NCBI RefSeq assembly: GCF_963514075.1
Contig: NC_083776.1
Location: forward strand, 18,822,415-18,886,414
Origin: Conger conger
Lineage: Eukaryota
DNA length: 64,000 nucleotides
Reading direction: 5' to 3'
Numbering within the stretch: position 1 is the first letter of the stretch; each line of letters begins with the position of its first letter. Below are positions 1-64,000 of the stretch, piece by piece. The translations under genes and the position numbers were made by a program. The notes under the pieces are model-generated. The model was not told the origin of the DNA. It saw only the letters and a list, made by a program, of their open reading frames with translations, and ran no database searches.

Positions 1-559
1 GATTGAACCCGATGCTAGCCCACACAAAACACCCCACACTCTGATTGAACCCGATGCTAGCCCACACAAAACACCCCACATGCTGATTGGACCCGACGCT
101 AGCCCACACAATAAGCAGTAATGATAAGCATGCTGAGCATTCAACAGCCACAGCAAAGAAGGGGGGTCATTTCCACCCTTCAGGCTGCCCTGACATGATC
201 TGAATCCCCACACCTCAATACAATTAAAACAGGAACAGCCTCAAAGTGAGCAGTCTCCAAGCAGTGCCCATGAAGTCATTACTGTTCTGACAGGCAGGTT
301 CTCGAATGCTTTGTGACAGCGAGATTAGTGCCCGTGGAAGCAAGGCCGCCCCTGCTCTGATGGGAATATGGGTAATGCCCCTGGATGTCAGGCCCCAGCG
401 GGTCCAAAGCGGCCCTCTGCGGAGCTTTGAATTCCGGCCGGTGGTTTGATTTTCAGTGATTAAGAGCTCCGGACACGAGAACCACAGGTCGCGATCGTGA
501 ATAAGATCCTTCTGCTGTACGGCTGACTGAGGGGAACAAACTGAGAAACACTGAGACTC

Positions 560-900
560 TGAGTGCCTCCACATACACATGCACACACACACTATCACAC
601 TATCACACACACACAGACACACACACACACACTATCACACTATCACACACACACACACACACTATCACACGCACACACAGACACACTATCACACACACAC
701 ACACACACACAGACACACTATCACACACACACACACACAGACACACACAGACACACTATCACACACACACAGACACACACACACACACACACTATCACAC
801 TATCACACGCACACACACACACAGACACACACACACACAGACACACTATCACACACACACACATACTATCACACACACAAACACACACACACACACACAC
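560..900. repeat. Compound CA-rich microsatellite ((CA)n interspersed with CACTATCA).
   Basis: Direct reading. Confidence 0.95.
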
Positions 901-1829
901 ACACAGGTGGGGTCCTTTTCATCTTTTATACTTCAGCTCCTTCCTTCGTGCTGCTAAGATGAAGGCATTTTAACCTTCCATTTACCATTTAACCTCCCCT
1001 CTAAAGCACCCCATCTCATAGAGTTAACATAAAATAGCAGCTCTTACTTCATGTAAATACCTCCTATTGACTCACATAGAAATCCAACACATTCATTTTC
1101 ATCCAGGCAGTGGATAAATAGCCAAACAGTATGTATAACAAAATTTTGGTAATTCGTAGTGTTTCATAGCTGCGGAGAAGATAAGTAAATATATTTTTGA
1201 TTTCGACCCAGAAGATTCTCACAGCAGTTAGAATAGGTAAACAGTTAAAAAGTGGATTTAATGTTATGCACTGGGTATCTGCATGTACACCATTGCATTA
1301 ACTTGGTACGATTCATTGACAAAAATAGTTTCTTAGCTTGAAGAATGGTGTCTTCCCGTTGTTGTTTTTTTTCAAACGTCAACCATTCTGAGTGTTTAAA
1401 AAACACCCATGGTTGGCATTTTTTTGGCCCATAAAAAGTGAACTGCAGAACAACTATAAATCTGCCTTTCCATAACATCTAATGTATACTCAATCAATTT
1501 ACATTTCAGTAAACATTAGGTACAGTATATTGAGTAAACACTATGATATTTGTGACCAGCTGTGGTCCATATAAGGAGAGTGCAGGGTTAATAGTGTGGT
1601 CTGTTTGGTGAAAAATTTATAGGGCAGACTAAGTGACTGGAAAAGTTAAAATGGCCACTGCTCATTTAGTTGTTCTCGCTGTCTGCGTGGCCAGAGGGCA
1701 GCTTTTAACAGCTGTCCATCAATAGTGTCTGACTGGGCTGATTCCCCATTCCTTCAGTCAGCCCAGGTCCGGCTAAAAGGCTAATGTGCAATGCTGGCTA
1801 TCCAATAGATGTGATGTAGGCCATGTGTG

Positions 1830-1876
1830 TGTGCGTGTGTGTGCATGCATTGTGTGCATGCGTGTGTGCGCATGTA

Positions 1877-1911
<35 letters not shown>

Positions 1912-2024
1912 AGGGCTTTGGCCATGTGAAAGAGGCTGAGGATGTGAACACACTGTGTGAGTGTGTGTGTGTGTGTGTGTGCGTGTGTGTGCATGCATTG
2001 TGTGCATGCGTGTGTGCGCATGTA

Positions 2025-2057
<33 letters not shown>

Positions 2058-2099
2058 AGGGCTTTGGCCATGTGAAAGAGGCTGAGGATGTGAACACAC

Positions 2100-2145
<46 letters not shown>

Positions 2146-2260
2146 TGCATTGTGTGCATGCGTGTGTGCGCATGTATTCGTGTGTGTGTGTGTGTGTGTG
2201 TGTGTGTCCAGGGCTTTGGCCATGTGAAAGAGGCTGAGGATGTGAACACACTGTGTGTGG
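1830..2260. repeat. About 145-bp tandem repeat, 3 copies ((GT)n-ccagggctttggccatgtgaaagaggctgaggatgtgaacaca-(GT)n...).
   Basis: Three near-identical units begin at about 1870, 2010 and 2160. Confidence 0.9.
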
Positions 2261-2870
2261 CAGAAGCAGCACAAAGGGACTGTAAGCTGCTGGGAATCTT
2301 GGGGCCGGGTGACTGAGATCAGTTATGGCTTGATTAAATATGCTACTCATGGTGTTTTAGGGGCCATGGACCTGGTGAAAAGACTGGAGGATGGGAGGGA
2401 GGTGAGCTGCATCATGGGTAGTAGGTGGCGTTGCCCTCGGGAACCCTCATTCCACATGACCGCCCACAGTACACACACTGAGCCGTCTGCCCCCATGTCT
2501 TCTCTCTGTCTGTCGGCAGTCAGGCCCATAACACCAACTGACACTTACATTCACACATGGATACACACACACACTCACACACACAAATACACACAGATAC
2601 ACACACACACATGCACACACACAAATACACACAAATATACACACACACGCGTACACACACAAACATGCTTGCAAACACACACATGCACTCACGTACATAC
2701 ACATGCACACACACATATGCACACACCCATGCAGGCAAGCACACACACATATACCACACGTACACACGCACATGCACATACACACACACACACACAGACA
2801 CATACACACACATACGCATGCAACATACTTATAAAGATTAACTAAATTAATTGTATATGAATAAATCATA

Positions 2871-3240
2871 GGGCGGCACGGATGGTGCAGTGGGTAGCAC
2901 TGCCGCCTCACAGCAAGGAGGTCCTGGGTTCGAATCCCCGTCAGCCGGGGCCTCTCTGTGTGGAGTTTGCATGTTCTCCCCGTGTTTGCGTGGGTTTCCT
3001 CCAGGTACTCCGGTTTCCTCCCACAGTCCAAAGACATGCAGGTTAGGCTGATTGGAGAGTCTAAATTGCCCGTAGGTATGAGTGTGTGAGTGAACGGTGT
3101 GTGTGCCCTGTGATGGACTGGCGACCTGTCCAGGGTGTATTCCTGCCTTTCGCCCAATGCATGCTGGGATAGGCTCCAGCCCCCCTGCGACCCTGTTCAG
3201 GATAAGCGGGTTAGGATAATGAATGAATGAATGAATGAAT
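2871..3240 (+). mobile_element. tRNA-derived SINE (family A). It has a conserved teleost core and the 3' tail '...caggataagcgggttaggataatgaatgaatg'.
   Basis: A tRNA-like head with A/B boxes ('gggcggcacggatggtgcagtgggtagcactgccgcctcacagcaagg...ggttcgaatcccc'), then the core 'gtttgcatgttctccccgtg...ggtttcctcccacagtccaaagacatgc'. A second near-identical copy is at 24761-25098. Confidence 0.85.
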
Positions 3241-3339
3241 ACATGTAGAGAGCTTTATTTCAATACTCAAACATTTGGAAAATATTATAGTTTAATAATA
3301 AAGTAGTGGAATCAACCACAATAACACCCTTCACAAATG

Positions 3340-4180
3340 ATACATGTACTGAATTTCCCCAAAGAAATGTGTCACAAATTCATATCCCTCTTACTCACTT
3401 TGTGCATCCTCCCTACCATGCAAACACAGGTCCTAGGTTTGGAGAACACATTGGGGGTCATCTTTGACCATACAGTGTCTTTCAAGATCCTTCAGATTTG
3501 GTCTGTGCTTGTGGACCACTCTTTTTGCCTCAAACCACGCGTTTCTGATTGGTTTCAAGTCTGGAGACTGATATTGCTATTTCAAAACAGCCATTTTGTG
3601 GTCAGCAAATCATTTATAGTTAATCGCAAGCTATGTTTGGGATCATTGTCTTACTGAAAGACCCATTTGTGGTCAGGTTTTGGGGTATAGAAAAGGGTTT
3701 TGGCCCAAAATGTTTATTCCTTGTTAGAGTTCCTCATTCCATCAATCTTTACAAGAGCCCCAATAGACACAAAGCCAACCCATAACATCAAAGATCCACT
3801 ACCGTATTTCACCATAGGTATGACATCGTCTTCAACATTAGCGTCCTTCTTCTGATGCCAAACCCACAGCTGGCGTTCATGTCCTAACAGCTCAATTTTG
3901 GTCTCATCTGAACATAACATCCAAGTTCCAATGCTATTTAGCAAACTCCACAAGCTTATTTTCGCTGATTGTCCTTAAGAGGGTTTTTCCTGGCAACCCT
4001 TTCTGAAAAGCCCTTTGGCTGGGAGACATCTGATGGTAGTTTCAAAGACTGTCCAAGTCTTTCTGATCTCCAGCTCTGGTCCTTACATTTTTCTTTGCTT
4101 CCCAAAGAATCTGCGTTCACAGTGCGTGGGGGAAAAATGTACCTGCACCCTCTACTAGGCCTGGTTTACCACTAAATACA
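3340..4180 (-). mobile_element. Tc1-like transposase remnant.
   Basis: The minus ORF 3714-3953, 'WMLCSDETKIELLGHERQLWVWHQKKDANVEDDVIPMVKYGSGSLMLWVGFVSIGALVKIDGMRNS', is the conserved Tc1 transposase C-terminal region. Confidence 0.7.
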
Positions 4181-4184
4181 CACA

Positions 4185-4215
<31 letters not shown>

Positions 4216-5654
4216 GCATGTGATGTAAAGTATCTAATTGTGTGTTACTTTCTACAGCATGGTATAAAAAGTGACAAACTGATTCTTTCTGAAACTTATC
4301 TGGCTGACACATAAAACTGAAGTTTTTGTAGGATGGAATCCAAAATTATTAGAATTTTTCAAAAATGAATTCAATATGAATATTCTGAATTCAATATGAA
4401 TATCGCTCTGATATGAGAACATGGGTCTGACAGCTTGGACTCACAATGGCTGTTTTCCTCTCTGCTGTCTTTCAGCTCCACACAGATCTCACCCAGCAGA
4501 CCTCTCAAAAGCCTCCTTCATTCACTGAAACCCCCAATCAAATGAAAGAACCCGCATTATGGTTAAACCGAGGTCCAGGCAACTGAACATCGGGCTGGTC
4601 TGCACCAATAGTCGGCAGCTATTTGGAATGACATCACCCAGTCCTGCAAATGTGTCATTCCAGCAGTCTTAGACCACTAATTGGAAACAGCATCTGAACC
4701 AGCGAGTAAAAACACGATGAAGCCCACTATCTTGGCTGGGTGTGGAGTTGAGTTTCAGAGCTTGGCACAAATCCCTGTATGCAGAGACAGAAAATGGGGA
4801 GTGGACCAGAGGAGAGATATTTTTAAGCTGTTTAGAAAGGGACACACACAGCTCCGCAGAGGAGAATGCAACGTTGGACTAACCCACTGAACATGGGCTC
4901 CAGAGAGACCAGCTCTGAACACTAAGCGGCAGCCATTACGGCTCAGATACGAGCAGGTAGTATGGCACCAGGGCCGCTTCATGACCCTGTTCCAGAGTTC
5001 AGACCCCCTTTCACAGACGGGCTGCTAAAAGACACAGAGGGCAGAAGACATTACACTTTTGTTGCTCATGTAACCAAGCCCTAAGTTAGAACTCAAGGCT
5101 AATGCTGGTAGAATGGGAGAAATGACCGGAAGGCTTTACTATGGTCCATTCCACATGGGCTGAGGGAGACCCAACAGGGAGAATGTGCTACATCATAATC
5201 ATTAATAGTTTGTAGATTTGATTAAAAACATTTTTTTTTAAGTCAAATATTATTATTTTAAATAAGAAATGGCCATTTATTTAAGTGCCTGTCAACTGTA
5301 TTGTATTGTTACCAGGCCACTGTCACACTGGTGGATGTGAAAATGACACAAAGAGATGGCATTAAATCCATCCATCGTGTTTTATTCTTGTTGTTCATAT
5401 GGATGGAATAAACCTGAGATCATATGAGCAGGAGATGGGAAGAAACAGACAGAGGCAGAAGAAAGTAGCATGGTCCAATAAAATAAATAAAATAAAAGGA
5501 GGAAAAAAAAGTCTGTCTACAGGCAGGCATTCCCAATCATATTAAGGCTGGTGCTATTACCACTGTTTCCCATGTCAAAACATCCACATCATCGCTGATT
5601 TAATTAGTTATTTTCACTGCTGCACACACACGCACGCACACACACACACACATA

Positions 5655-5688
<34 letters not shown>

Positions 5689-5869
5689 TACACGCACACA
5701 GCTGAATCTCAGGTCTTGCGGACCTTGAACGAGTCCGTTAAGTGAGCGCAGGTACGCAGATAACACAAGTGAAACTGACATGTTCAAATATAGCAGGGAA
5801 AAACCTCCAACCCTATATCCTGTGAATGTATGCGTCTGACAACATCATTTCATTTAGCCAGGAATTCAC

Positions 5870-6340
5870 TTTGTAGTCAAGAAGCCTTGGGTGTGTTCAT
5901 ACTGTACACTCACTCTGAGAAGCCTTGTGTGTTTTCATACTGTACAATCACTCTGAGAAGCCTTGTGTGTGTTCATACTGTACAATCACTCTGAGAAGCC
6001 TTGTGTGTGTTCATACTGTACAATCACTCTGAGAAGCCTTGTATGTGTTTATACTGTACAATCACTCTGTGAAGCCTTGTGTATGTTCATACTGTACAAT
6101 CACTCTGTGAAGCCTTGTGTATGTTCATACTGTACAATCACTCTGTGAAGCCTTGTGTATGTTCATACTGTACAATCACTCTGTGAAGCCTTGGGTGTGT
6201 TCATACTGTACAATCACTCTGTGAAGCCTTGGGTGTGTTCATACTGTACAATCACTCTGTGAAGCCTTGTGTATGTTCATACTGTACAATCACTCTGTGA
6301 AGCCTCGGACTCCGCTCATACTGTACATTCACTCTGAGAA
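5870..6340. repeat. About 38-bp minisatellite, 12 copies (ctgagaagccttgtgtgtgttcatactgtacaatcact).
   Basis: Direct reading. Confidence 0.9.
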
Positions 6341-7559
6341 TCTGCTTTGGTTTCAGAGCTAAGTGATTATTGGAATTATTATTTTTTTTTTAGGGGTACT
6401 AAACGGTTTTGCACATACTATATGTCATCACCTACCTACATCTGTACAAAGATGGCGGCCATGGTTCTCCTGGCCTCGGTTGCCCATGAAATCCGGCTTT
6501 GTCTTGGTTCTGCCAGCACTAATGCTGCAGTACAGTATGCTCTCTCTGTCCTGCAGTAATTATTAGAGAGGACAGTTATATGACAGCCTGCAAAATTACG
6601 CATCCAAACCTACAATTTATTATTAATGTCTTATACAGAGGTTTACTCTGCTTCTGAAATGAAATTCCGTTAGTTATGAGGAAGACACAGTGCTAGATGC
6701 GTCTATAGACTTCATATGCAAGCTGCTGTTTCAGTACACAGTTAGTAATTAATAAATAACAGACTCCAGCTGTACAGAAGTACTAATGGGCAATGTCAAA
6801 TTCATGTATGATATTAGCATGCTTCTGCATGAGAACACATGGCGGGCTATTTAGGAAGTTATTTTTGTTTATTAACACTTGGCTTGCTTTAACCTTGAGG
6901 TGGTATACCAGTGACTCACAGGAGGCTGAAATGACTTTATAAAGAGTACTATCAAACATGAAGCCTGCTTCTTCTCTCTGATTGACTGACTATACAAATG
7001 GAACAAAGCAGGTCAGTGTGGGTCCATAGCATGATACTAATATCAGTCCCATACTTTAGGTCAGTGGTATCCAATCCTGGTCTTGTAGAGCCACCAGAGG
7101 CTTTTGTTGCTACTCTGCACTTAATTAATCAATGAGAGCAGTTTATAATTATATACGTGGTTACCTGGGTCTCAACAGGGTGCTGATTTTAAGGTGAAAA
7201 GCATAAATAGCATAAATGTTCTCCAAGTTTTTCACGCAAAAGGTCACACTGCTTTTTCTTTCCCACTGAGCTGTGTTTCCTAACTCATTCTTCACACACT
7301 CAGACAAACGTTATTCATTACACAAAAGGTATTCTTTCTTTGCCCCGCGCAATATGAAAGCATGCCTGCCAGAGGAAATGTATTGGTCACAGCCATACAG
7401 TGAGTCAAATGTACTCTGACAGTTATGTAGATAGGTGGAGAAAACACTGCTAAAATATGTCTACCTCAAATTCTCCCCAGGGCCAGCTCCTGCCAGACAC
7501 ATTCCTGCCACACCGGTTTAGAAGTGTACTTAGGGATACTGACTCTGAAGAGCAGCAGT

Positions 7560-8280
7560 CTTCACACCAACCTCACACACACAGTGATGTATTACATACC
7601 CTCACGTCTGCTCCAAGCCCCCACCTCCACCTCCACCTCCCCACACACACACACATGCATGTACGCATGCACACACTCTCACACACACAACACACACGTA
7701 CACACACACACATGCATGCACGCACACAAACGCACGTACGCACAAACACATACACACATGCACATATGCGCACACACACACAACACACACATGTACTCAC
7801 ACACATGCATGCACGCACACACACACACCACACACACACACACATACACACGCCCACATACACACATGCACGTAAGCACGCATACACACACCGGTACACA
7901 CACACACACAAACCACACACAGACGGGCACACACGCACACACACACGCATGCACGCATACACAGACAAGCATGCATGCACGCACACACACACACCACACA
8001 TACACACACACAGGTACATATGCACGCACACACACACACACGTACACACACACCACACACACACACATGCATGCACGCACACACGCACATATTCACACAC
8101 ACACACACCACACATATACATACACACACATATACGTACGCCCACATACACACACGCACGTACGCACACACACACCAGTACATACACACACACAAACCAC
8201 ACACAGAAGTACACACGCACACACACACGCATGCACGCATGCACACACACCACACCACAGTGTGTGTGTGCGCATGATGT
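7560..8280. repeat. About 720 bp impure CA / CACGCA / CATGCA microsatellite tract.
   Basis: Direct reading. The 'ORFs' here are His/Thr or Cys/Val artefacts. Confidence 0.95.
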
Positions 8281-8538
8281 ATGTATGTATTGCCACCACA
8301 AAATAAAAGGAAAAAAACTGAAAATAATTTATCATTAAGCAAGGGCCTTGTAAAAGTCCTGTAAAAATAAGCCAATGAAAGCAATAAAAAATAAATATAT
8401 TGTCAGGATGATTTTCTGTGCATGCCTTTTAATTAAAACAACATTGTGTGAGGATGGGGGTTTTGGAACACAGTATGTACAATTACATACATACACTGGA
8501 ATTCCATGTTTCAAAAGCTCTCAAGATGAATAAATGCA

Positions 8539-8693
<155 letters not shown>

Positions 8694-9896
8694 ATGTGTG
8701 TGCATAATATGTGTACATATGCGCACATGTTCGTTGACTCACTAACGCTAGACTGACTGAATTTACCAGTTCACTCTCTGAAGCTAAAAATCTACTGTTC
8801 AGATAAAGATAAAAAACATCAGTATATAAAATTGGCTCCATCTATATTACAGTATCTCTGTAAAATTGTGTTGTAAATTATTTATTTGGCAATCCACTTT
8901 AAGACATTATTATAAATCTCACAAAGTGGATTAAATGTGTTGAAACAGTACAGTAATAAAAGAGAGTAGCAGTAATTATCAGTGCACATGTGCAGTATCT
9001 GTGTATACAGGCGCTGCTCAACACACTGTCTTACAAGATAATGTTTCTTTGAAATCATTGTTTCGGAAACAAATTCAAATGAGGGGAGCTATGACAAGGC
9101 CCCTCAGAACACAGAGAGTATTAATAATAATGAAATAAATACTCACATTAAATATTAATATCAATAAATTAGGACCCAGCTGTTAATTGCAGAAGACACT
9201 TAGATCGATCATAATAGAAAATAGCATATTTCAAAAAGAATTTAGAAAACAACTCAAGGCAACACCATCTATGAATATTATTGGAGTAATGCCCAGGATT
9301 AAATCAAAATTGTATGGAATGAATTTGTCTGTGTACTAGCAATTGTTGTTTGAGTTTGTGGCTTATAATGCAATGGTATCTCACAAAGTGCTATTATTCA
9401 ATCTTGCTAGAAGATACGTCATGCATTTAAGGTCTAGCAATGACAGAATTTTGGAGAAATCATTTATAAGATCTCTTTAGCAGCTAAACTGTGACATGGC
9501 TTAAAGAAAGTCGATGTGTCAATACCAAAAATGAAAGCATAGATATTTGTGACAAAACTGAACTAAATGTCATTTTGCTGCCACCTAGTGGACATGTATG
9601 ATATTTCACAGCCGGAAACAGCATTAGTTCTGATACTGAAGATATAGTAGAATACTGACCGTTGAAAACCCGTGATGTAGCACGTTATTGTGGTCGCAGT
9701 CACCACCACAAAACAAAGGGGGAAAGAGTTAAAATAATGAATCAAGTAATAGCCTTTAGCCTTGTACAATTAAATCAAAACAATAAAGCAATTCAAGCAA
9801 TAAAAAAAAAAATACTGTCTATCCCATTTTCTCAGCATGGCTTTTAATAAAAAAAAAAAAACGTGTGTGGAATGGGTTTTTGTAGCACAGTATGTG

Positions 9897-10290
9897 TACA
9901 CCGATGAGCCAAAACATATGCCTAATATGCTTTTAGTCCTCCACATGCCGCCAAAACAGCTCTGATCTGCCAGCTGCCATCAGTTTGGACCAGGCAGAAT
10001 AGCTTTCATTGCCCTTGTGCATTGATGAGCCTTGGACGCCCAACACCATGTCAGCGGTTTGTGGTTTGTCCCTCCTCGGACAACTGTCAGTCCGTATTCA
10101 CCACTGCTGACCGGGAGCGCCCCGCAAGCCTAGCCATTTCAGAGATCCTGATCGTCTGGCCGTAACCATTTGGCCCTGGTCAAAGTCGCTCAGGTCTTTA
10201 AGCCTGATTTCTCCCACGTCCAACACATCGCCTACGTGAACCAATGGTTATCGTCTGTGAGTGCTCATATGTTTTGGCTCATCGGTGTAT
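9897..10290. mobile_element. Non-autonomous DNA transposon (MITE-like, about 390 bp) with perfect 22-24 bp terminal inverted repeats and a TA flank.
   Basis: '(ta)caccgatgagccaaaacatatg' at 9897-9920 is the exact reverse complement of 'catatgttttggctcatcggtg(ta)' at 10266-10289. TA target duplications are typical of Tc1/mariner. Confidence 0.7.
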
Positions 10291-11274
10291 GCAGAATTAA
10301 TACCCATTTTGATCTGTTTTTTTTTCCTTTACAGTTTTTACACTGAAGGTATTAAAGAATATTAGTAGATATTATTAAAGTGAAGCAAACCATTGACCTT
10401 CAGACACTACTGAAAAATGACACAGCATAGATGTGACCCATACTGTGGGGCTAAGTGACGATTAAGAGGGCACTCATGGTGAGCCCAAACCCCTGATGAC
10501 CCTTCTCCATCCACCCACCTCAACAGTCTACTCCGAGGAATTACATGTGCGGATTTATGTGGCCTGTAGTTGGATGTTTGAGATGAACTGCAGTGGACGT
10601 GAAGGAGCCAGGGGCGAGTTTAACAGGTGTGCAGAGCCGGTCTGTGTCTCGCACCTCCCTGGCGCAGATGCCCCGTGCCCTAATGGACAATCCGCTTACC
10701 CCCCCTTTAAGCCGTTCTGTTCTCTAATCATCTTTCATAGCAGAGCGGACTGTACACCGGATTCCTCTGTCGAACAGGATGTCCCTTCAACCGAGGCTGA
10801 ACACCGAAGAGTGCGCTCCTGGATATTATGTGTCAGAACTAGACTTGCATGGTGGTGCCCCTGCAAGTAAAGCCTGGGGATTTGTGTATGTCAGTCTGAT
10901 CTGATCTCACAGTGGGTTCTGTGATCTACCTCTGCAGGCAGGCCTGTCCAGAACAATATTCGCCGTTTTCTGAGGACCCAAAATGCATCAGAGCACAGCA
11001 ATGTGAACAAGTCGACTGAGAGGACTGTGTGATTTCTTTCAAATAAAATAATTGTTTCACAAACAATTGTCACAACGAGCTTTACAGAAAACCCTGGCCT
11101 AAGCCCCCAAGAGAGCAAGCCTAGGACAACAGTGGCAAGTAAAACTCCCTGGTGAAATTTAGGAAGAAACCTGACAAGGGGGAAGCCCATCCTCTGACTG
11201 GCTCAAGGTGTGGCTTCTCATAAACAGCATGGTCAATCAGCAGATATTCACGCTAATTAAACTAGCCATGGCCA

Positions 11275-11730
11275 GGTAAGAGAGGCGTGATGGCTGCTCT
11301 CTCTGGACATGATGATTGCTCTCCATGGGGTGTAATAGCTGCTCTCTCTGGACATGATGATTGCTCTCCATGGGGTGTGATGGCTGCTCTCCATGGGGTG
11401 TGATAGCTGCTCTCTCTGGACATGATGATTGCTCTCCATGGGGTGTGATGGCTGCTCTCCATGGGGTGTGATAGCTGCTCTCTCTGGACATGATGATTGC
11501 TCTCCATGGGGTGTGATGGCTGCTCTCCATGGGGTGTGATAGCTGCTCTCTCTGGACATGATGATTGCTCTCCATGGGGTGTGATGGCTGCTCTCTCTGG
11601 ACATGATGATTGCTCTCCATGGGGTGTGATAGCTGCTCTCTCTGGACATGATGATTGCTCTCCATGGGGTGTGATGGCTGCTCTCCATGGGGTGTGATAG
11701 CTGCTCTCCATGGGGTGTGATGACTGCTCT
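11275..11730. repeat. About 45-bp minisatellite, 10 copies (gctgctctctctggacatgatgattgctctccatggggtgtgatg).
   Basis: Direct reading. It is followed at 11730-11900 by a module also found at 15270-15330. Confidence 0.9.
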
Positions 11731-12289
11731 CAGTTGGTCTATTGGCTGACAGTGGGGCTATGTGTCCTTGTGTGGGCTGGAAGTATTTAAGTTGAGCAGC
11801 CATGCACTTGTGGGACAGGGGTGCGGAGATCAGCCAAAACCCTGAGAGAAGGTAGAGAGAGACAGGAAGGAAGGGAAGCAGGAAATTTTCTGTGATCTCT
11901 GACATCACATTATGGTAACACTCATTGACGAGTGTCTATGCCGGCAGTTCTATGTGAGTAGAATAATTGCCAGTAGCCTACTGGTCAGGTAAACTGATAT
12001 GTAAGCAACCAAGGCAAAATATTCAAGAAAATGATATATGCATGTTTCATTAAATGGATAGCCTGAATACCATAAAGTCTGGATGATGTGGGTATTCAAT
12101 GCCTTTTTAGCAATAATTCAGCTAAACACCTTTGGATTAATGCAGGTCGACAGTGATCTGTGTGAATGAAACCACATTTCATCCCTACCACTAGATGGTG
12201 CTACTCTGCACGCTAGCCTTCATACTGTACTTCACTGCAAAAAACTAAAAGGCGTGTTTGACTGTAAATAAACAGGAAGACTTGCGCCG

Positions 12290-12367
12290 TATTCTTATTG
12301 CCTTCTCACGGAAGACGTGTTGCAGAACTGCGTTGAGTGCCCAGAACTCCAGATTGCACCGACAGCG
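12290..12367 (+). other. parp4: Putative non-coding 5' exon (5'UTR) of parp4. It ends at a gtaagt donor (GT at 12368-12369). The 5' boundary and TSS are uncertain.
   Basis: A strong donor 'gacagcg|gtaagtat' lies about 670 bp upstream of the ATG exon, whose own acceptor is 'ctgcag|tcATG'. The region is CpG-containing and unique. There is no coding homology here, so the call rests on gene structure. Confidence 0.3.
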
Positions 12368-12977
12368 GTAAGTATAACCTTATTTTCACACAAAGTAGTT
12401 TTGCTATCTAATGTAAAAGCTAAACAATGTTCTTATGACTCAAATCAAACAATGACTTCCATAAAAGGCTTTTGGTCAAGCCAGATAAGGCTATGTTAGG
12501 TCATCCTTTCTTACTTGCGTAGCGACACATTTAGCGAAAGTTACAATACCAGGTATAAAATACCAACCATTGCTGCCCAACGAATAAAGGTCGAGAGAAG
12601 GACCCTAAATAACGTATTGTTGTTTTCACAGCAATGGTGCTCGGGTTTTATCTTTCTAGTTTGCCCAGTCATGAAGAAATCTTCCTAATGCGCACGGTTG
12701 TGCAGTGTCAGGTGACTGGCTCAGATGGGTGGAGCACGTTAGCTTGTCCCTTTCAGTGAAGTTAATCACACAGATGACTTGGTAAATGACACAGCGAACA
12801 TTAACATAGCAGACTATGTAAATCACAGACGAGGATTGCGTTTAGACTAAATTGTTTTCGGTCTGTGAAACTGTCCCTTTATCTACAATAATCATTATTA
12901 TTGAGCAACCACAAACAACCCTTCAGTAAGCAGAGTTTCAACTAGGTTGTATTAAAGTTGACCTACTTTGACCAGTA

Positions 12978-12978
<1 letters not shown>

Positions 12979-13010
<32 letters not shown>
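12979..13010. repeat. (GT)16 microsatellite 25 bp upstream of the acceptor of the parp4 start-codon exon.
   Basis: Direct reading. Confidence 0.95.
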
Positions 13011-13011
<1 letters not shown>

Positions 13012-13034
13012 ACTTGATGTAGCTGAAACTGCAG

Positions 13035-13162
13035 TCATGGTGATCTTTGGGAACTGTTCAGTGGTTCTGGATGTGAAGGGCCTCCCCATCAAAGAAAAGA
13101 AGAAGCTCAAACTGGCAATAACAGACAATGGAGGTAGCATTGCCTACGTGGTCAACAAGCAG
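13035..13162 (+). CDS. parp4: parp4 exon with the start codon (ATG 13037-13039). It encodes the N-terminal BRCT region.
   Basis: Acceptor 'ctgcag|tc', donor 'caagcag|gtatgc'. Translation 'MVIFGNCSVVLDVKGLPIKEKKKLKLAITDNGGSIAYVVNKQ' aligns to the human PARP4 N-terminus ('MVMGIFANCIFCLKVKYLPQQQKKKLQTDIKENGGKFSFSLNPQ'). Confidence 0.8.
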
Positions 13163-13977
13163 GTATGCCTTTTTAGCCCAACATCATCCAAGGAAGCATT
13201 AGTCTCACTGCACCGCCCATAAGCAAAAGGTTTGTAAAAACCATAGATGTTGATTAGTTGGTTTTAATAAGTGACACAATATAGAAAATTTTGCATGATT
13301 ATCGCCCCTTTATACAGTCTATAGTGGCATAATTGGACATACAATTCTTATCATCTCAATGTAAAATTCAGTTCTGAAGTGCCTATGTTAAGATTAGTGA
13401 ATTCATATAAGAATATACAATGTTCTTTTTTTTTTTTTTTTTACAAATGTCGCACATGAGTATATATATAATGGATCATAATAATGTAAAAATAAACGTT
13501 TCTATGTGTGTCATTTAGCAAAACATACAGTATACAACAGAAATGAGTACACCCCTATCACTTAAATGTGAAATGATTCAAAATTGTATCACCTTACAGT
13601 AATTTCATACATACAATACAATATTGAATCATTTGACATTCTTCTGTTGTACACTGTACTAATCAACATATATGATTTTCATAAGCCTTTTGTATATGGG
13701 CGAATCTGAGGAAAGCTTCCTCTAAGCCTGTGCATTTGTTGGTCATTGTCAGATTTGACTTGGTTCCTCTTTGATAGCACAACCACCATTGTACTAATTC
13801 AGGTTTATGGTATTTTGGTTATAATTCTATGGTTTTGTGTTTCTCTCCTTAAGGTTTGTTATGGGTGTAATCTGTATGTAGAATATGCATTTTGATTTTG
13901 GGTTAGCACCGTGCATTGTTTCCTGGTTTGCACTGTGCCTTAATGAGAACTCATAACTCATGGTTGAGGAGTGTTTT

Positions 13978-14135
13978 TAGCCAGGCACGGTGGTGCAGTG
14001 ATTTGAGAAGGGCTCAAATCCCAACCAGGGCCTTCCTGCGTGGAGTTAGCATTTTCTCCCCATGCCTGTGTGGGTTTCCTCCGGGTAGTCTGGTTTCCAC
14101 CCACTATACAAATACAAAGACATACTGATTAGGCT
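13978..14135 (+). repeat. Old, diverged SINE core fragments. Similar fragments lie at 35100-35290 and 43690-43860.
   Basis: They share the core 'g(t/a)gtt(t/a)gcat(g/t)ttctcccc(g/a)tg...gggtttcctcc...caaagacat' with family A at about 75-85% identity. Confidence 0.55.
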
Positions 14136-14246
14136 ACTAGAGGCCTTAACAGGGTGTTGCTGCAAAATTGCATGCATGCTCAGTCAACTTACCCTGTATA
14201 GATAAAGGTTAATAAATAAATACCCCCACCTCTTCCTGCATCTCAG

Positions 14247-14454
14247 TGCACTCACGTCATCACAAACAACCTGGCCAAGCTGAGCACCAACCGGCAGCGC
14301 AGTATCCACAAGTTCCAGGTCCCAGTGGTGGGGGTGGAGTATGTGTCCCACTGCCTGGAGAAAGGGGCTCTCCTTCCTGCTAAGGAGTACAGTCTGGTCA
14401 CCGCCCCTAGCTCCCAAACCGATTCATCACCTTCTCCCAACCTCCAAGCCTCAG
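14247..14454 (+). CDS. parp4: parp4 BRCT exon.
   Basis: Acceptor 'catctcag|', donor 'cctcag|gtgagt'. 'CTHVITNNLAKLSTNRQRSIHKFQVPVVGVEYVSHCLEKGALLPAKEYSLVTAP...' matches human 'CTHIILDNADVLSQYQLNSIQKNHVHIANPDFIWKSIREKRLLDVKNY'. Confidence 0.85.
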
Positions 14455-15339
14455 GTGAGTCTGCAGAATGTAGCAGTGTTCACACAGAGTTACCTGGAGG
14501 GAGTGACTCGAGGACCCCAGGGCTTGTATTCAGGCCCTCCAGAACCTGTAAGTATGGACTTCAACCCCATCGGCAGCGTGTTAGACCATGCTGCTACAAG
14601 TTACCTGGAAAAAAGGTGTTGCCCAGGAACAGTTCAAACAATGGCTCAATATCTGGGTGATTAGTTCATCCACTAACTGGGAGTGTCTCTAACAGGCATT
14701 TGGCAGACGCTCTTAACCAGAGCGGTGTGCAACAAAGTGCCGGGGATAAGTGCGCCGAAAAACCCCTGAGGGAAGTACAGTTCCAAGTGCTAGGAATGAC
14801 CACAAAGATGAGAGCTTGGACCTTGTAGATTAATCTGATGAGAAAGGATGTTATAGCATTTTTAAGCCTGTAGTGAGTCAAACTGGTAGCTCACAACATT
14901 ACAGCTGTTAGGATATGATCTGTAAATGTCATATGGATGTCGGGAAGAACTTGCTCTGAGATACCTAAACTGGAGACCAAAAGCACTAATTTCTTGTTCA
15001 ACATATATATGGATTTGGGTGGGGAGGAGGGGGGGTATTCTCAGATGCACAAAGGGAATTATCAGACAAAATGACATTCAATATTCATCATAAGGCATTT
15101 AGATGAATTGCAAGATCATGTAGTTTGTCCTGTTTGAGGAAAACCGAAATGATTCCGATCTTAAATCCAGTTGAAGGCTTGAGATTTTTAATGGTTCATT
15201 TCATTAGTGAAAAATGCAAGTTTCAAACCCAAACGACAGAGCATCTGTGGGTTTTTGTTGTATGCACTTTAGTGCATGTACTGGCTGACAGTGGGGCTCT
15301 GTGTCCTTGTGTGGGCTGTAAGTGTTTAAGGTGACCAGC

Positions 15340-15500
15340 CAGACACCAGTGGGACAGGGCTCCAGGGATCAGCCAAAACCACAAACACCTGCACCTGTGG
15401 GACAGGGGTCCAGGGATCAGCCAAAACCCCAACCACCTGCACCTGTGGGACAGGGGTCCAGGGATCAGCCAAAACCCCAACCACCTGCACCTCAGCAGGG
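15340..15500. repeat. About 48-bp tandem repeat, 3 copies (cagggatcagccaaaacc(a/c)caa(a/c)cacctgcacctgtgggacaggggtc).
   Basis: Direct reading. It is adjacent to a module homologous to 11730-11900. Confidence 0.85.
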
Positions 15501-15836
15501 GGAGAAAGAGGAGGAGAGGGGCAGGAAGAACGACGGAGAGGCGAGGATGGGGAAATACCTGGGCAGTCACAGGTGTGCTGGAGTTACTCTACTGGTTTTC
15601 ACAGCCTGGGAGGCAGAAAAGAGGGAGTGTCCTCGTTCCTGTCAGACTGGGAGTGGAAATGTCCATTACTGATGTTACATTTAGTTATATTTAGTTACAT
15701 TTAGCCTGGCTGTACCTGTAAAATGTGCCTCAGGGTGCAGTATGCATTAAACAAATGCTTTTTCCTATCTGTAGACTGTAAAGCCTTGTTCCTCAAATCA
15801 TAGCCCTGCATAACATGTTTTTCTCATTCTGTAGAG

Positions 15837-15913
15837 TGTACAGCGAAAGTGACAGTGATCTGCCAACATATCCCTCTAATTTTGAGGTGGCCAAGTATTC
15901 CATTTTTGAAAAA
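15837..15913 (+). CDS. parp4: parp4 exon (linker after BRCT).
   Basis: The acceptor is a NAGNAG, 'ctgtagag|tg'; the donor is 'gaaaaa|gtaagc'. Phase 1 from the previous exon yields 'VYSESDSDLPTYPSNFEVAKYSIFEK', matching human 'PQDFEVAKYNTLEK'. Confidence 0.75.
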
Positions 15914-16177
15914 GTAAGCCTTTATCATTTTCTCCATATTTTCAAAACATGTTTTGTGAGGCTAAAATATATATACATGTGTGTAAGAGAGCGAGGCAGT
16001 TTGTGTTTGTTCGCAAGATGTTGTGTGTATGCATGCAGGTCTGTTCGGCATATGTTTGACTGTGCATGTTAGATAGAGAGATAGGTGCATTATTGCATTT
16101 ATATAGTGGTTCAAACGTTTATGCAGAGTGTACATGTTAAAGTGGGATTCACCGTGCTGATGAATGCGCATCTCCAG

Positions 16178-16285
16178 GTTAGCTCAAACAGGCAGTGGTC
16201 AGTGCTGGAGCTGCAGAGCTGCAGAGGACAGGCTGGGCGGCAGTACCGGGTGGTCCGTTACTGGAGCGAGGGTGATGGCTCTCAG
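16178..16285 (+). CDS. parp4: parp4 exon.
   Basis: Acceptor 'tctccag|gtt', donor 'tctcag|gtgagg'. 'VSSNRQWSVLELQSCRGQAGRQYRVVRYWSEGDGSQ' matches human 'VGMEGGQEAVVVELQCSRDSRDCPFLISSHFLLDDGMETRRQ'. Confidence 0.8.
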
Positions 16286-16498
16286 GTGAGGTCACCCTTC
16301 ACTCCCTCGTGTGTACCTGTGCTGTAGTGTACGCTGCCAATCAACAATCAAACCAATCCAACAGCATCCATCCCTGAAGAGCTAATACAATCGCATGCAC
16401 TACTGTCACTCGCCCAATGCTAGATCCACCCTTTAAGGTGGCAGCCTGTAGCCTAGATACATGACTGGGACCCAGAATGTTGACGGTTCAAGCCCTGG

Positions 16499-17951
16499 GG
16501 CCTCATTTATAAAACTGTGCTTAGGATTCACGTCAAAAGGTTGCGTAAGCATGAAACCTAGGACGTGCGTACGCAAAACAATAGTCTGATTTATAAAACA
16601 GTGCATACGCACGTCCCACGCCAATTTTCCTTTATAAATCACAATCAACTCTAAATGTGGCGCAGCTTTGCCGGCTTCATGTCCCGCCCACAGTTGCCTA
16701 TAAATAGGCAGTGAAACGCCCCTAATGAATATGCATTTCACGAAGACGACAATGGCAAACGCTGAAAAGAAGGCCAAGAAAAGGGATTTCAGCCATTTTA
16801 TTACCTCTGAAAAGCTACAGGTGTGGGAATTATCCTGTAAATGACGAACAGTTCTGCACAACGAATGTGATGATGACGATGATAATAATAATAATAATAA
16901 TAATACACGTCATTTGTCTAGCACCATTGAAAACACAGTTACAAAATTAAGAGATAAAACGAACAAAAATGTATAACAATAAACACATTATAAAACGTAA
17001 TATATGAATATGATAATATATGAAACTATGCTCGTATCTGCCCGACTGACGCATTGTAAACGGCATCAGTGCAGCGCAATTTGTCCGACTGTTCACCATA
17101 TTATTTATGAGAATACATTTAATAACATGAAGTATTGTTTAACAATTCGTCTACATATTTGAGGGATTATTTTACAACAACATCTCCGTTTATATTTATC
17201 ATCCTAAATCATATTTTTTGGGCACTCCAGGGAGCATCAATCAAACAGCTGTTTGTTTATTCGTTGTAAGAGAGGCTTTTATCCGTTTTTGCAAATTAAC
17301 TCTTCGTATATGATACGTGAGAGGTAATATTTCATTACATTACATTACATGACATTACATTACATTGGCTGGCATTTAGCAGACGCTCTTATCCAGAGCG
17401 ACGTACAACAAAGTGCAAATTAAACACAAGAACAAGTGCAAATAGGACCTGAGAGGACAGTATAGTTCCGAGTCCTAGTGTAAACATGCAGAAAATCAGA
17501 ACCCTTTAAGAGTACAATCAACAACAATCAATTTCGATTTATTTTACACAGTGGTATCTGTTGTATATCATTTTCGACTTCTCTCGTCGCCAAATGTTGT
17601 GTTGCACTTAGGAAGGGAGAGAACCCGTATAGCGAGATTCAACAACACAACACTTTAATAAGTATAACAGGGACGAAGCACGTCCTTACAGCAGCCATAC
17701 CCAGCCACAACTCCCGGCAAATCTTTATACCTTTTTAAATCCTGTTTCACTTCCCGTTTTCCTGGTCTTACGTCACGAGCATTAAAGGCACAGTTTCTCA
17801 TTTCCCCAGTTAATGTGCGTACGCATGGGTCAGAGTTTCCGTGGAGGACCGCACATTTTCCGGTCAAGTTCGTTTTTTATAAATGCCAAAATTTGCTTAG
17901 AAAGTGGCGTACGCATTCTTTTGTGCCTACGCAACGTTTATAAATGAGGCC
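16499..17951. mobile_element. A 1.45 kb TIR-bounded non-autonomous DNA transposon nested inside a SINE. It has a 5-bp target-site duplication (CCTGG) and subterminal TTTATAAA repeats.
   Basis: TIRs 'ggcctcatttataaa' (16499-16513) and 'tttataaatgaggcc' (17937-17951). The flanking halves (16433-16498 and 17952-18075) rejoin into one SINE copy in which 'cctgg' is present only once. Internal 'tttataaa' motifs recur near both ends, and there is no transposase ORF. Confidence 0.7.
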
Positions 17952-18710
17952 CCTGGTGTAGCCACAATGAGATAAGTACAGCTGTTGGGCCCTTGAGACC
18001 CTTAACCCCACATCCAGGGGGGGATTGTCCCCTGCTTAGTCTAATCAACTCTGAATCGTTTTGGATAAAAGCACCTGCTAAATAACAAATTGTCATTATT
18101 ATTAAGGTGTGACATCACAAATATGTGAGTAGAATGTTCTTAACTGAACATTCTAATGCTAATGTAAAAATCCCAACTGATAATTGAAAGCAATGGTGTT
18201 CTAGAACACTGACTTAGAATGTTGAAAAAAAACATTCCAAAAAACTTGCTCTTCAAAGGGTTGAAGAACTGGCCACCAGGCAGCAATAATCAAGAAGCAG
18301 GAAGCAAGGGTTGTGAGGGATGACTTGGATACTTATCATTCAGTTCTCAATAGTGTGTTATTACTTGTTTAATAACTTGTTCACTAGGATGATATTTTTG
18401 CTAGTTTTGTTGGCTATGTAAGTTGTTTATTGTTCCAACGTAAGTGTTTATTATTCTATTGTGTTGTGCTGGAATAGTTTTAGATATAATCCATTGTTAG
18501 ATTTATCAAATAGGCCCTAGTCCTTATTTGTGTTGTACTCTCAGCACTTGAAACTGTACTTCCCTCTAGGGTCTTTCAGCACACTTGTCCCTGGTCATGG
18601 GTATGCACTTTGTTCTACGTCGCTCTAGATAAGATCGTCTGCCAAATGCCAATAATGTAATGTAATGTAATGTCAGTGATGGTGATGTCAGTCTGTACAT
18701 CCTGCCATAG

Positions 18711-18869
18711 GCCACAGTGACTCGTGACAAGCTGGTCCACTGCTCCGGCTCTGAGGAAGCCCTCCAGGTGTACGAGATGCTGGAGAAGGAGCTTCACGTC
18801 CAGGGTTTCAAAAGGAAGGATGACCTGCCCCCACTGCCCCAGGGCCTGGGCTCCAGCAAGCTGCATGAG
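18711..18869 (+). CDS. parp4: parp4 exon (PARP regulatory region).
   Basis: Acceptor 'cctgccatag|', donor 'catgag|gtgaga'. '...SEEALQVYEMLEKELHVQGFKRKDDLPPLPQGLGSSKLHE' matches human 'SEDASEYFENYIEELKKQGFLLREHFTPEATQLASEQ'. Confidence 0.8.
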
Positions 18870-19513
18870 GTGAGAGCTGGGCGCCTCAGAGCTGAATCAG
18901 AGCTGAAAGCATCAGAGCTGAATCAGAGCTGGTTGCCTCAGAACTGAATGCATGCTGAAACTGGAGGTGTGTTTCTGGTGATGAGCCCCATAATGTGCTG
19001 CCAGTCATAGTCTGCTCTGAGCAGAAGGCTTGATTCTCCACAGCTAAAACGCAATGATTGTATAAAGTGCTGATTCACAGATAGAGTACGGCTGCTGGCA
19101 CTGCCCATTCTACCCCTGATGAGTCACTGCAGCACTAGTTCTGTTGGTTTGCCATAGGTCCCCAGATACACTGGTGTCCAGGGAGAATGCCCGTACAGAA
19201 ATCAGCAGAAGCTCTTGGCACATTTGACAATCCAGATTAACAATATTAATACTACAAATGTAATGAATCTGGGTAACATGTGTGACCTTCCCCTAATTAA
19301 ATGCAAGTTTTTTTACTGCTTGTGTTTATGACCTGGATGAATCAGCAGAGAGGACTGGCAGGTGTATTTCTGTCAATATGACAATATGAGAGAGTTAGAG
19401 CAGGTGACATGGACAGAGATCCGACAGAGAGGATTCTGCTTAGACACAGACAAGGCTCTGGGTCCATAAGTGTCAGTTGGGTAACAGCGGCCTGCGTTGT
19501 GTGTGATTGACAG

Positions 19514-19651
19514 CTGCTTCTGGAGGAGAAAATGAACAGAACTGGCATCTCAGAGGACGTGGGCGTGTTTGTGGAGCTGTTATGGACAGAAGCCCTTGGT
19601 TGCTTGAGCGACATCCTGACGATCCCCCTTAACAAGATTAGTCTCAATGAT
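19514..19651 (+). CDS. parp4: parp4 exon (PARP alpha-helical regulatory domain).
   Basis: Acceptor 'gattgacag|', donor 'aatgat|gtaagg'. 'LLLEEKMNRTGISEDVGVFVELLWTEALGCLSDILTIPLNKISLND' matches human 'LLLEEVMNSSTLSQEVSDLVEMIWAEALGHLEHMLLKPVNRISLND'. Confidence 0.9.
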
Positions 19652-19739
19652 GTAAGGTTTTGTTTGTTCACCGCTTGTGTTCATTTAAGCCAGCCTGTTT
19701 GTTTTGACAAACATGGATGAAGGTTTCTGCACAACTAAC

Positions 19740-20080
19740 ACTTACAGCTTGTATGCTACCTCTTATGTGAACAGTGTGTGTGTTTGTATGCTACCTGTAT
19801 GTGACCTGTGTGTGTTTGAATGCTACCTGTATGTGACCTGTGTGCATGTTTGTACATTACCTGTATGTGACCTGTGCATGTGTGTGAGTGACCTGTTTGT
19901 GTGTTTGTATGTGACCTGTGTGTGTTTGTACTGTGTGTGTAAGTGACCTGTGTGTGTGTGAGCAAGCAGTGTGTGTGTGTGAGTGATCTGTGTGTTTGTA
20001 TGTGACCTGTGTGTGTGTATGTACATTACCTGTGTGTGTTTGTATGTGACCTGTGTGTGTGTGTGTGTGTGTGTGAGTGA
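19740..20080. repeat. About 19-20-bp minisatellite (gtgtgtgtttgtatgtgacct / gtgtgtgtgagtgacctgt), left block. The right block is 21960-22760 and the LINE lies between them.
   Basis: Direct reading. Confidence 0.9.
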
Positions 20081-21965
20081 CCTTCTTTGAAAAGAAGGTC
20101 GATGCTATTCGCAATTCCTTCTCCCAACCCTCCACCCCTGCTGACCCTCCTACCCTCCCCAACTCCCTAACCTCCTTTTCTCCCCTCTCTGATGCCGACA
20201 CACTGAAACTCCTTACTTCCCACCGCCCAACCACCTGTCCTCTTGACCCCATCCCCTCTCCCCTCCTACAATCTATATCTGATGACATTCTCCCTTTTCT
20301 CTCCTCTCTAATCAACACCTCCCTCTCTTCCGGCACCATGCCCTCTTCCCTGAAGAGGGCCAGAGTCACTCTCCTGCTCAAAAAACCTACTCTTGACCCC
20401 TCTGCCCTGAACAACTACCGGCCTGTCTCTCTTCTTCCCTTTCTGGCTAAAACTCTGGAACGGGCGGTCTGCTCCCAACTGCCCACTTATCTTCTCCAGA
20501 ACAATCTCCATGACCCCAACCAGTCTGGCTTCAAGAGTGGCCACTCCACTGAAACCGCCCTGCTCGCGGTCACTGAGGCACTCCACTCTGCTAAAGCAAA
20601 ATCCCTCTCCTCTGTCCTCATCTTCCTCGACCTGTCGGCCACCTTCGATACAGTCAACCGTGAGATTCTGCTCTCATCGCTGTCTGGGATGGGTGTCACA
20701 GGTTCTGCACTCGCTTGGTTTTCCTCCTACCTCTCTGGTCACTCCTACCAGGTGACTTGGAGGGGCTCAGTCTCCGACCCTCAACCCCTACGAACTGGAG
20801 TCCCGCAGGGCTCGGTTCTTGGGCCTCTCCTCTTCTCGCTATACACCATGTCTCTTGGTTCTGTTATCTCTTCCCACAGCTTTTCTTATCATTCCTACGC
20901 TGATGACACCCAACTCTTCATTTCCTTCCCCCCCGACACCCAAATCACCACACGGATCGCTGCCTGCTTGGCTGATATCTCTGCGTGGATGACTTCCCAC
21001 CACCTGAAGCTCAACCTTGCCAAAACTGAGCTTCTCTACATCCCTGCTAAGTCCTCTCCGTCAATCGACCTCTCATTGACTGTTGAGGACTTTGTAGTTT
21101 CCTCCTCCCATACGGCAAAGAATCTTGGGGTGACTCTTGATAACTGCCTCACCCTGGCTCCGCAAGTATCCTCCACTGCCAGAACCTGCAGGTTCTTTCT
21201 GTATAATATACGCCGTATCTGTCATCTCCTGACTGAGAAAGCCACCCAGCTCCTAGTCCAGGCGCTCGTCATTTCCCACCTGGATTACTGCAACTCCCTC
21301 CTAGCCGGTCTCCCAGCGTGTGCCATCAAGCCCCTCCAGCTGGTCCAGAATGCTGCAGCCCGCCTGATCACCAGTCAGCCCAGGTCGGCTCATGTCACCC
21401 CGCATCTCATTGGCCTCCACTGGCTTCCTATTGCCGCACGCATCCGTTTCAAGGCCCTAGTGTTGGCATTTCAGGCTGCTAAGGGGACTGCCCCACCTTA
21501 CATACAATCCCTGATCACTCCCTACTCCCCAGCTAGACCACTCCGGTCTGCCAGCTCTGGTCGCCTTACGGTTCCCTCTATACGTGCACCTGGCGGTCGA
21601 GCTGCACGTTCACGCCTGTTTTCCGTTCTGGTTCCTCAGTGGTGGAATGACTTGCCTACCACTGTCAGAACAGCAGAATCCCTCCCCCTATTTCGACGCA
21701 GACTCAAAACCCACCTTTTCAAACTCTACCTTAGTCCTCCCTCCTGGTTTCCCCTGCCCCTCCTTTCTGATATCCCTATCCTTGTCTAACCCCCCAAAAA
21801 AAATAAAAAAAAATAATGCACTTCTGATGACAACTATGTTTAGAACAGCATTTCCTGTGTATTTTGCTAGTTTCTGGATGTGATGCTCTGACTTATGGTA
21901 CAACCTATGCACTTGTAAGTCGCTTTGGATTAAAAGCGTCTGCCAAATGACTAAAATGTAAATGT
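20070..21965 (+). mobile_element. 5'-truncated non-LTR retrotransposon (L2/CR1-like LINE) with an intact 570-aa reverse-transcriptase ORF (20077-21789) and the 3' tail '...cttgtaagtcgctttggattaaaagcgtctgccaaatgactaaaatgtaaatgtaatg'.
   Basis: The ORF contains RT motifs (FLDLSATFDTVN..., GVPQGSVLGPLLFSLY..., YADDTQLF) and has no start codon or endonuclease. The element is inserted inside a GTGTGTGAGTGACCTGT minisatellite that continues on both sides. Confidence 0.85.
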
Positions 21966-22760
21966 AATGTGTGTGTGTGTGAGTGACCTGTGTGTGTGTG
22001 TGAGTGACCTGTGTGTGTTTGTATGTGACTTGTTTGTGTGTGTGAGTGACCTGTGTGTGTGTGTGTGTGTGTGAGTGACCTGTGTGGGTGTGTGTGAGTG
22101 ACCTGTGTGGGTGTGTGTGAGTGACCTGTGTGTGTGTGTGTGTGTGTGTGTGAGTGACCTGTGTGAGTGTGTGTGTGACCTGTGTGTGTGTGAGTGACCT
22201 GTGTGTGTGAGTTACCTGTGTGAGTGTGTGTTAGTGACCTGTGTGTGTATGTGTGTGACCTGTGTTTGTGTGTGAGTGACCTGTGTGAGTGTGTGTGTTT
22301 GTATGTGACTTGTGTGTGTGTGTGTGAGTGACCTGTCTGTGTTTGTATGTGACTTGTTTGTGTGTGTGAGTGACCTGTGTGTGTGTGTGTGTGTGAGTGA
22401 CCTGTGTGAGTGTGTGACCTGTGTGTGTGAGTTACCTGTGTGAGTGTGTGTTAGTGACCTGTGTGTGTGTGTGTGTGACCTGTGTGTGTGAGTGACCTGT
22501 GTGAGTGTGTGTTAGTGACCTGTGTGTGTGTGTGTGTGTGTGACCTGTGTGTGTGAGTGACCTGTGTGGGTGTGTGTGAGTGACCTGTGTGTGTGTGTGT
22601 GTGAGTGACCTGTGTGAGTGTGTGTTAGTGACCTGTGTGTGTGTGACCTGTGTGTGTGTGAGTGACCTGTGTGAGTGTGTGTGTGTTTGTATGTGACTTG
22701 TGTGTGTGTGTGAGTGACCTGTGCATGTGTGTGTGAGTGACCTGTGTGTGTTTGTACGTT
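21960..22760. repeat. The same minisatellite, right block (about 40 copies). It ends 5 bp before the acceptor of the parp4 exon at 22766.
   Basis: Direct reading. Confidence 0.9.
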
Positions 22761-22765
22761 CCCAG

Positions 22766-22933
22766 GTGAGCCGGGCGGAGGGTCTGCTGCTGCAGGCACA
22801 CAAGGTCTTAAAGGAGCAGACTGATTCTAACCAAATTCTACATCTCTCAAATGAGTTCATCAGACTCCTGCCCCACAAGCAAACGCCCACTCTCACCCTG
22901 CAAGTAATCTCAAGCAAACTGGACCTCTGCCAG
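22766..22933 (+). CDS. parp4: parp4 exon (PARP regulatory domain).
   Basis: Acceptor 'cgttcccag|', donor 'ctgccag|gtactg'. 'VSRAEGLLLQAHKVLKEQTDSNQILHLSNEFIRLLPHKQTPTLTLQVISSKLDLCQ' matches human 'VSKAEGILLLVKAALKNGETAEQLQKMMTEFYRLIPHKGTMPKEVNLGLLAKKADLCQ'. Confidence 0.9.
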
Positions 22934-23819
22934 GTACTGCAGCAAACACAGGCTGTGCGCACAGCCCAGTCAAACTGCTACAAACTGTGCGCACAGCACA
23001 GTCAAACTGCTACAAAACGCAACATGGATATTGAGCTCTTTATAAGCTGCTCAGTGTTTCAGATGTACATGTCTGTTTTACTGCACAGATATTGTGTAAT
23101 TGCTTCCATATTGGATGAATATGGAATATTTATTTCTTAAAAAGTCCCATATTGTACACCTTTCCAGTGTTTTATTTTAGGTCCTGATATTGGTTTTAAG
23201 TACCAAAACTTCTCTCTATGCAGTTTTACACGTCCATTCTCTGACTCCTCTGATGAGCTTCATCAAGAACAGGCTGTTTTAGTGACTGTATCTGAAACGC
23301 TCAAGCGACCAACATATTTCACACACTAATGACCAACCAGGGTCAGATATGACCTCAATTTCAAACTAATGAAAAATCTATTCAAAAACAGTTTTTTAAA
23401 TTAAAATGTCATTAAATATGTAAAATACATTTCATTTTCATAAAAAATTTAAATAAATATATATCGATATTATTACAATGACAGCATATTTAATGTCACA
23501 CAGATTGTCTTCATACAGGGGAATGGGGGAATAGTGAGCCATAACACATGTAACCCGTGTGAGGTCAATATATAATGTTATTGAGGTAACGTTTTGATGA
23601 ATTACATATATCCTATTTATGAATGTGATATGACACTGTTCTCTGATATTTGCCTCAATCAGGGGACTCTATAATAGTAATACTATTCACAAGCTCTGTA
23701 TTTTCTGCTGCTAAAATGTTCTATAGCCACTGAGACACAGACGTCCCCTACTTCAAGCTGCAACCCAAACTGAAATACCACATTTCTAACTTCACAGTCA
23801 ATGTTTCTAACATTTGTTC

Positions 23820-24000
23820 AGTAAGTTGGTCACTCACAGAGTGTGTCCTTGTTCAGTCACTCAGAGTGTGTGCTTGTTCAGTCACTCAGAGTGTGTGCTT
23901 GTTCAGTCACTCACAGAGTGTGTGCTTGTTCAGTCACTCAGTGTGTGCTTGTTCAGTCACTCACAGAGTGTGTGCTTGTGTAATCACTCACAGTGTGTGC
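23820..24000. repeat. About 27-bp minisatellite (cagtcactcacagagtgtgtgcttgtt), 7 copies. It ends at the acceptor of the parp4 exon at 24009.
   Basis: Direct reading. Confidence 0.9.
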
Positions 24001-24008
24001 TTGTTCAG

Positions 24009-24157
24009 CTCATCAGGGACCTGCTGCAGGTGAGAGAGGCGGTGCTGTGGCAGAGCGCTTCCCGCCTGGGTTATTACCGCGGCCTGCGATGCAGCATCGA
24101 CCCCGTTCCCGCAGACAGCCCGGAGTTCCTGTCCGTCAGAGGCCTCCTCCGGGACAG
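24009..24157 (+). CDS. parp4: parp4 exon (PARP regulatory/catalytic boundary).
   Basis: Acceptor 'ttgttcag|', donor 'gggacag|gtacct'. 'LIRDLLQVREAVLWQSASRLGYYRGLRCSIDPVPADSPEFLSVRGLLRD' matches human 'LIRDMVNVCETNLSKPNPPSLAKYRALRCKIEHVEQNTEEFLRVRKEVLQN'. Confidence 0.9.
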
Positions 24158-24232
24158 GTACCTCCCCACAGTGCGGTCGAATGTGTTCTGGAGCCGGTGC
24201 TCAGTCAGCTGACCCTCTGTGTATCCGCGCAG

Positions 24233-24364
24233 GCCTGTGCAGGTGCATCAGCTGTTCCGTGTCAGCAGGGCCGCGGAGCTGACAGCCTTCCGGGGAGACC
24301 TGGGGAACGTGCGGTCCCTCCTGCACTCCTCCGCTCCTAGAAACTTCGTGGGAATTCTGTCCCG
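24233..24364 (+). CDS. parp4: parp4 catalytic-domain exon containing the His of the H-Y-E triad.
   Basis: Acceptor 'tccgcgcag|', donor 'tcccg|gtgagc'. 'RPVQVHQLFRVSRAAELTAFRGDLGNVRSLLHSSAPRNFVGILSR' matches human 'VDVLQIFRVGRVNETTEFLSKLGNVRPLLHGSPVQNIVGILCR'. Confidence 0.9.
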
Positions 24365-24540
24365 GTGAGCCAAAGCTCATCAGACTCACATTGGCCTGTC
24401 AGTCACTCCCAATTACCTGTCAATCACTCTTGACTGTAGCTGTCATTCATGAGATGTCTGTGACTGACGAGGTCTCTGTGATTGACGTGTTCTCTGTGAC
24501 TGACCAGACCGTCTAATTGACATGTTCATTTCTCTCTCAG

Positions 24541-24639
24541 GGGGCTGTTGCTGCCCAGATTTGGAGTGGAGCATCATGGGATAGATAGGACAGACATTGG
24601 GAACCTGGGTGGTGGAATTTACTTCAGTGATTCTCTGAG
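24541..24639 (+). CDS. parp4: parp4 catalytic-domain exon (GIYFSD Tyr motif).
   Basis: Acceptor 'tctctctcag|', donor 'tctgag|gtcagt'. 'RGLLLPRFGVEHHGIDRTDIGNLGGGIYFSDSL' matches human 'GLLLPKVVEDRGVQRTDVGNLGSGIYFSDSL'. Confidence 0.9.
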
Positions 24640-24760
24640 GTCAGTGGACTAGCTATTTTATAATTTCTTTATTATTTTATTATATATATTTTTTAAATGT
24701 ATTATTATTATTATTTTATTATAACAATATATAATGTATATGTTTTTTATGGGCGGCACG

Positions 24761-25098
24761 GATGGTGGAGTGGGTAGCATTGCCGCCTCACAGCAAGGTC
24801 CTGGGTTCGAATCCCCGTCGGCCGGAGTTTGCATGTTCTCCCCGTGTTTGCGCGGGTTTCCTCCGGGTACTCCGGTTTCCTCCCACAGTCCAAAGAGCTT
24901 AGCTTAGGCTGATTGGAGAGTCTAAATTGCCCATAGGTATGAGTGTGTGAGTGAATGGTGTGTGTGCCCTGCGATGGACTGGTGACCTGTCCAGGGTGTA
25001 TTCCTGCCTTTCGCCCAATGTATGCTGGGATAGGCTCCAGCCCCCCTGCGACCCTATTCAGGATAAGCGGGTTAAGATAATGGATGGATGGATGGATG
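24761..25098 (+). mobile_element. tRNA-derived SINE (family A), located in parp4 intron.
   Basis: Same head, core and tail as 2871-3240. It ends in (GGAT)n. Confidence 0.85.
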
Positions 25099-25588
25099 TT
25101 TTTTATTAATTTATTAGTACATGAACAAGAATTTGTCTTTGCAGTTGCTCTACTGAATGTCTGCAAATAAAATTGCTGTAAAATGCAAGTTAAGATGGCC
25201 TGAGGAGCATTTTATCTGAACTAGGCCAAGCAGAGTTTAAGTTATATTAATATTCCCTCGGAAGTGCACATTACCGCATTTGAAGTGATCAGATTCTAAT
25301 TCTGTTTGTGATTCCAACAATGTAGAAATTTAAGAGGCCTATTAACACAGGCAGATATTTCCCTGAAGCAGTTCTAGTTTGCTGATTAGAATGATTTCAA
25401 TGGAACATTTTAAGACTTACGTAAGAATCACAACTGCTAATTGAAAACAACACTGTTTCCAGAACACTGGCTGAGAATTTCGAATAAAACTTTCCAAAAA
25501 AGCCCACTCTTCGAAGGGTTAAATACCCTGCCACTGTCTGCTCACACACACCCAATTCCTTTACTGATGTTTCAACACTCCCTGACAG

Positions 25589-25772
25589 CACCAGTCTGAA
25601 GTACTCCAAGCCCGGTGCCACGGACGGCTCTCGCCTGCTCCTGGTCTGCGACGTTGCTCTGGGGAAATGCCAGGACCTCCGTAAGAAGAATATGAGCCTG
25701 AGCTCAGCCCCGGAGGGCTACCACAGTGTGCACGGTGTCCGATGCTCCCCCAAACTGACCTCTGACTTTGAG
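25589..25772 (+). CDS. parp4: parp4 catalytic-domain exon.
   Basis: Acceptor 'cctgacag|', donor 'tttgag|gtgcgt'. 'STSLKYSKPGATDGSRLLLVCDVALGKCQDLRKKNMSLSSAPEGYHSVHGVRCSPKLTSDFE' matches human 'STSIKYSHPGETDGTRLLLICDVALGKCMDLHEKDFSLTEAPPGYDSVHGVSQTASVTTDFE'. Confidence 0.95.
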
Positions 25773-26808
25773 GTGCGTACTGTATGAGGATTCAGAAAAA
25801 CAACCTTTCCTCTGTATACAACTTGTATGCAACTGATTGGGACTAGACAGCTGTCGATTGCTATGCGTGGTTTCTGTTAACCCTTTAAGATGCAAGATCA
25901 CAAATATGTGTTTAACCCTATCCACTCTGCCCCATTGTGGTTCAGTCGTTGACATCTCAAATTATTGTTGTGTTCATATTTATATCATACAAAAAACTGA
26001 TGCAATAAAAGCAAGTGACGGTGATGCCAGATTGTTAAAAAGACTGTTCGCTAGCGAGAACAGCAGTTCAGATGCTTACCAGCCTCTTATTTGCAAAGCA
26101 GGGCAATAGAACTCCAGCCTCCTCCGAGCCATGCACATGGTTTACAACCCTCACCTCCTCACAGACTCAGACAATAAAAGGCATATTCTATTCTAATCCT
26201 TGATACCGTTTCTGTATGTCAAAAAAATCATGTTCCAATATAAGAACAAAAATATACAATTCAGAAGTTGCATGAATAAACATGCAAAATGTTTTTTTAA
26301 TTTTTATTCCACGTCCGACTGACATAAACTCACTGAGCACTGTATTAGGTATTTATTACTTTTTTTTTTTACTTATTGGTCTTCTGTTTCTGTAACTTAT
26401 CCACTTAGATGTCTGTTTGGTCTCAAATATCTGAATGGTACAAGCCTCTTCTTTAATTTAAGTCTGCAACCGCGTGTGTGCAGTAAATCGTTTTTGAGAT
26501 ATTGACACTTTAATAGAACTAGTACAAAATAGGTGGAAATTGCTCTCTAGGGGGGCAAGGTGGAAAGAGTTAGCTGAACATCCTGATGCTGATGTAACCA
26601 ATCACTGCTGTTGAAAGGAATGCAGTTCTAGAACACTGACTTAATAAAAAATATAAAATAAACATTCCAAATAACCTACTCTTCGAATGGTTCAACATAA
26701 TAAATGATTACAATAAAAGTGTTGGCTGGGACAGCATATAGTAGATAGAAGGATGGCCCTGCTAGTCCCGAAATAACAGCTTTTTTGGTTTGGTGGCTGT
26801 GCTTGCTA

Positions 26809-26957
26809 GGATGATGAATACGTGGTGTACCAGACGGACCAGGTTGAGGTGAAGTATGTGGTGCAGTTCAGTTTGGAAGACGAGCTGGTGAAGACCTTCC
26901 AGCCGCCTCTTGACCTTTCTCCTGATAGGACGCACACGGCTTGCCCTTCCGACGTCT
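26809..26957 (+). CDS. parp4: parp4 catalytic-domain exon (catalytic Glu in the DDEYVVY motif).
   Basis: Acceptor 'cttgctag|', donor 'gtct|gtgagt'. 'DDEYVVYQTDQVEVKYVVQFSLEDELVKTFQPP...' matches human 'DDEFVVYKTNQVKMKYIIKFSMPGDQIKDFHPS'. Confidence 0.9.
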
Positions 26958-27651
26958 GTGAGTCCATTACATTACATTACAGGCATTTACAGGCATCACT
27001 CCCTACTCCCCAGCTAGACCACTCCGGTATGCCGCCTTATGGTTCCCTGGCGAGCTGCACGTTCACGCCCGTTTTCCGTTCTGATTCCTCAGTGGTGGAA
27101 TGACTTGCCTACCACAGAATCCCACCCCCTACTTCAACACAGACTTAAAACACACCTTTTTAAACTGTACCTTAACTGTACCTTAGTCCTCCCTCCTGAT
27201 TCCCCCCCCAGTGTGACTAAGTGGTCACTGTGTGGAGCTTTCTAGGTCATGTAGTGGAGGCAAAAACACTGGAGGTTTTCATTTCATTACATTAAGGGCA
27301 TTTGGCAGACACTTATCCAGAATGACATACAACAAAGTGCAAAGTGCAAACCCATAACTAGGGATAAGTGTGTTGAAAGACCCAAGAGGGAAGTAAAATT
27401 TCAACTGCTAGCTGCACAACAAAGATAAGGACCAGGGCCTATTTGATAATCGGATTTAGAATTTTTTTTCAAGACTAGGCTTGACGAGGTGCTTGATACA
27501 ATTTAGCTTTCACGTTATGTTATGTGACGTTTCCGTTTGCTCTTGATCCTTGTAGTACAGAGAATGCTCAAGTCTGAGCGAGCGGTTTGAAGGGCCTGTG
27601 ATATTGGGGGGTGTTGACAGCTGACTGCTGATGTGTTTGCCACGTTCCCAG

Positions 27652-27788
27652 TGCCAGAAACGGAGGCGGACACTGTTTGGAGAAACCGCCTGGAAGACGT
27701 GACCGCGGGGCTGCAGGACAGCGCGGGTGAACAGCTGCCCCTACAGGCCGTACATGTGAAGTGCAAGCTCATGGACCTGCTGACACAG
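27652..27788 (+). CDS. parp4: parp4 exon (linker before the VIT domain).
   Basis: Acceptor 'cgttcccag|', donor 'acacag|gtgcat'. '...GLQDSAGEQLPLQAVHVKCKLMDLLTQ' matches human 'GLQDASGNLVPLEDVHIKGRIIDTVAQ'. Confidence 0.8.
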
Positions 27789-28070
27789 GTGCATTACTGC
27801 CAGTAAACAAACTCACCTGCCATTAACATCACCTGGTCACACACACACTGCCAATAAACCACCTCACCTGCTGTTAACCTCACCTGGTCACACAGGTACT
27901 GCCAATAAACAAACTCACCTGCCATTAAGCTCACCTGGTCATACACGTACTGCCAGTAAACAAACTCACCTGCTCTTAACCTCACCTGGTCACACAGGTA
28001 CTGCCAATAAACAAACTCACCTGCTCTTAACCTCACCTGGTCACACAGGTACTCCCAATAAAATTGTTGT
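27789..28070. repeat. About 58-bp minisatellite, 5 copies. It starts exactly at the donor of the exon at 27652-27788, and each unit carries 'cacaggtactgcc'.
   Basis: Direct reading. Confidence 0.9.
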
Positions 28071-28132
28071 CTAACACTACATTGACTAAAACACAGACAG
28101 GGTTGGCTAACCTTAATCTTCCATCTTCTCAG

Positions 28133-28264
28133 GTCATAATTTTTCAGTCTTACACCAACCTGAGCATGGTTCCAATCGAGGCAAAGTATGTGTTTCCCCT
28201 GGACGAGTCTGCAGCAGTTTGTGGGTTTGAGGCCTTCATCAACGGAAAGCACATAGTGGGACAG
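28133..28264 (+). CDS. parp4: parp4 VIT-domain exon.
   Basis: Acceptor 'tcttctcag|', donor 'ggacag|gtattt'. 'VIIFQSYTNLSMVPIEAKYVFPLDESAAVCGFEAFINGKHIVGQ' matches human 'VIVFQTYTNKSHVPIEAKYIFPLDDKAAVCGFEAFINGKHIVGE'. Confidence 0.95.
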
Positions 28265-28463
28265 GTATTTCAACCCTCGAGACACTGCTTGGGATGTAGG
28301 ATTCGGGTTCTCCATTTCCCCGTCTTCACGTCTTTTCCTAGCCTCCCCCAATGGGTTGGCCTCAGAGTAGAAAAAGGAGTAAGGAAAAGGAAAAACAGGA
28401 GGAAAATAAGCGAATGGAATGAGCCCTATGTGATTGTGGGTTGTCTTTTTTCTCGGCTCACAG

Positions 28464-28550
28464 GTGAAGGAGAAGGAGCAGGCCAGGAGGGAGTACAGAC
28501 AGGCCATTGAGAAGGGTCACGGGGCATACCTCATGGACCAGGACGCCCCC
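28464..28550 (+). CDS. parp4: parp4 VIT-domain exon.
   Basis: Acceptor 'ggctcacag|', donor 'gccccc|gtaagc'. 'VKEKEQARREYRQAIEKGHGAYLMDQDAP' matches human 'IKEKEEAQQEYLEAVTQGHGAYLMSQDAP'. Confidence 0.95.
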
Positions 28551-28974
28551 GTAAGCCCCTTTCTTTCTCTGCGTTTCATCTGCCTATGTGCGTTTCTTTT
28601 TCAGGCCCTACTGCATCTTTAATGTGACTACATTACTGATAGGACTAACTAGTTCTCAAATACAAACAGACTGGTGTCGGTTGAGCGGTTGAGCCTAAAT
28701 GTAATTGCTATCATAAGTTTCTACTTTACATTACATTAGTTATTTAGCGCAGTGTTTCTCAATTCGGGACCCACTTGCCAGAAAGTTTTTGTTGAAGCGG
28801 GCACGTATACAGCTGATTTAAAGGAGCACTCTTACGCTTTTTTGACTTGAGTTTATTTGCATTAAATGCTTAACTTATGTGTGTAGGCATTTTTAAAATC
28901 ACAGTCAGTGCAGTCGTTTCCTATATATGCCTATCCAATTAGAGTTATGATGCTTTGTGTGTTCAGAGATGTGA

Positions 28975-29230
28975 CATGGCTCAGGCAGTAAGAGCAGTCG
29001 TATGGCAGTCGGAGGGTTGCCGGTTCGATCCCTCGCCCGGGCTGTGTCGAAGTGTCCCTGAGCAAGTCACCTAACCCCCAAATGCTCCTGACAAGCTGGT
29101 TGGTGCCTTGCATGGCGGCCAATCACAGTTGGTGTGTGAGTGTGTGTATGAATGGGTGAATGAGAAGCATCAATTGTACAGCGCTTTGGATAAAGGCGCT
29201 ATATAAATGCCAACCATTTACCATTTAGAT
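28975..29230 (+). mobile_element. SINE family C ('catggctcaggcagtaagagcagtcg...gcgctatataaatgccaaccatttaccattt').
   Basis: Four copies in the window: 28975-29230 (+), 31218-31455 (+), 36335-36550 (-) and 59465-59700 (-). All share the conserved block 'ggttcgatccc...gtgtccctgagcaag...cacctaacccccaa'. Confidence 0.8.
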
Positions 29231-29339
29231 GCTCTTCTTCATACCACTGTTGTAATGTGTGGTTATTTGCATTACTGTTACCTTCCTGTCAGCTTTGACC
29301 AGTATGACGTCTCTCATTAATAAGGTGTTTCGTTCTGCA

Positions 29340-29580
29340 GAACTGCTGCTTACTGGATCTTTAGTTTTTTGCAGCATTCTTTGCAAACTCTAGTATGTGT
29401 GAAAATCCCAGGAGATCAGAAGTTTCTGAGATACTCAAACCACCTTGTCTGCCACCAACAATCATTCCACAGTCAAAGTCACTGAGATAAAAAAAATTTC
29501 CCATTCTGATGGTTGATGTCAACATTAACTGAAGCTCCTGACCCATATCTACATGATTGTATGAGTTGCACTGCTGTCAC
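29340..29580 (-). mobile_element. Tc1/mariner fragment (transposase N-terminal HTH region).
   Basis: The minus ORF 'GMIVGGRQGGLSISETSDLLGFS' is the paired-like HTH of Tc1 transposases. A matching plus-strand fragment lies at 31790-32230. Confidence 0.6.
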
Positions 29581-29589
29581 ACAATTGGC

Positions 29590-29900
29590 TGATTAGCTGT
29601 GGAAGTGAGCGGAGCAGGGCGTGTTCTCAGCTGTGGAAGTGAGCAGAGCAGGGTGTGTTCCGGCGTGTTCTCAGCTGTGGAAGTGAGCGGAGCAGGGCGT
29701 GTTCTGGCGTGTTCTCAGCTGTGGAAGTGAGCAGAGCAGGGCGTGTTCCGGCGTGTTCTCAGCTGTGGAATTGAGCGGAGCAGGGCGTGTTCTGGCGTGT
29801 TCTCAGCTGTGGAAGTGAGCAGAGCAGGGCGTGTTCTGGCATGTTCTCAGCTGTGGAAGTGAGCAGAGCAGGATGTGTTCCGGCATGTTCTCAGCTGTCC
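29590..29900. repeat. About 44-bp minisatellite (gtgttctcagctgtggaagtgagcggagcagggcgtgttctggc), 7 copies. It ends about 20 bp before the acceptor of the exon at 29919.
   Basis: Direct reading. Confidence 0.9.
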
Positions 29901-29918
29901 GCTCACTCCTTCTTGCAG

Positions 29919-30083
29919 GACGTGTTCACCATCAGTGTGGGGAACCTGCCCCCGGGGGCCACGGTCCTCATCAAAGTCACCTACGTCACAGAGCTGGTGG
30001 TCCGTGCGGGGGCGCTGCTGTTCTCTCTGCCGGGCAGCGTGGCACCATGGCAACAGAGCAAAGCCCTGGACCAGACCACTCAG
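29919..30083 (+). CDS. parp4: parp4 VIT-domain exon.
   Basis: Acceptor 'cttcttgcag|', donor 'cactcag|gtaaga'. 'DVFTISVGNLPPGATVLIKVTYVTELVVRAGALLFSLPGSVAPWQQSKALDQTTQ' matches human 'DVFTVSVGNLPPKAKVLIKITYITELSILGTVGVFFMPATVAPWQQDKALNENLQ'. Confidence 0.95.
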
Positions 30084-30692
30084 GTAAGAGACGCTTTGTA
30101 CTCTTTAGCGCAGTGCCAGGTGCTACTGGCCAATCTTGAAATGAGAAATCCTCTGTTCCCTCTTACTCTGCTGGTCCTGGCTCTATTTTACTTAAATACA
30201 GGCTTTTATCCAAAGCGACTGAGTTGATTAGACTAAGCAGGGGACCATGTCCTCTGGAGCAATGCGCGGTTAAGGGCCCAATAGCAGTGCAGATCTCATC
30301 ATGGGCTTGAACCACCAACCTTCCAGGTCCAAGTCATGTACTTTAGCCACGAGGCTATAGTTCAGTCACCACAACTCAAACATAAAAGTATTTTGTTTGT
30401 GACATATGCTGTGTGTTAAAATATGTGTTAAGACATGAATGAAGCAACATTATTCATTTTTTGTGTTAATTGATTAACCCTTTCAGTCCCAAGACTGCCA
30501 CTGTCGAACATATACCTTTTCACCCAATCAAAATGACTGCTATACTATTGTGTTGAGCCCTTATCGTATTCTAATCAATAGACAAAGGTTTGTTTTGAGA
30601 TGGAATTGAAGCCATGCTGCTGGTTTTGGGACTGAAAGGCCTATTCTGCATGAACAGAATGAGGAGGATGCCATTTATTTACTGTGTGACAG

Positions 30693-30736
30693 GCATCTGT
30701 GGAGAAGGTGTGTGTGACTGAGGTTCAGGAGGACAG
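30693..30736 (+). CDS. parp4: parp4 small exon.
   Basis: Acceptor 'tgtgtgacag|', donor 'ggacag|gtgagt'. 'ASVEKVCVTEVQED' matches human 'DTVEKICIKEIGTK'. Confidence 0.7.
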
Positions 30737-31080
30737 GTGAGTGTTCATTTTTGGCTCGATTCCTGCAGATCTTTTCAGGATATATCCAGAAATAAATGTG
30801 TGATTTTTTTGGAGCACCCCCACATTTGTTATTTTGGCCTAAACTATGTAAATCGGGGGGGGTTAACAATCACCATATCACCCATGTTCACCATAAAACC
30901 ATTTTATCATCTAACCTGAACTCGGTTGACTTTTGACAGGTCGCAAGTCAAAGAAAAAAAGAAACAGTAAAAATTTACTTTAGCATATGTGAACATGTCC
31001 TTGTACATTGTCATTGTGAAATCTCAGAGGGTTTGGCAGCAGTTGACTAGCAGTTTCTTACATGATGGCTGTCCTCACAG

Positions 31081-31162
31081 AGTTTTTACCCTGGACATGT
31101 CCATCCAGATGCCCTACGAGATCTTACAGCTGTCTAGTGTGACGCACCGCATTAAAAGCAAG
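31081..31162 (+). CDS. parp4: parp4 exon.
   Basis: Acceptor 'gtcctcacag|', donor 'agcaag|gtaaca'. 'RVFTLDMSIQMPYEILQLSSVTHRIKSK' matches human 'QSFSLTMSIEMPYVIEFIFSDTHELKQK'. Confidence 0.85.
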
Positions 31163-31217
31163 GTAACACACTCTGTTTGTCACCTCATTAACACCACTGG
31201 AGTCTATGCCATCATTT

Positions 31218-31455
31218 GGGGCGACATGGCTCACGGAGTAAGAGCAGTCGGAGGGTTGCCGGTTCGATCCCCCGCCCGGGCTGTTTCGAAGTGTCCCTGA
31301 GCAAGACACCTAACCCCCAAATGCTCCTGACGAGCTGGTTGGTGCCTTGCATGGCAGCCAATCGCCGTTGCTGTGTGAGTGTGTGTATGAATGGGTGAAT
31401 GAGAAGCATCAATTGTACAGTACTTTGAATAAAGGCGCTATATAAATGCCAACCG
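31218..31455 (+). mobile_element. SINE family C copy.
   Basis: Near-identical to 28975-29230. Confidence 0.8.
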
Positions 31456-31789
31456 TTTACCATTTGGAGGCAGAAACACTAGGTTTTCAAGACCAGGCTC
31501 GATATGCTGGTAGATGCCATTTATCGTTTAGGCAAGCAAAGCAGTAGGTACACTTTAGTGGCAGGAAAAGGTCAGCATTGCTGGGCTGAATAGCCTTTTC
31601 TCGCCATGATGTTATGTTATGTTATGTATGGAATAATGCAGGACGAGGTGGTCATGGTTTTAATGCACAATGCAGGGGTGAATAACCATCCGATGAGAGA
31701 GCAAAGGAGGCCGTACCCAGTATTAGTATAGTGAGTGTACATTTGTATGTATATGTGTGTATGTGTGAGTGTATGTGTGTGCACTTTAT

Positions 31790-32230
31790 TAGGACCATTT
31801 TTACTTTATCACACCTACTTATTCATGCAATTATCTAATTAGCCAATTGTGTGGCAGCAGTGCAATGCATGCAATCATGTAGATATGGGTCAGGAGCTTC
31901 AGCTAATGTTCACATCAACCATCAGAATGGGGAAGTGACTTTGACCTTGGAATGTTTGTTGGTGGTTTGAGTATCTCAGAAACTAGTAATCTCCTGGGAT
32001 TTTCATGCACACAAGTCTCTAGAGTTTGCAAAGAATGGTGCAAGAAAACTAAAACTGAGCAGCAGTTCTGCAGACAGAACTTGTTTATGAGAGATGTCAG
32101 AGGAGAATGGCCAGACTGGCCAAAGCTGACAGGAAGGTGACAGTAATGCAAATAACCACACATTACAACAGTGGTATGCAGAAGAGCATCTCTCAACACA
32201 CAACGCATCATAACTCTCAGGGGTTAGGCT
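31790..32230 (+). mobile_element. Tc1/mariner fragment.
   Basis: The plus ORF 31952-32140, 'GGLSISETSNLLGFSCTQVSRVCKEWCKK', is homologous to the 29340-29580 fragment. Confidence 0.6.
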
Positions 32231-32370
32231 AGAGCTGTAGAAGTCTACAAAATAAGTCTAATAAATACATAATGCCTAATAAGTGCTCGGTGAGTGTATA
32301 TGTGTGTCTGTGTATATGTGTGTCCGCATATGTGTGTGTGTAAGTATGACAGTACCTCTGATGTGGGCAG

Positions 32371-32508
32371 AAAACAGCCTGCATGGCAGTGGTCAGCATG
32401 CTGCCGGGGCAGACTCTGGGACCAGGGGGATTCCAGCTCTCCTGCACCCTGTCCCAGGTGCACCTGCCCAGGATGTGGGTGGAAAACCACCCAGACAAAG
32501 ACAGCCAG
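32371..32508 (+). CDS. parp4: parp4 exon.
   Basis: Acceptor 'tgtgggcag|', donor 'agccag|gtccgt'. 'KTACMAVVSMLPGQTLGPGGFQLSCTLSQVHLPRMWVENHPDKDSQ' matches human 'RTDCKAVISTMEGSSLDSSGFSLHIGLSAAYLPRMWVEKHPEKESE'. Confidence 0.9.
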
Positions 32509-32948
32509 GTCCGTGTCTCTCTCTCTCTCGCTCTCTCTGTCTCCCAACTAGAAAAACTGGTCTGTCCAGAGATCTTGACTTCAGTGAACAATTAATTCCT
32601 CTAAAATCCCTTTCACAAGTCTCTCATATTCCTTCAGATGTGTCATTCCAATGCAAATCAAGGGGTAATGAAATGTTTAACTGCTTGGTTTGGTGCCCTA
32701 GAGATCTCTCATTTTTAACTGCGCAAAATAAATACGCTTCTCACAATCACATAATCCTACAAGCACGCCACTTAGTGAAGGTGGGACATTTCAGGACTGT
32801 AGGCTAGTCCTGTAGGGTTCAACTGAAAATGTAGACTCGTCTTTTTTAGTTAATCAAGCGATGCTGATTTGCGGGAGGATTCTGGGATGCCCAATTACGA
32901 AAGGGGGGAAAAACAGAAGCAGATTTCTCCCTCATGTCTCTCCACAGG

Positions 32949-33158
32949 CCTGCATGCTGGTGTTCTACCCACGCTTTGGCCCCAGCGGGGAAGCGGACGG
33001 GGCCGGGGCTGGGGCTGGGCCCGGGGAGGTGGTGATCCTGCTGGACACGTCCGAGTCCATGAGGGGGGTGGCCTTGCAGGATGCCCGCAGGATTGCAGTT
33101 CAGGTTCTGAAAACGCTGGACCCTGAGGTCCGGGTGAACATCCTCTCCTTTGGCACAG
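32949..33158 (+). CDS. parp4: parp4 VWA-domain exon. The MIDAS motif DxSxS is conserved (LDTSESM).
   Basis: Acceptor 'ctctccacag|', donor 'gcacag|gtaaga'. 'ACMLVFYPRFGPSGEADGAGAGAGPGEVVILLDTSESMRGVALQDARRIAVQVLKTLDPEVRVNILSFGT' matches human 'ACMLVFQPDLDVDLPDLASESEVIICLDCSSSMEGVTFLQAKQIALHALSLVGEKQKVNIIQFGT'. Confidence 0.95.
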
Positions 33159-34960
33159 GTAAGACTCCGGTTTGGCGCTGACGCGGTCCAGTAAGCTTGT
33201 TTCTAAACAAACACCCAGCCGCCAGATTCTGCAGTGGAAAACAGTCCCACCACAGGACACATCTGGAGTAAAATAAGTGGGGAATCTGTTGAACTGTGGC
33301 CTTCCAGCTCCAGGTCCATCAACCTTGGTTGATATTATTAGTAGCTTTACACATTACAATGCCAAGAGCCCAGTAGCCTGTTGCACCAGTATGATGTAAG
33401 TTTGATCGCAAGTTAGGGTGTAGGGTCCACACTAAATGTTATGCTGTAATTAGTTAGTTTAAAACTAAACTTTTAGTTTGGTTGCACATACTTTCACTAC
33501 ATCATTGGTCAACATTGTCGACCAAAACATTGTCGCATACAGTGACGTTTCTATATTCAGACCAATCATGCACTTTTAAAAAAATGAATCGCTATTCGCG
33601 TCTTGTGCCCTTCTAACTTCAAGTATATGTATGATGGTTAAATCATTCTATCTCAACTGCTGCCTTGTGCCTGTTGTCAAACAAGTATTCTAGCTGGTGA
33701 TTCATTTTGTGGATGTAATTGACTTGGTATGAAATAAAGTGTCTTTTATTAACTCTCATAATTTACGGAGTAATTTATTCCTGCACTCAAGAGATAAGGT
33801 TGGTTATTTTCTGTATCTCCACTTGCCGAAAACGAAAGCATGAGTGCACGTCAATCTCATCATACAAATTAAAGGGGTCATATATCGCGGATAATGTGCT
33901 GTTAGCTGATACCGGGCTGAATTTCCCCTCCAACAAGTTTCCCAATCTTTCAAATCGATGCGCTATGTCAACAGCTGATTTAGGAATTACTTTACACCTA
34001 GTAGGGAGTAGTCATTTGAAGTTGTATCTTAGTTCTATGTGATAACTAAATCAGCTAGTGCAACTGGTTTAAATTAAGTTATGGCATAATTCTACATTTA
34101 CGGTCACACTAGCCAACATTTGAACTCTTATACACGTTATACTGATGCAACAGGCTGCTGTTCCTCAAGGGCTGAGAACTGCTGGTTTTCCACCCTCCCT
34201 TTACATGGGAGTCTGCTGTGAAGACAGCAGCATGAATCGTTCAGTTAATTACCAGGGAGAAAAGAAAACCAGGGCCGGATTTGGATTTGAGTATCCCTGG
34301 TGACGAACATCGGAGTGAGCCGCACCGTCAGTGAAAGGAGGTGCACTGACACTCAATTATTCTATGAAAGGTTTCTCTACTCTATGAAAGGTCATCTTCT
34401 TCCTCCTCTGTTGCGTCTCCTGTATCCTGCTCTCCCTCCCAGCCACTGTAGGACAGAAAGTCCACATCCTCCTCTCTGAACAGCTTGAGAATGTCTGCGA
34501 AAGTAGCATTTGGACTCCCTGAATCCTGTGGTCAGAAAGAGAGAGATGCTATTGATTCAATTTGATTAATCGTCATTGCCTTCTAAAGCCCAGTCTCCAC
34601 CAAACAGCTGAGACGAGACAATGCTAGAGAAATCTTGTAAGGTCCATGTTTAAATCTCGAAAGAAATCTGCAAGTATGGACTATGCAGTCCACACCAAAG
34701 TGACGAGTAAATAAATGAACAACTGTTTCCATGACAACCCGAAACGTTACGTTAACTGTAACGTTCAATCAGTAATTGTTCTAAAACTCTAGGCTTAAGA
34801 CGTGACATGCTCAGTTTTAGAAACGCCAGCCAACATTGTAAAACTGGACAGTTCACATCAATAAGACCGGCTCATCTCAGCTGTGTGGTGGAGACTGGGC
34901 TTTACTCGACACTAGGAAAGGTTTTACTCTTCTGAACCTTGTGATGTTACTTCTCTGCAG

Positions 34961-35030
34961 CCCACAAGGAGCTGTTCCCGTCCTCCCAGGCCTGCTACAA
35001 GATCCTCTCAGTCGCCACAAAGTACGCATC
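34961..35030 (+). CDS. parp4: parp4 VWA exon.
   Basis: Acceptor 'ttctctgcag|', donor 'gcatcg|gtgagt'. 'AHKELFPSSQACYKILSVATKYAS' matches human 'GYKELFSYPKHITSNTMAAEF'. Confidence 0.7.
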
Positions 35031-35376
35031 GGTGAGTCTTACACAGCTCTCCTGTAGTTTACTTGAGAGGACATTGCCCTTGAAGTCTTCAAACTTGCAA
35101 CATTTTGGTCCCAAGTTTAGTCCCCGGAACTGTTGGTGCAGTATCAACACATTCTGTGTGGATTTGAGTTTGCATGTTCTCCCTGTGAAAGTGTGGGCTT
35201 CCTCTGGGCAATCTGGTTTTCCTTCCGCCTCTCCAATACAAAGACATGCAAGTTAGGCAACTGGGGGAGGGGGGTCGAGGGTCAAAAGGGCATTGCTGTA
35301 AATGAGCATGCTAAGACGTCTCCTCTGTGTGGTGCAGTACGCCGTTATATGTGAACGTGCTCCCCATTGTTCTCAG

Positions 35377-35564
35377 TCCTCCCCACCAGTTGGGGGCAGC
35401 ACTGAGCTGTGGAGAGCCTTGCGCAGCCTGAGCCTGCTGCCCCCATCCCGAGGCGTCAGGAACCTGCTGCTGATTTCGGACGGCCATGTCCAGTGCGAGG
35501 CCCTCACCCTGCGGCTGGTACGGGAGGGCATCTGTCACACCCGCGTCTTCACCTGCGGTGTCAG
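35377..35564 (+). CDS. parp4: parp4 VWA exon. The acceptor is ambiguous: an alternative in-frame acceptor at 35337/35338 would add 13 codons.
   Basis: Acceptor 'ccattgttctcag|tcc' (or 'gtggtgcag|tac'), donor 'gtgtcag|gtaagg'. '...SSPPVGGSTELWRALRSLSLLPPSRGVRNLLLISDGHVQCEALTLRLVREGICHTRVFTCGV' matches human 'ATPTMGNTDFWKTLRYLSLLYPARGSRNILLVSDGHLQDESLTLQLVKRSRPHTRLFACGI'. Confidence 0.8.
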
Positions 35565-35589
35565 GTAAGGGCCTGCTGGTGATAGTGCG

Positions 35590-36310
35590 TGCTTCAAAGG
35601 CCCGTCCACACCACTGAACCATAACTATAACCATAACCATCCACACTGCTGAACCATAACTATAACCATAACCATCCACACTGCTGAACCATAACCATAA
35701 CCATCCACACTGCTGAACCGTAACTATAAACATCCACACTGCTGAACCATAACCATAACAATCCACTCTGCTGAACCATAACCATAACCATCCACACTGC
35801 TGAACCATAACCATAACCATAACATTCCACTCTGCTGAACCATAACCATAACCATAACAATCCACTCTGCTGAACCATAACCATAACCATCCACACTGCT
35901 GAACCATAACCATAACCATCCACACTGCTGAACCATAACCATAACCGTCCACACTGCTGAACCATAACCATAACCATAACCATCCACACTGCCAAACCAT
36001 AACCATAACCATCCACACTGCTGAACCATAACCATAACCATCCACACTGCTGAACCATAACTATAAACATCCACACTGCTGAACCATAACCATAACAATC
36101 CACTCTGCTGAACCATAACCATAACCATAACATTCCACTCTGCTGAACCATAACCATAACAATCCACTCTGCTGAACCATAAGCATAACCATCCACACTG
36201 CTGAACCATAACCATAACCATCCACACTGCTGAACCATAACCATAACCATAACCATCCACACTGCTGAACCATAACCATAACCATAACCATCCACACTGC
36301 CAAACCATAA
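35590..36310. repeat. About 30-36-bp minisatellite ((ccataa)2-3 ccatccacactgctgaa), about 22 copies, beginning 25 bp after an exon donor.
   Basis: Direct reading. The long minus-strand 'ORFs' here are artefacts. Confidence 0.95.
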
Positions 36311-36334
36311 TGTCAATGGCCTGCGTTTATAAAG

Positions 36335-36550
36335 TGCTTTTTATACAAAGTGCTTTACAATTGATGCTTTTCATTCACCATTCACACACACACATTTACA
36401 TATGCACACCAATGGTGATTGGCTGCCATGCAATGTACCAATCAGTTAATCCGGAGCTATTGGGGGTTAGGTGACACTTTGATATGCCCAGGGTGTGGGA
36501 TCGAACCAGTAACCTTCCGACTGCTCTTACCTCCTGGTGCATGATGTCAC
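36335..36550 (-). mobile_element. SINE family C copy (minus).
   Basis: Reverse complement of the family C consensus. Confidence 0.7.
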
Positions 36551-37349
36551 CCCATTACATTCTGTAAATAGTCTCTTGGCTGTCATCTGCTATTTTGCAT
36601 GTGATGCCTTGTAAATTCGGTTGGATTTTCATTTGTTTTATCATTCACACAGCTGAAAAAAAAAACGCTCTGAAAGTGATAAAACAATAGCCGGGGGCAT
36701 GGTCGATTCGGACAAATAAAGGCCAGCCCCCAAATACAAGCCAGGGTAATATTGCCTACCAGTAGAGCTATCAGTCCATGAGCACTAGAAGACATTTTTT
36801 CGATTTAACTCAATGAAATAAAAGAGCTCTTCTTAATATTTTATATTGTTGGTTGGTTTAACACTATTGCCAATGAAAAGTCGTTGTCCTACACCATGGG
36901 TCTCCAACACGTTGCTCTCAAGCTACCAGTCGCTTGCCGCCCCCTTCTGAGTAACTTGCCAAAGGCTGAAGCAGTATACATTTAAACACAATTGTTGCCG
37001 CGAGGCATTCCAGCCTACGAATTTAATAAAAAGTAAATCAGGCAAAATTAAAAATTAACTCAATTTAGGCTACTTGGCTATGCAGTAAGGTTTCCATGTA
37101 TTTACAGCACAGCGCACGTCCAATGAATGAATGAAAGCGGCTGCCTTGGCTCGCAATAAACAGATGAGTGGAAATCCCAACACTCTTTCAACTACATAAA
37201 ACTTAACAGTGAACCTTCAAATACCCCCCAGATTTCAGTGCTCATCAGTCCCAACATTTAGCAATAGAATCAAACAGTCCAAAAGTAAATTTAATCCCAA
37301 ACCAAAGCAAAAATCGTTTGATAGCCTACCGGTAAGCTACTCCAAACGA

Positions 37350-39870
37350 AACGCATGTCCATCCATCCATCCATCCATTGTCACCCGCTTATCCGGAGTC
37401 GGGTTGCGGTGGCAGTAGGCAAAGCCGGGTATTCCAGGCGTCCCTCTCCCCAGCAATGCATTCCAGCTCCTCCTGGGGGATCCAGAGGCGTTCCCAGGCC
37501 AGGAGAGATATATAATCTCTCCAGCGGGCTCTGGGTCTACCTCTGGGTCTGTGCCCAGTTGGACGAGCCCGGAAAACCTCCAAAGGGAGGTGCCCGGGAG
37601 GCATCCTGATCAGATGCCCAAACCACCTCAATTGGCTCCTTTCGACGCGAAGGAGCAGCGGCTCTACTCCCTCCGGATCTCCGAGCTCCTCACCCTATCT
37701 CTAAGGCTGAGCACGGCCACCTTACGGAGGAAGCTCATTTCAGCCGCTTATATACGCGATCTCGTTCTTTCGGTCACTACCCAAAGCTCGTGACCATAGG
37801 TGAGGGTTGGGACGTTAAATCGAGAGCTTCGCCTTCCCGGCTCAGCTCCCTCTTCACCATGACAGTCCGATGCAACGCCCGCATTACTGCTGATGCTGCA
37901 CCGATCTGCCTGTCGATCTCACGCTCCCTTCTACCCTCACTCGTGAATGCCAAGATACTTGAACTCCTTCACTTGGGGCAAAGACTCGTTCCCAACCAGG
38001 AGGGAGCAATCCACCGTTTAACGGCAGAGAACCATGGCCTCGGACTTGGAGGTGCTGACTCTCATCCCGGCCCCTTCACACTCGGCTGCAAACCACTCCA
38101 GTGCGTGCTGAAGGTCACGGTCCGATGAAGCCAGCAGAACCACATCATCCGTAAAAAGCAGAGATGCGATTCTGAGGTCACCAAACCGGACACTCTCCTC
38201 ACCTCGGCTGCGCCTTGAGATCCTGTCCATGAATACCACAAACAGGACCGGTGACAAGGGGCAACCTTGGCAGAGTCCAACACCCACTGGAAACGTGCTT
38301 GACTTTGTGCCGAGAATGCGGACACAGCTCTCACTTTGGTTATACAGGGACCGGATGGCTCGTAACAACGGCCCCGGCGAGTCTTATCCACACCCGGCGA
38401 CTTACCACTGAGGAGCTTTTTGACTACCTCAGCAACTTCCGCCAGGGATATAGGTGCAGATTCCCCCGAGTCTTCGGGCTCTGCCTCTTCCACAGAGGAT
38501 GTGTTGTTTGGGTTCAGGAGCTCCTCAAAGTCCTCTTTCCACCGCCCGACAATATCCCCAGTCTGGGTCAGCAGTTCACCTCCCCTGCTGAAAACAGCCT
38601 GAGACAAGCCCTGCTTTCCCTTTCTGAGTCGTCGGATGGTTTGCCAGAACTTCCTCGAGGCCAACCGAAAGTCCTTCTCCATAGCCTCCCTGAACTCCTC
38701 CCATACCCGGGTTTTTGCTTCAGCGACTGCCAAAGCTGCAGCCCTTCTGGCCACCCGGTACCTGTCTGCTGCTTCAGGGGACCCCCGGGCCAGCAAAGCC
38801 CGAAAGGCCTCCTTCTTCAGTTTGATGGCCTTCCTCACCGCTGGTGTCCACCAGCGGGTTCTTGGGTTGCCGCCCCGACAGGCACCTTCTGGCCACAGCT
38901 CCTACTTGCCGCCTCTGCAATGGAGGCTTTGAACATGGCCCACTCGGACTCCATGTCCCCAGCTTCCCCCGGGATGCGTGAGAAGTTCCTCCGGAGGTGG
39001 GAGTTGAAGACCTCACGAACAGGGGCCTCCGCCAGACGTTCCCAGTTCACCCTCACTACACGTTTGGGTTTACCGGGTCTGTCCAGCAGCCTCCCCGGCC
39101 ACTTGATCCAACTCACCACCAGGTGGTGATCAGTTGACAGCTCTGCTCCTCTCTTCACCCGAGTGTCCAAGTACCAAGTACACTTGTGAGCTACCCTATG
39201 CTTGAACATGGTGTTTGTTATCAACAATCCATGACCAGCACAGAAGTCCAATAACAAGACACCACTCGGGTTCAGATCAGGCAGGCCAGTCCTCCCAATC
39301 ACCCCCCTCCAGGTTTCTCCGTCATTGCCCACGTGAGCGTTGAAGTCGCCCAGCAGAACTATGGAGTCTCCGGGTGGCACCCTTTCCAGGATGCCGCCCA
39401 GTGACTCCAAGAAGGCCGGATACTCTGAACTGCCATTTGGTGCATAAGCACAAATGACAGTCAGAGCTTTCCCCCCAGCGACACGTAGTCGCAGAGAGGC
39501 GACCCTCTCGTTCCCCGGGTGGAACTCAGTGGCGCTCAGCCGGTGGCTTGTGAGTATCCCCACACCCGCCCGGCGCCTCTCACCTTGAGCAACTCCAGAA
39601 AAGAACAGAGTTCAGTCCCTCTCCAGGAGGTTCCGGAACCAGTACTGTGCATGGAGGTGAGCCCAACTATATCTAGTTGGTACCGCTCCGCCTCCCACAC
39701 TAGCTCCGGTTCCTTCCCCACCAGAGAGGTGACGTTGCACGTCCCCAGAACCAGTCTGCGACGCCGAGGATCAGCAAGACTCCGATGCCAACCCCTGCAT
39801 GTGGTGAGCCCACAGGGCAGCGATCCCACGTGACCAGTTCGGGCTGCGGTGTTTGAGAATATTTGCAATA
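37350..39870 (-). mobile_element. Degraded non-LTR retrotransposon (LINE) fragment with APE endonuclease and RT domains split by frameshifts. The 3' tail reads '...ccggataagcgggtgacaatggatggatggatgg' on the minus strand.
   Basis: Minus-strand ORFs: 38835-39563 (APE endonuclease, 'VICAYAPN...[12 protein letters not shown]') and 38062-38838 plus 38018-38368 (RT, 'CQGCPLSPVLFVVFMDRISRRS...LLFTDDVVLLASS'). Confidence 0.8.
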
Positions 39871-40127
39871 AACTAAGTCTGTTAAGACTGACACTATGAC
39901 TTCCTGATTAGCCTACACTAATTGATTTCTGAACGGTTACAGGAAGTGTTGAACAGTGTTGGCCCACTTTAAGTGTAGCCTTTTACTTTATTTCTAAGAA
40001 TAAAATTCTACAACAGAAGCCTAATAAGAAATAAAGGCCTGCCTCGAATACAAGCCTGCCCCAAATAAAGGCCTGTGCTTTGTGCAGCCTAAGTAAATAA
40101 AAGACCCCGGCCACAATTTGAGGATTT

Positions 40128-40128
40128 A

Positions 40129-40192
<64 letters not shown>
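40128..40192. repeat. (AT)n microsatellite, about 32 copies.
   Basis: Direct reading. Confidence 0.98.
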
Positions 40193-40194
<2 letters not shown>

Positions 40195-40455
40195 TATATA
40201 GTACTATAGCTATGGGGTTCTAGAAGACTGACTTTCCTTCTGAAAAAAACAGCTCAACTAGGTTTTACAGCTGGTAGCTTGTATTTCAAACTGGTCATCG
40301 CTGGGTTTTGACTGAATTTTGAAAAAACGAATTCCAAAATACCTAGTCTACACAGTTCTTTAGTGTCCAAGAGGAAAATTTGGATTTCAGTTGGATTCAG
40401 TCTTTTACTCCAGTGTCTGTGGCACTATCCATATTTTGTTCTTTTTATTTTTCAG

Positions 40456-40553
40456 CCCAACTGCCAATCGGCACATGCTAAGAGCCCTGGCCCAGGCAGG
40501 AGGCGGAGCCTACAAATTCTTTGACACCAAGACCAAACACACCTGGGTGGAAA
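40456..40553 (+). CDS. parp4: parp4 VWA exon.
   Basis: Acceptor 'tttattttcag|', donor 'gaaaag|gttaga'. 'SPTANRHMLRALAQAGGGAYKFFDTKTKHTWVEK' matches human 'STANRHVLRILSQCGAGVFEYFNAKSKHSWRKQ'. Confidence 0.9.
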
Positions 40554-40984
40554 AGGTTAGACTCTTCATACAAAAATACTGACAGTGAAACTGCTGCTGT
40601 CAAACACTTGGAATTGAGTAAACAATAAGCTCCAACCTAAGCACACGTTATGGTGCCTAAGAAGAATTGGGCCTGCATGTAGGATTTAGACTTAGGTGAA
40701 ATAGGTGGTATATCAAGATCGTCCTACCGATCACAGATTAAGTAATACAGATTCTGTGGTCTCTAGGCTGACAGATGTCATATCTGACAGATTCAAAGCT
40801 ATGTGCTTCACTCTGGTTTAATTGGTCTGGTTCTTTGTCACAAACCAAAAACAGCATGATCATGTCAGTGCAAGAGGCCATCCCCCTTTTCGATAACTGC
40901 ATGGAAAGCAGAAATATGCATGGAATTCACCCGATAAACAATAAACGTGCTGGTGGCAGTCAAGCGGTGCCTATTTTTCGGCAG

Positions 40985-41158
40985 GTCTCGTCACAAACCA
41001 AGCGCATGGCTGGCCCCGGCTGCAGCTCGGTGTCCGTGAAGTGGCAGCAGTTTAACCCCCCCGGTGCACCCCCACCCCTTCAGGCCCCCGCCCAACTGAG
41101 CGCGCTCTTCAGTGATTGCCCCACCCTCGTCTATGGCTTTGTGCCCCACTGCACCCAG
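40985..41158 (+). CDS. parp4: parp4 exon.
   Basis: Acceptor 'tttcggcag|', donor 'acccag|gtaacc'. 'VSSQTKRMAGPGCSSVSVKWQQFNPPGAPPPLQAPAQLSALFSDCPTLVYGFVPHCTQ' matches human 'IEDQMTRLCSPSCHSVSVKWQQLNPDAPEALQAPAQVPSLFLNDRLLVYGFIPHCTQ'. Confidence 0.95.
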
Positions 41159-41551
41159 GTAACCACCCCCCACCTCCAGGACACCTCTGTTCCTCTGACC
41201 TCTGTCCCTCTCACCGAGACCCTCCACAGGGGTGGCACCCATTCCAACCTTTCACAAATGAATTCCCTCCTCCCTGGTTGGAGGTGTGTCAATTAGTGAA
41301 ATCGGCTGGTGTTGCAGTTGGTTGGAATGAAAAACTTTTTCATTATGCCACTTTTGCCAAATGCCAAAATTATCTTTAGATGCTTTTGTTTTGATTGTGG
41401 TACAGTCTATTGCCATTCATCCTGTCTTTACTGTTAGTCTGACAGTTTTAGGTGGGAAAGATTTTCAGGATGATTAAATCGTCCGCCAAATAAATGCATG
41501 CAAACGCGAGGAAGGGTAACCCAGCAACAAGCTTCTGTTCCCTCCACCAAG

Positions 41552-41632
41552 GCCACGCTGCAGGGCAAGCTGAGTGAGCAGGAGCTGGAGTCGGTGGTGT
41601 CCACCTCTGAGCTGCAGAAGACCAAGGGCATG
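41552..41632 (+). CDS. parp4: parp4 exon.
   Basis: Acceptor 'cctccaccaag|', donor 'ggcatg|gtaaga'. 'ATLQGKLSEQELESVVSTSELQKTKGM' matches human 'ATLCALIQEKEFRTMVSTTELQKTTGTM'. Confidence 0.85.
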
Positions 41633-42467
41633 GTAAGACATGGGAAAGGCTCATCCCACCCGTGGCTGCCTCTGATCGCTTCAGGTTGTTACGGTCCCTG
41701 CTAAAAAAGGCCATGAACATGAAGAGGTCAAGCAAGGAATGGGATTGGTTACCAATGAGTTTGTAGGTATGGAGTATGAAAAGTGTGAAGTATGAAAAAT
41801 GTAAAGGGAAAACCATGGTTGTTGGCCAGACACTGCTCTCCTGGTAGAGAGAGAGTCAGAGTGGTGTGGAGGACAGGCTCTTTCATAGAGCCTCCACCAG
41901 CTCATAAGGACATCTGAAACCTGAAACTAATCAGATGGCGTTAAACAAGCCTGTCGAAGACACAACAAGGGACTTTTTTCCAATTCTCCTCATTTCCTTC
42001 CCATGCCACGTTTCCTTGTTCCTAGCTCCATGTGTTGAAGAGGGCAAGGAAAGGAAGCGAGGATGGAGGAATCTAGAAATTGTGAATTAGGTCAAATGGA
42101 ATGTCCTTGCTCTACTAACCATCAGTTTGAAGCCACGTCAGTCGCAGACGTGGAAGATAGGGCGAGGCGGATCCACAGGTAAATAATTTATACGTCACAG
42201 TCCAAAAAAATACTTCTGCAAAGGATACACTCGTGTCGTGTTTCTTTGGGAGCCTCCTAGCACCTTCGAGGAACATTCAACGGAATATCTGTAAAGCTGG
42301 CTCAATCATTTTCCAGCTCAGGCCAGGAAGGCAGAAACAAGGAGGGATAAAATAAGTGACTGGAATGAGGCCACGGTTTACCCAGGGCAGCCTTGCTGTG
42401 GCTGTGTCCAATATGGAGGCCAGTGCTGCTGCATACATATGTGTGTATCCTACCCTCTATTCTCCAG

Positions 42468-42547
42468 CTCCTGCACAAGTTGACTGCTAGAGCGGTCATC
42501 AGAGACTACGAGGACGGCAGCCTGCATGCGGACGAGGCGGAGCATGA
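42468..42547 (+). CDS. parp4: parp4 exon.
   Basis: Acceptor 'ctattctccag|', donor 'catgag|gtgggt'. 'LLHKLTARAVIRDYEDGSLHADEAEHE' matches human 'IHKLAARALIRDYEDGILHENETSHE'. Confidence 0.9.
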
Positions 42548-42960
42548 GGTGGGTGCCAGGGGTCCGTGCGTTTTAGGTCCGCTGGGTTGGGAATTTAGCG
42601 AGGACACCCACTCTTTGCAAAGAGTGTCATGGGATCTTTAATGACCAGTGTCAGGACCTTGGTTTAACATCTCATCTGAAAGACGGCATCTCCTATAGCA
42701 CAGTGTCCCCATCACTGCACTGGGGCATTGCGGGTAATTTGACTATTGGGAAGATCGCCCCGTATTGGCCCACTGACATCACTAACAGCAGCAACTTAGT
42801 TTTCACAAGAGGTCTCCCATCCAAGTACTAACCAAGCCCACACCCGCTTAGCTTCAGCCATTTGGTAGGAGCAGGGTGCATGATGGTAAATCTGTAAATC
42901 TGCCAGACCGGCCAGGTTCTCTGGGCCTGTGCTCATTCTGCGGCTGCTTCATGTTCCCAG

Positions 42961-43056
42961 GGAAAGAAGGAGGAGCTGAAGTCTTTTGTCATCAAGCTGA
43001 GCAAGGAGTACTCTATCGTGACCCAGTACACCAGCTTCGTGGCCATAGAGGAGAGG
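42961..43056 (+). CDS. parp4: parp4 exon.
   Basis: Acceptor 'catgttcccag|', donor 'gagagg|gtaggt'. 'GKKEELKSFVIKLSKEYSIVTQYTSFVAIEER' matches human 'KKQTLKSLIIKLSKENSLITQFTSFVAVEKR'. Confidence 0.9.
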
Positions 43057-43931
43057 GTAGGTGTGGGAGCTATAGCAAATTAATAAATTAATATGCATAA
43101 CAACTGCATAAGAAAAACATATGCTTAAGAAATGCGTAACGTATGCATAGCAAATGAATAATAAATACATATTCATAATATGCTTTTATTGTGTTGCTGA
43201 CACAAGCTTATCAACATAGATGGCATAGGTAGCCTCTTAACTCATGAGACTAAATTAGATTTAATCATCCACAGCAAAACATTCATGCAAGTCTTTTTAT
43301 CTTTACTGTACTGGACTCGGGTGAATAAACCCAGTCTCATGAGTTCGCATAGTAGGAACTATAAAAACCACATTATCACTGTTACCACAGCTACGATGTG
43401 CTGTGCGCAATGCTTAATTGCGCTCTGTCGTACGTTTTACTTAGACTGTAGGGTTCTCTCTCTGGGTGATTCAGTCAGCTGCATGGCCAGCCAGCAAAAT
43501 GAAATGAAATTCACTGCTTTTACAAATCAAAGATGGGACATTGGTTGTGATGTGTTCAGAGGTAATCAGTATATTTGGATTACATATGAACATAACACAA
43601 TATTTTTGACTGGTAGTTGTTTCTTAGTTGGCTCTTGGGCTTGGAAAGTTTGGAAATTCTTCTGGAGAGATTAAGATGATGCAATCAAAATATAGTGGGT
43701 AGCACCATTGCCTCACAGCATGAAGGTCCTGGGTTCACCTCCAGTACTCCTGGCTTGCCTTGACTGAGGCAGTGGAGTTGGTGCCCGGGAACTGCACTGT
43801 GGCTGCCCACGGCTCCTAAGTAACTAGGATTGGCCAAATGCAGAGGACGTTTAGAAAGCATTGATTGTCTTAGAAGGCAATGACAATGAATCTAACTGAA
43901 TCAAATGGCATCTCTCTCTTTTTGACCACAG

Positions 43932-44102
43932 GACTCAGGGAGTCCAGAAGCTGGTTTCACAGACATTCCCAAGTTGCTCGCAGAGGAGGATGTGGACGTT
44001 CTGTCCTACATGGGCTGGGAGGGAGAGCAGGACACAGGAGAAGCAATGGAGGAGGAAGAATATACGCCAATGCGTCGCATGGTGGTTATCAGAGGCTTAA
44101 AG
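43932..44102 (+). CDS. parp4: parp4 exon (acidic linker). This is the parent of the downstream duplicated mini-exons.
   Basis: Acceptor 'tttgaccacag|', donor 'cttaaag|gtaatgcacac'. 'DSGSPEAGFTDIPKLLAEEDVDVLSYMGWEGEQDTGEAMEEEEYTPMRRMVVIRGLK' matches human 'DENESPFPDIPKVSELIAKEDVDFLPYMSWQGE'. Confidence 0.85.
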
Positions 44103-44438
44103 GTAATGCACACTTACCCTGAGAATACACAAATTTACGCACACTCACACCCTCCAAAATATTAGTGCCCATGATAAAGGCTTATTTTTCAGAACTCAAT
44201 CATAAAGTGCTAAGTTGCCTTCATAATGTTTCATGAGATAGGTGAACAACAGGGAGACAATCGTTGACGATTTCTCCAACAGAAACTTTCAAGATCCATA
44301 CATGTGAACTGTCTGGAGATGGAGATGTCGATTGCAATCTTGTAGTTTTGTCGCCATTTAACCATTTCTAGGCATTTTCACAATAATGCGGTAAAAACCA
44401 TGTGATGCATATGGGACTTTTTGCTCATCTTTATCAAG

Positions 44439-44549
44439 GGTATTGACACAGACACTGGCTCGGAGAGTGACCGGGATACGGGAGACACAACAAAGGATGA
44501 AGAAGATGAGACATCATATGACATGGCTGGGGTTATGTGTGGTTTAATG
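44439..44549 (+). CDS. parp4: Candidate extra parp4 cassette exon. It is a duplicate of the 3' part of the preceding exon (111 nt, phase 0 to 0) and encodes GIDTDTGSESDRDTGDTTKDEEDETSYDMAGVMCGLM.
   Basis: Acceptor 'ctttttgctcatctttatcaag|ggt' with a good pyrimidine tract; the donor 'ttaatg|gtaatgcacac' is identical to the parent exon donor. The ORF is open and the frame is compatible with the flanking phase-0 exons. Homology is to the parent exon only, since human PARP4 has no such exon, so usage is unproven. Confidence 0.4.
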
Positions 44550-44682
44550 GTAATGCACACCTGCCCAGAGAATACACAAACTCACACACACTCGCGCCCT
44601 CCAAAATTATTGGTGCCCACGATAAAGGTAATCAAAGTAAGGTTGTATAAACTAAACAACATAGGTAATAGGTTATATTCCA

Positions 44683-44995
44683 TCCATGCATTATCTAACC
44701 TGCTTATTCCTGATCAGGGACACTGGGGGTGCATTGGGCGAGAGGCAGGAAAACACCCTGGACAGACCGCCAATCCATCGCAGGGCACACACACCATTCA
44801 CTCACACACTCACACCTAGGGGAAATTTAGACTCTCCGATTAACCTAACCTGCGTGTCATTGGACTGTGGGAGGAAACCCACAGGGACATGGAGAAAACA
44901 TGCAAACTCCACACAGAAAGGCCCAGGCCGGGATCCAAACCCGGGGCCTTCTTGCAGTGAGGTGACCGTGTTAATCTACTGTGCCACCCTAAGGT
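44683..44995 (-). mobile_element. SINE family A-related copy (minus orientation) inside the parp4 tandem-duplicated segment.
   Basis: The reverse complement shows the same core and a tail 'ggataagcaggttagataatgcatggatgg'. The copy at 45546-45858 is nearly identical, so the SINE inserted before the segment was duplicated. Confidence 0.75.
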
Positions 44996-45301
44996 TATAT
45001 TGTATCCTCAAAAAATATATAATTACTCAGAGAAAACTTGGTATATGAAATATTGGCTGTTTTCAGTACTGTTTCAGAACTCAATCGTAAAACTGCTAAG
45101 TTGTCCTTATAATATTTGATGAGATAGGTGAACAACAGGGGGAAAATCGTTGATGATTTCTCCAACAGAAACTTTCAAGATCTGGAGATGTCGATTGCAA
45201 TCCCGTAGTTTTGTGGGCATTCAACCATTTCTAGGCATTTTCACAATCATGCGTTAAAAACCATGTGATGCATTTGGGACTTTTTGCTCATCTTTATCAA
45301 G

Positions 45302-45412
45302 GGTATTGACACAGACACTGGCTCGGAGAGCGACCGGGATACGGGAGACACAACAGAGGATGAAGAAGATGAGACATCATATGACATGGCTGGGGTTATG
45401 TGTGGTTTAATG
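45302..45412 (+). CDS. parp4: Second copy of the candidate parp4 cassette mini-exon (111 nt, one K-to-E difference from the first copy).
   Basis: The acceptor 'ctttttgctcatctttatcaag|ggt' and donor 'ttaatg|gtaatgtacac' match the first copy. The ORF is open and intact (GIDTDTGSESDRDTGDTTEDEEDETSYDMAGVMCGLM). Confidence 0.35.
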
Positions 45413-45545
45413 GTAATGTACACCTGCCCAGAGAATACACAAACTCACACACACTCACGCCCTCCAAAATGATTGGTGCCCATGATAAAGGTAATCAAAG
45501 TAAGGTTGTATAAACTAAACAACATAGGTAATAGGTTATATTCCA

Positions 45546-45858
45546 TCCATGCATTATCTAACCTGCTTATTCCTGATCAGGGACACTGGGGGTGCATTGG
45601 GCGAGAGGCAGGAAAACACCCTGGACAGACCGCCAATCCATCGCAGGGCACACACACCATTCACTCACACACTCACACCTAGGGGAAATTTAGACTCTCC
45701 GATTAACCTAACCTGCGTGTCATTGGACTGTGGGAGGAAACCCACGCGGACACGGAGAAAACGTGCAAACTCCACACAGAAAGGCCCAGGCCGGGATCCA
45801 AACCCGGGGCCTTCTTGCAGTGAGGTGACCGTGTTAATCTACTGTGCTGCCCTAAGGT
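45546..45858 (-). mobile_element. SINE family A-related copy (a duplicate of 44683-44995).
   Basis: Near-identical to the preceding copy, including its flanks. Confidence 0.75.
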
Positions 45859-46196
45859 TATATTGTATGCTTGGTATATGAAATATTGGCTGTTTTCAGT
45901 ACTGTTTCAGAACTCAATCGTAAAACTGCGTAAAAAAAAGTTGATGTCAATTGCAATCCTGTAGTTTAGTGGGCATTTAACCATTTCTAGGCATTTTCAG
46001 AATCATGCAGAAAAATCTATGTAACTTTTTGCTCATCTTTATCGAAGGTATACACAGTATACGATTATTGGGTGATGGGCCTCGATGGGCTGAATGGGCC
46101 AAATGCAGAGGAAATTTAGAAGGCATTGATTGTCTTAGAAGGCAGTGACAATTAATCTAATTGAATAAAATGGCATCTCTCTCTTTCTGGCCACAG

Positions 46197-47227
46197 GACG
46201 CAGAAGTATGTTCCTGGGCCAGGGAGGTCGCTCTTGACAGTGGCGTCTCACATCACTCAGCTGGCCATTCGCCACTAGCCAGACGCTCACACCTGCAACC
46301 ACCTGAATTACAGGGAGAAGTTGAATGTGACTCAGTACCCATTTTGGAAAAACGACCCAGAACTTCTTCTTTTGCTCCTCCTCTTCCACTTTCCGCTGTT
46401 CCTCATCCTCCTCCACATTATGCTCCTGCTCCTTGTCCTACTCTACATTATGCTGTTTCTCCTTTTGCTCCTCCTGCTGCTGCTGCTCCTCCTGCTGCTC
46501 CTCCTCCTGCTGCTTTGTCTCTTTCATCTGCTGCTTATAATCCTGTGAAACTACTGTTGTGTCAGCACGATATGCAGGACATCCCTGATGGTTCACCTCC
46601 CTGCTCTCTCATGGAGAAGCTTCCTGTGATCAGCTATTCTCCTCTTGCTCCTTCTGCTCCTCTACCTTATGCTGCTGCTGTTGTTCCTCCTCTTCCATCT
46701 CCTAAATTCCAAGTCAGGCGGGTAAAGAAAAAATTAGCCATCACTGCTGCTTCTCCTTCTTCTCCTGTTTCTCCTTATTCTCCTTCTTCATGTTTCTCTC
46801 GCAGCCCTCTCCTCCGTGAAAGGTCTGCTATGAGTCATTCTTTTCCTGCCCCTCCCCCTCCTCACCCAGCCACATTAGCCAATGAAATACCACAGAAATA
46901 CCACAGCATTCACCTCGAAGCTCCACCCTCTGACTCAACCTTTTCCAGCCTCTCAAATCAAATAGGCTCTTCAAGGCATTTAGGGCCCATGTGTGGCCCG
47001 GAAATACAAAATGAGTTATTTGGTGCTACTGGGTTTTCTTTTCATACAGCAACAGAATCTTTTTCTAAAGGCTTGGTGATTTTGGATGCACCTGGGCAGG
47101 TGCCTCCATTGCAGTTTGACAGAAAAGCAGGTCGTCCCCGTCAAGGGTCCTTATTCTCTACATCACCTGCCAATATAGATCCTAAGGCTATCCAAATGAG
47201 AGAAGAAATCACAACATTTTTTCCCAG
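46197..47227 (+). CDS. parp4: Large parp4 exon encoding the Pro/Ser/Ala-rich low-complexity linker.
   Basis: Acceptor 'ttctggccacag|gac', donor 'tcccag|gtaatt'. The 343-codon ORF (proline-rich '...PPLPLSAVPHPPPHYAPAPCPTLHYAVSPFAPPAAAAPP...') corresponds to the single large Pro-rich exon of human PARP4 (residues about 1250-1560). The phase is consistent with its neighbours. Confidence 0.85.
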
Positions 47228-47344
47228 GTAATTAAACCTTTCATATTTTCTCATTACTTTTGGAAGAGTGTATTTTATATGGACTATTTCTCCATGTGCG
47301 CTCATGGGCTTATATGGTGTGCATCCTATGTGTGTGACTTACAG

Positions 47345-47423
47345 TTCATTCAGCCACGAAACTTGTAGTGTGGACAGGCCACTTCAGATGTCATGGGCAA
47401 GTCTGTTTGACCTGCAACATCAG
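47345..47423 (+). CDS. parp4: parp4 small exon.
   Basis: Acceptor 'gtgacttacag|', donor 'catcag|gtgcgg'. Phase 2 in, phase 0 out. 'SSFSHETCSVDRPLQMSWASLFDLQHQ' matches human 'EIVCTQHWQDAVPWTELLSLQTE'. Confidence 0.8.
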
Positions 47424-47556
47424 GTGCGGCCACACACTGTCCCCTTCGTAGGAAACAATTTTCTGAAATGTTAATCAGGTCGCTACTCAGTGAGTAAGCT
47501 GTATTTTAGGACAGGTCCAGAGAGTGAATAATGTTGTATTGAATGTTGTTGATTAG

Positions 47557-47659
47557 GACGGTTACTGGGAATGCTCTGAGAAGCTGGGCTCCTTTCTTGG
47601 TCTGGATTTAACCTTCTTTGCCAATGTCTTCCTGAAAGAAAAGGGAATCGCCTCTCTGG
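47557..47659 (+). CDS. parp4: parp4 C-terminal region exon.
   Basis: Acceptor 'gttgttgattag|', donor 'tctctgg|gtaaga'. 'DGYWECSEKLGSFLGLDLTFFANVFLKEKGIASL' matches human 'DGFWKLTPELGLILNLNTNGLHSFLKQKGIQSL'. Confidence 0.9.
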
Positions 47660-47963
47660 GTAAGAGCAATGCGTAATAGAGGTTCTACTGGACCAAGTCA
47701 ATGAGTAGTGTTCAGCCAAATTTAAGCTTTTTCAATGTGGAACATGCAATGTGAGCTCCACTATTTTTGCAACAGATGTAGTGAAACCTAGACTTCACTT
47801 CCAGGTTCTCACATCTAGACAGGAAATACTTGTAGCTAAAAATTGGAGTAATTTGATATTTTTTCATTTTCTGATGATACCGTCTTTACTACATTTACCA
47901 CAAAACAGCAATGCTATACAAAGATATTTAATATTTAAAAAGACTGTGCCACTCTGAGCTAAC

Positions 47964-48205
47964 ATGGGCGGCCTGTAGCGTAGTGGTTAAGGTAAATGAC
48001 TGGGACACGCAAGGTTGATGGTTCTAATCCCGGTGTAGCCACAATAAGATCCGCACAGCCGTTGGGCCCTTGAGCAAGGCCCTTAACCCTGCATTGCTCC
48101 AGGGGAGGATTGTCTCCTACTTAGTCAAATCAACTGTATGTCGCTCTGGATGAGCGTTTGCCAAATGCCAATAATGTAATGTAATGTAATGTAATGTAAC
48201 ATATA
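47964..48205 (+). mobile_element. tRNA-derived SINE (family B). Its 3' tail '...gtcgctctggatgagcgtttgccaaatgccaataatgtaatgtaatg' is shared with the LINE at 20070-21965.
   Basis: tRNA-like head 'ggcggcctgtagcgtagtggttaaggt...ggttctaatccc'. Other copies and fragments lie at 58784-58968, 16433-16498 plus 17952-18075, and as tail fragments at 18590-18672, 14690-14760, 17330-17410 and 27290-27360. Confidence 0.8.
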
Positions 48206-48604
48206 GGTGAAGAGGAGGTAAGAAAATCAATAGTTCCTCAGCTGAATGTGTATGTGAATGCATTTATATAGAAAAAGGAGTGCTGTCTGTGAATATATAG
48301 GGCACACTTAGCTTCCTACTATCTAGCGCATAAAAACTGCCATGCCGTTAGGTGGTGCAAGTGGCTGCAGGTGATCAGCAGAGGTGGAAAGTCCAGGGGT
48401 CAGGAAGTAAAAGTCCTGCCATGCGTTTTGTCCACTCATGAACTCAGCCAGTTGATTTTAGTAATTAACTCTCCCTTCTGGCTGAAGAATTGTGCTGATG
48501 AGCAAATCCAGGCGATCACAGCAAAATACTTGGGACGACTTTTACTTCCTCGATTTTCCAACTGTGGAAAGAGGATCCAGTGTTTTTCTGCTCCTTCCTT
48601 GCAG

Positions 48605-48737
48605 GCGCGAGAGCTCGTGCGGACATTTTGAAGCTGGTGGCCACGCTGCTGGTTCTCCAGATGCTGAGGCTCATGGGACTAGCTGAGGGGAAGATGCTGA
48701 AGAGCCTTCTCCGCCTGAAGGACAGCAGCACTCCCAC
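48605..48737 (+). CDS. parp4: parp4 C-terminal region exon.
   Basis: Acceptor 'ctccttccttgcag|', donor 'cccac|gtatgt'. 'GARARADILKLVATLLVLQMLRLMGLAEGKMLKSLLRLKDSSTPT' matches human 'GVKGRECLLDLIATMLVLQFIRTRLEKEGIVFKSLMKMDDPSISRN'. Confidence 0.9.
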
Positions 48738-49058
48738 GTATGTCACCTTGCGTAACTAACTGAAATTGCGCCGCCACGGTCGCAGCCACATGTCACAGCA
48801 CTGGATCCAATGTGAGCTCCCAGCTGACGCAGAACGCTCCCGCAACATTGCTGCCTAGTAGTGGCAGTGTTATGACGTAGACAAAACATTCCAGTAATGT
48901 TTTGAGAACATTTTGCGTTAGCTGGGGTGTTGTTCCTGGACGGACCAGAAACATTTGGCTGGCTTTCCTGCAGTTTGACTCATCCAGGCAAACTACATTG
49001 GTCCTTCTTGAGGAATACATGTAAAGCTCTGAACTTCTGTTCTCCGTCTATGAACCAG

Positions 49059-49308
49059 GACACTGCGAGGGCAGGCGGTGAAGAGAGCAGTGGAGTGGGT
49101 CTCCAGAGCAGACAGGCAGTACCCCTGTGTGTGCACGAGGCTGGAATTTGGCTGGGACTGGGAGTCTGGCACACGCCAGCTACTGGGGGCCGACCCGCTA
49201 CCCCCGCACTCACCTCTGCATCCTGTTCTGGAGAGAACTAAAGTACTAAAGAACAGAGAATATGTATTTCCCTTCCTGGAGTCTCTCTCCTTACCCCAAC
49301 GCCCCTAA
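49059..49308 (+). CDS. parp4: parp4 terminal coding exon (stop TAA 49306-49308). The 3'UTR continues downstream.
   Basis: Acceptor 'ctatgaaccag|'. '...GQAVKRAVEWVSRADRQYPCVCTRLEFGWDWESGTRQLLGADPLPPHSPLHPVLERTKVLKNREY...' matches the human PARP4 C-terminus 'FEAIKQASEWVRRTEGQYPSICPRLELGNDWDSATKQLLGLQPISTVSPLHRVLHYSQG'. Confidence 0.9.
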
Positions 49309-52300
49309 TAGTCCCATTTCCGCTCAAGCACCCACCACACAACTCCCCCACTCTCCTGCCTGTACCACTGCCTCTCCCCGGTCTCTTAAAGCTGTGGCTC
49401 GATAACTTCCACAACGGTCGCAATGTTGTGAAAATATTTGGAAAATTATAACACCCTTTGGCCCTAACCACAGAGAAAGAGGCACACTTTGATTGCTACT
49501 CTGCACAAGAGCGACTTTCGGCTGTGGTGTGGAAAGGAGCAGGCACCCTTTTCAGAGGAGAACCGCAGATTGCCTTTCTCTCCAGCCGGCAGCAGGGGCC
49601 TTATATAACCACACATAGTTTGCAAATTGGACATTTCAAATTCAGGCCAAATTTGAAGGGAGGTCCCATATTGTATGAATGACATTTACCTTGCTATGTG
49701 GATTATAGAGGAGTTGAAGATTGTTATAAAAACACTGTGAAACATTTAAAAAAGCATTTAAACGAACCGGTTGGACTTCCGTGAAATTGTGTCATCAGAA
49801 CAATATGCTCGTTTGCTTGTGTTGCTTGTGCTCAGCACACATGGCTTTTAGTTCTTTGGAGCTAGCCAATCAGAACAGATGTTCATTGATATCAATGAGC
49901 CTTGAAGACAGTCACTAAAACAGCCTGTTCTTGGTAAAGCTCATGAGAAGCGCTGGAGATTGGAAATGTAAAACTGCAGAGAGAGATTTTGGTTCTTAAA
50001 ACCACACAAACATCTTATTATGCATATCAATACCTACACTAAAACACTAGAAAGGTGTACAGTATGGGGCCTAAAAGAATTTGGCCTGAATTCTTGATTT
50101 CAAATGTATAATTTGAGGGTATAAACACAGAATATGCTGCTGGATTTCTTCTCTCACAACAGCTGTTTCTACGATTGCTACCAGTTATGGATGACCGTTC
50201 CCTGATATCTTTCAGCTTTAACTCTCCGACCCTTCCTATCCCCAATCTTTTTCTCATCTCATTCATGATAAAACATGCAGCAAAAGTGCACTCAATCTTT
50301 CACGATTCCATTCTTACCATATACTGGCCCTAATTCATACTTCATATATACAAGTGATCCTTTCGATATCTTAATACACTCTGAATCTCTCTTTTAATAT
50401 GTGTTTCAAGCTACATAAATGTTTTGGTCTGTCAGTAATTCATAGTTTGCACAATAAGTATCCTGTTTTTAATCTAAAATATGTGCACTTATTACTTACT
50501 GGGGCTACTTGGTGGCTTATTTGGTTAAGGTACCACATTGTGGCGCATGGATGACCCCCATGATTTCCATGATCACCAATTGCACTGGGTGATGTGCAAT
50601 TAGTGATTTTGCCGGCCAGAGTACAGGAGGGTTCAGTCAGTTCACTCTCTAGCGCCCCCCCCTCTGGTCGTACGACCGCTTGTGAGCTACTGCCAAAGGC
50701 ATATATGAATGGTGTTCCTCCAGCTCAATTAAAGCTGAGCAGGGCTGGTGACACCGTGTGTTTTGGAGGAGAACTGCAGTTGTCTACACTCAGCACTGGG
50801 TCTCCAAATTAGGGTGGGAATTGGATATGTACAGCCCTACTTGGATGCCATATAAATAATAATAAAAAAATAAAAATAAAAATAAAAAACTTTTACGTGC
50901 TGAGAAAGGACAGGAACATAGAGTGAAGAATGTGAGAGTGAGCACACATATCTTAATCGATTGTATGATTTCTGTTACTTTTTTCATACAGCATTTATTT
51001 AGTGTAAGGTCGAGGAAAGACCAAAAAACACACTGATTCTGTGTCTAATTTTAGCTGTTTTACCACCCTCAGTATGCAAAGTCTTGAATTCTGCCTTGAA
51101 TTGTATGTGAAATGTATGTAAGATGTATAGGTCCCTGTGTATTACTGTTTACTAAACATCTGAAATGCAAATACAGTACATCTGGAGAATTGGTATAAAG
51201 AAAACATCCTAAGCATCAAAGCTATTTATTTGTATAGTAGGAGCATTTCAGCTTCGAAACAGTCCTCCCAGATCCGAGTATGGCTGGCAAAATTGGGCTG
51301 CTGCTCCAAGCGTTCCTGATCGCCTCGGAATCACGGACTGGGGCTAGAGACAGTACAGCTTGAAGAAGGCATGTCTTTCTCATTTCGGTGACCAGGGGGC
51401 AGGGTGTAGTAGTGTTTCCTCAGCAGTACATGGGAATTGATCGGAAAAAATCATAAAGAAACAAATTTTAAAAATAGAAATGTAGGCGGCAGGGTGTGGC
51501 TGTGGGAGCCACAGGGCTATTGATACACTTGATAAAAGAAGAGCCCTGCCACAAGGCAATTAGACTTTGTAGAACAAGCTTTCGTGTGTGCTGGCCTGGT
51601 CATAGAGTGGGAAAATGTTGGGAAGGATTTCAGATTAATATCCTAATATAGTTAATATGATGCATAAATTTACATTTTTGTATACGCATTCTTTATGTGC
51701 AAAAACATCCATTAAAATGTACTATCTCATTGGTTGACTTTGTTTGTTGTATTGTAGATTATAATTGTTCATAATTAAGACATAGTGGGTGATTCTTTGC
51801 TAAGTGTTGCAAATGACCTGAGAAAATGCTTAAAAACGATTATTACTATTATAAACTACTATTTTCCTACCAATTTCAGATTCTTTTAATAATTCACATA
51901 TTTTAACACTCATTCATGTCTGTGACGTTACCATCGCTTATGATATTACCCATTAGTCTGCATAGTGTTACTCACTGTCTGTGGTGTTACCATAGCGTAT
52001 GAAACGACGTAAAGATTTTTGAAAACAATTCGTTTCATGTGCCCTTGCCCTTTTTACTAGTTTACTATATTCGTGCTTAAAATCCTGTGTGATGAGTAAA
52101 GATGAGTAACTTTAAGGAAATCAAAGACTGTTTAAATAATATATTGATCTTTTGTTCTTCAAGGACACCCATTTATAGTATCATAAATATTAAAAGCTGA
52201 AGCTTTTTCCAAATAAATTCAAGCTATGTTTTGGGTTTTTCTATATTGGGTATATGGGTATATACCAATATAGAAAAACTGTATGTTATCTAATAAAATA

Positions 52301-53539
52301 TTGAAAATTGCAGGCTAATAATTGGTAGTAACACCACAGACATCACTGCCTATAAAGCCGCTGCTTTTCAGCTGGAGTAAACGCCATCCAAAACAAGTGA
52401 TAAAGTGACAACGTATTTGTCTGATTCTGCTCATATGAGATATGTTGTCGATATATACAATCTGTTCTGCTAAGATAGGCAAGGATCTTAAACTAATAGT
52501 TGAGCCATGTATATCATATATCACTTTTACATTACATTGCATTACGCTATACTTCTCATAAGATACAAGGAGATAATTTATCCGTAGGCTAAATATTGCG
52601 CATGGTTAAGCTATTTGGGCTCAATCTCCCACAACATGCAAATTAATGGTAATGGTAAATACAGGTCTGATTTGCAATTTTACATACTTTACATAAGTTT
52701 TTTTCGAATTTTATGTGAGATGTTTACAGTAAAAAGGCAAATTATGCAGCATTGTTTTAAAAAAAATGCGGCACTTTTCTGATTTTGCGTTGAATTAGTT
52801 ACAGTATAATATAAAAGAGGCAATTTTTGCTAAAGAACATGTGGAGACTATTCACTGGGCTATCAATTATTATTTTACATCAAAAACCTGTTCGGTATTG
52901 TACATCAGTAACACCATAGACATCAACTGACAAATAACACAATGAAAGTGTGACAAAAACATGAAAAAATGATTTCATGTTTATGGTCAAATAAAGCTTA
53001 AAGTCAAATAAAGCTTACCTACGTACCTACGTTGCGCTTCAAATGTCAGGACACCGTTGAATGATCCTCAAACAGGAAGGTCAAAATTGTTTCCTATTAT
53101 TCTTAAAGTGAAACTGACTGCTGAGTAACACCACGGACATCAAATCTGCGGACACATTTTAATATAATATTGTGTAATGCATTTTTTCTTTTTAAAATTT
53201 TTGATCATGAGTAAACAAGATTTTAATTTCTTACTTTTATTTTGACCAAAAGAAATCCTTCCAAAAATAAGGTTTATGTGGTTTAATTGGAATTAGCTAC
53301 ATTGCAAACGCCTGGCTCCGGACATGATGTTTGTAGTTGTATGAAAATCATCCAAATTGAAAATTATAATTTGTTCCCAGACGTAATTAAACACGAATCT
53401 ACAATTTATCTTAGAATAACGAAATATATAAGTTGCTTTGTGAAAGTTCCCGGACACAGCTTGCAACAAAGAATCCCCATAATTCTACGATACCTGTATT
53501 TTTATACATTTTATATGGTTGGCTTTCGGAGGGGCCTTT

Positions 53540-53770
53540 CACTACAAACGTTGCTATGATTGGCTGACAAAAGACCGGAATCCCACGCCCCCTCAGACAA
53601 CCAACCGCCCAGTTCTCTCACGATCCTGTCGCTGAAAAACAGTGCATCTTGCAGTCTGGGTGCGGTAGCGAACAGTCTTTAGAGGGCTTAAGTTTGATAA
53701 AGATAAGGTAAAATAAGTAAATGTAACACTGCTCACTACAACGCAAAGAAACAATCAAACCGATCAAAAT
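53540..53770 (+). promoter_or_regulatory. mphosph8: Putative mphosph8 core promoter / 5'UTR. It has an inverted CCAAT box ('gattggctg', about 53548-53556) and no TATA box.
   Basis: It lies immediately upstream of ATG 53769 and the sequence is unique. An inverted CCAAT box 60-220 bp upstream of the TSS is typical of TATA-less housekeeping promoters. The TSS itself is not determinable from sequence. Confidence 0.35.
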
Positions 53771-53876
53771 GGGGGAAGCGGCCAACGGAGCCGAAAGGTT
53801 TGAACCTGGAGACAGCGAGCAAGACGAGGAGGATGTATACGAGGTGGAGAGTATTATTGACATGCGTATGGGGGAG
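53600..53876 (+). CDS. mphosph8: mphosph8 exon 1. The 5'UTR start is approximate; the CDS runs 53769-53876 (MGEAANGAERFEPGDSEQDEEDVYEVESIIDMRMGE).
   Basis: ATG at 53769 in Kozak-like context 'caaaATGg'. The donor is 'ggggag|gtgagt'. The peptide matches the human MPP8 chromodomain N-half 'EDVFEVEKILDMKTEGG'. There is an inverted CCAAT box 'gattggctg' at about 53548. Confidence 0.8.
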
Positions 53877-55253
53877 GTGAGTAATGTACCAAGGGTTTGC
53901 CTGATCTTGGCAACAGCGAGTTGTAGCAGCGTTTCTGCCACGACGTTTTTGCTAGTAAACTTCGGAAAGCGCAATGGAAATGCCCGAAGGCCCTCGTGGC
54001 GAGGCGAATTTGTTCAGAGTTTCAGCACTTAATGTTAGACATAACGTTACTTTTCTGTTTACTGTGGAGAATGTTTCTCTCGTATGTGCTTGTTTATTTC
54101 GTTAGCTATGTTAGCTGGATCGGTCCATTGACTCACATTTCATATAGCCTACGTGGAGTTTCTCTGCAAGTTAGCTAAATTAAAGCGTGACTAGTTACCA
54201 AAACAACTGCCGGGTGATTGGCGTCTTTGGCTAACCTAGCTTTTAGCGAGACTAGTTAACTGGGAGCGCGATATTGGCAACTTAGTTTGCAAATCGGTGT
54301 TGTGGTACTTAAATTGGCTAGCTTGCTAGCTATTTGTAGCTTACTTTAGCTAGCTAGGCTAAGTTATATTTGTGAAATGTAACGCGTATATCTAGGTAAC
54401 TGCTTGTTATTGGTGAACTGTGAAGTAGCAATAGCTAACGTTTGGAGTGAGTGTGCTTTAAATTGATGATGGGTAGAATAACTTAAATTAGGTAGATTAA
54501 AATAGCTAGCTAACCCAGTAAATAGTGTTTTGCTAGCTAATGCAGCAAACCGGTGTGTGCACACCTTGAGTTTCTATTAATATTCAAGCAGTTAGCGATA
54601 CGGGTTTGTTATTTTTTTATTATCGATAACGTTACAGACCCTGATGATAAGGTTACTAACGTTGACATTGCTATGTAAACTTATCTTGTTACAAGTGGAT
54701 ATATGAGCTAATGTAGTGTCGTAGCTAGCTGGTTTCATTTTATATTTCGCGAGGCATCAATTTTCAAGATAAATATGTTTAATCAGTACCTTAACGTTAC
54801 TGCCCATTAATTGTATTGCAAGAGGAATTGTTTCAAACTATCATAAGCTGCACCCATTAACTTGACATGCATGAACCTAAAGCTAACACGACACGTGCAT
54901 CCACTATAGTAGCTAGCTAATTCTAATAATATCGATTTACTGCTGCTATAACATTGGTTTCTGTTTGTCTAATGCCCAACAACATTTGGTTCACATTAAA
55001 TAAAATGCAAAGTATGTATATATCAAATAGACACATTTCACAAGTTCCGGTGTAAAATCTTTTAAAGTTGTCTTGCATATGACCGGCTAACCCATAAGTT
55101 GTGTGCCCAATGTGCTTGTCTTTGTTTTGGAATCACAGAAAGACATTTCTTTAAAAAATTAAAGGGATAATTCCATAATGCATAATGAATTCCGCATAGT
55201 TCAACATAGGGCAGACACAACTGCTTTACGTTCTCACCCTGTAACCCAGGGAT

Positions 55254-55447
55254 GTCAAACGCCAGTCCTGGAGGGCCGCAGTGTCTGCTGGTATTTGTGG
55301 TTTCCCTTCAACCAGTAGCCAATTAAGTCCTTGAGAACAAGGTCGGTGGACTCTTTAGCCAATGAAAGACTTAATGAAATTAATCTCTCATGCTGACGCA
55401 CACCAAAAACCAGCAGACACTGTGGCCCTCCAGGACTGGAGTTTGAC
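55254..55447. mobile_element. Hairpin MITE (about 194 bp) made almost entirely of two 38-bp inverted arms.
   Basis: 'gtcaaacgccagtcctggagggccgcagtgtctgctgg' (55254-55291) is the reverse complement of 'ccagcagacactgtggccctccaggactggagtttgac' (55410-55447). Confidence 0.7.
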
Positions 55448-56622
55448 ACCTGTGCTGTAACCTATTCCCCCAACCCCACAAAATCCAAGCGTTCACTGGA
55501 GTGAAACCACTGCCTCTGCTGGGTACTGAGCAGTGAGACTGGGACCTTCAGTCATCACAAACATCAGAATGAATCGCCCTTTATAGTTGTGGTGATAATT
55601 GAGTGCACAGCTTCCAATTAATCAACACAAGGCAGCACTTTGTGTTGTAGTTTGAGAGTTGAGCCATATAGATGCCTGCTGCAAAATGCCACAGCCTTGG
55701 CAGTTGTAAGGTTGTAGAAAGAGTGCATTACGAGTGTGCTGTAGCAGCACTGCTTAGTTATTTTGGCCCAGGATGCCAAAATGTGACCTGGATGGTCTCT
55801 GCAAAAACAGCAAAAGAGCAGTGTGTCTGGACATGCCTGACAGAAGAGGCTGACCGATTGGCTATCCAGTGATGGCGGTACATAAAAACAAGGTTGTTAC
55901 TATGCTGCTGCAACAGTCCCTTCCTTGTGTGATGTCACGGTTGCATGTTGGAAAATGCTAGGCTATGTCCTGGATGAGCAGGGTGCATTTCTCACAAATG
56001 CTGTGACCTTGGGCTGCTACAACACTGCTCATCAGTGTGTGATTAATCTCTCCACAGTCTAATATTTAATTCTGACGTGGCTGTGGTGACTGTGCCATCA
56101 TAACTGTCTGTAGCGCTGCCCAGGAGAGGAGGCTACCTGTGTGCGTGGTATCTCACCTTCCCCAGGTACCGACAGACTGTCCGGTTTGGGCCACGGACTG
56201 CGCAGGGAAAACGAGGGGCAGCGAGTGCCCACGAGGAGGCCTTGCCTCGCGCCCGCAAAGAGACAGAGGCCATTTCAGCGATCAGATGGGCCTGTGATCA
56301 TTACCACACATTCAAATGGAACTCAGAAGTGTGAAAGGAGTTCTCTGAGAGACGGACTGAAGGGGGAAGGGGGTTCTTTGAAGTTAGACACGGGATATAT
56401 GATCTTTAGGACACTGACAGTGGTGCACCATAATGCTGTGGAGTAGGCCCTGTTGGGTTCAGAAGGGAAAATCCACCCTTCTCTTGTAATAAGGAGGCAA
56501 TCCAATCAGGAAAACTCTTGACACTAGATGTAATTATGAGAGACTATTTTTGCAGTACACCCGCTGACAGTCATCACTGTACTAAAAAAAGCATCCTATG
56601 TACCCTGTAAGAGGGACTGTGT

Positions 56623-56735
<113 letters not shown>

Positions 56736-58783
56736 AGAGTTTCAAGGTCAAAAACCTCATTAAGTACAAACCTGTTTTTTGCAATCAAGGAGCTGGAACT
56801 TCCTGGCCTGTGACATAACATCTGCCTCCCACGTTTACTCAGTCATTCATATAAAAGATAGACATAATGCTGATGAGAACGCATAATTATAGAACATTAT
56901 AATTGAAGGGGGAAAAAAAGCAATATAATAAGAATAATAATAAGAACAACAACATTAACTCATCAGCACACAAGAGCAAGCAATGTTTTGGATACGTCTT
57001 GGTGATGGCTTAATTATTAATGCCGTGTTTGCATTGCCATGGTGATGTTTGCAGTACTGCACTACGCCCTTCTTTGTCTTCAGTGCCAAGAGCGATCTTC
57101 TATTCATCACTGACAACACTTTGGTTTCACATTGAACATGGAACAACCAGTTTGGTAGAGAAAGCAGTGCTGGTTCTTGTACATAGCTTGACACTGGAAG
57201 CAGCACTCGTTCGTGTAACGTCGCTGCAGTCGCAGAGAAGAGGGATGCGGTGTGCTGATGGGATAGGAGGTCAACAGCTAGCCTAAACGGAGCTGGGGGC
57301 TCTGGACTTCTACTCCCAGCATGCCGAGCTGGACCTCTAGTCCCACTGTCATCAGTTTACTGAGTAGTGTGTGAGTGTGAGTGTGAGATTAGATCGTTTC
57401 ACATGCATTCTCTCAAAGCACTAAGTGCATAACCTGTGCTTTAAAATGTGTTTGTGGCATTGGCCATGTGTGCCTTACTGAAAGTTCATGTTGGTGTAGG
57501 GCTCTAGGCAAACTTTTTTGTTTGTTTGTGTGTGTGTTATATGGTGTGCATGTGTGTGTAAGCCCTGCTGCCCTGTGCCAGAGAAGCTCAGTTGTCTCGG
57601 CGCCTCAGGGGGAGGAGCCGGCACTGTAGCCCCAGACAGGAAGTCCTGGCAGGCTGCCACACCCAATCAGAGCTCGGCTGTCTGTCTACTGGGCCCTGCG
57701 AGGATCCAGGGGCCTCCTTAGACTACAAGAGGGGGAGGGGAGGGGCACAGTCTGGGAGGGGCTCTTTCATATGGAGGGTGGTGGTGTACAGGAAGTTGGC
57801 ATGTTGGATCACCTGCCTACTGGTGTTCTTGCCAGGGCGCCACCTAGAGGCCTGAGCGAGTGATTCTTATTACCGCTCGATGACTGCGGCCCATTGTTAG
57901 CTCTGTACCATGTGAAGCCAACACTGCCTGAGTGCCAGTCTAGTCAGGGCTACTCCAGCAGCTGCCTGCAGACAAAGAGAACTGACAGTACTGCTGGCGG
58001 TTTCTGTGCAACATGGCAAATATCAGAATAGTTTCTGAAATTTCCCTGGTACAAACCCCCCGGGCCGGGTGTAGACGCGGGAAGGCTTTAATCACAGCTC
58101 GCAGGCTCTGTTAAAAGGACGTCGCAAAAATCAAAGGCCACACCAGCATCTTTTGAACTCTTTGTTTCTGCGTTGCGTAATCGCAGCGTGCGACTTCGCG
58201 TTCATAGGATTCTCAGTAAACCGCCATTGAAACGGGAAAGACCGGAGAAAGGCTTTCAAGTTGCTCTCATTATTCTTTCAAGAGCTGGTTATTTTGATTT
58301 CCATTTCGACTGACGGCGGACTCATTTTCACGTTCAACTAAATACAACCTTCTACACTGGGTGTCTTTATATAGAAGTTGCAGAACATATACAGTATTTA
58401 TCCAGACAGAATATTGTCCCGTCAGGGGTACAGTACATAGCTACACAAAGAATAATACATGTTACACACATTCTTTGACACATTAATTTAATTACTCAAG
58501 CAAATGCCCATCAGATAAAGTGCCCGTGTATAAGGGTTTATTGTACTGCTCTGTTTTGACCAAATAAAGAACAAAGAAAAGAGAAAAGCCTTGGAGTGCC
58601 TCCACTTTCTAATGTAATTTTTTTTTTAAAGAAAAGGAAAACGGTCATAATCCATATAAACAATGTGAAATTATATTGTTGTATCAAGCCACTCACTGTT
58701 AGCCACTCACTGTTTGAATGCACTTATGGAGTTAATAAAGATTTTTATTTTTTATTACCTTTGACACATTTGTCCCACGTGTA

Positions 58784-58968
58784 GGGGTGACCTGTAGCGT
58801 GCGTAGCGGTTAAGGTAAATCACTGGGACACGCAAGGTTGTTGGTTCTAATCCACAATAAGATCCGCACAGCCATTGGGCCCTTGAGCAAGGCCCTTAAC
58901 CCTGTATTACTTAGTCTAATCAACTGTATGTCACTCTGGATAAGAGTGTCTGCCAAATGCCAATAATG
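58784..58968 (+). mobile_element. tRNA-derived SINE (family B) copy with an internal deletion.
   Basis: Homologous to 47964-48205. Confidence 0.75.
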
Positions 58969-59464
58969 TTTATCAGTCTCGAAAATGAGTGCCAAGAGGA
59001 GGATGTGTGGGGAGTTTCCAAGAGTCTGTAAACAATTACTTCATGATGCTGGTGCCAACCAATAAACATCAACCTATGTTATTAAGAATTGTGAAATAAT
59101 TGTGGCGCGGTGAAAAGAGACACCTGTTGGGAGGAAATAAGCCTGTTTGGAAACTGTGTAAAGCCTGTCTGTAACTGAATGGATTTTGGGTCACTGCAGA
59201 GACACCATGGCTTTATGATCTCCACTTGAAGAATAAAGTCTGATATTCTGGAAGATTCTGCCTCATCCCCTTTATTGAAAATCTTAAAAGAAATTCAACA
59301 CAAAGTCTGGAAAATCTTTTTGGTTGGAAAACCACAACAATATATTTAGCAAAGCAGAATACTTAACCTGAGCCACTTAGAATAAGACAATAGGCTAAAT
59401 GCTACTACTGCTTCAGATTACTACAAGGATCATATTAATGTACATATAGTAGTAATGTGTTGTA

Positions 59465-59700
59465 AATGGGAAATGGACGGCATTTATATAATGCTTTTTA
59501 TCCAAAGCGCTTTACAATTGTCTCTCATTCACCCATTCACACACAGTCGCACACCAACGGCGACTGGCTGCCATGCAAGGCACCAACCAGCTCGTCGGGA
59601 GCAATTGGGGGTTTGATATCTTGCTCAGGGTCACTCCCAGGGACACACCCTGGGCAGGGGATTTAACTGGCAACCTTCCGACTGCCAGGTGACCGATGTC
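59465..59700 (-). mobile_element. SINE family C copy (minus), in mphosph8 intron 1 just upstream of exon 2.
   Basis: Reverse complement of the family C consensus. Confidence 0.7.
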
Positions 59701-59774
59701 TAATGTCGTGTTGTGACGTGTCCCACCCCTGTGTTCTCTGGTTTTTAATTCTCCTGACCCCCCCCCCCCCCCAG

Positions 59775-59924
59775 GGTGAGATCCTGTACCGCGTGCGGTG
59801 GAAGAACTACACCGCCGAGGAGGACACGTGGGAGCCGGAGGCCAACCTGGAGGACTGCATGGAGGTGCTCCTGGCCTTCAGGAAGAAGGTGACGGAGAGC
59901 AAGGCCATGAAAGAGGTGCCTGCG
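59775..59924 (+). CDS. mphosph8: mphosph8 exon 2 (second half of the chromodomain).
   Basis: Acceptor '(c)12ag|ggt', donor 'cctgcg|gtgagt'. 'GEILYRVRWKNYTAEEDTWEPEANLEDCMEVLLAFRKKVTESKAMKEVPA' matches human MPP8 'GKVLYKVRWKGYTSDDDTWEPEIHLEDCKEVLLEFRKKIAENKAKAVRKDIQ'. Confidence 0.9.
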
Positions 59925-60515
59925 GTGAGTGTCAAAAGCCACAGCATCCCGGGAGGCGCGGGTGAGGTCGGCCAGGCTGATTCCTGAGGCGCCTACCTGA
60001 TTGGTCCCCGCTCTATTTGCCGCTGTGTGATTGTGTTCTGAGGTAGGCAGCTGTTCTGTTTGGGGTCGTGTGTTAGTCTGCAGCACTTGAGCTTGTGGGA
60101 AGCTCACTGCGGTTCACCAGTAGGGACTTTCTTGCATAACGGAGCAGCCAGACTGCAGCTATTGGCTCACCAAGTCCTGATTGTACACTGAGGCTGTGGA
60201 GCTGTTAGTACTTGTTGTTGTAATGGTCTAGTGGAAATGTGACAGGAATGTGAAGCTTGTGAGGAACGGAGCCAGGGTGACCAGAGTGCCGTATCATGCA
60301 GGCACTGCGAAGCTCAGCCCCCCCAGCTGACCCGACCCAAACCTCGCAGCCCTCGCTAAGCCCCTCTGTTGGGTCAGGCCGCTCCCTCTGGGCCGCACCC
60401 TAACCCTGTTAAATCTCTGGAAATGAAACGCAGGTGGAGGTGGTGCAGGCGGTAGGCTCTAGTGCAGTGCAGGAACGTCAGCTGGCAGTGGCGTCCAGGT
60501 GCATTGTGGAAACCC

Positions 60516-60583
60516 AGGAGGAGAAGGAGGAGAAGGAGGAGAAGGAGGAGAAGGAGGAGGAGAAGGAGGAGGAGGAGCAGGTG
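60516..60583. repeat. (GAGGAGAAG)n purine-rich trinucleotide-type repeat in mphosph8 intron 2.
   Basis: Direct reading. Confidence 0.9.
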
Positions 60584-61883
60584 CAGTTGGCAGCCAGTAG
60601 GCTGCAGAGCGACCTGACGCCCAAGGTAAGCCCCCAAGCCCCGTCCCCTGTGTGCCTTGCCTGCACATTGGTGGAAGCCCCGTCTGTCAGTGATCTAGGA
60701 GCTTGGTGAAGGGAAGCTTAAGCAGGGTGACAGGAGGACAAGCGGAGTTAATGCTGCAGCACTGTGAGCCTGACGTCTGCAGTTCTGTCTGTTTATTCTG
60801 TGTGCCGGTGAAAGACAAATTCTCAGCACTGCTGTGCTTTAATTCGACCATAGTGCAGGGAGATCTCTCAAAGTGTTTCAGTCTTTCACTTTCATTTCCA
60901 TGCAAGTGACTTTTTAGGTACACCCTCCACTTCTTTAAGAGCCAATATCTCAAGAATGACAAATCCTAGTGTGACAAATCCAAAACACTAGTGAGGCTAG
61001 TGGATTTGGATGTTCTCCATTGAATATATAAAGAACATTTACACAAAGTTTGAGAAATTGGAGTGGTCAACTGTCACACCTGGTTGATTTTTCATGGACT
61101 GATCTCACAAAGACATGAGCCATAAAAACAAATACGTGACCAACAAATCTTCAAACTAATTTATGCAAACCCCAACCACCCCACCCACACATACCTCAGG
61201 CCTGATAAAGCTGTTTAGCTGTGACTATTGGCAGTATACAATGGCCTCTTGTGCCTTATTGCTTTGTTATGGTAGCGTGCATGTGATGTTCAACATGTAG
61301 TAGCCTTTACGGCTCAAGTCCTAACCTGGCCGTGTGGTCTTACGTTTCAGTGCCAAAATTGGAACATCATATCAAAACCACTTTTTTAGCTGGATAAAAA
61401 AGGAAAAATGGGAATAAAAGATTTATAATCATTATCAGGGTTTAAGTAGCACCCCTTTTTTTCCCAGCCGGTAACAGGCTCCTTTATAGCAGTGAATAGA
61501 AGAATTGATAATTCTACAAGCATTATGGCTAATTCTAGCACTTGACGCATCTCTAATGAAAGTATCTCTGGGATGGAGCTTGGAGAAGGGCTGAATATGC
61601 TGTCAGTGAATGTGGTGCATCCAGGGTTAGTGTTGGAGATCAGAGACTATTCTGAGCAAGGTCAGAAGGTCACAGCTGCAGCTGGCTCTGCATCATGCAG
61701 CTGATGTGTGCTGAGATTTATGGTGTAAAATGGCTGCTGTGCATAACTCTGCTGGATGCTATACTATATGTATGTAGGGGGAGGGGGTGAGGTGATGCCT
61801 CTCAAAGTAAAGTGAGAAATCTTAACTTAACTTATTTAATGAAATGTTGGTGAATGGTGTTTTTATTTTATTTCTTTCATTAG

Positions 61884-63026
61884 AAACTGCCTATGAAGAG
61901 TGACCTGTTCAATGCCGACTCTGAGAGTGATAGTGACAAGCCAGAAGTATCATCCCCTAGAAAAAAGAAGAAAAAGAATTTGGTGGAGGACCTTTCTCCA
62001 GAAATGGATACAAAAAAGAAGAAGCAGAAAAAGGAAAAGAAGAAATGGAAGCAGGAGAAGGTTCTGCCAGGGCCAGAGTCAGACAGGAGTGAGACTGATG
62101 ATGAGGACAGCGCTCCAGCTCCAGCCCCGCCTTGTGCTCCCAACGCCACTGAGCCCAAGCAGACCTGTGGGTCGGACGATGGCGAGGAGGCCATCGTCAC
62201 TCCCAAGAAGCGGAAGAAAGAGACGTCCAAAGACACTGGGAAGCACAGGAGGGCCGAAGCCAAAGATGCAAAAAAGCCTAAGAAAGAGGGCAGAGAGGGG
62301 AAGAAGAGGAAGGAAAACTGCAAAATGCTGGATTCCAGTGAGGAGGAGGACCAGTCGGCCACTGCTGAAGGTGAACTGAGTGAAGCTTCCGAGCCGCAGA
62401 CCGCGAAGGCTGCCCAGCCGGCAGGGAAGCCCCATTCTGTGCAGGGGGAAGAGCCGATGACCATGAAGGCCAAGCAGAAGCAAAGCAAGCCAGGGCTGAA
62501 GCTGCAAGGTATCAGAGACCTCATTCATGAGAAGAAGAGCAAGAAGCCCCTGGCTCAACCCACTGAGAAGGAGAACGCCCATCAGAAGTTAAAGAACTTA
62601 ATGAACCTCAAGAGCCAGAGGCCCCCCAGGAGCGTCGGCGAAGACGAACCCAGTCGCCTCTCTTCAGACTCCAGCGAAGTGGCCGCTGTCATCTCTGTCA
62701 AGAAGAAGAGCAAAGTGCTGGAGGCTGCTAGCCAGGGTGCATCATCCTCACCCTCCTCTTCCTCTTGCTCCTCCTCATCAGCAGCTGTTGCCACCATGGA
62801 GGAAGAGGCCAAGCTGCAGAGCAGGTCGGCCTCGGGCCCAAAGGGCAAATCCTCATCCATGGCGAAATTGGAGGACAGCGCTGAGAAGGACCTCCCTCCG
62901 TCAACCAACCTGTTTGAGAAGTTTCTGCTGAACTGCGAGGCCAAGGACAGGGTGTCCCGGAGGCAATCCACCCATCCCACCACCCTGGAGAACCGAGCTG
63001 AACAGGCCAAGCCTATCACACCAAAG
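61884..63026 (+). CDS. mphosph8: mphosph8 large exon encoding the Lys/Ser/Glu-rich low-complexity region.
   Basis: Acceptor 'tttctttcattag|aaa', donor 'accaaag|gtactc'. 'KLPMKSDLFNADSESDSDKPEVSSPRKKKKKN...' matches human 'RLSLNNDIFEANSDSDQQSETKEDTSPKKKKKK...'. The ORF is continuous for 381 codons. Confidence 0.85.
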
Positions 63027-63175
63027 GTACTCCTCACATCTGACTACAGCCCTCACCTGACTGCTGTATTTTAGCCCTGAGCACAACACAACAACAATGA
63101 AATGATGGCACACAGTTAAAAGGAGTCTGAATTGATGTGACAAGTGATGTGAAACGTGCTTTGCTGTTTGTACAG

Positions 63176-63284
63176 ACAACGGGGAAGGCTGAGAAAAAGG
63201 CAAAAACGTTGAAGGAATCGCTGGCCCAGAAACTGGCACCCGACAAGATGGAGAAGGCCAAGAAGGACACCAAGATGCCGGGGG
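63176..63284 (+). CDS. mphosph8: mphosph8 exon.
   Basis: Acceptor 'ctgtttgtacag|', donor 'ccgggg|gtgagc'. The lysine-rich 'TTGKAEKKAKTLKESLAQKLAPDKMEKAKKDTKMPG' is in frame with the flanking exons. The homology is low-complexity only. Confidence 0.6.
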
Positions 63285-63567
63285 GTGAGCTGAAGGGGTT
63301 GGGGGTATGAGGGACAGTGAGCACACCAGCCTAGACCTGCCATCTTCTGGAGCTTTTAGTCAATGGATGTTGCTAATTTATGTAAATGATTTGGTAAATT
63401 GTCTCAAATGTGCATCCCTTTTTCTGTCATGATAGCCACGCTTTGTGAATATACCCAGTCGCTCAAGATTAAGCTTACTGAATGGAGTACACTGAAAATG
63501 AAACCAATGTCCAGTTGAGCGTGCAAAATGGTTGTCCAACCAAGGCTTCTCTGACGTGTGTCCGCAG

Positions 63568-64000
63568 CTCCAGGCCCAGCGAAGAACCCTGCCGTCCTGG
63601 AGGTGGAGGAGAAGCAGGGGAAGAGTGAAAAGAGCGACGGTCAGGGCACGAAACGGGAGAAGAGCGACAGACAGTTGGAAAGGAAGGAGCATACGGACTC
63701 TCCGGAAAAGCAGACGACAGAAGAGGCGACCGAGTCCAGAGAGCTGGGAGTAGCCTGGGAGAAAACGGGGGAGGTACAAGAGCGTAAAGAGAGGGTGGAG
63801 GAGCTGAGAGAGAGGAGGGAGCGGACCCAGGACGCATGGGGGTGCCGGTTTGAGAAGAAGAAGGCAGTGACGACAATGGTGACGGAGGGGGCGTCTCCCG
63901 AGTCTGCGGACGAGGCGGCTGCACCCGGGAGGGTAAAAGAGAGGAGGAGGCGGCGGGAGGACAGCGAGCCACGCCTGTATATCGCCTGCGAGGACAATCA
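63568..64000 (+). CDS. mphosph8: mphosph8 exon, partial: it runs off the window end. An internal splice at about 63773 is possible but not required.
   Basis: Acceptor 'gtgtccgcag|ctc'. The frame stays open to position 64000, ending '...EDSEPRLYIACEDN', which resembles human MPP8 'RDETDTWAYIAAEGDQ'. Confidence 0.6.

Follow-up and report, generated by a model that had tools for sequence, protein, structure and literature searches.

An intron of a fish vault PARP gene holds two short, open units that resemble the end of the exon preceding them, and this raises the question of whether such units are exons that lengthen the protein or young copies that selection does not maintain. We analysed the 64,000-nt window of the Conger conger genome in which they lie (GCF_963514075.1, NC_083776.1, 18,822,415-18,886,414, forward strand); all coordinates are positions in this window, features lie on its + strand unless stated otherwise, and '/' marks a splice junction. 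The interpretation that we favour, though by no means firmly, is that a local duplication specific to the lineage took place in several steps in the parp4 intron between the parent exon E_a (..EDVDVLSYMGW and an acidic tail) and the next large exon, E_b, the copies being young, unconstrained proto-exons.

The gene, the parent exon and the array

On its domain content and homology the gene is parp4 (vault PARP), as a previous sequence-only reading of this DNA had proposed. The + strand exons encode, in this order, the Pfam domains BRCT (1e-8), PARP (3e-12), VIT (1e-38) and VWA_3 (1e-11), the spliced sequence aligns to residues 1049-1216 of human PARP4 with E=1.3e-58 (PDB 11jf_P, 9bw6, 9bw7) and the C-terminal exons of the gene match the fish fragment P0001; a search with the spliced query returned neither proteins nor ORFs from the same species. 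The human alignment stops at residue 1216, at ..YMGWEGEQD, just where the duplicated tail starts, and human PARP4, for which a single exon had been stated here, is without an alignable counterpart of the copies.

E_a (43932-44102) has 171 nt, or 57 codons, in phase 0-0, bounded by AG at 43930-31 and GT at 44103-04. Conservation with human PARP4 (residues ~1183-1216) covers its 5' part (..FTDIPKLLAEEDVDVLSYMGW); its acidic 3' tail (~44005-44102), the source of the mini-exon copies, is not conserved. Upstream of the exon is its acceptor module, P (43829-43931), which is the 3' end of the intron with a pyrimidine run of 13 nt and CAG; on its 5' side P starts within the tail of a SINE-like stretch (43690-43828). 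A copy of P together with the first 7 nt of E_a, termed P' (46094-46203, acceptor AG at 46195-96), now provides the acceptor and first codons of E_b. The earlier suggestion that these codons are paralogous to those of the parent is borne out by the blastn alignment of 43829-43938 with 46094-46203 (90% identity over 110 nt, E=2e-37). E_b itself (46197-47099) is large and Pro-rich and corresponds to the hypervariable exon 30 of human PARP4 (PMC4038475), with an ORF that is open as far as 47228 and a putative phase 0 donor at 47099 (CAG/GTGCCT). Every junction considered here, of E_a, both mini-exons and E_b, is in phase 0. In mammals the largest PARP4 exon (human exon 30) is disordered, variable in length and positively selected (Daugherty et al. 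2014, PMC4038475), and its length and sequence differ greatly across vertebrates (PMC4038475).

Between these two exons the last ~98 nt of E_a, the GTAATG donor and the downstream intron have been copied in tandem, twice, just as first described. The repeat family lies at 44084, 44531 and 45394, with spacings of 447 and 863, and blastn aligns 44013-44180 with 44457-44628 (76%, E=2e-25) and with 45320-45491 (77%, E=4e-28), and 44187-45096 with 45072-45929 (90.7% over 911 columns, E=0). In the first unit E_a is followed by A0 (44103-44186), with the donor and the 84 nt at the start of the intron, and by B0 (44187-44438), an intron segment whose 3' end is the acceptor-like ctttttgctcatctttatcaag (44417-44438). 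Mini-exon copy 1 (44439-44549) comes next, with its own donor and intron copy A1 (44550-44637) and the acceptor-side segment B1 (45072-45301), then mini-exon copy 2 (45302-45412), A2 (45413-45500) and a third, decayed acceptor-side segment, B2 (45905-46058). B2 has internal deletions and contains a partial repeat of the intron end and acceptor (45943-46058; decayed acceptor copy at 46026-46047). It ends in ..ctttatcgaag/gtatacacag with no exon-derived sequence after it, and this is the 3' end of the array.

Units 2 and 3, but not unit 1, each contain a SINE on the - strand (44680-44991 and 45543-45854), at the same site and with the same target-site duplication, AGGTTATATT (44670-44679 and 44992-45001; 45533-45542 and 45855-45864); a further ~130 nt, within 44638-45071 in unit 2, is likewise missing from unit 1. 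The two SINE copies differ by 6 mismatches in 310 nt, mostly at CpG sites, and related family members lie at 2895-3229 and 24846-25092 (74-79% identity). ARAGORN finds no tRNA in 43000-47000, and the tRNA-like head of the SINE is a reading of the sequence by eye only. The proposal that the SINE was acquired before the next duplication holds in the sense that it is older than the last homogenising or duplicating event.

With SINEs inside units 2 and 3 and just 5' of P, and with the 5' edge of P and P' resembling a SINE tail (..aaatgcagagga..), one might suppose that the exon-like units are exonised transposable-element sequence and not exon duplicates. We regard this as extremely improbable: the mini-exons align to the tail of E_a and to unique intron and not to the intronic antisense SINEs, the start (Asp-Ser) and 5' part of E_a are conserved in Characodon and human, so that P and E_a are ancestral gene sequence, and blastn found no copies of the unit in the 64-kb window beyond the three described.

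A mosaic of divergence and the history of the array

The array has not diverged evenly. Between units 2 and 3 the mini-exon, A segment, SINE and post-SINE sequence differ by 1.9-2.1%, B0 and B1 by 7.9%, B1 and B2 by 12-14%, A0 and either of its copies by 17-18%, and the tail of E_a and the mini-exons by 34-35%. The mismatch rates of B0/B1 and of the mini-exon-SINE block differ (Fisher p=2e-4), and a change-point is placed at 44412, with 18/225 mismatches to its left (8.0%) and 13/685 to its right (1.9%; LRT 16.2). Furthermore, 45037-45096 and 45870-45929 are identical over 60 nt, of which 35 nt lie before B1 and ~25 nt within it. A discrete tract is thus found with much higher identity than the adjacent homologous sequence, which is how gene conversion or concerted evolution is recognised.

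A history of only two steps is ruled out by the contrast between 7.9% in B0/B1 and 1.9-2.1% in the mini-exon-SINE block and by the change-point at 44412. The sequence-only reading, in which two successive duplications formed the whole history, must accordingly be extended: as read from this one genome, in which conversion is not separable from other multi-step scenarios, no fewer than three events are required, one of them a recent homogenisation of ~0.7 kb. We infer unequal crossing-over and gene conversion as the mechanisms. First, a segment consisting of ~98 nt from the 3' end of E_a, the donor and ~340 nt of intron would have been copied in tandem; the junction would have fallen inside the intron and would therefore have placed a pre-existing pyrimidine tract and AG (..ctttatcaag/) 13 nt 5' of the exon-derived piece. 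Unequal crossing-over between B segments probably then expanded the array to three units, one unit would have gained the SINE, and gene conversion between units 2 and 3 would later have homogenised the ~0.7-kb block of acceptor, mini-exon, donor and SINE. The acceptor module of E_a would also have been copied to a place 5' of E_b, as P', and, in inverted orientation beside a MITE, to another 9.4 kb upstream.

The ~2% separating units 2 and 3 over 685 nt could also be taken to mean that the third unit is an assembly artefact, in which two haplotypes of a two-unit locus were set in tandem. This we consider highly improbable. The window has no runs of N, the block is far below the typical size of a haplotypic duplication, and the B segments are 8-14% apart, unit 3 having its own decayed B with private deletions, which indicates paralogy and not allelism.

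The inverted copy, Einv (34394-34586, - strand), lies in an upstream parp4 intron and comprises the last 62 nt of P and the first 132 nt of E_a, with 86.6% identity to the parent over 194 nt (blastn, E=8e-62). It abuts a MITE-like element (34584-34904, not assigned to a strand) with 34-nt terminal inverted repeats that are 94% complementary, and direct repeats, CTATGAAAGGT.., lie on either side of the pair at 34358-34392 and 34912-34933. Einv retains ancestral states common to the mini-exons.

Splice sites and reading frame of the copies

Each mini-exon has 111 nt and 37 open codons in phase 0-0, of which the first 13 nt come from the intron and the last 98 nt from the tail of E_a, so that the conserved 5' half of E_a is lacking. 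The peptides quoted previously (GIDTDTGSESDRDTGDTTKDEEDETSYDMAGVMCGLM in copy 1, ..TTEDEED.. in copy 2) are reproduced by translation, with GIDTDTGSESDR.. as a segment of the predicted product, and the phase and parental GTAATG donor ascribed to both copies are likewise present. The copies had been said to differ by one nonsynonymous change; this change exists (44493 A/G, Lys/Glu), but it is accompanied by a silent one (44468 T/C).

Both copies have an ATG/GTAATG donor and an AAG/G acceptor with ctttttgctcatctttatcaag directly 5' of it. The U1 duplexes of the mini-exon donors reach -5.1/-6.4 kcal/mol, where the parent donor has -6.6 and donors throughout the gene range from -2.1 to -11.6, and 16/22 nt before the acceptor are pyrimidines; an AAG/G acceptor is also found at the homology-inferred exon at 41552. 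With these features both copies qualify formally as splice-competent units, symmetric and in frame. The acceptor had been described as newly formed. It is instead a cryptic site that was already in the ancestral intron, because a third copy of it, 5' of E_b, precedes sequence that is not exon-derived. The mini-exons are also purine-rich, and motifs of the GAAGAAGA type, a class that promotes exon recognition, were counted in the sequence.

A competing CAG acceptor lies 13 nt 3' of the mini-exon acceptor (ending at 44451 in copy 1), and its use would shift the frame. Acceptors preferentially end in CAG, AAG being weak, the only yUnAy motifs nearby (CTCAT and TTTAT) are at distances of 25 and 19 nt to the CAG and of just 12 and 6 nt to the AAG, and the +1 frame reaches a TAA inside the copy. 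The units might on this account be poison exons or splicing noise, in which the downstream CAG defines exons of 98 nt (44452-44549 or 45315-45412) that lead through the frame shift and TAA to nonsense-mediated decay. We judge this improbable: the first AG after a pyrimidine tract is the one usually selected, GGTATTGACA intervenes and leaves the CAG with a poor tract (11/22), and a scan for branch motifs that fails in 7/11 accepted exons of this gene deserves little weight.

Selection, splicing and comparison with known systems

The copies had been noted to stay open in spite of substantial divergence. That they are open, at 34-35% from the parent, is correct; as a sign of function it fails, since the chance of the frame staying open is 0.30-0.48 at 17-34 substitutions, the +1 frame is also open and ends in TAA at the copy end, and Ka/Ks is ~0.95. 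Under neutrality, frame, length and donor would all be retained with a probability of ~0.1, for a feature that was chosen for these very properties. The dN/dS comparison of copies and parent proposed at the outset gives NG86 Ka/Ks values of 0.92-0.96, indicating no constraint, with one silent and one replacement change between the copies themselves. The copies differ at 2/111 sites (1.8%) and their flanks at 11/517 (2.1%; Fisher p=1.0), a comparison of low power that involves 2 sites only, and differences fall at codon positions 10/9/12, without codon periodicity. Conservation above the flanks, Ka/Ks below 1 and an excess at third positions, by which purifying selection on a functional duplicated exon would be recognised, are thus not found. 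No homologous peptide was found in about 15 billion predicted proteins. The single match in 1.84 billion representatives, P0016 (E=7e-4), was rejected as a low-complexity chance match without similarity at the DNA level. In these low-power tests no constraint is seen, and the evolution of the copies cannot be told apart from neutral drift.

One comparison does depart from this pattern. The exon-derived part of the copies has 34/97 mismatches to the parent and the adjoining intron 15/84 (p=0.012), making the former about twice as diverged. The excess implies that simple neutral decay of a duplicate of a single age would be insufficient, and that either patchy conversion of the intron or accelerated change of the coding tail is needed; it is not specific to replacement sites, because dS, at 0.57, also exceeds the intron divergence. 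In the 52 nt that can be polarised through Einv, the parent shows 6 changes, the mini-exon lineage 7-9 and Einv 0.

These data bear on whether the copies are cassette or constitutive exons, maintained by selection, which lengthen the acidic linker by 37 or 74 residues before the hypervariable region, with the divergence of the exon part being adaptive. Such a role seems unlikely to us, though it deserves serious consideration. Its case consists of the symmetric 111-nt units with the parental frame open, the intact GTAATG donor and adequate pyrimidine tract, an AAG/G acceptor apparently used by another exon of the gene, and an adjacent exon known for positive selection and variable length (PMC4038475). 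Four observations, moreover, count against the proto-exon interpretation: the twofold excess of divergence in the exon part; the changes in the parent and mini-exon lineages with none in the inverted pseudo-copy, which could mean adaptive change in expressed sequences; the combination of intact donor, length in multiples of 3, a 3-nt indel and open frame, all traits of a used cassette exon; and the purine-rich motifs of the GAAGAAGA type. Set against a selected exon are conservation no better than in the flanking intron and SINE, the near-neutral Ka/Ks, the high dS, the lack of periodicity, the chance of ~0.1 for neutral retention, the failure to find a homologous peptide and a conversion tract, spanning a SINE as well, that accounts for the identity between the copies. 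The bolder proposal that the copies are expressed, lineage-specific cassette exons, extending a fast-evolving disordered region of vault PARP in acidic steps of 37 residues and kept alike by concerted evolution, with the excess divergence of the exon, parent and copies included, being adaptive, we think distinctly unlikely; were it true, the gain of exon copies, besides substitutions in the large exon, would diversify a proposed host-pathogen interface.

For the favoured proto-exons, the most likely outcome is inclusion that is at most alternative or low-level, by which an insertion-tolerant linker would gain 37 or 74 residues, acidic and probably disordered, and most likely selection does not maintain the copies, as far as tests of low power can tell.

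If the copies are spliced in, PARP4 isoforms would carry one or two extra acidic modules beside the proposed pathogen-recognition surface (PMC4038475), and the birth of an exon through partial exon duplication and recruitment of a cryptic acceptor would have been caught early. If they are not, the locus would represent routine intronic exon-copy debris with concerted evolution of a mini-array, and it would serve mainly to caution annotators, because ab initio predictors would readily include open, symmetric units.

Work on tandem exon duplication as a source of cassette or mutually exclusive exons (Letunic, Copley & Bork 2002 as summarised in PMC9013439; Ivanov & Pervouchine 2022) puts the share of animal genes with tandemly duplicated exons at ~10%, describes unannotated intronic exon copies as common and reports that ~2% of human exonic nucleotides have a homolog of >=80% identity within the parent gene. 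The present locus resembles such tandem exon duplications in that a fragment was copied within its own gene, on the same strand and with donor and frame kept, giving adjacent homologous copies with AG..GT boundaries, open frames and compatible length. It differs in that only the 3' ~98 nt were copied and a cryptic intronic acceptor was recruited. Functional cases of this kind are defined by their expression and conservation. Until RNA shows that the copies are used, it is, judged by its sequence, an ordinary young exon duplication. Unlike the equal, interchangeable members of a mutually exclusive cluster, the copies have 111 nt and the parent 171 nt, so that substitution of one of N is unlikely. 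The hypervariable region of PARP4 (PMC4038475) is a feature of this very gene and protein region, the large Pro-rich exon being the one immediately 3' of the copies; there, however, substitutions and length changes occur inside one mammalian exon, whereas here exon-like units, known from sequence alone, were gained in the preceding intron of a fish. As in Alu/SINE exonisation, the candidate exon is young and lineage-specific, has weak or cryptic splice sites and sits in a SINE-rich intron, but it derives from a coding exon and unique intron and not from a SINE. Finally, the mosaic of 1.9%, 8%, 12-14% and 17-18%, the sharp change-point, the shared SINE site and the 60-nt identical tract resemble the concerted evolution of tandem repeats, in an array that is very small by the usual standard, with three units of ~0.45-0.86 kb each.

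Anatomy of the array

The parent exon of the array, E_a (43932-44102), is a 171-nt parp4 exon of phase 0-0, bounded by ..gaccacag/ and /gtaatg, where '/' marks a splice boundary. Its tail, together with the donor and the intron that follows, recurs as a family of three at 44084, 44531 and 45394, with the spacings of 447 and 863 described in the sequence-only reading. The two exon-like copies of this tail, the mini-exons (copy 1, 44439-44549; copy 2, 45302-45412), do encode the 37-residue open peptides which that reading quoted and do carry the parental donor, with GTAATG after each and ctttttgctcatctttatcaag before each. A 300-nt repeat pair (44307-44606 vs 45170-45469) is 94% identical and, since self-blastn of the repeat pairs returns E-values from 2e-25 to 0, the repeats are not due to chance. 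As a structural finding, the array is genuine and well resolved.

The order of the array is E_a tail, A0, B0, x, mini-exon 1, A1, SINE insert, B1, x, mini-exon 2, A2, SINE insert, B2, x', unique sequence, P' and E_b. Here, A is the 84-88 nt of intron after the donor, B is an acceptor-side intron segment of ~250 nt, x is GGTATTGACACAG and P' is a copy of the E_a acceptor module lying at E_b, the large Pro-rich exon from 46197. The SINE is antisense and common to units 2 and 3 (44680-44991 and 45543-45854), both copies being flanked by an identical target-site duplication, AGGTTATATT; a further ~130 nt is present in both these units and missing from unit 1. The SINE family is also represented at 2895-3229 and 24846-25092, and ARAGORN found no tRNA-like head on the SINEs.

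The acceptor of the copies had been described as newly formed. The third B copy (45905-46047) shows instead that a cryptic intron site was recruited: in the unit alignment it closes with ..ctttatcgaag, after which come gtatacacag and non-exon sequence, and because no exon sequence follows it, both the acceptor and the 13 nt that open each mini-exon are ancestral intron. The duplication junction lies after ..ACACAG. Exonisation of a transposable element is ruled out as a class for the mini-exons. The array is a tandem exon duplication, which is a common process, but differs from the classic mutually exclusive exons in that the copying was confined to the exon tail and gave units shorter than the parent.

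Divergence and duplication history

The E_a tail differs from the two mini-exons at 34/97 and 33/97 positions (34-35%), A0 from A1 and A2 at 15/84 and 14/84 (17-18%), B0 from B1 at 18/229 (7.9%) and B1 from B2 at 12-14%. Between units 2 and 3 there are 2/111 mismatches in the mini-exon, 4/130 in A and the pre-SINE sequence, 6/310 in the SINE and 1/77 post-SINE. One difference between the mini-exons had been reported; we find two, at 44468 (T/C, silent) and 44493 (A/G, Lys/Glu), and since copy 2 shares its G at 44493 with both the parent exon and the inverted copy, the Lys of copy 1 is the derived state.

Divergence within the array is heterogeneous (Fisher p=2e-4). In the alignment of 44187-45096 with 45072-45929 a change-point at 44412 separates 18 mismatches in 225 nt on the left from 13 in 685 nt on the right (LRT 16.2), and 60 identical nt (45037-45096 = 45870-45929) form the closing end of the high-identity block. 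The history proposed from the sequence, a 447-bp step and then, after the SINE had arrived, one of 863 bp, predicts equal divergence for B0/B1 and for the block from mini-exon to SINE, and is ruled out by the 8% vs 2% observed, as is a history of one unequal B0-B2 crossover with no conversion afterwards. The most economical account, whose mechanisms are inferred from one genome, would have three steps: an old tandem duplication, an increase to three units, probably through unequal crossing-over among the B segments, and a recent gene-conversion tract of ~0.7 kb that would have homogenised the acceptor, mini-exon, donor and SINE of units 2 and 3.

Adjoining this is a second disparity, in that the exon-derived part is ~2x more diverged from its parent than is the adjoining intron (p=0.012 vs A alone). 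Over the 52 nt that can be polarised through Einv, an inverted partial copy of E_a at 34394-34586, private changes number 6 in the parent, 7-9 in the mini-exon lineage and 0 in Einv. Since dS is raised along with dN, the simpler account of the excess is patchy conversion of intron segments, and the age of the first duplication would then be that of the exon part; alternatively, the acidic tail, as an expressed and fast-evolving sequence, may itself have changed at an accelerated rate. At the exon boundary itself (44064-44102 vs 44508-44549), divergence shifts abruptly: by manual count in the alignment ~41% of the last 39 nt of the tail differ, whereas intron sequence just past the common GTAATG differs at 18%. 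The usual contrast is the opposite one; intron conversion and rapid evolution of the coding tail are the candidate causes here.

Constraint and splice competence of the copies

The near-identity of the two copies is not a sign of purifying selection, as their flanks are equally similar (exon 1.8% vs flanking intron and SINE 2.1%, p=1.0), and is explained by the conversion tract. Purifying selection, a defining feature of functional duplicated exons, was also sought in the comparison of copies with parent that the sequence-only reading had proposed, and was not found: NG86 gives a dN of 0.52-0.54, a dS of 0.57 and a Ka/Ks of 0.92-0.96, with 10, 9 and 12 differences at codon positions 1, 2 and 3. 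The copies had further been said to have diverged substantially while staying open, and the divergence and the 37 open codons both stand, but the openness is no evidence of function, as the parental frame remains open in simulation with probability 0.48 to 0.30 when substitutions rise from 17 to 34, and the +1 frame of the copies is likewise open until a terminal TAA. The joint neutral probability of frame, length and donor is ~0.1, a figure in which a length divisible by 3 counts as a one-in-three event and GT retention as likely, for a feature that was picked for these very traits. On such comparisons the neutrality of the copies cannot be rejected and their functional reading is unproven. 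We lean, by a little, towards the copies being young, unconstrained proto-exons, included at most partially. Cassette exons maintained by selection, which the open frames and parental donors would suit and the Ka/Ks values would not, seem rather unlikely.

The acceptor of the copies has 16/22 pyrimidines, equal to those of E_a and E_b, in shorter runs, and its triplet, AAG/G, is weak. The parp4 exon at 41552 uses the same weak triplet (..ccctccaccaag/GCC, ..ccaccaag/GCC); its acceptor is placed by homology to Characodon PARP4 (HCTE/ATLLG vs HCTQ/ATLQG) and the exon looks constitutive. The donor of the copies, ATG/GTAATG, agrees with 6/9 consensus positions, and the predicted U1 duplexes, at -5.1 and -6.4 kcal/mol, compare with -6.6 in the parent and a gene-wide range of -2.1 to -11.6. 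The copies are 65% purine and contain GAAGAAGA-type motifs; such purine-rich motifs favour exon definition. Because all four units (E_a, the two copies and E_b) are of phase 0, the frame is kept under any combination of inclusion, and with introns that would measure 336, 752 and 784 nt there is no steric bar to the inclusion of both copies. Each copy, if included, would add 37 residues with a net charge of -10 or -12, 9 Ser/Thr and a short hydrophobic motif at the end; the predicted junction peptides are GIDTDTGSESDR and DEEDETSYDMAGVMCGLM.

A competing CAG ends 13 nt downstream of the acceptor, and an exon starting there (44452 or 45315) would be 98 nt long, shift the frame and meet a TAA inside the copy. 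Simple branch-point motifs are better placed for this CAG, but the scan fails on 7/11 accepted exons and was set aside as uninformative. That the copies serve as poison exons through such a frameshifted form is improbable, and artefact or other explanations take up the small remainder.

Searches beyond the window returned little. The spliced E_a, two mini-exons and E_b, compared with 5.8 billion proteins, matched only distant PARP4 fragments (covering exons upstream of E_a and its 5' part), the whole E_b ORF had no match in a protein search and exact DNA patterns from the mini-exon and E_a were not found in metagenome contigs. Using phmmer, the genomic ORF over mini-exon 1 gave one match among 1.84 billion representatives (P0016, E=7e-4), rejected as a GAT-rich, low-complexity chance match, its contig (L001, an ENA metagenome scaffold) having no nucleotide similarity to the window.

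Further copies of the parent exon and the gene setting

The acceptor of E_b had been called paralogous to that of E_a, and the two align at 90% (43829-43938 vs 46094-46203). P' (46094-46203) comprises the 103-nt acceptor module, P (43829-43931), and the first 7 nt of E_a, and now provides the acceptor of E_b, an exon whose 3' splice site was apparently exchanged or acquired in the same burst of rearrangement. Einv (34394-34586, minus strand) holds the last 62 nt of the module and the first 132 nt of E_a, antisense within an upstream parp4 intron. It adjoins a MITE-like element whose terminal inverted repeats are 34 nt long (34584-34617 / 34871-34904, 94% complementary), and direct repeats, CTATGAAAGGT.., bracket the pair at 34358-34392 (twice) and 34912-34933. 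This arrangement suggests a joint insertion of Einv and the element, whether through transposon-associated capture or as filler DNA during break repair. Over 68 nt, private changes number 3 in P, 4 in P' and 4 in the module part of Einv, which makes the three roughly equidistant. We infer that copying ran from P to P', because the Asp-Ser start of E_a is kept in Characodon and human PARP4 can be aligned over the 5' half of the exon. An origin of the module in a transposable element was rejected, the start of E_a being conserved in other fish and human and Einv having P contiguous with exon. P' and Einv, as two further copies, mark a rearrangement-prone spot.

The PARP4-type gene runs on the + strand from ~13 kb to 49.3 kb, its translated exons matching the BRCT, PARP catalytic, VIT and VWA domains (Pfam). 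Homology to two fish PARP4 fragments places + strand exons at 35377-35564, 40456-40555, 40985-41158, 41552-41632, 42468-42548, 42961-43056, E_a, E_b, 47557-47659, 48605-48737 and 49059 onward. The spliced sequence around the array aligns to human PARP4 (PDB 11jf_P, 9bw6, 9bw7) over residues 1049-1216 (E=1.3e-58) and, since this alignment ends at ..SYMGWEGEQD, the start of the duplicated part, what was amplified is the acidic tail of E_a, which is not conserved. Pfam has no family for E_a plus the copies, nor for E_b. The long, Pro-rich E_b is the counterpart of the largest PARP4 exon (human exon 30), which encodes a disordered region of ~360 residues, has been positively selected in primates as well as bats and varies strongly in sequence and length among vertebrates (Daugherty et al., PMC4038475). 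The location beside this hypervariable region gives the array some biological interest.

The E_b ORF reaches 47228, where the obvious donor, CAG/GTAATT (47227/47228), is out of phase with the exon at 47557 (DGYWE..); a phase-0 donor at 47099, CAG/GTGCCT, fits and makes E_b 301 codons, and there may be a small extra exon between 47099 and 47557. A long LINE-type reverse transcriptase ORF (20077-21786, +; Pfam RVT_1 E=4.5e-34) lies within a parp4 intron. Downstream on the same strand is a gene with a chromodomain over two exons (53826-53876 and 59775-59888, +; Pfam Chromo E=1.8e-16), which may be the mphosph8 ortholog, given that MPHOSPH8 lies beside PARP4 in human 13q12. Long CA/TG, TC/GA and related microsatellite tracts are abundant (500-2850, 7400-8800, 56600-56800 and elsewhere) and give rise, in the six-frame listing, to long but spurious ORFs of the 'THTH', 'CVCV' and 'RERE' kinds.
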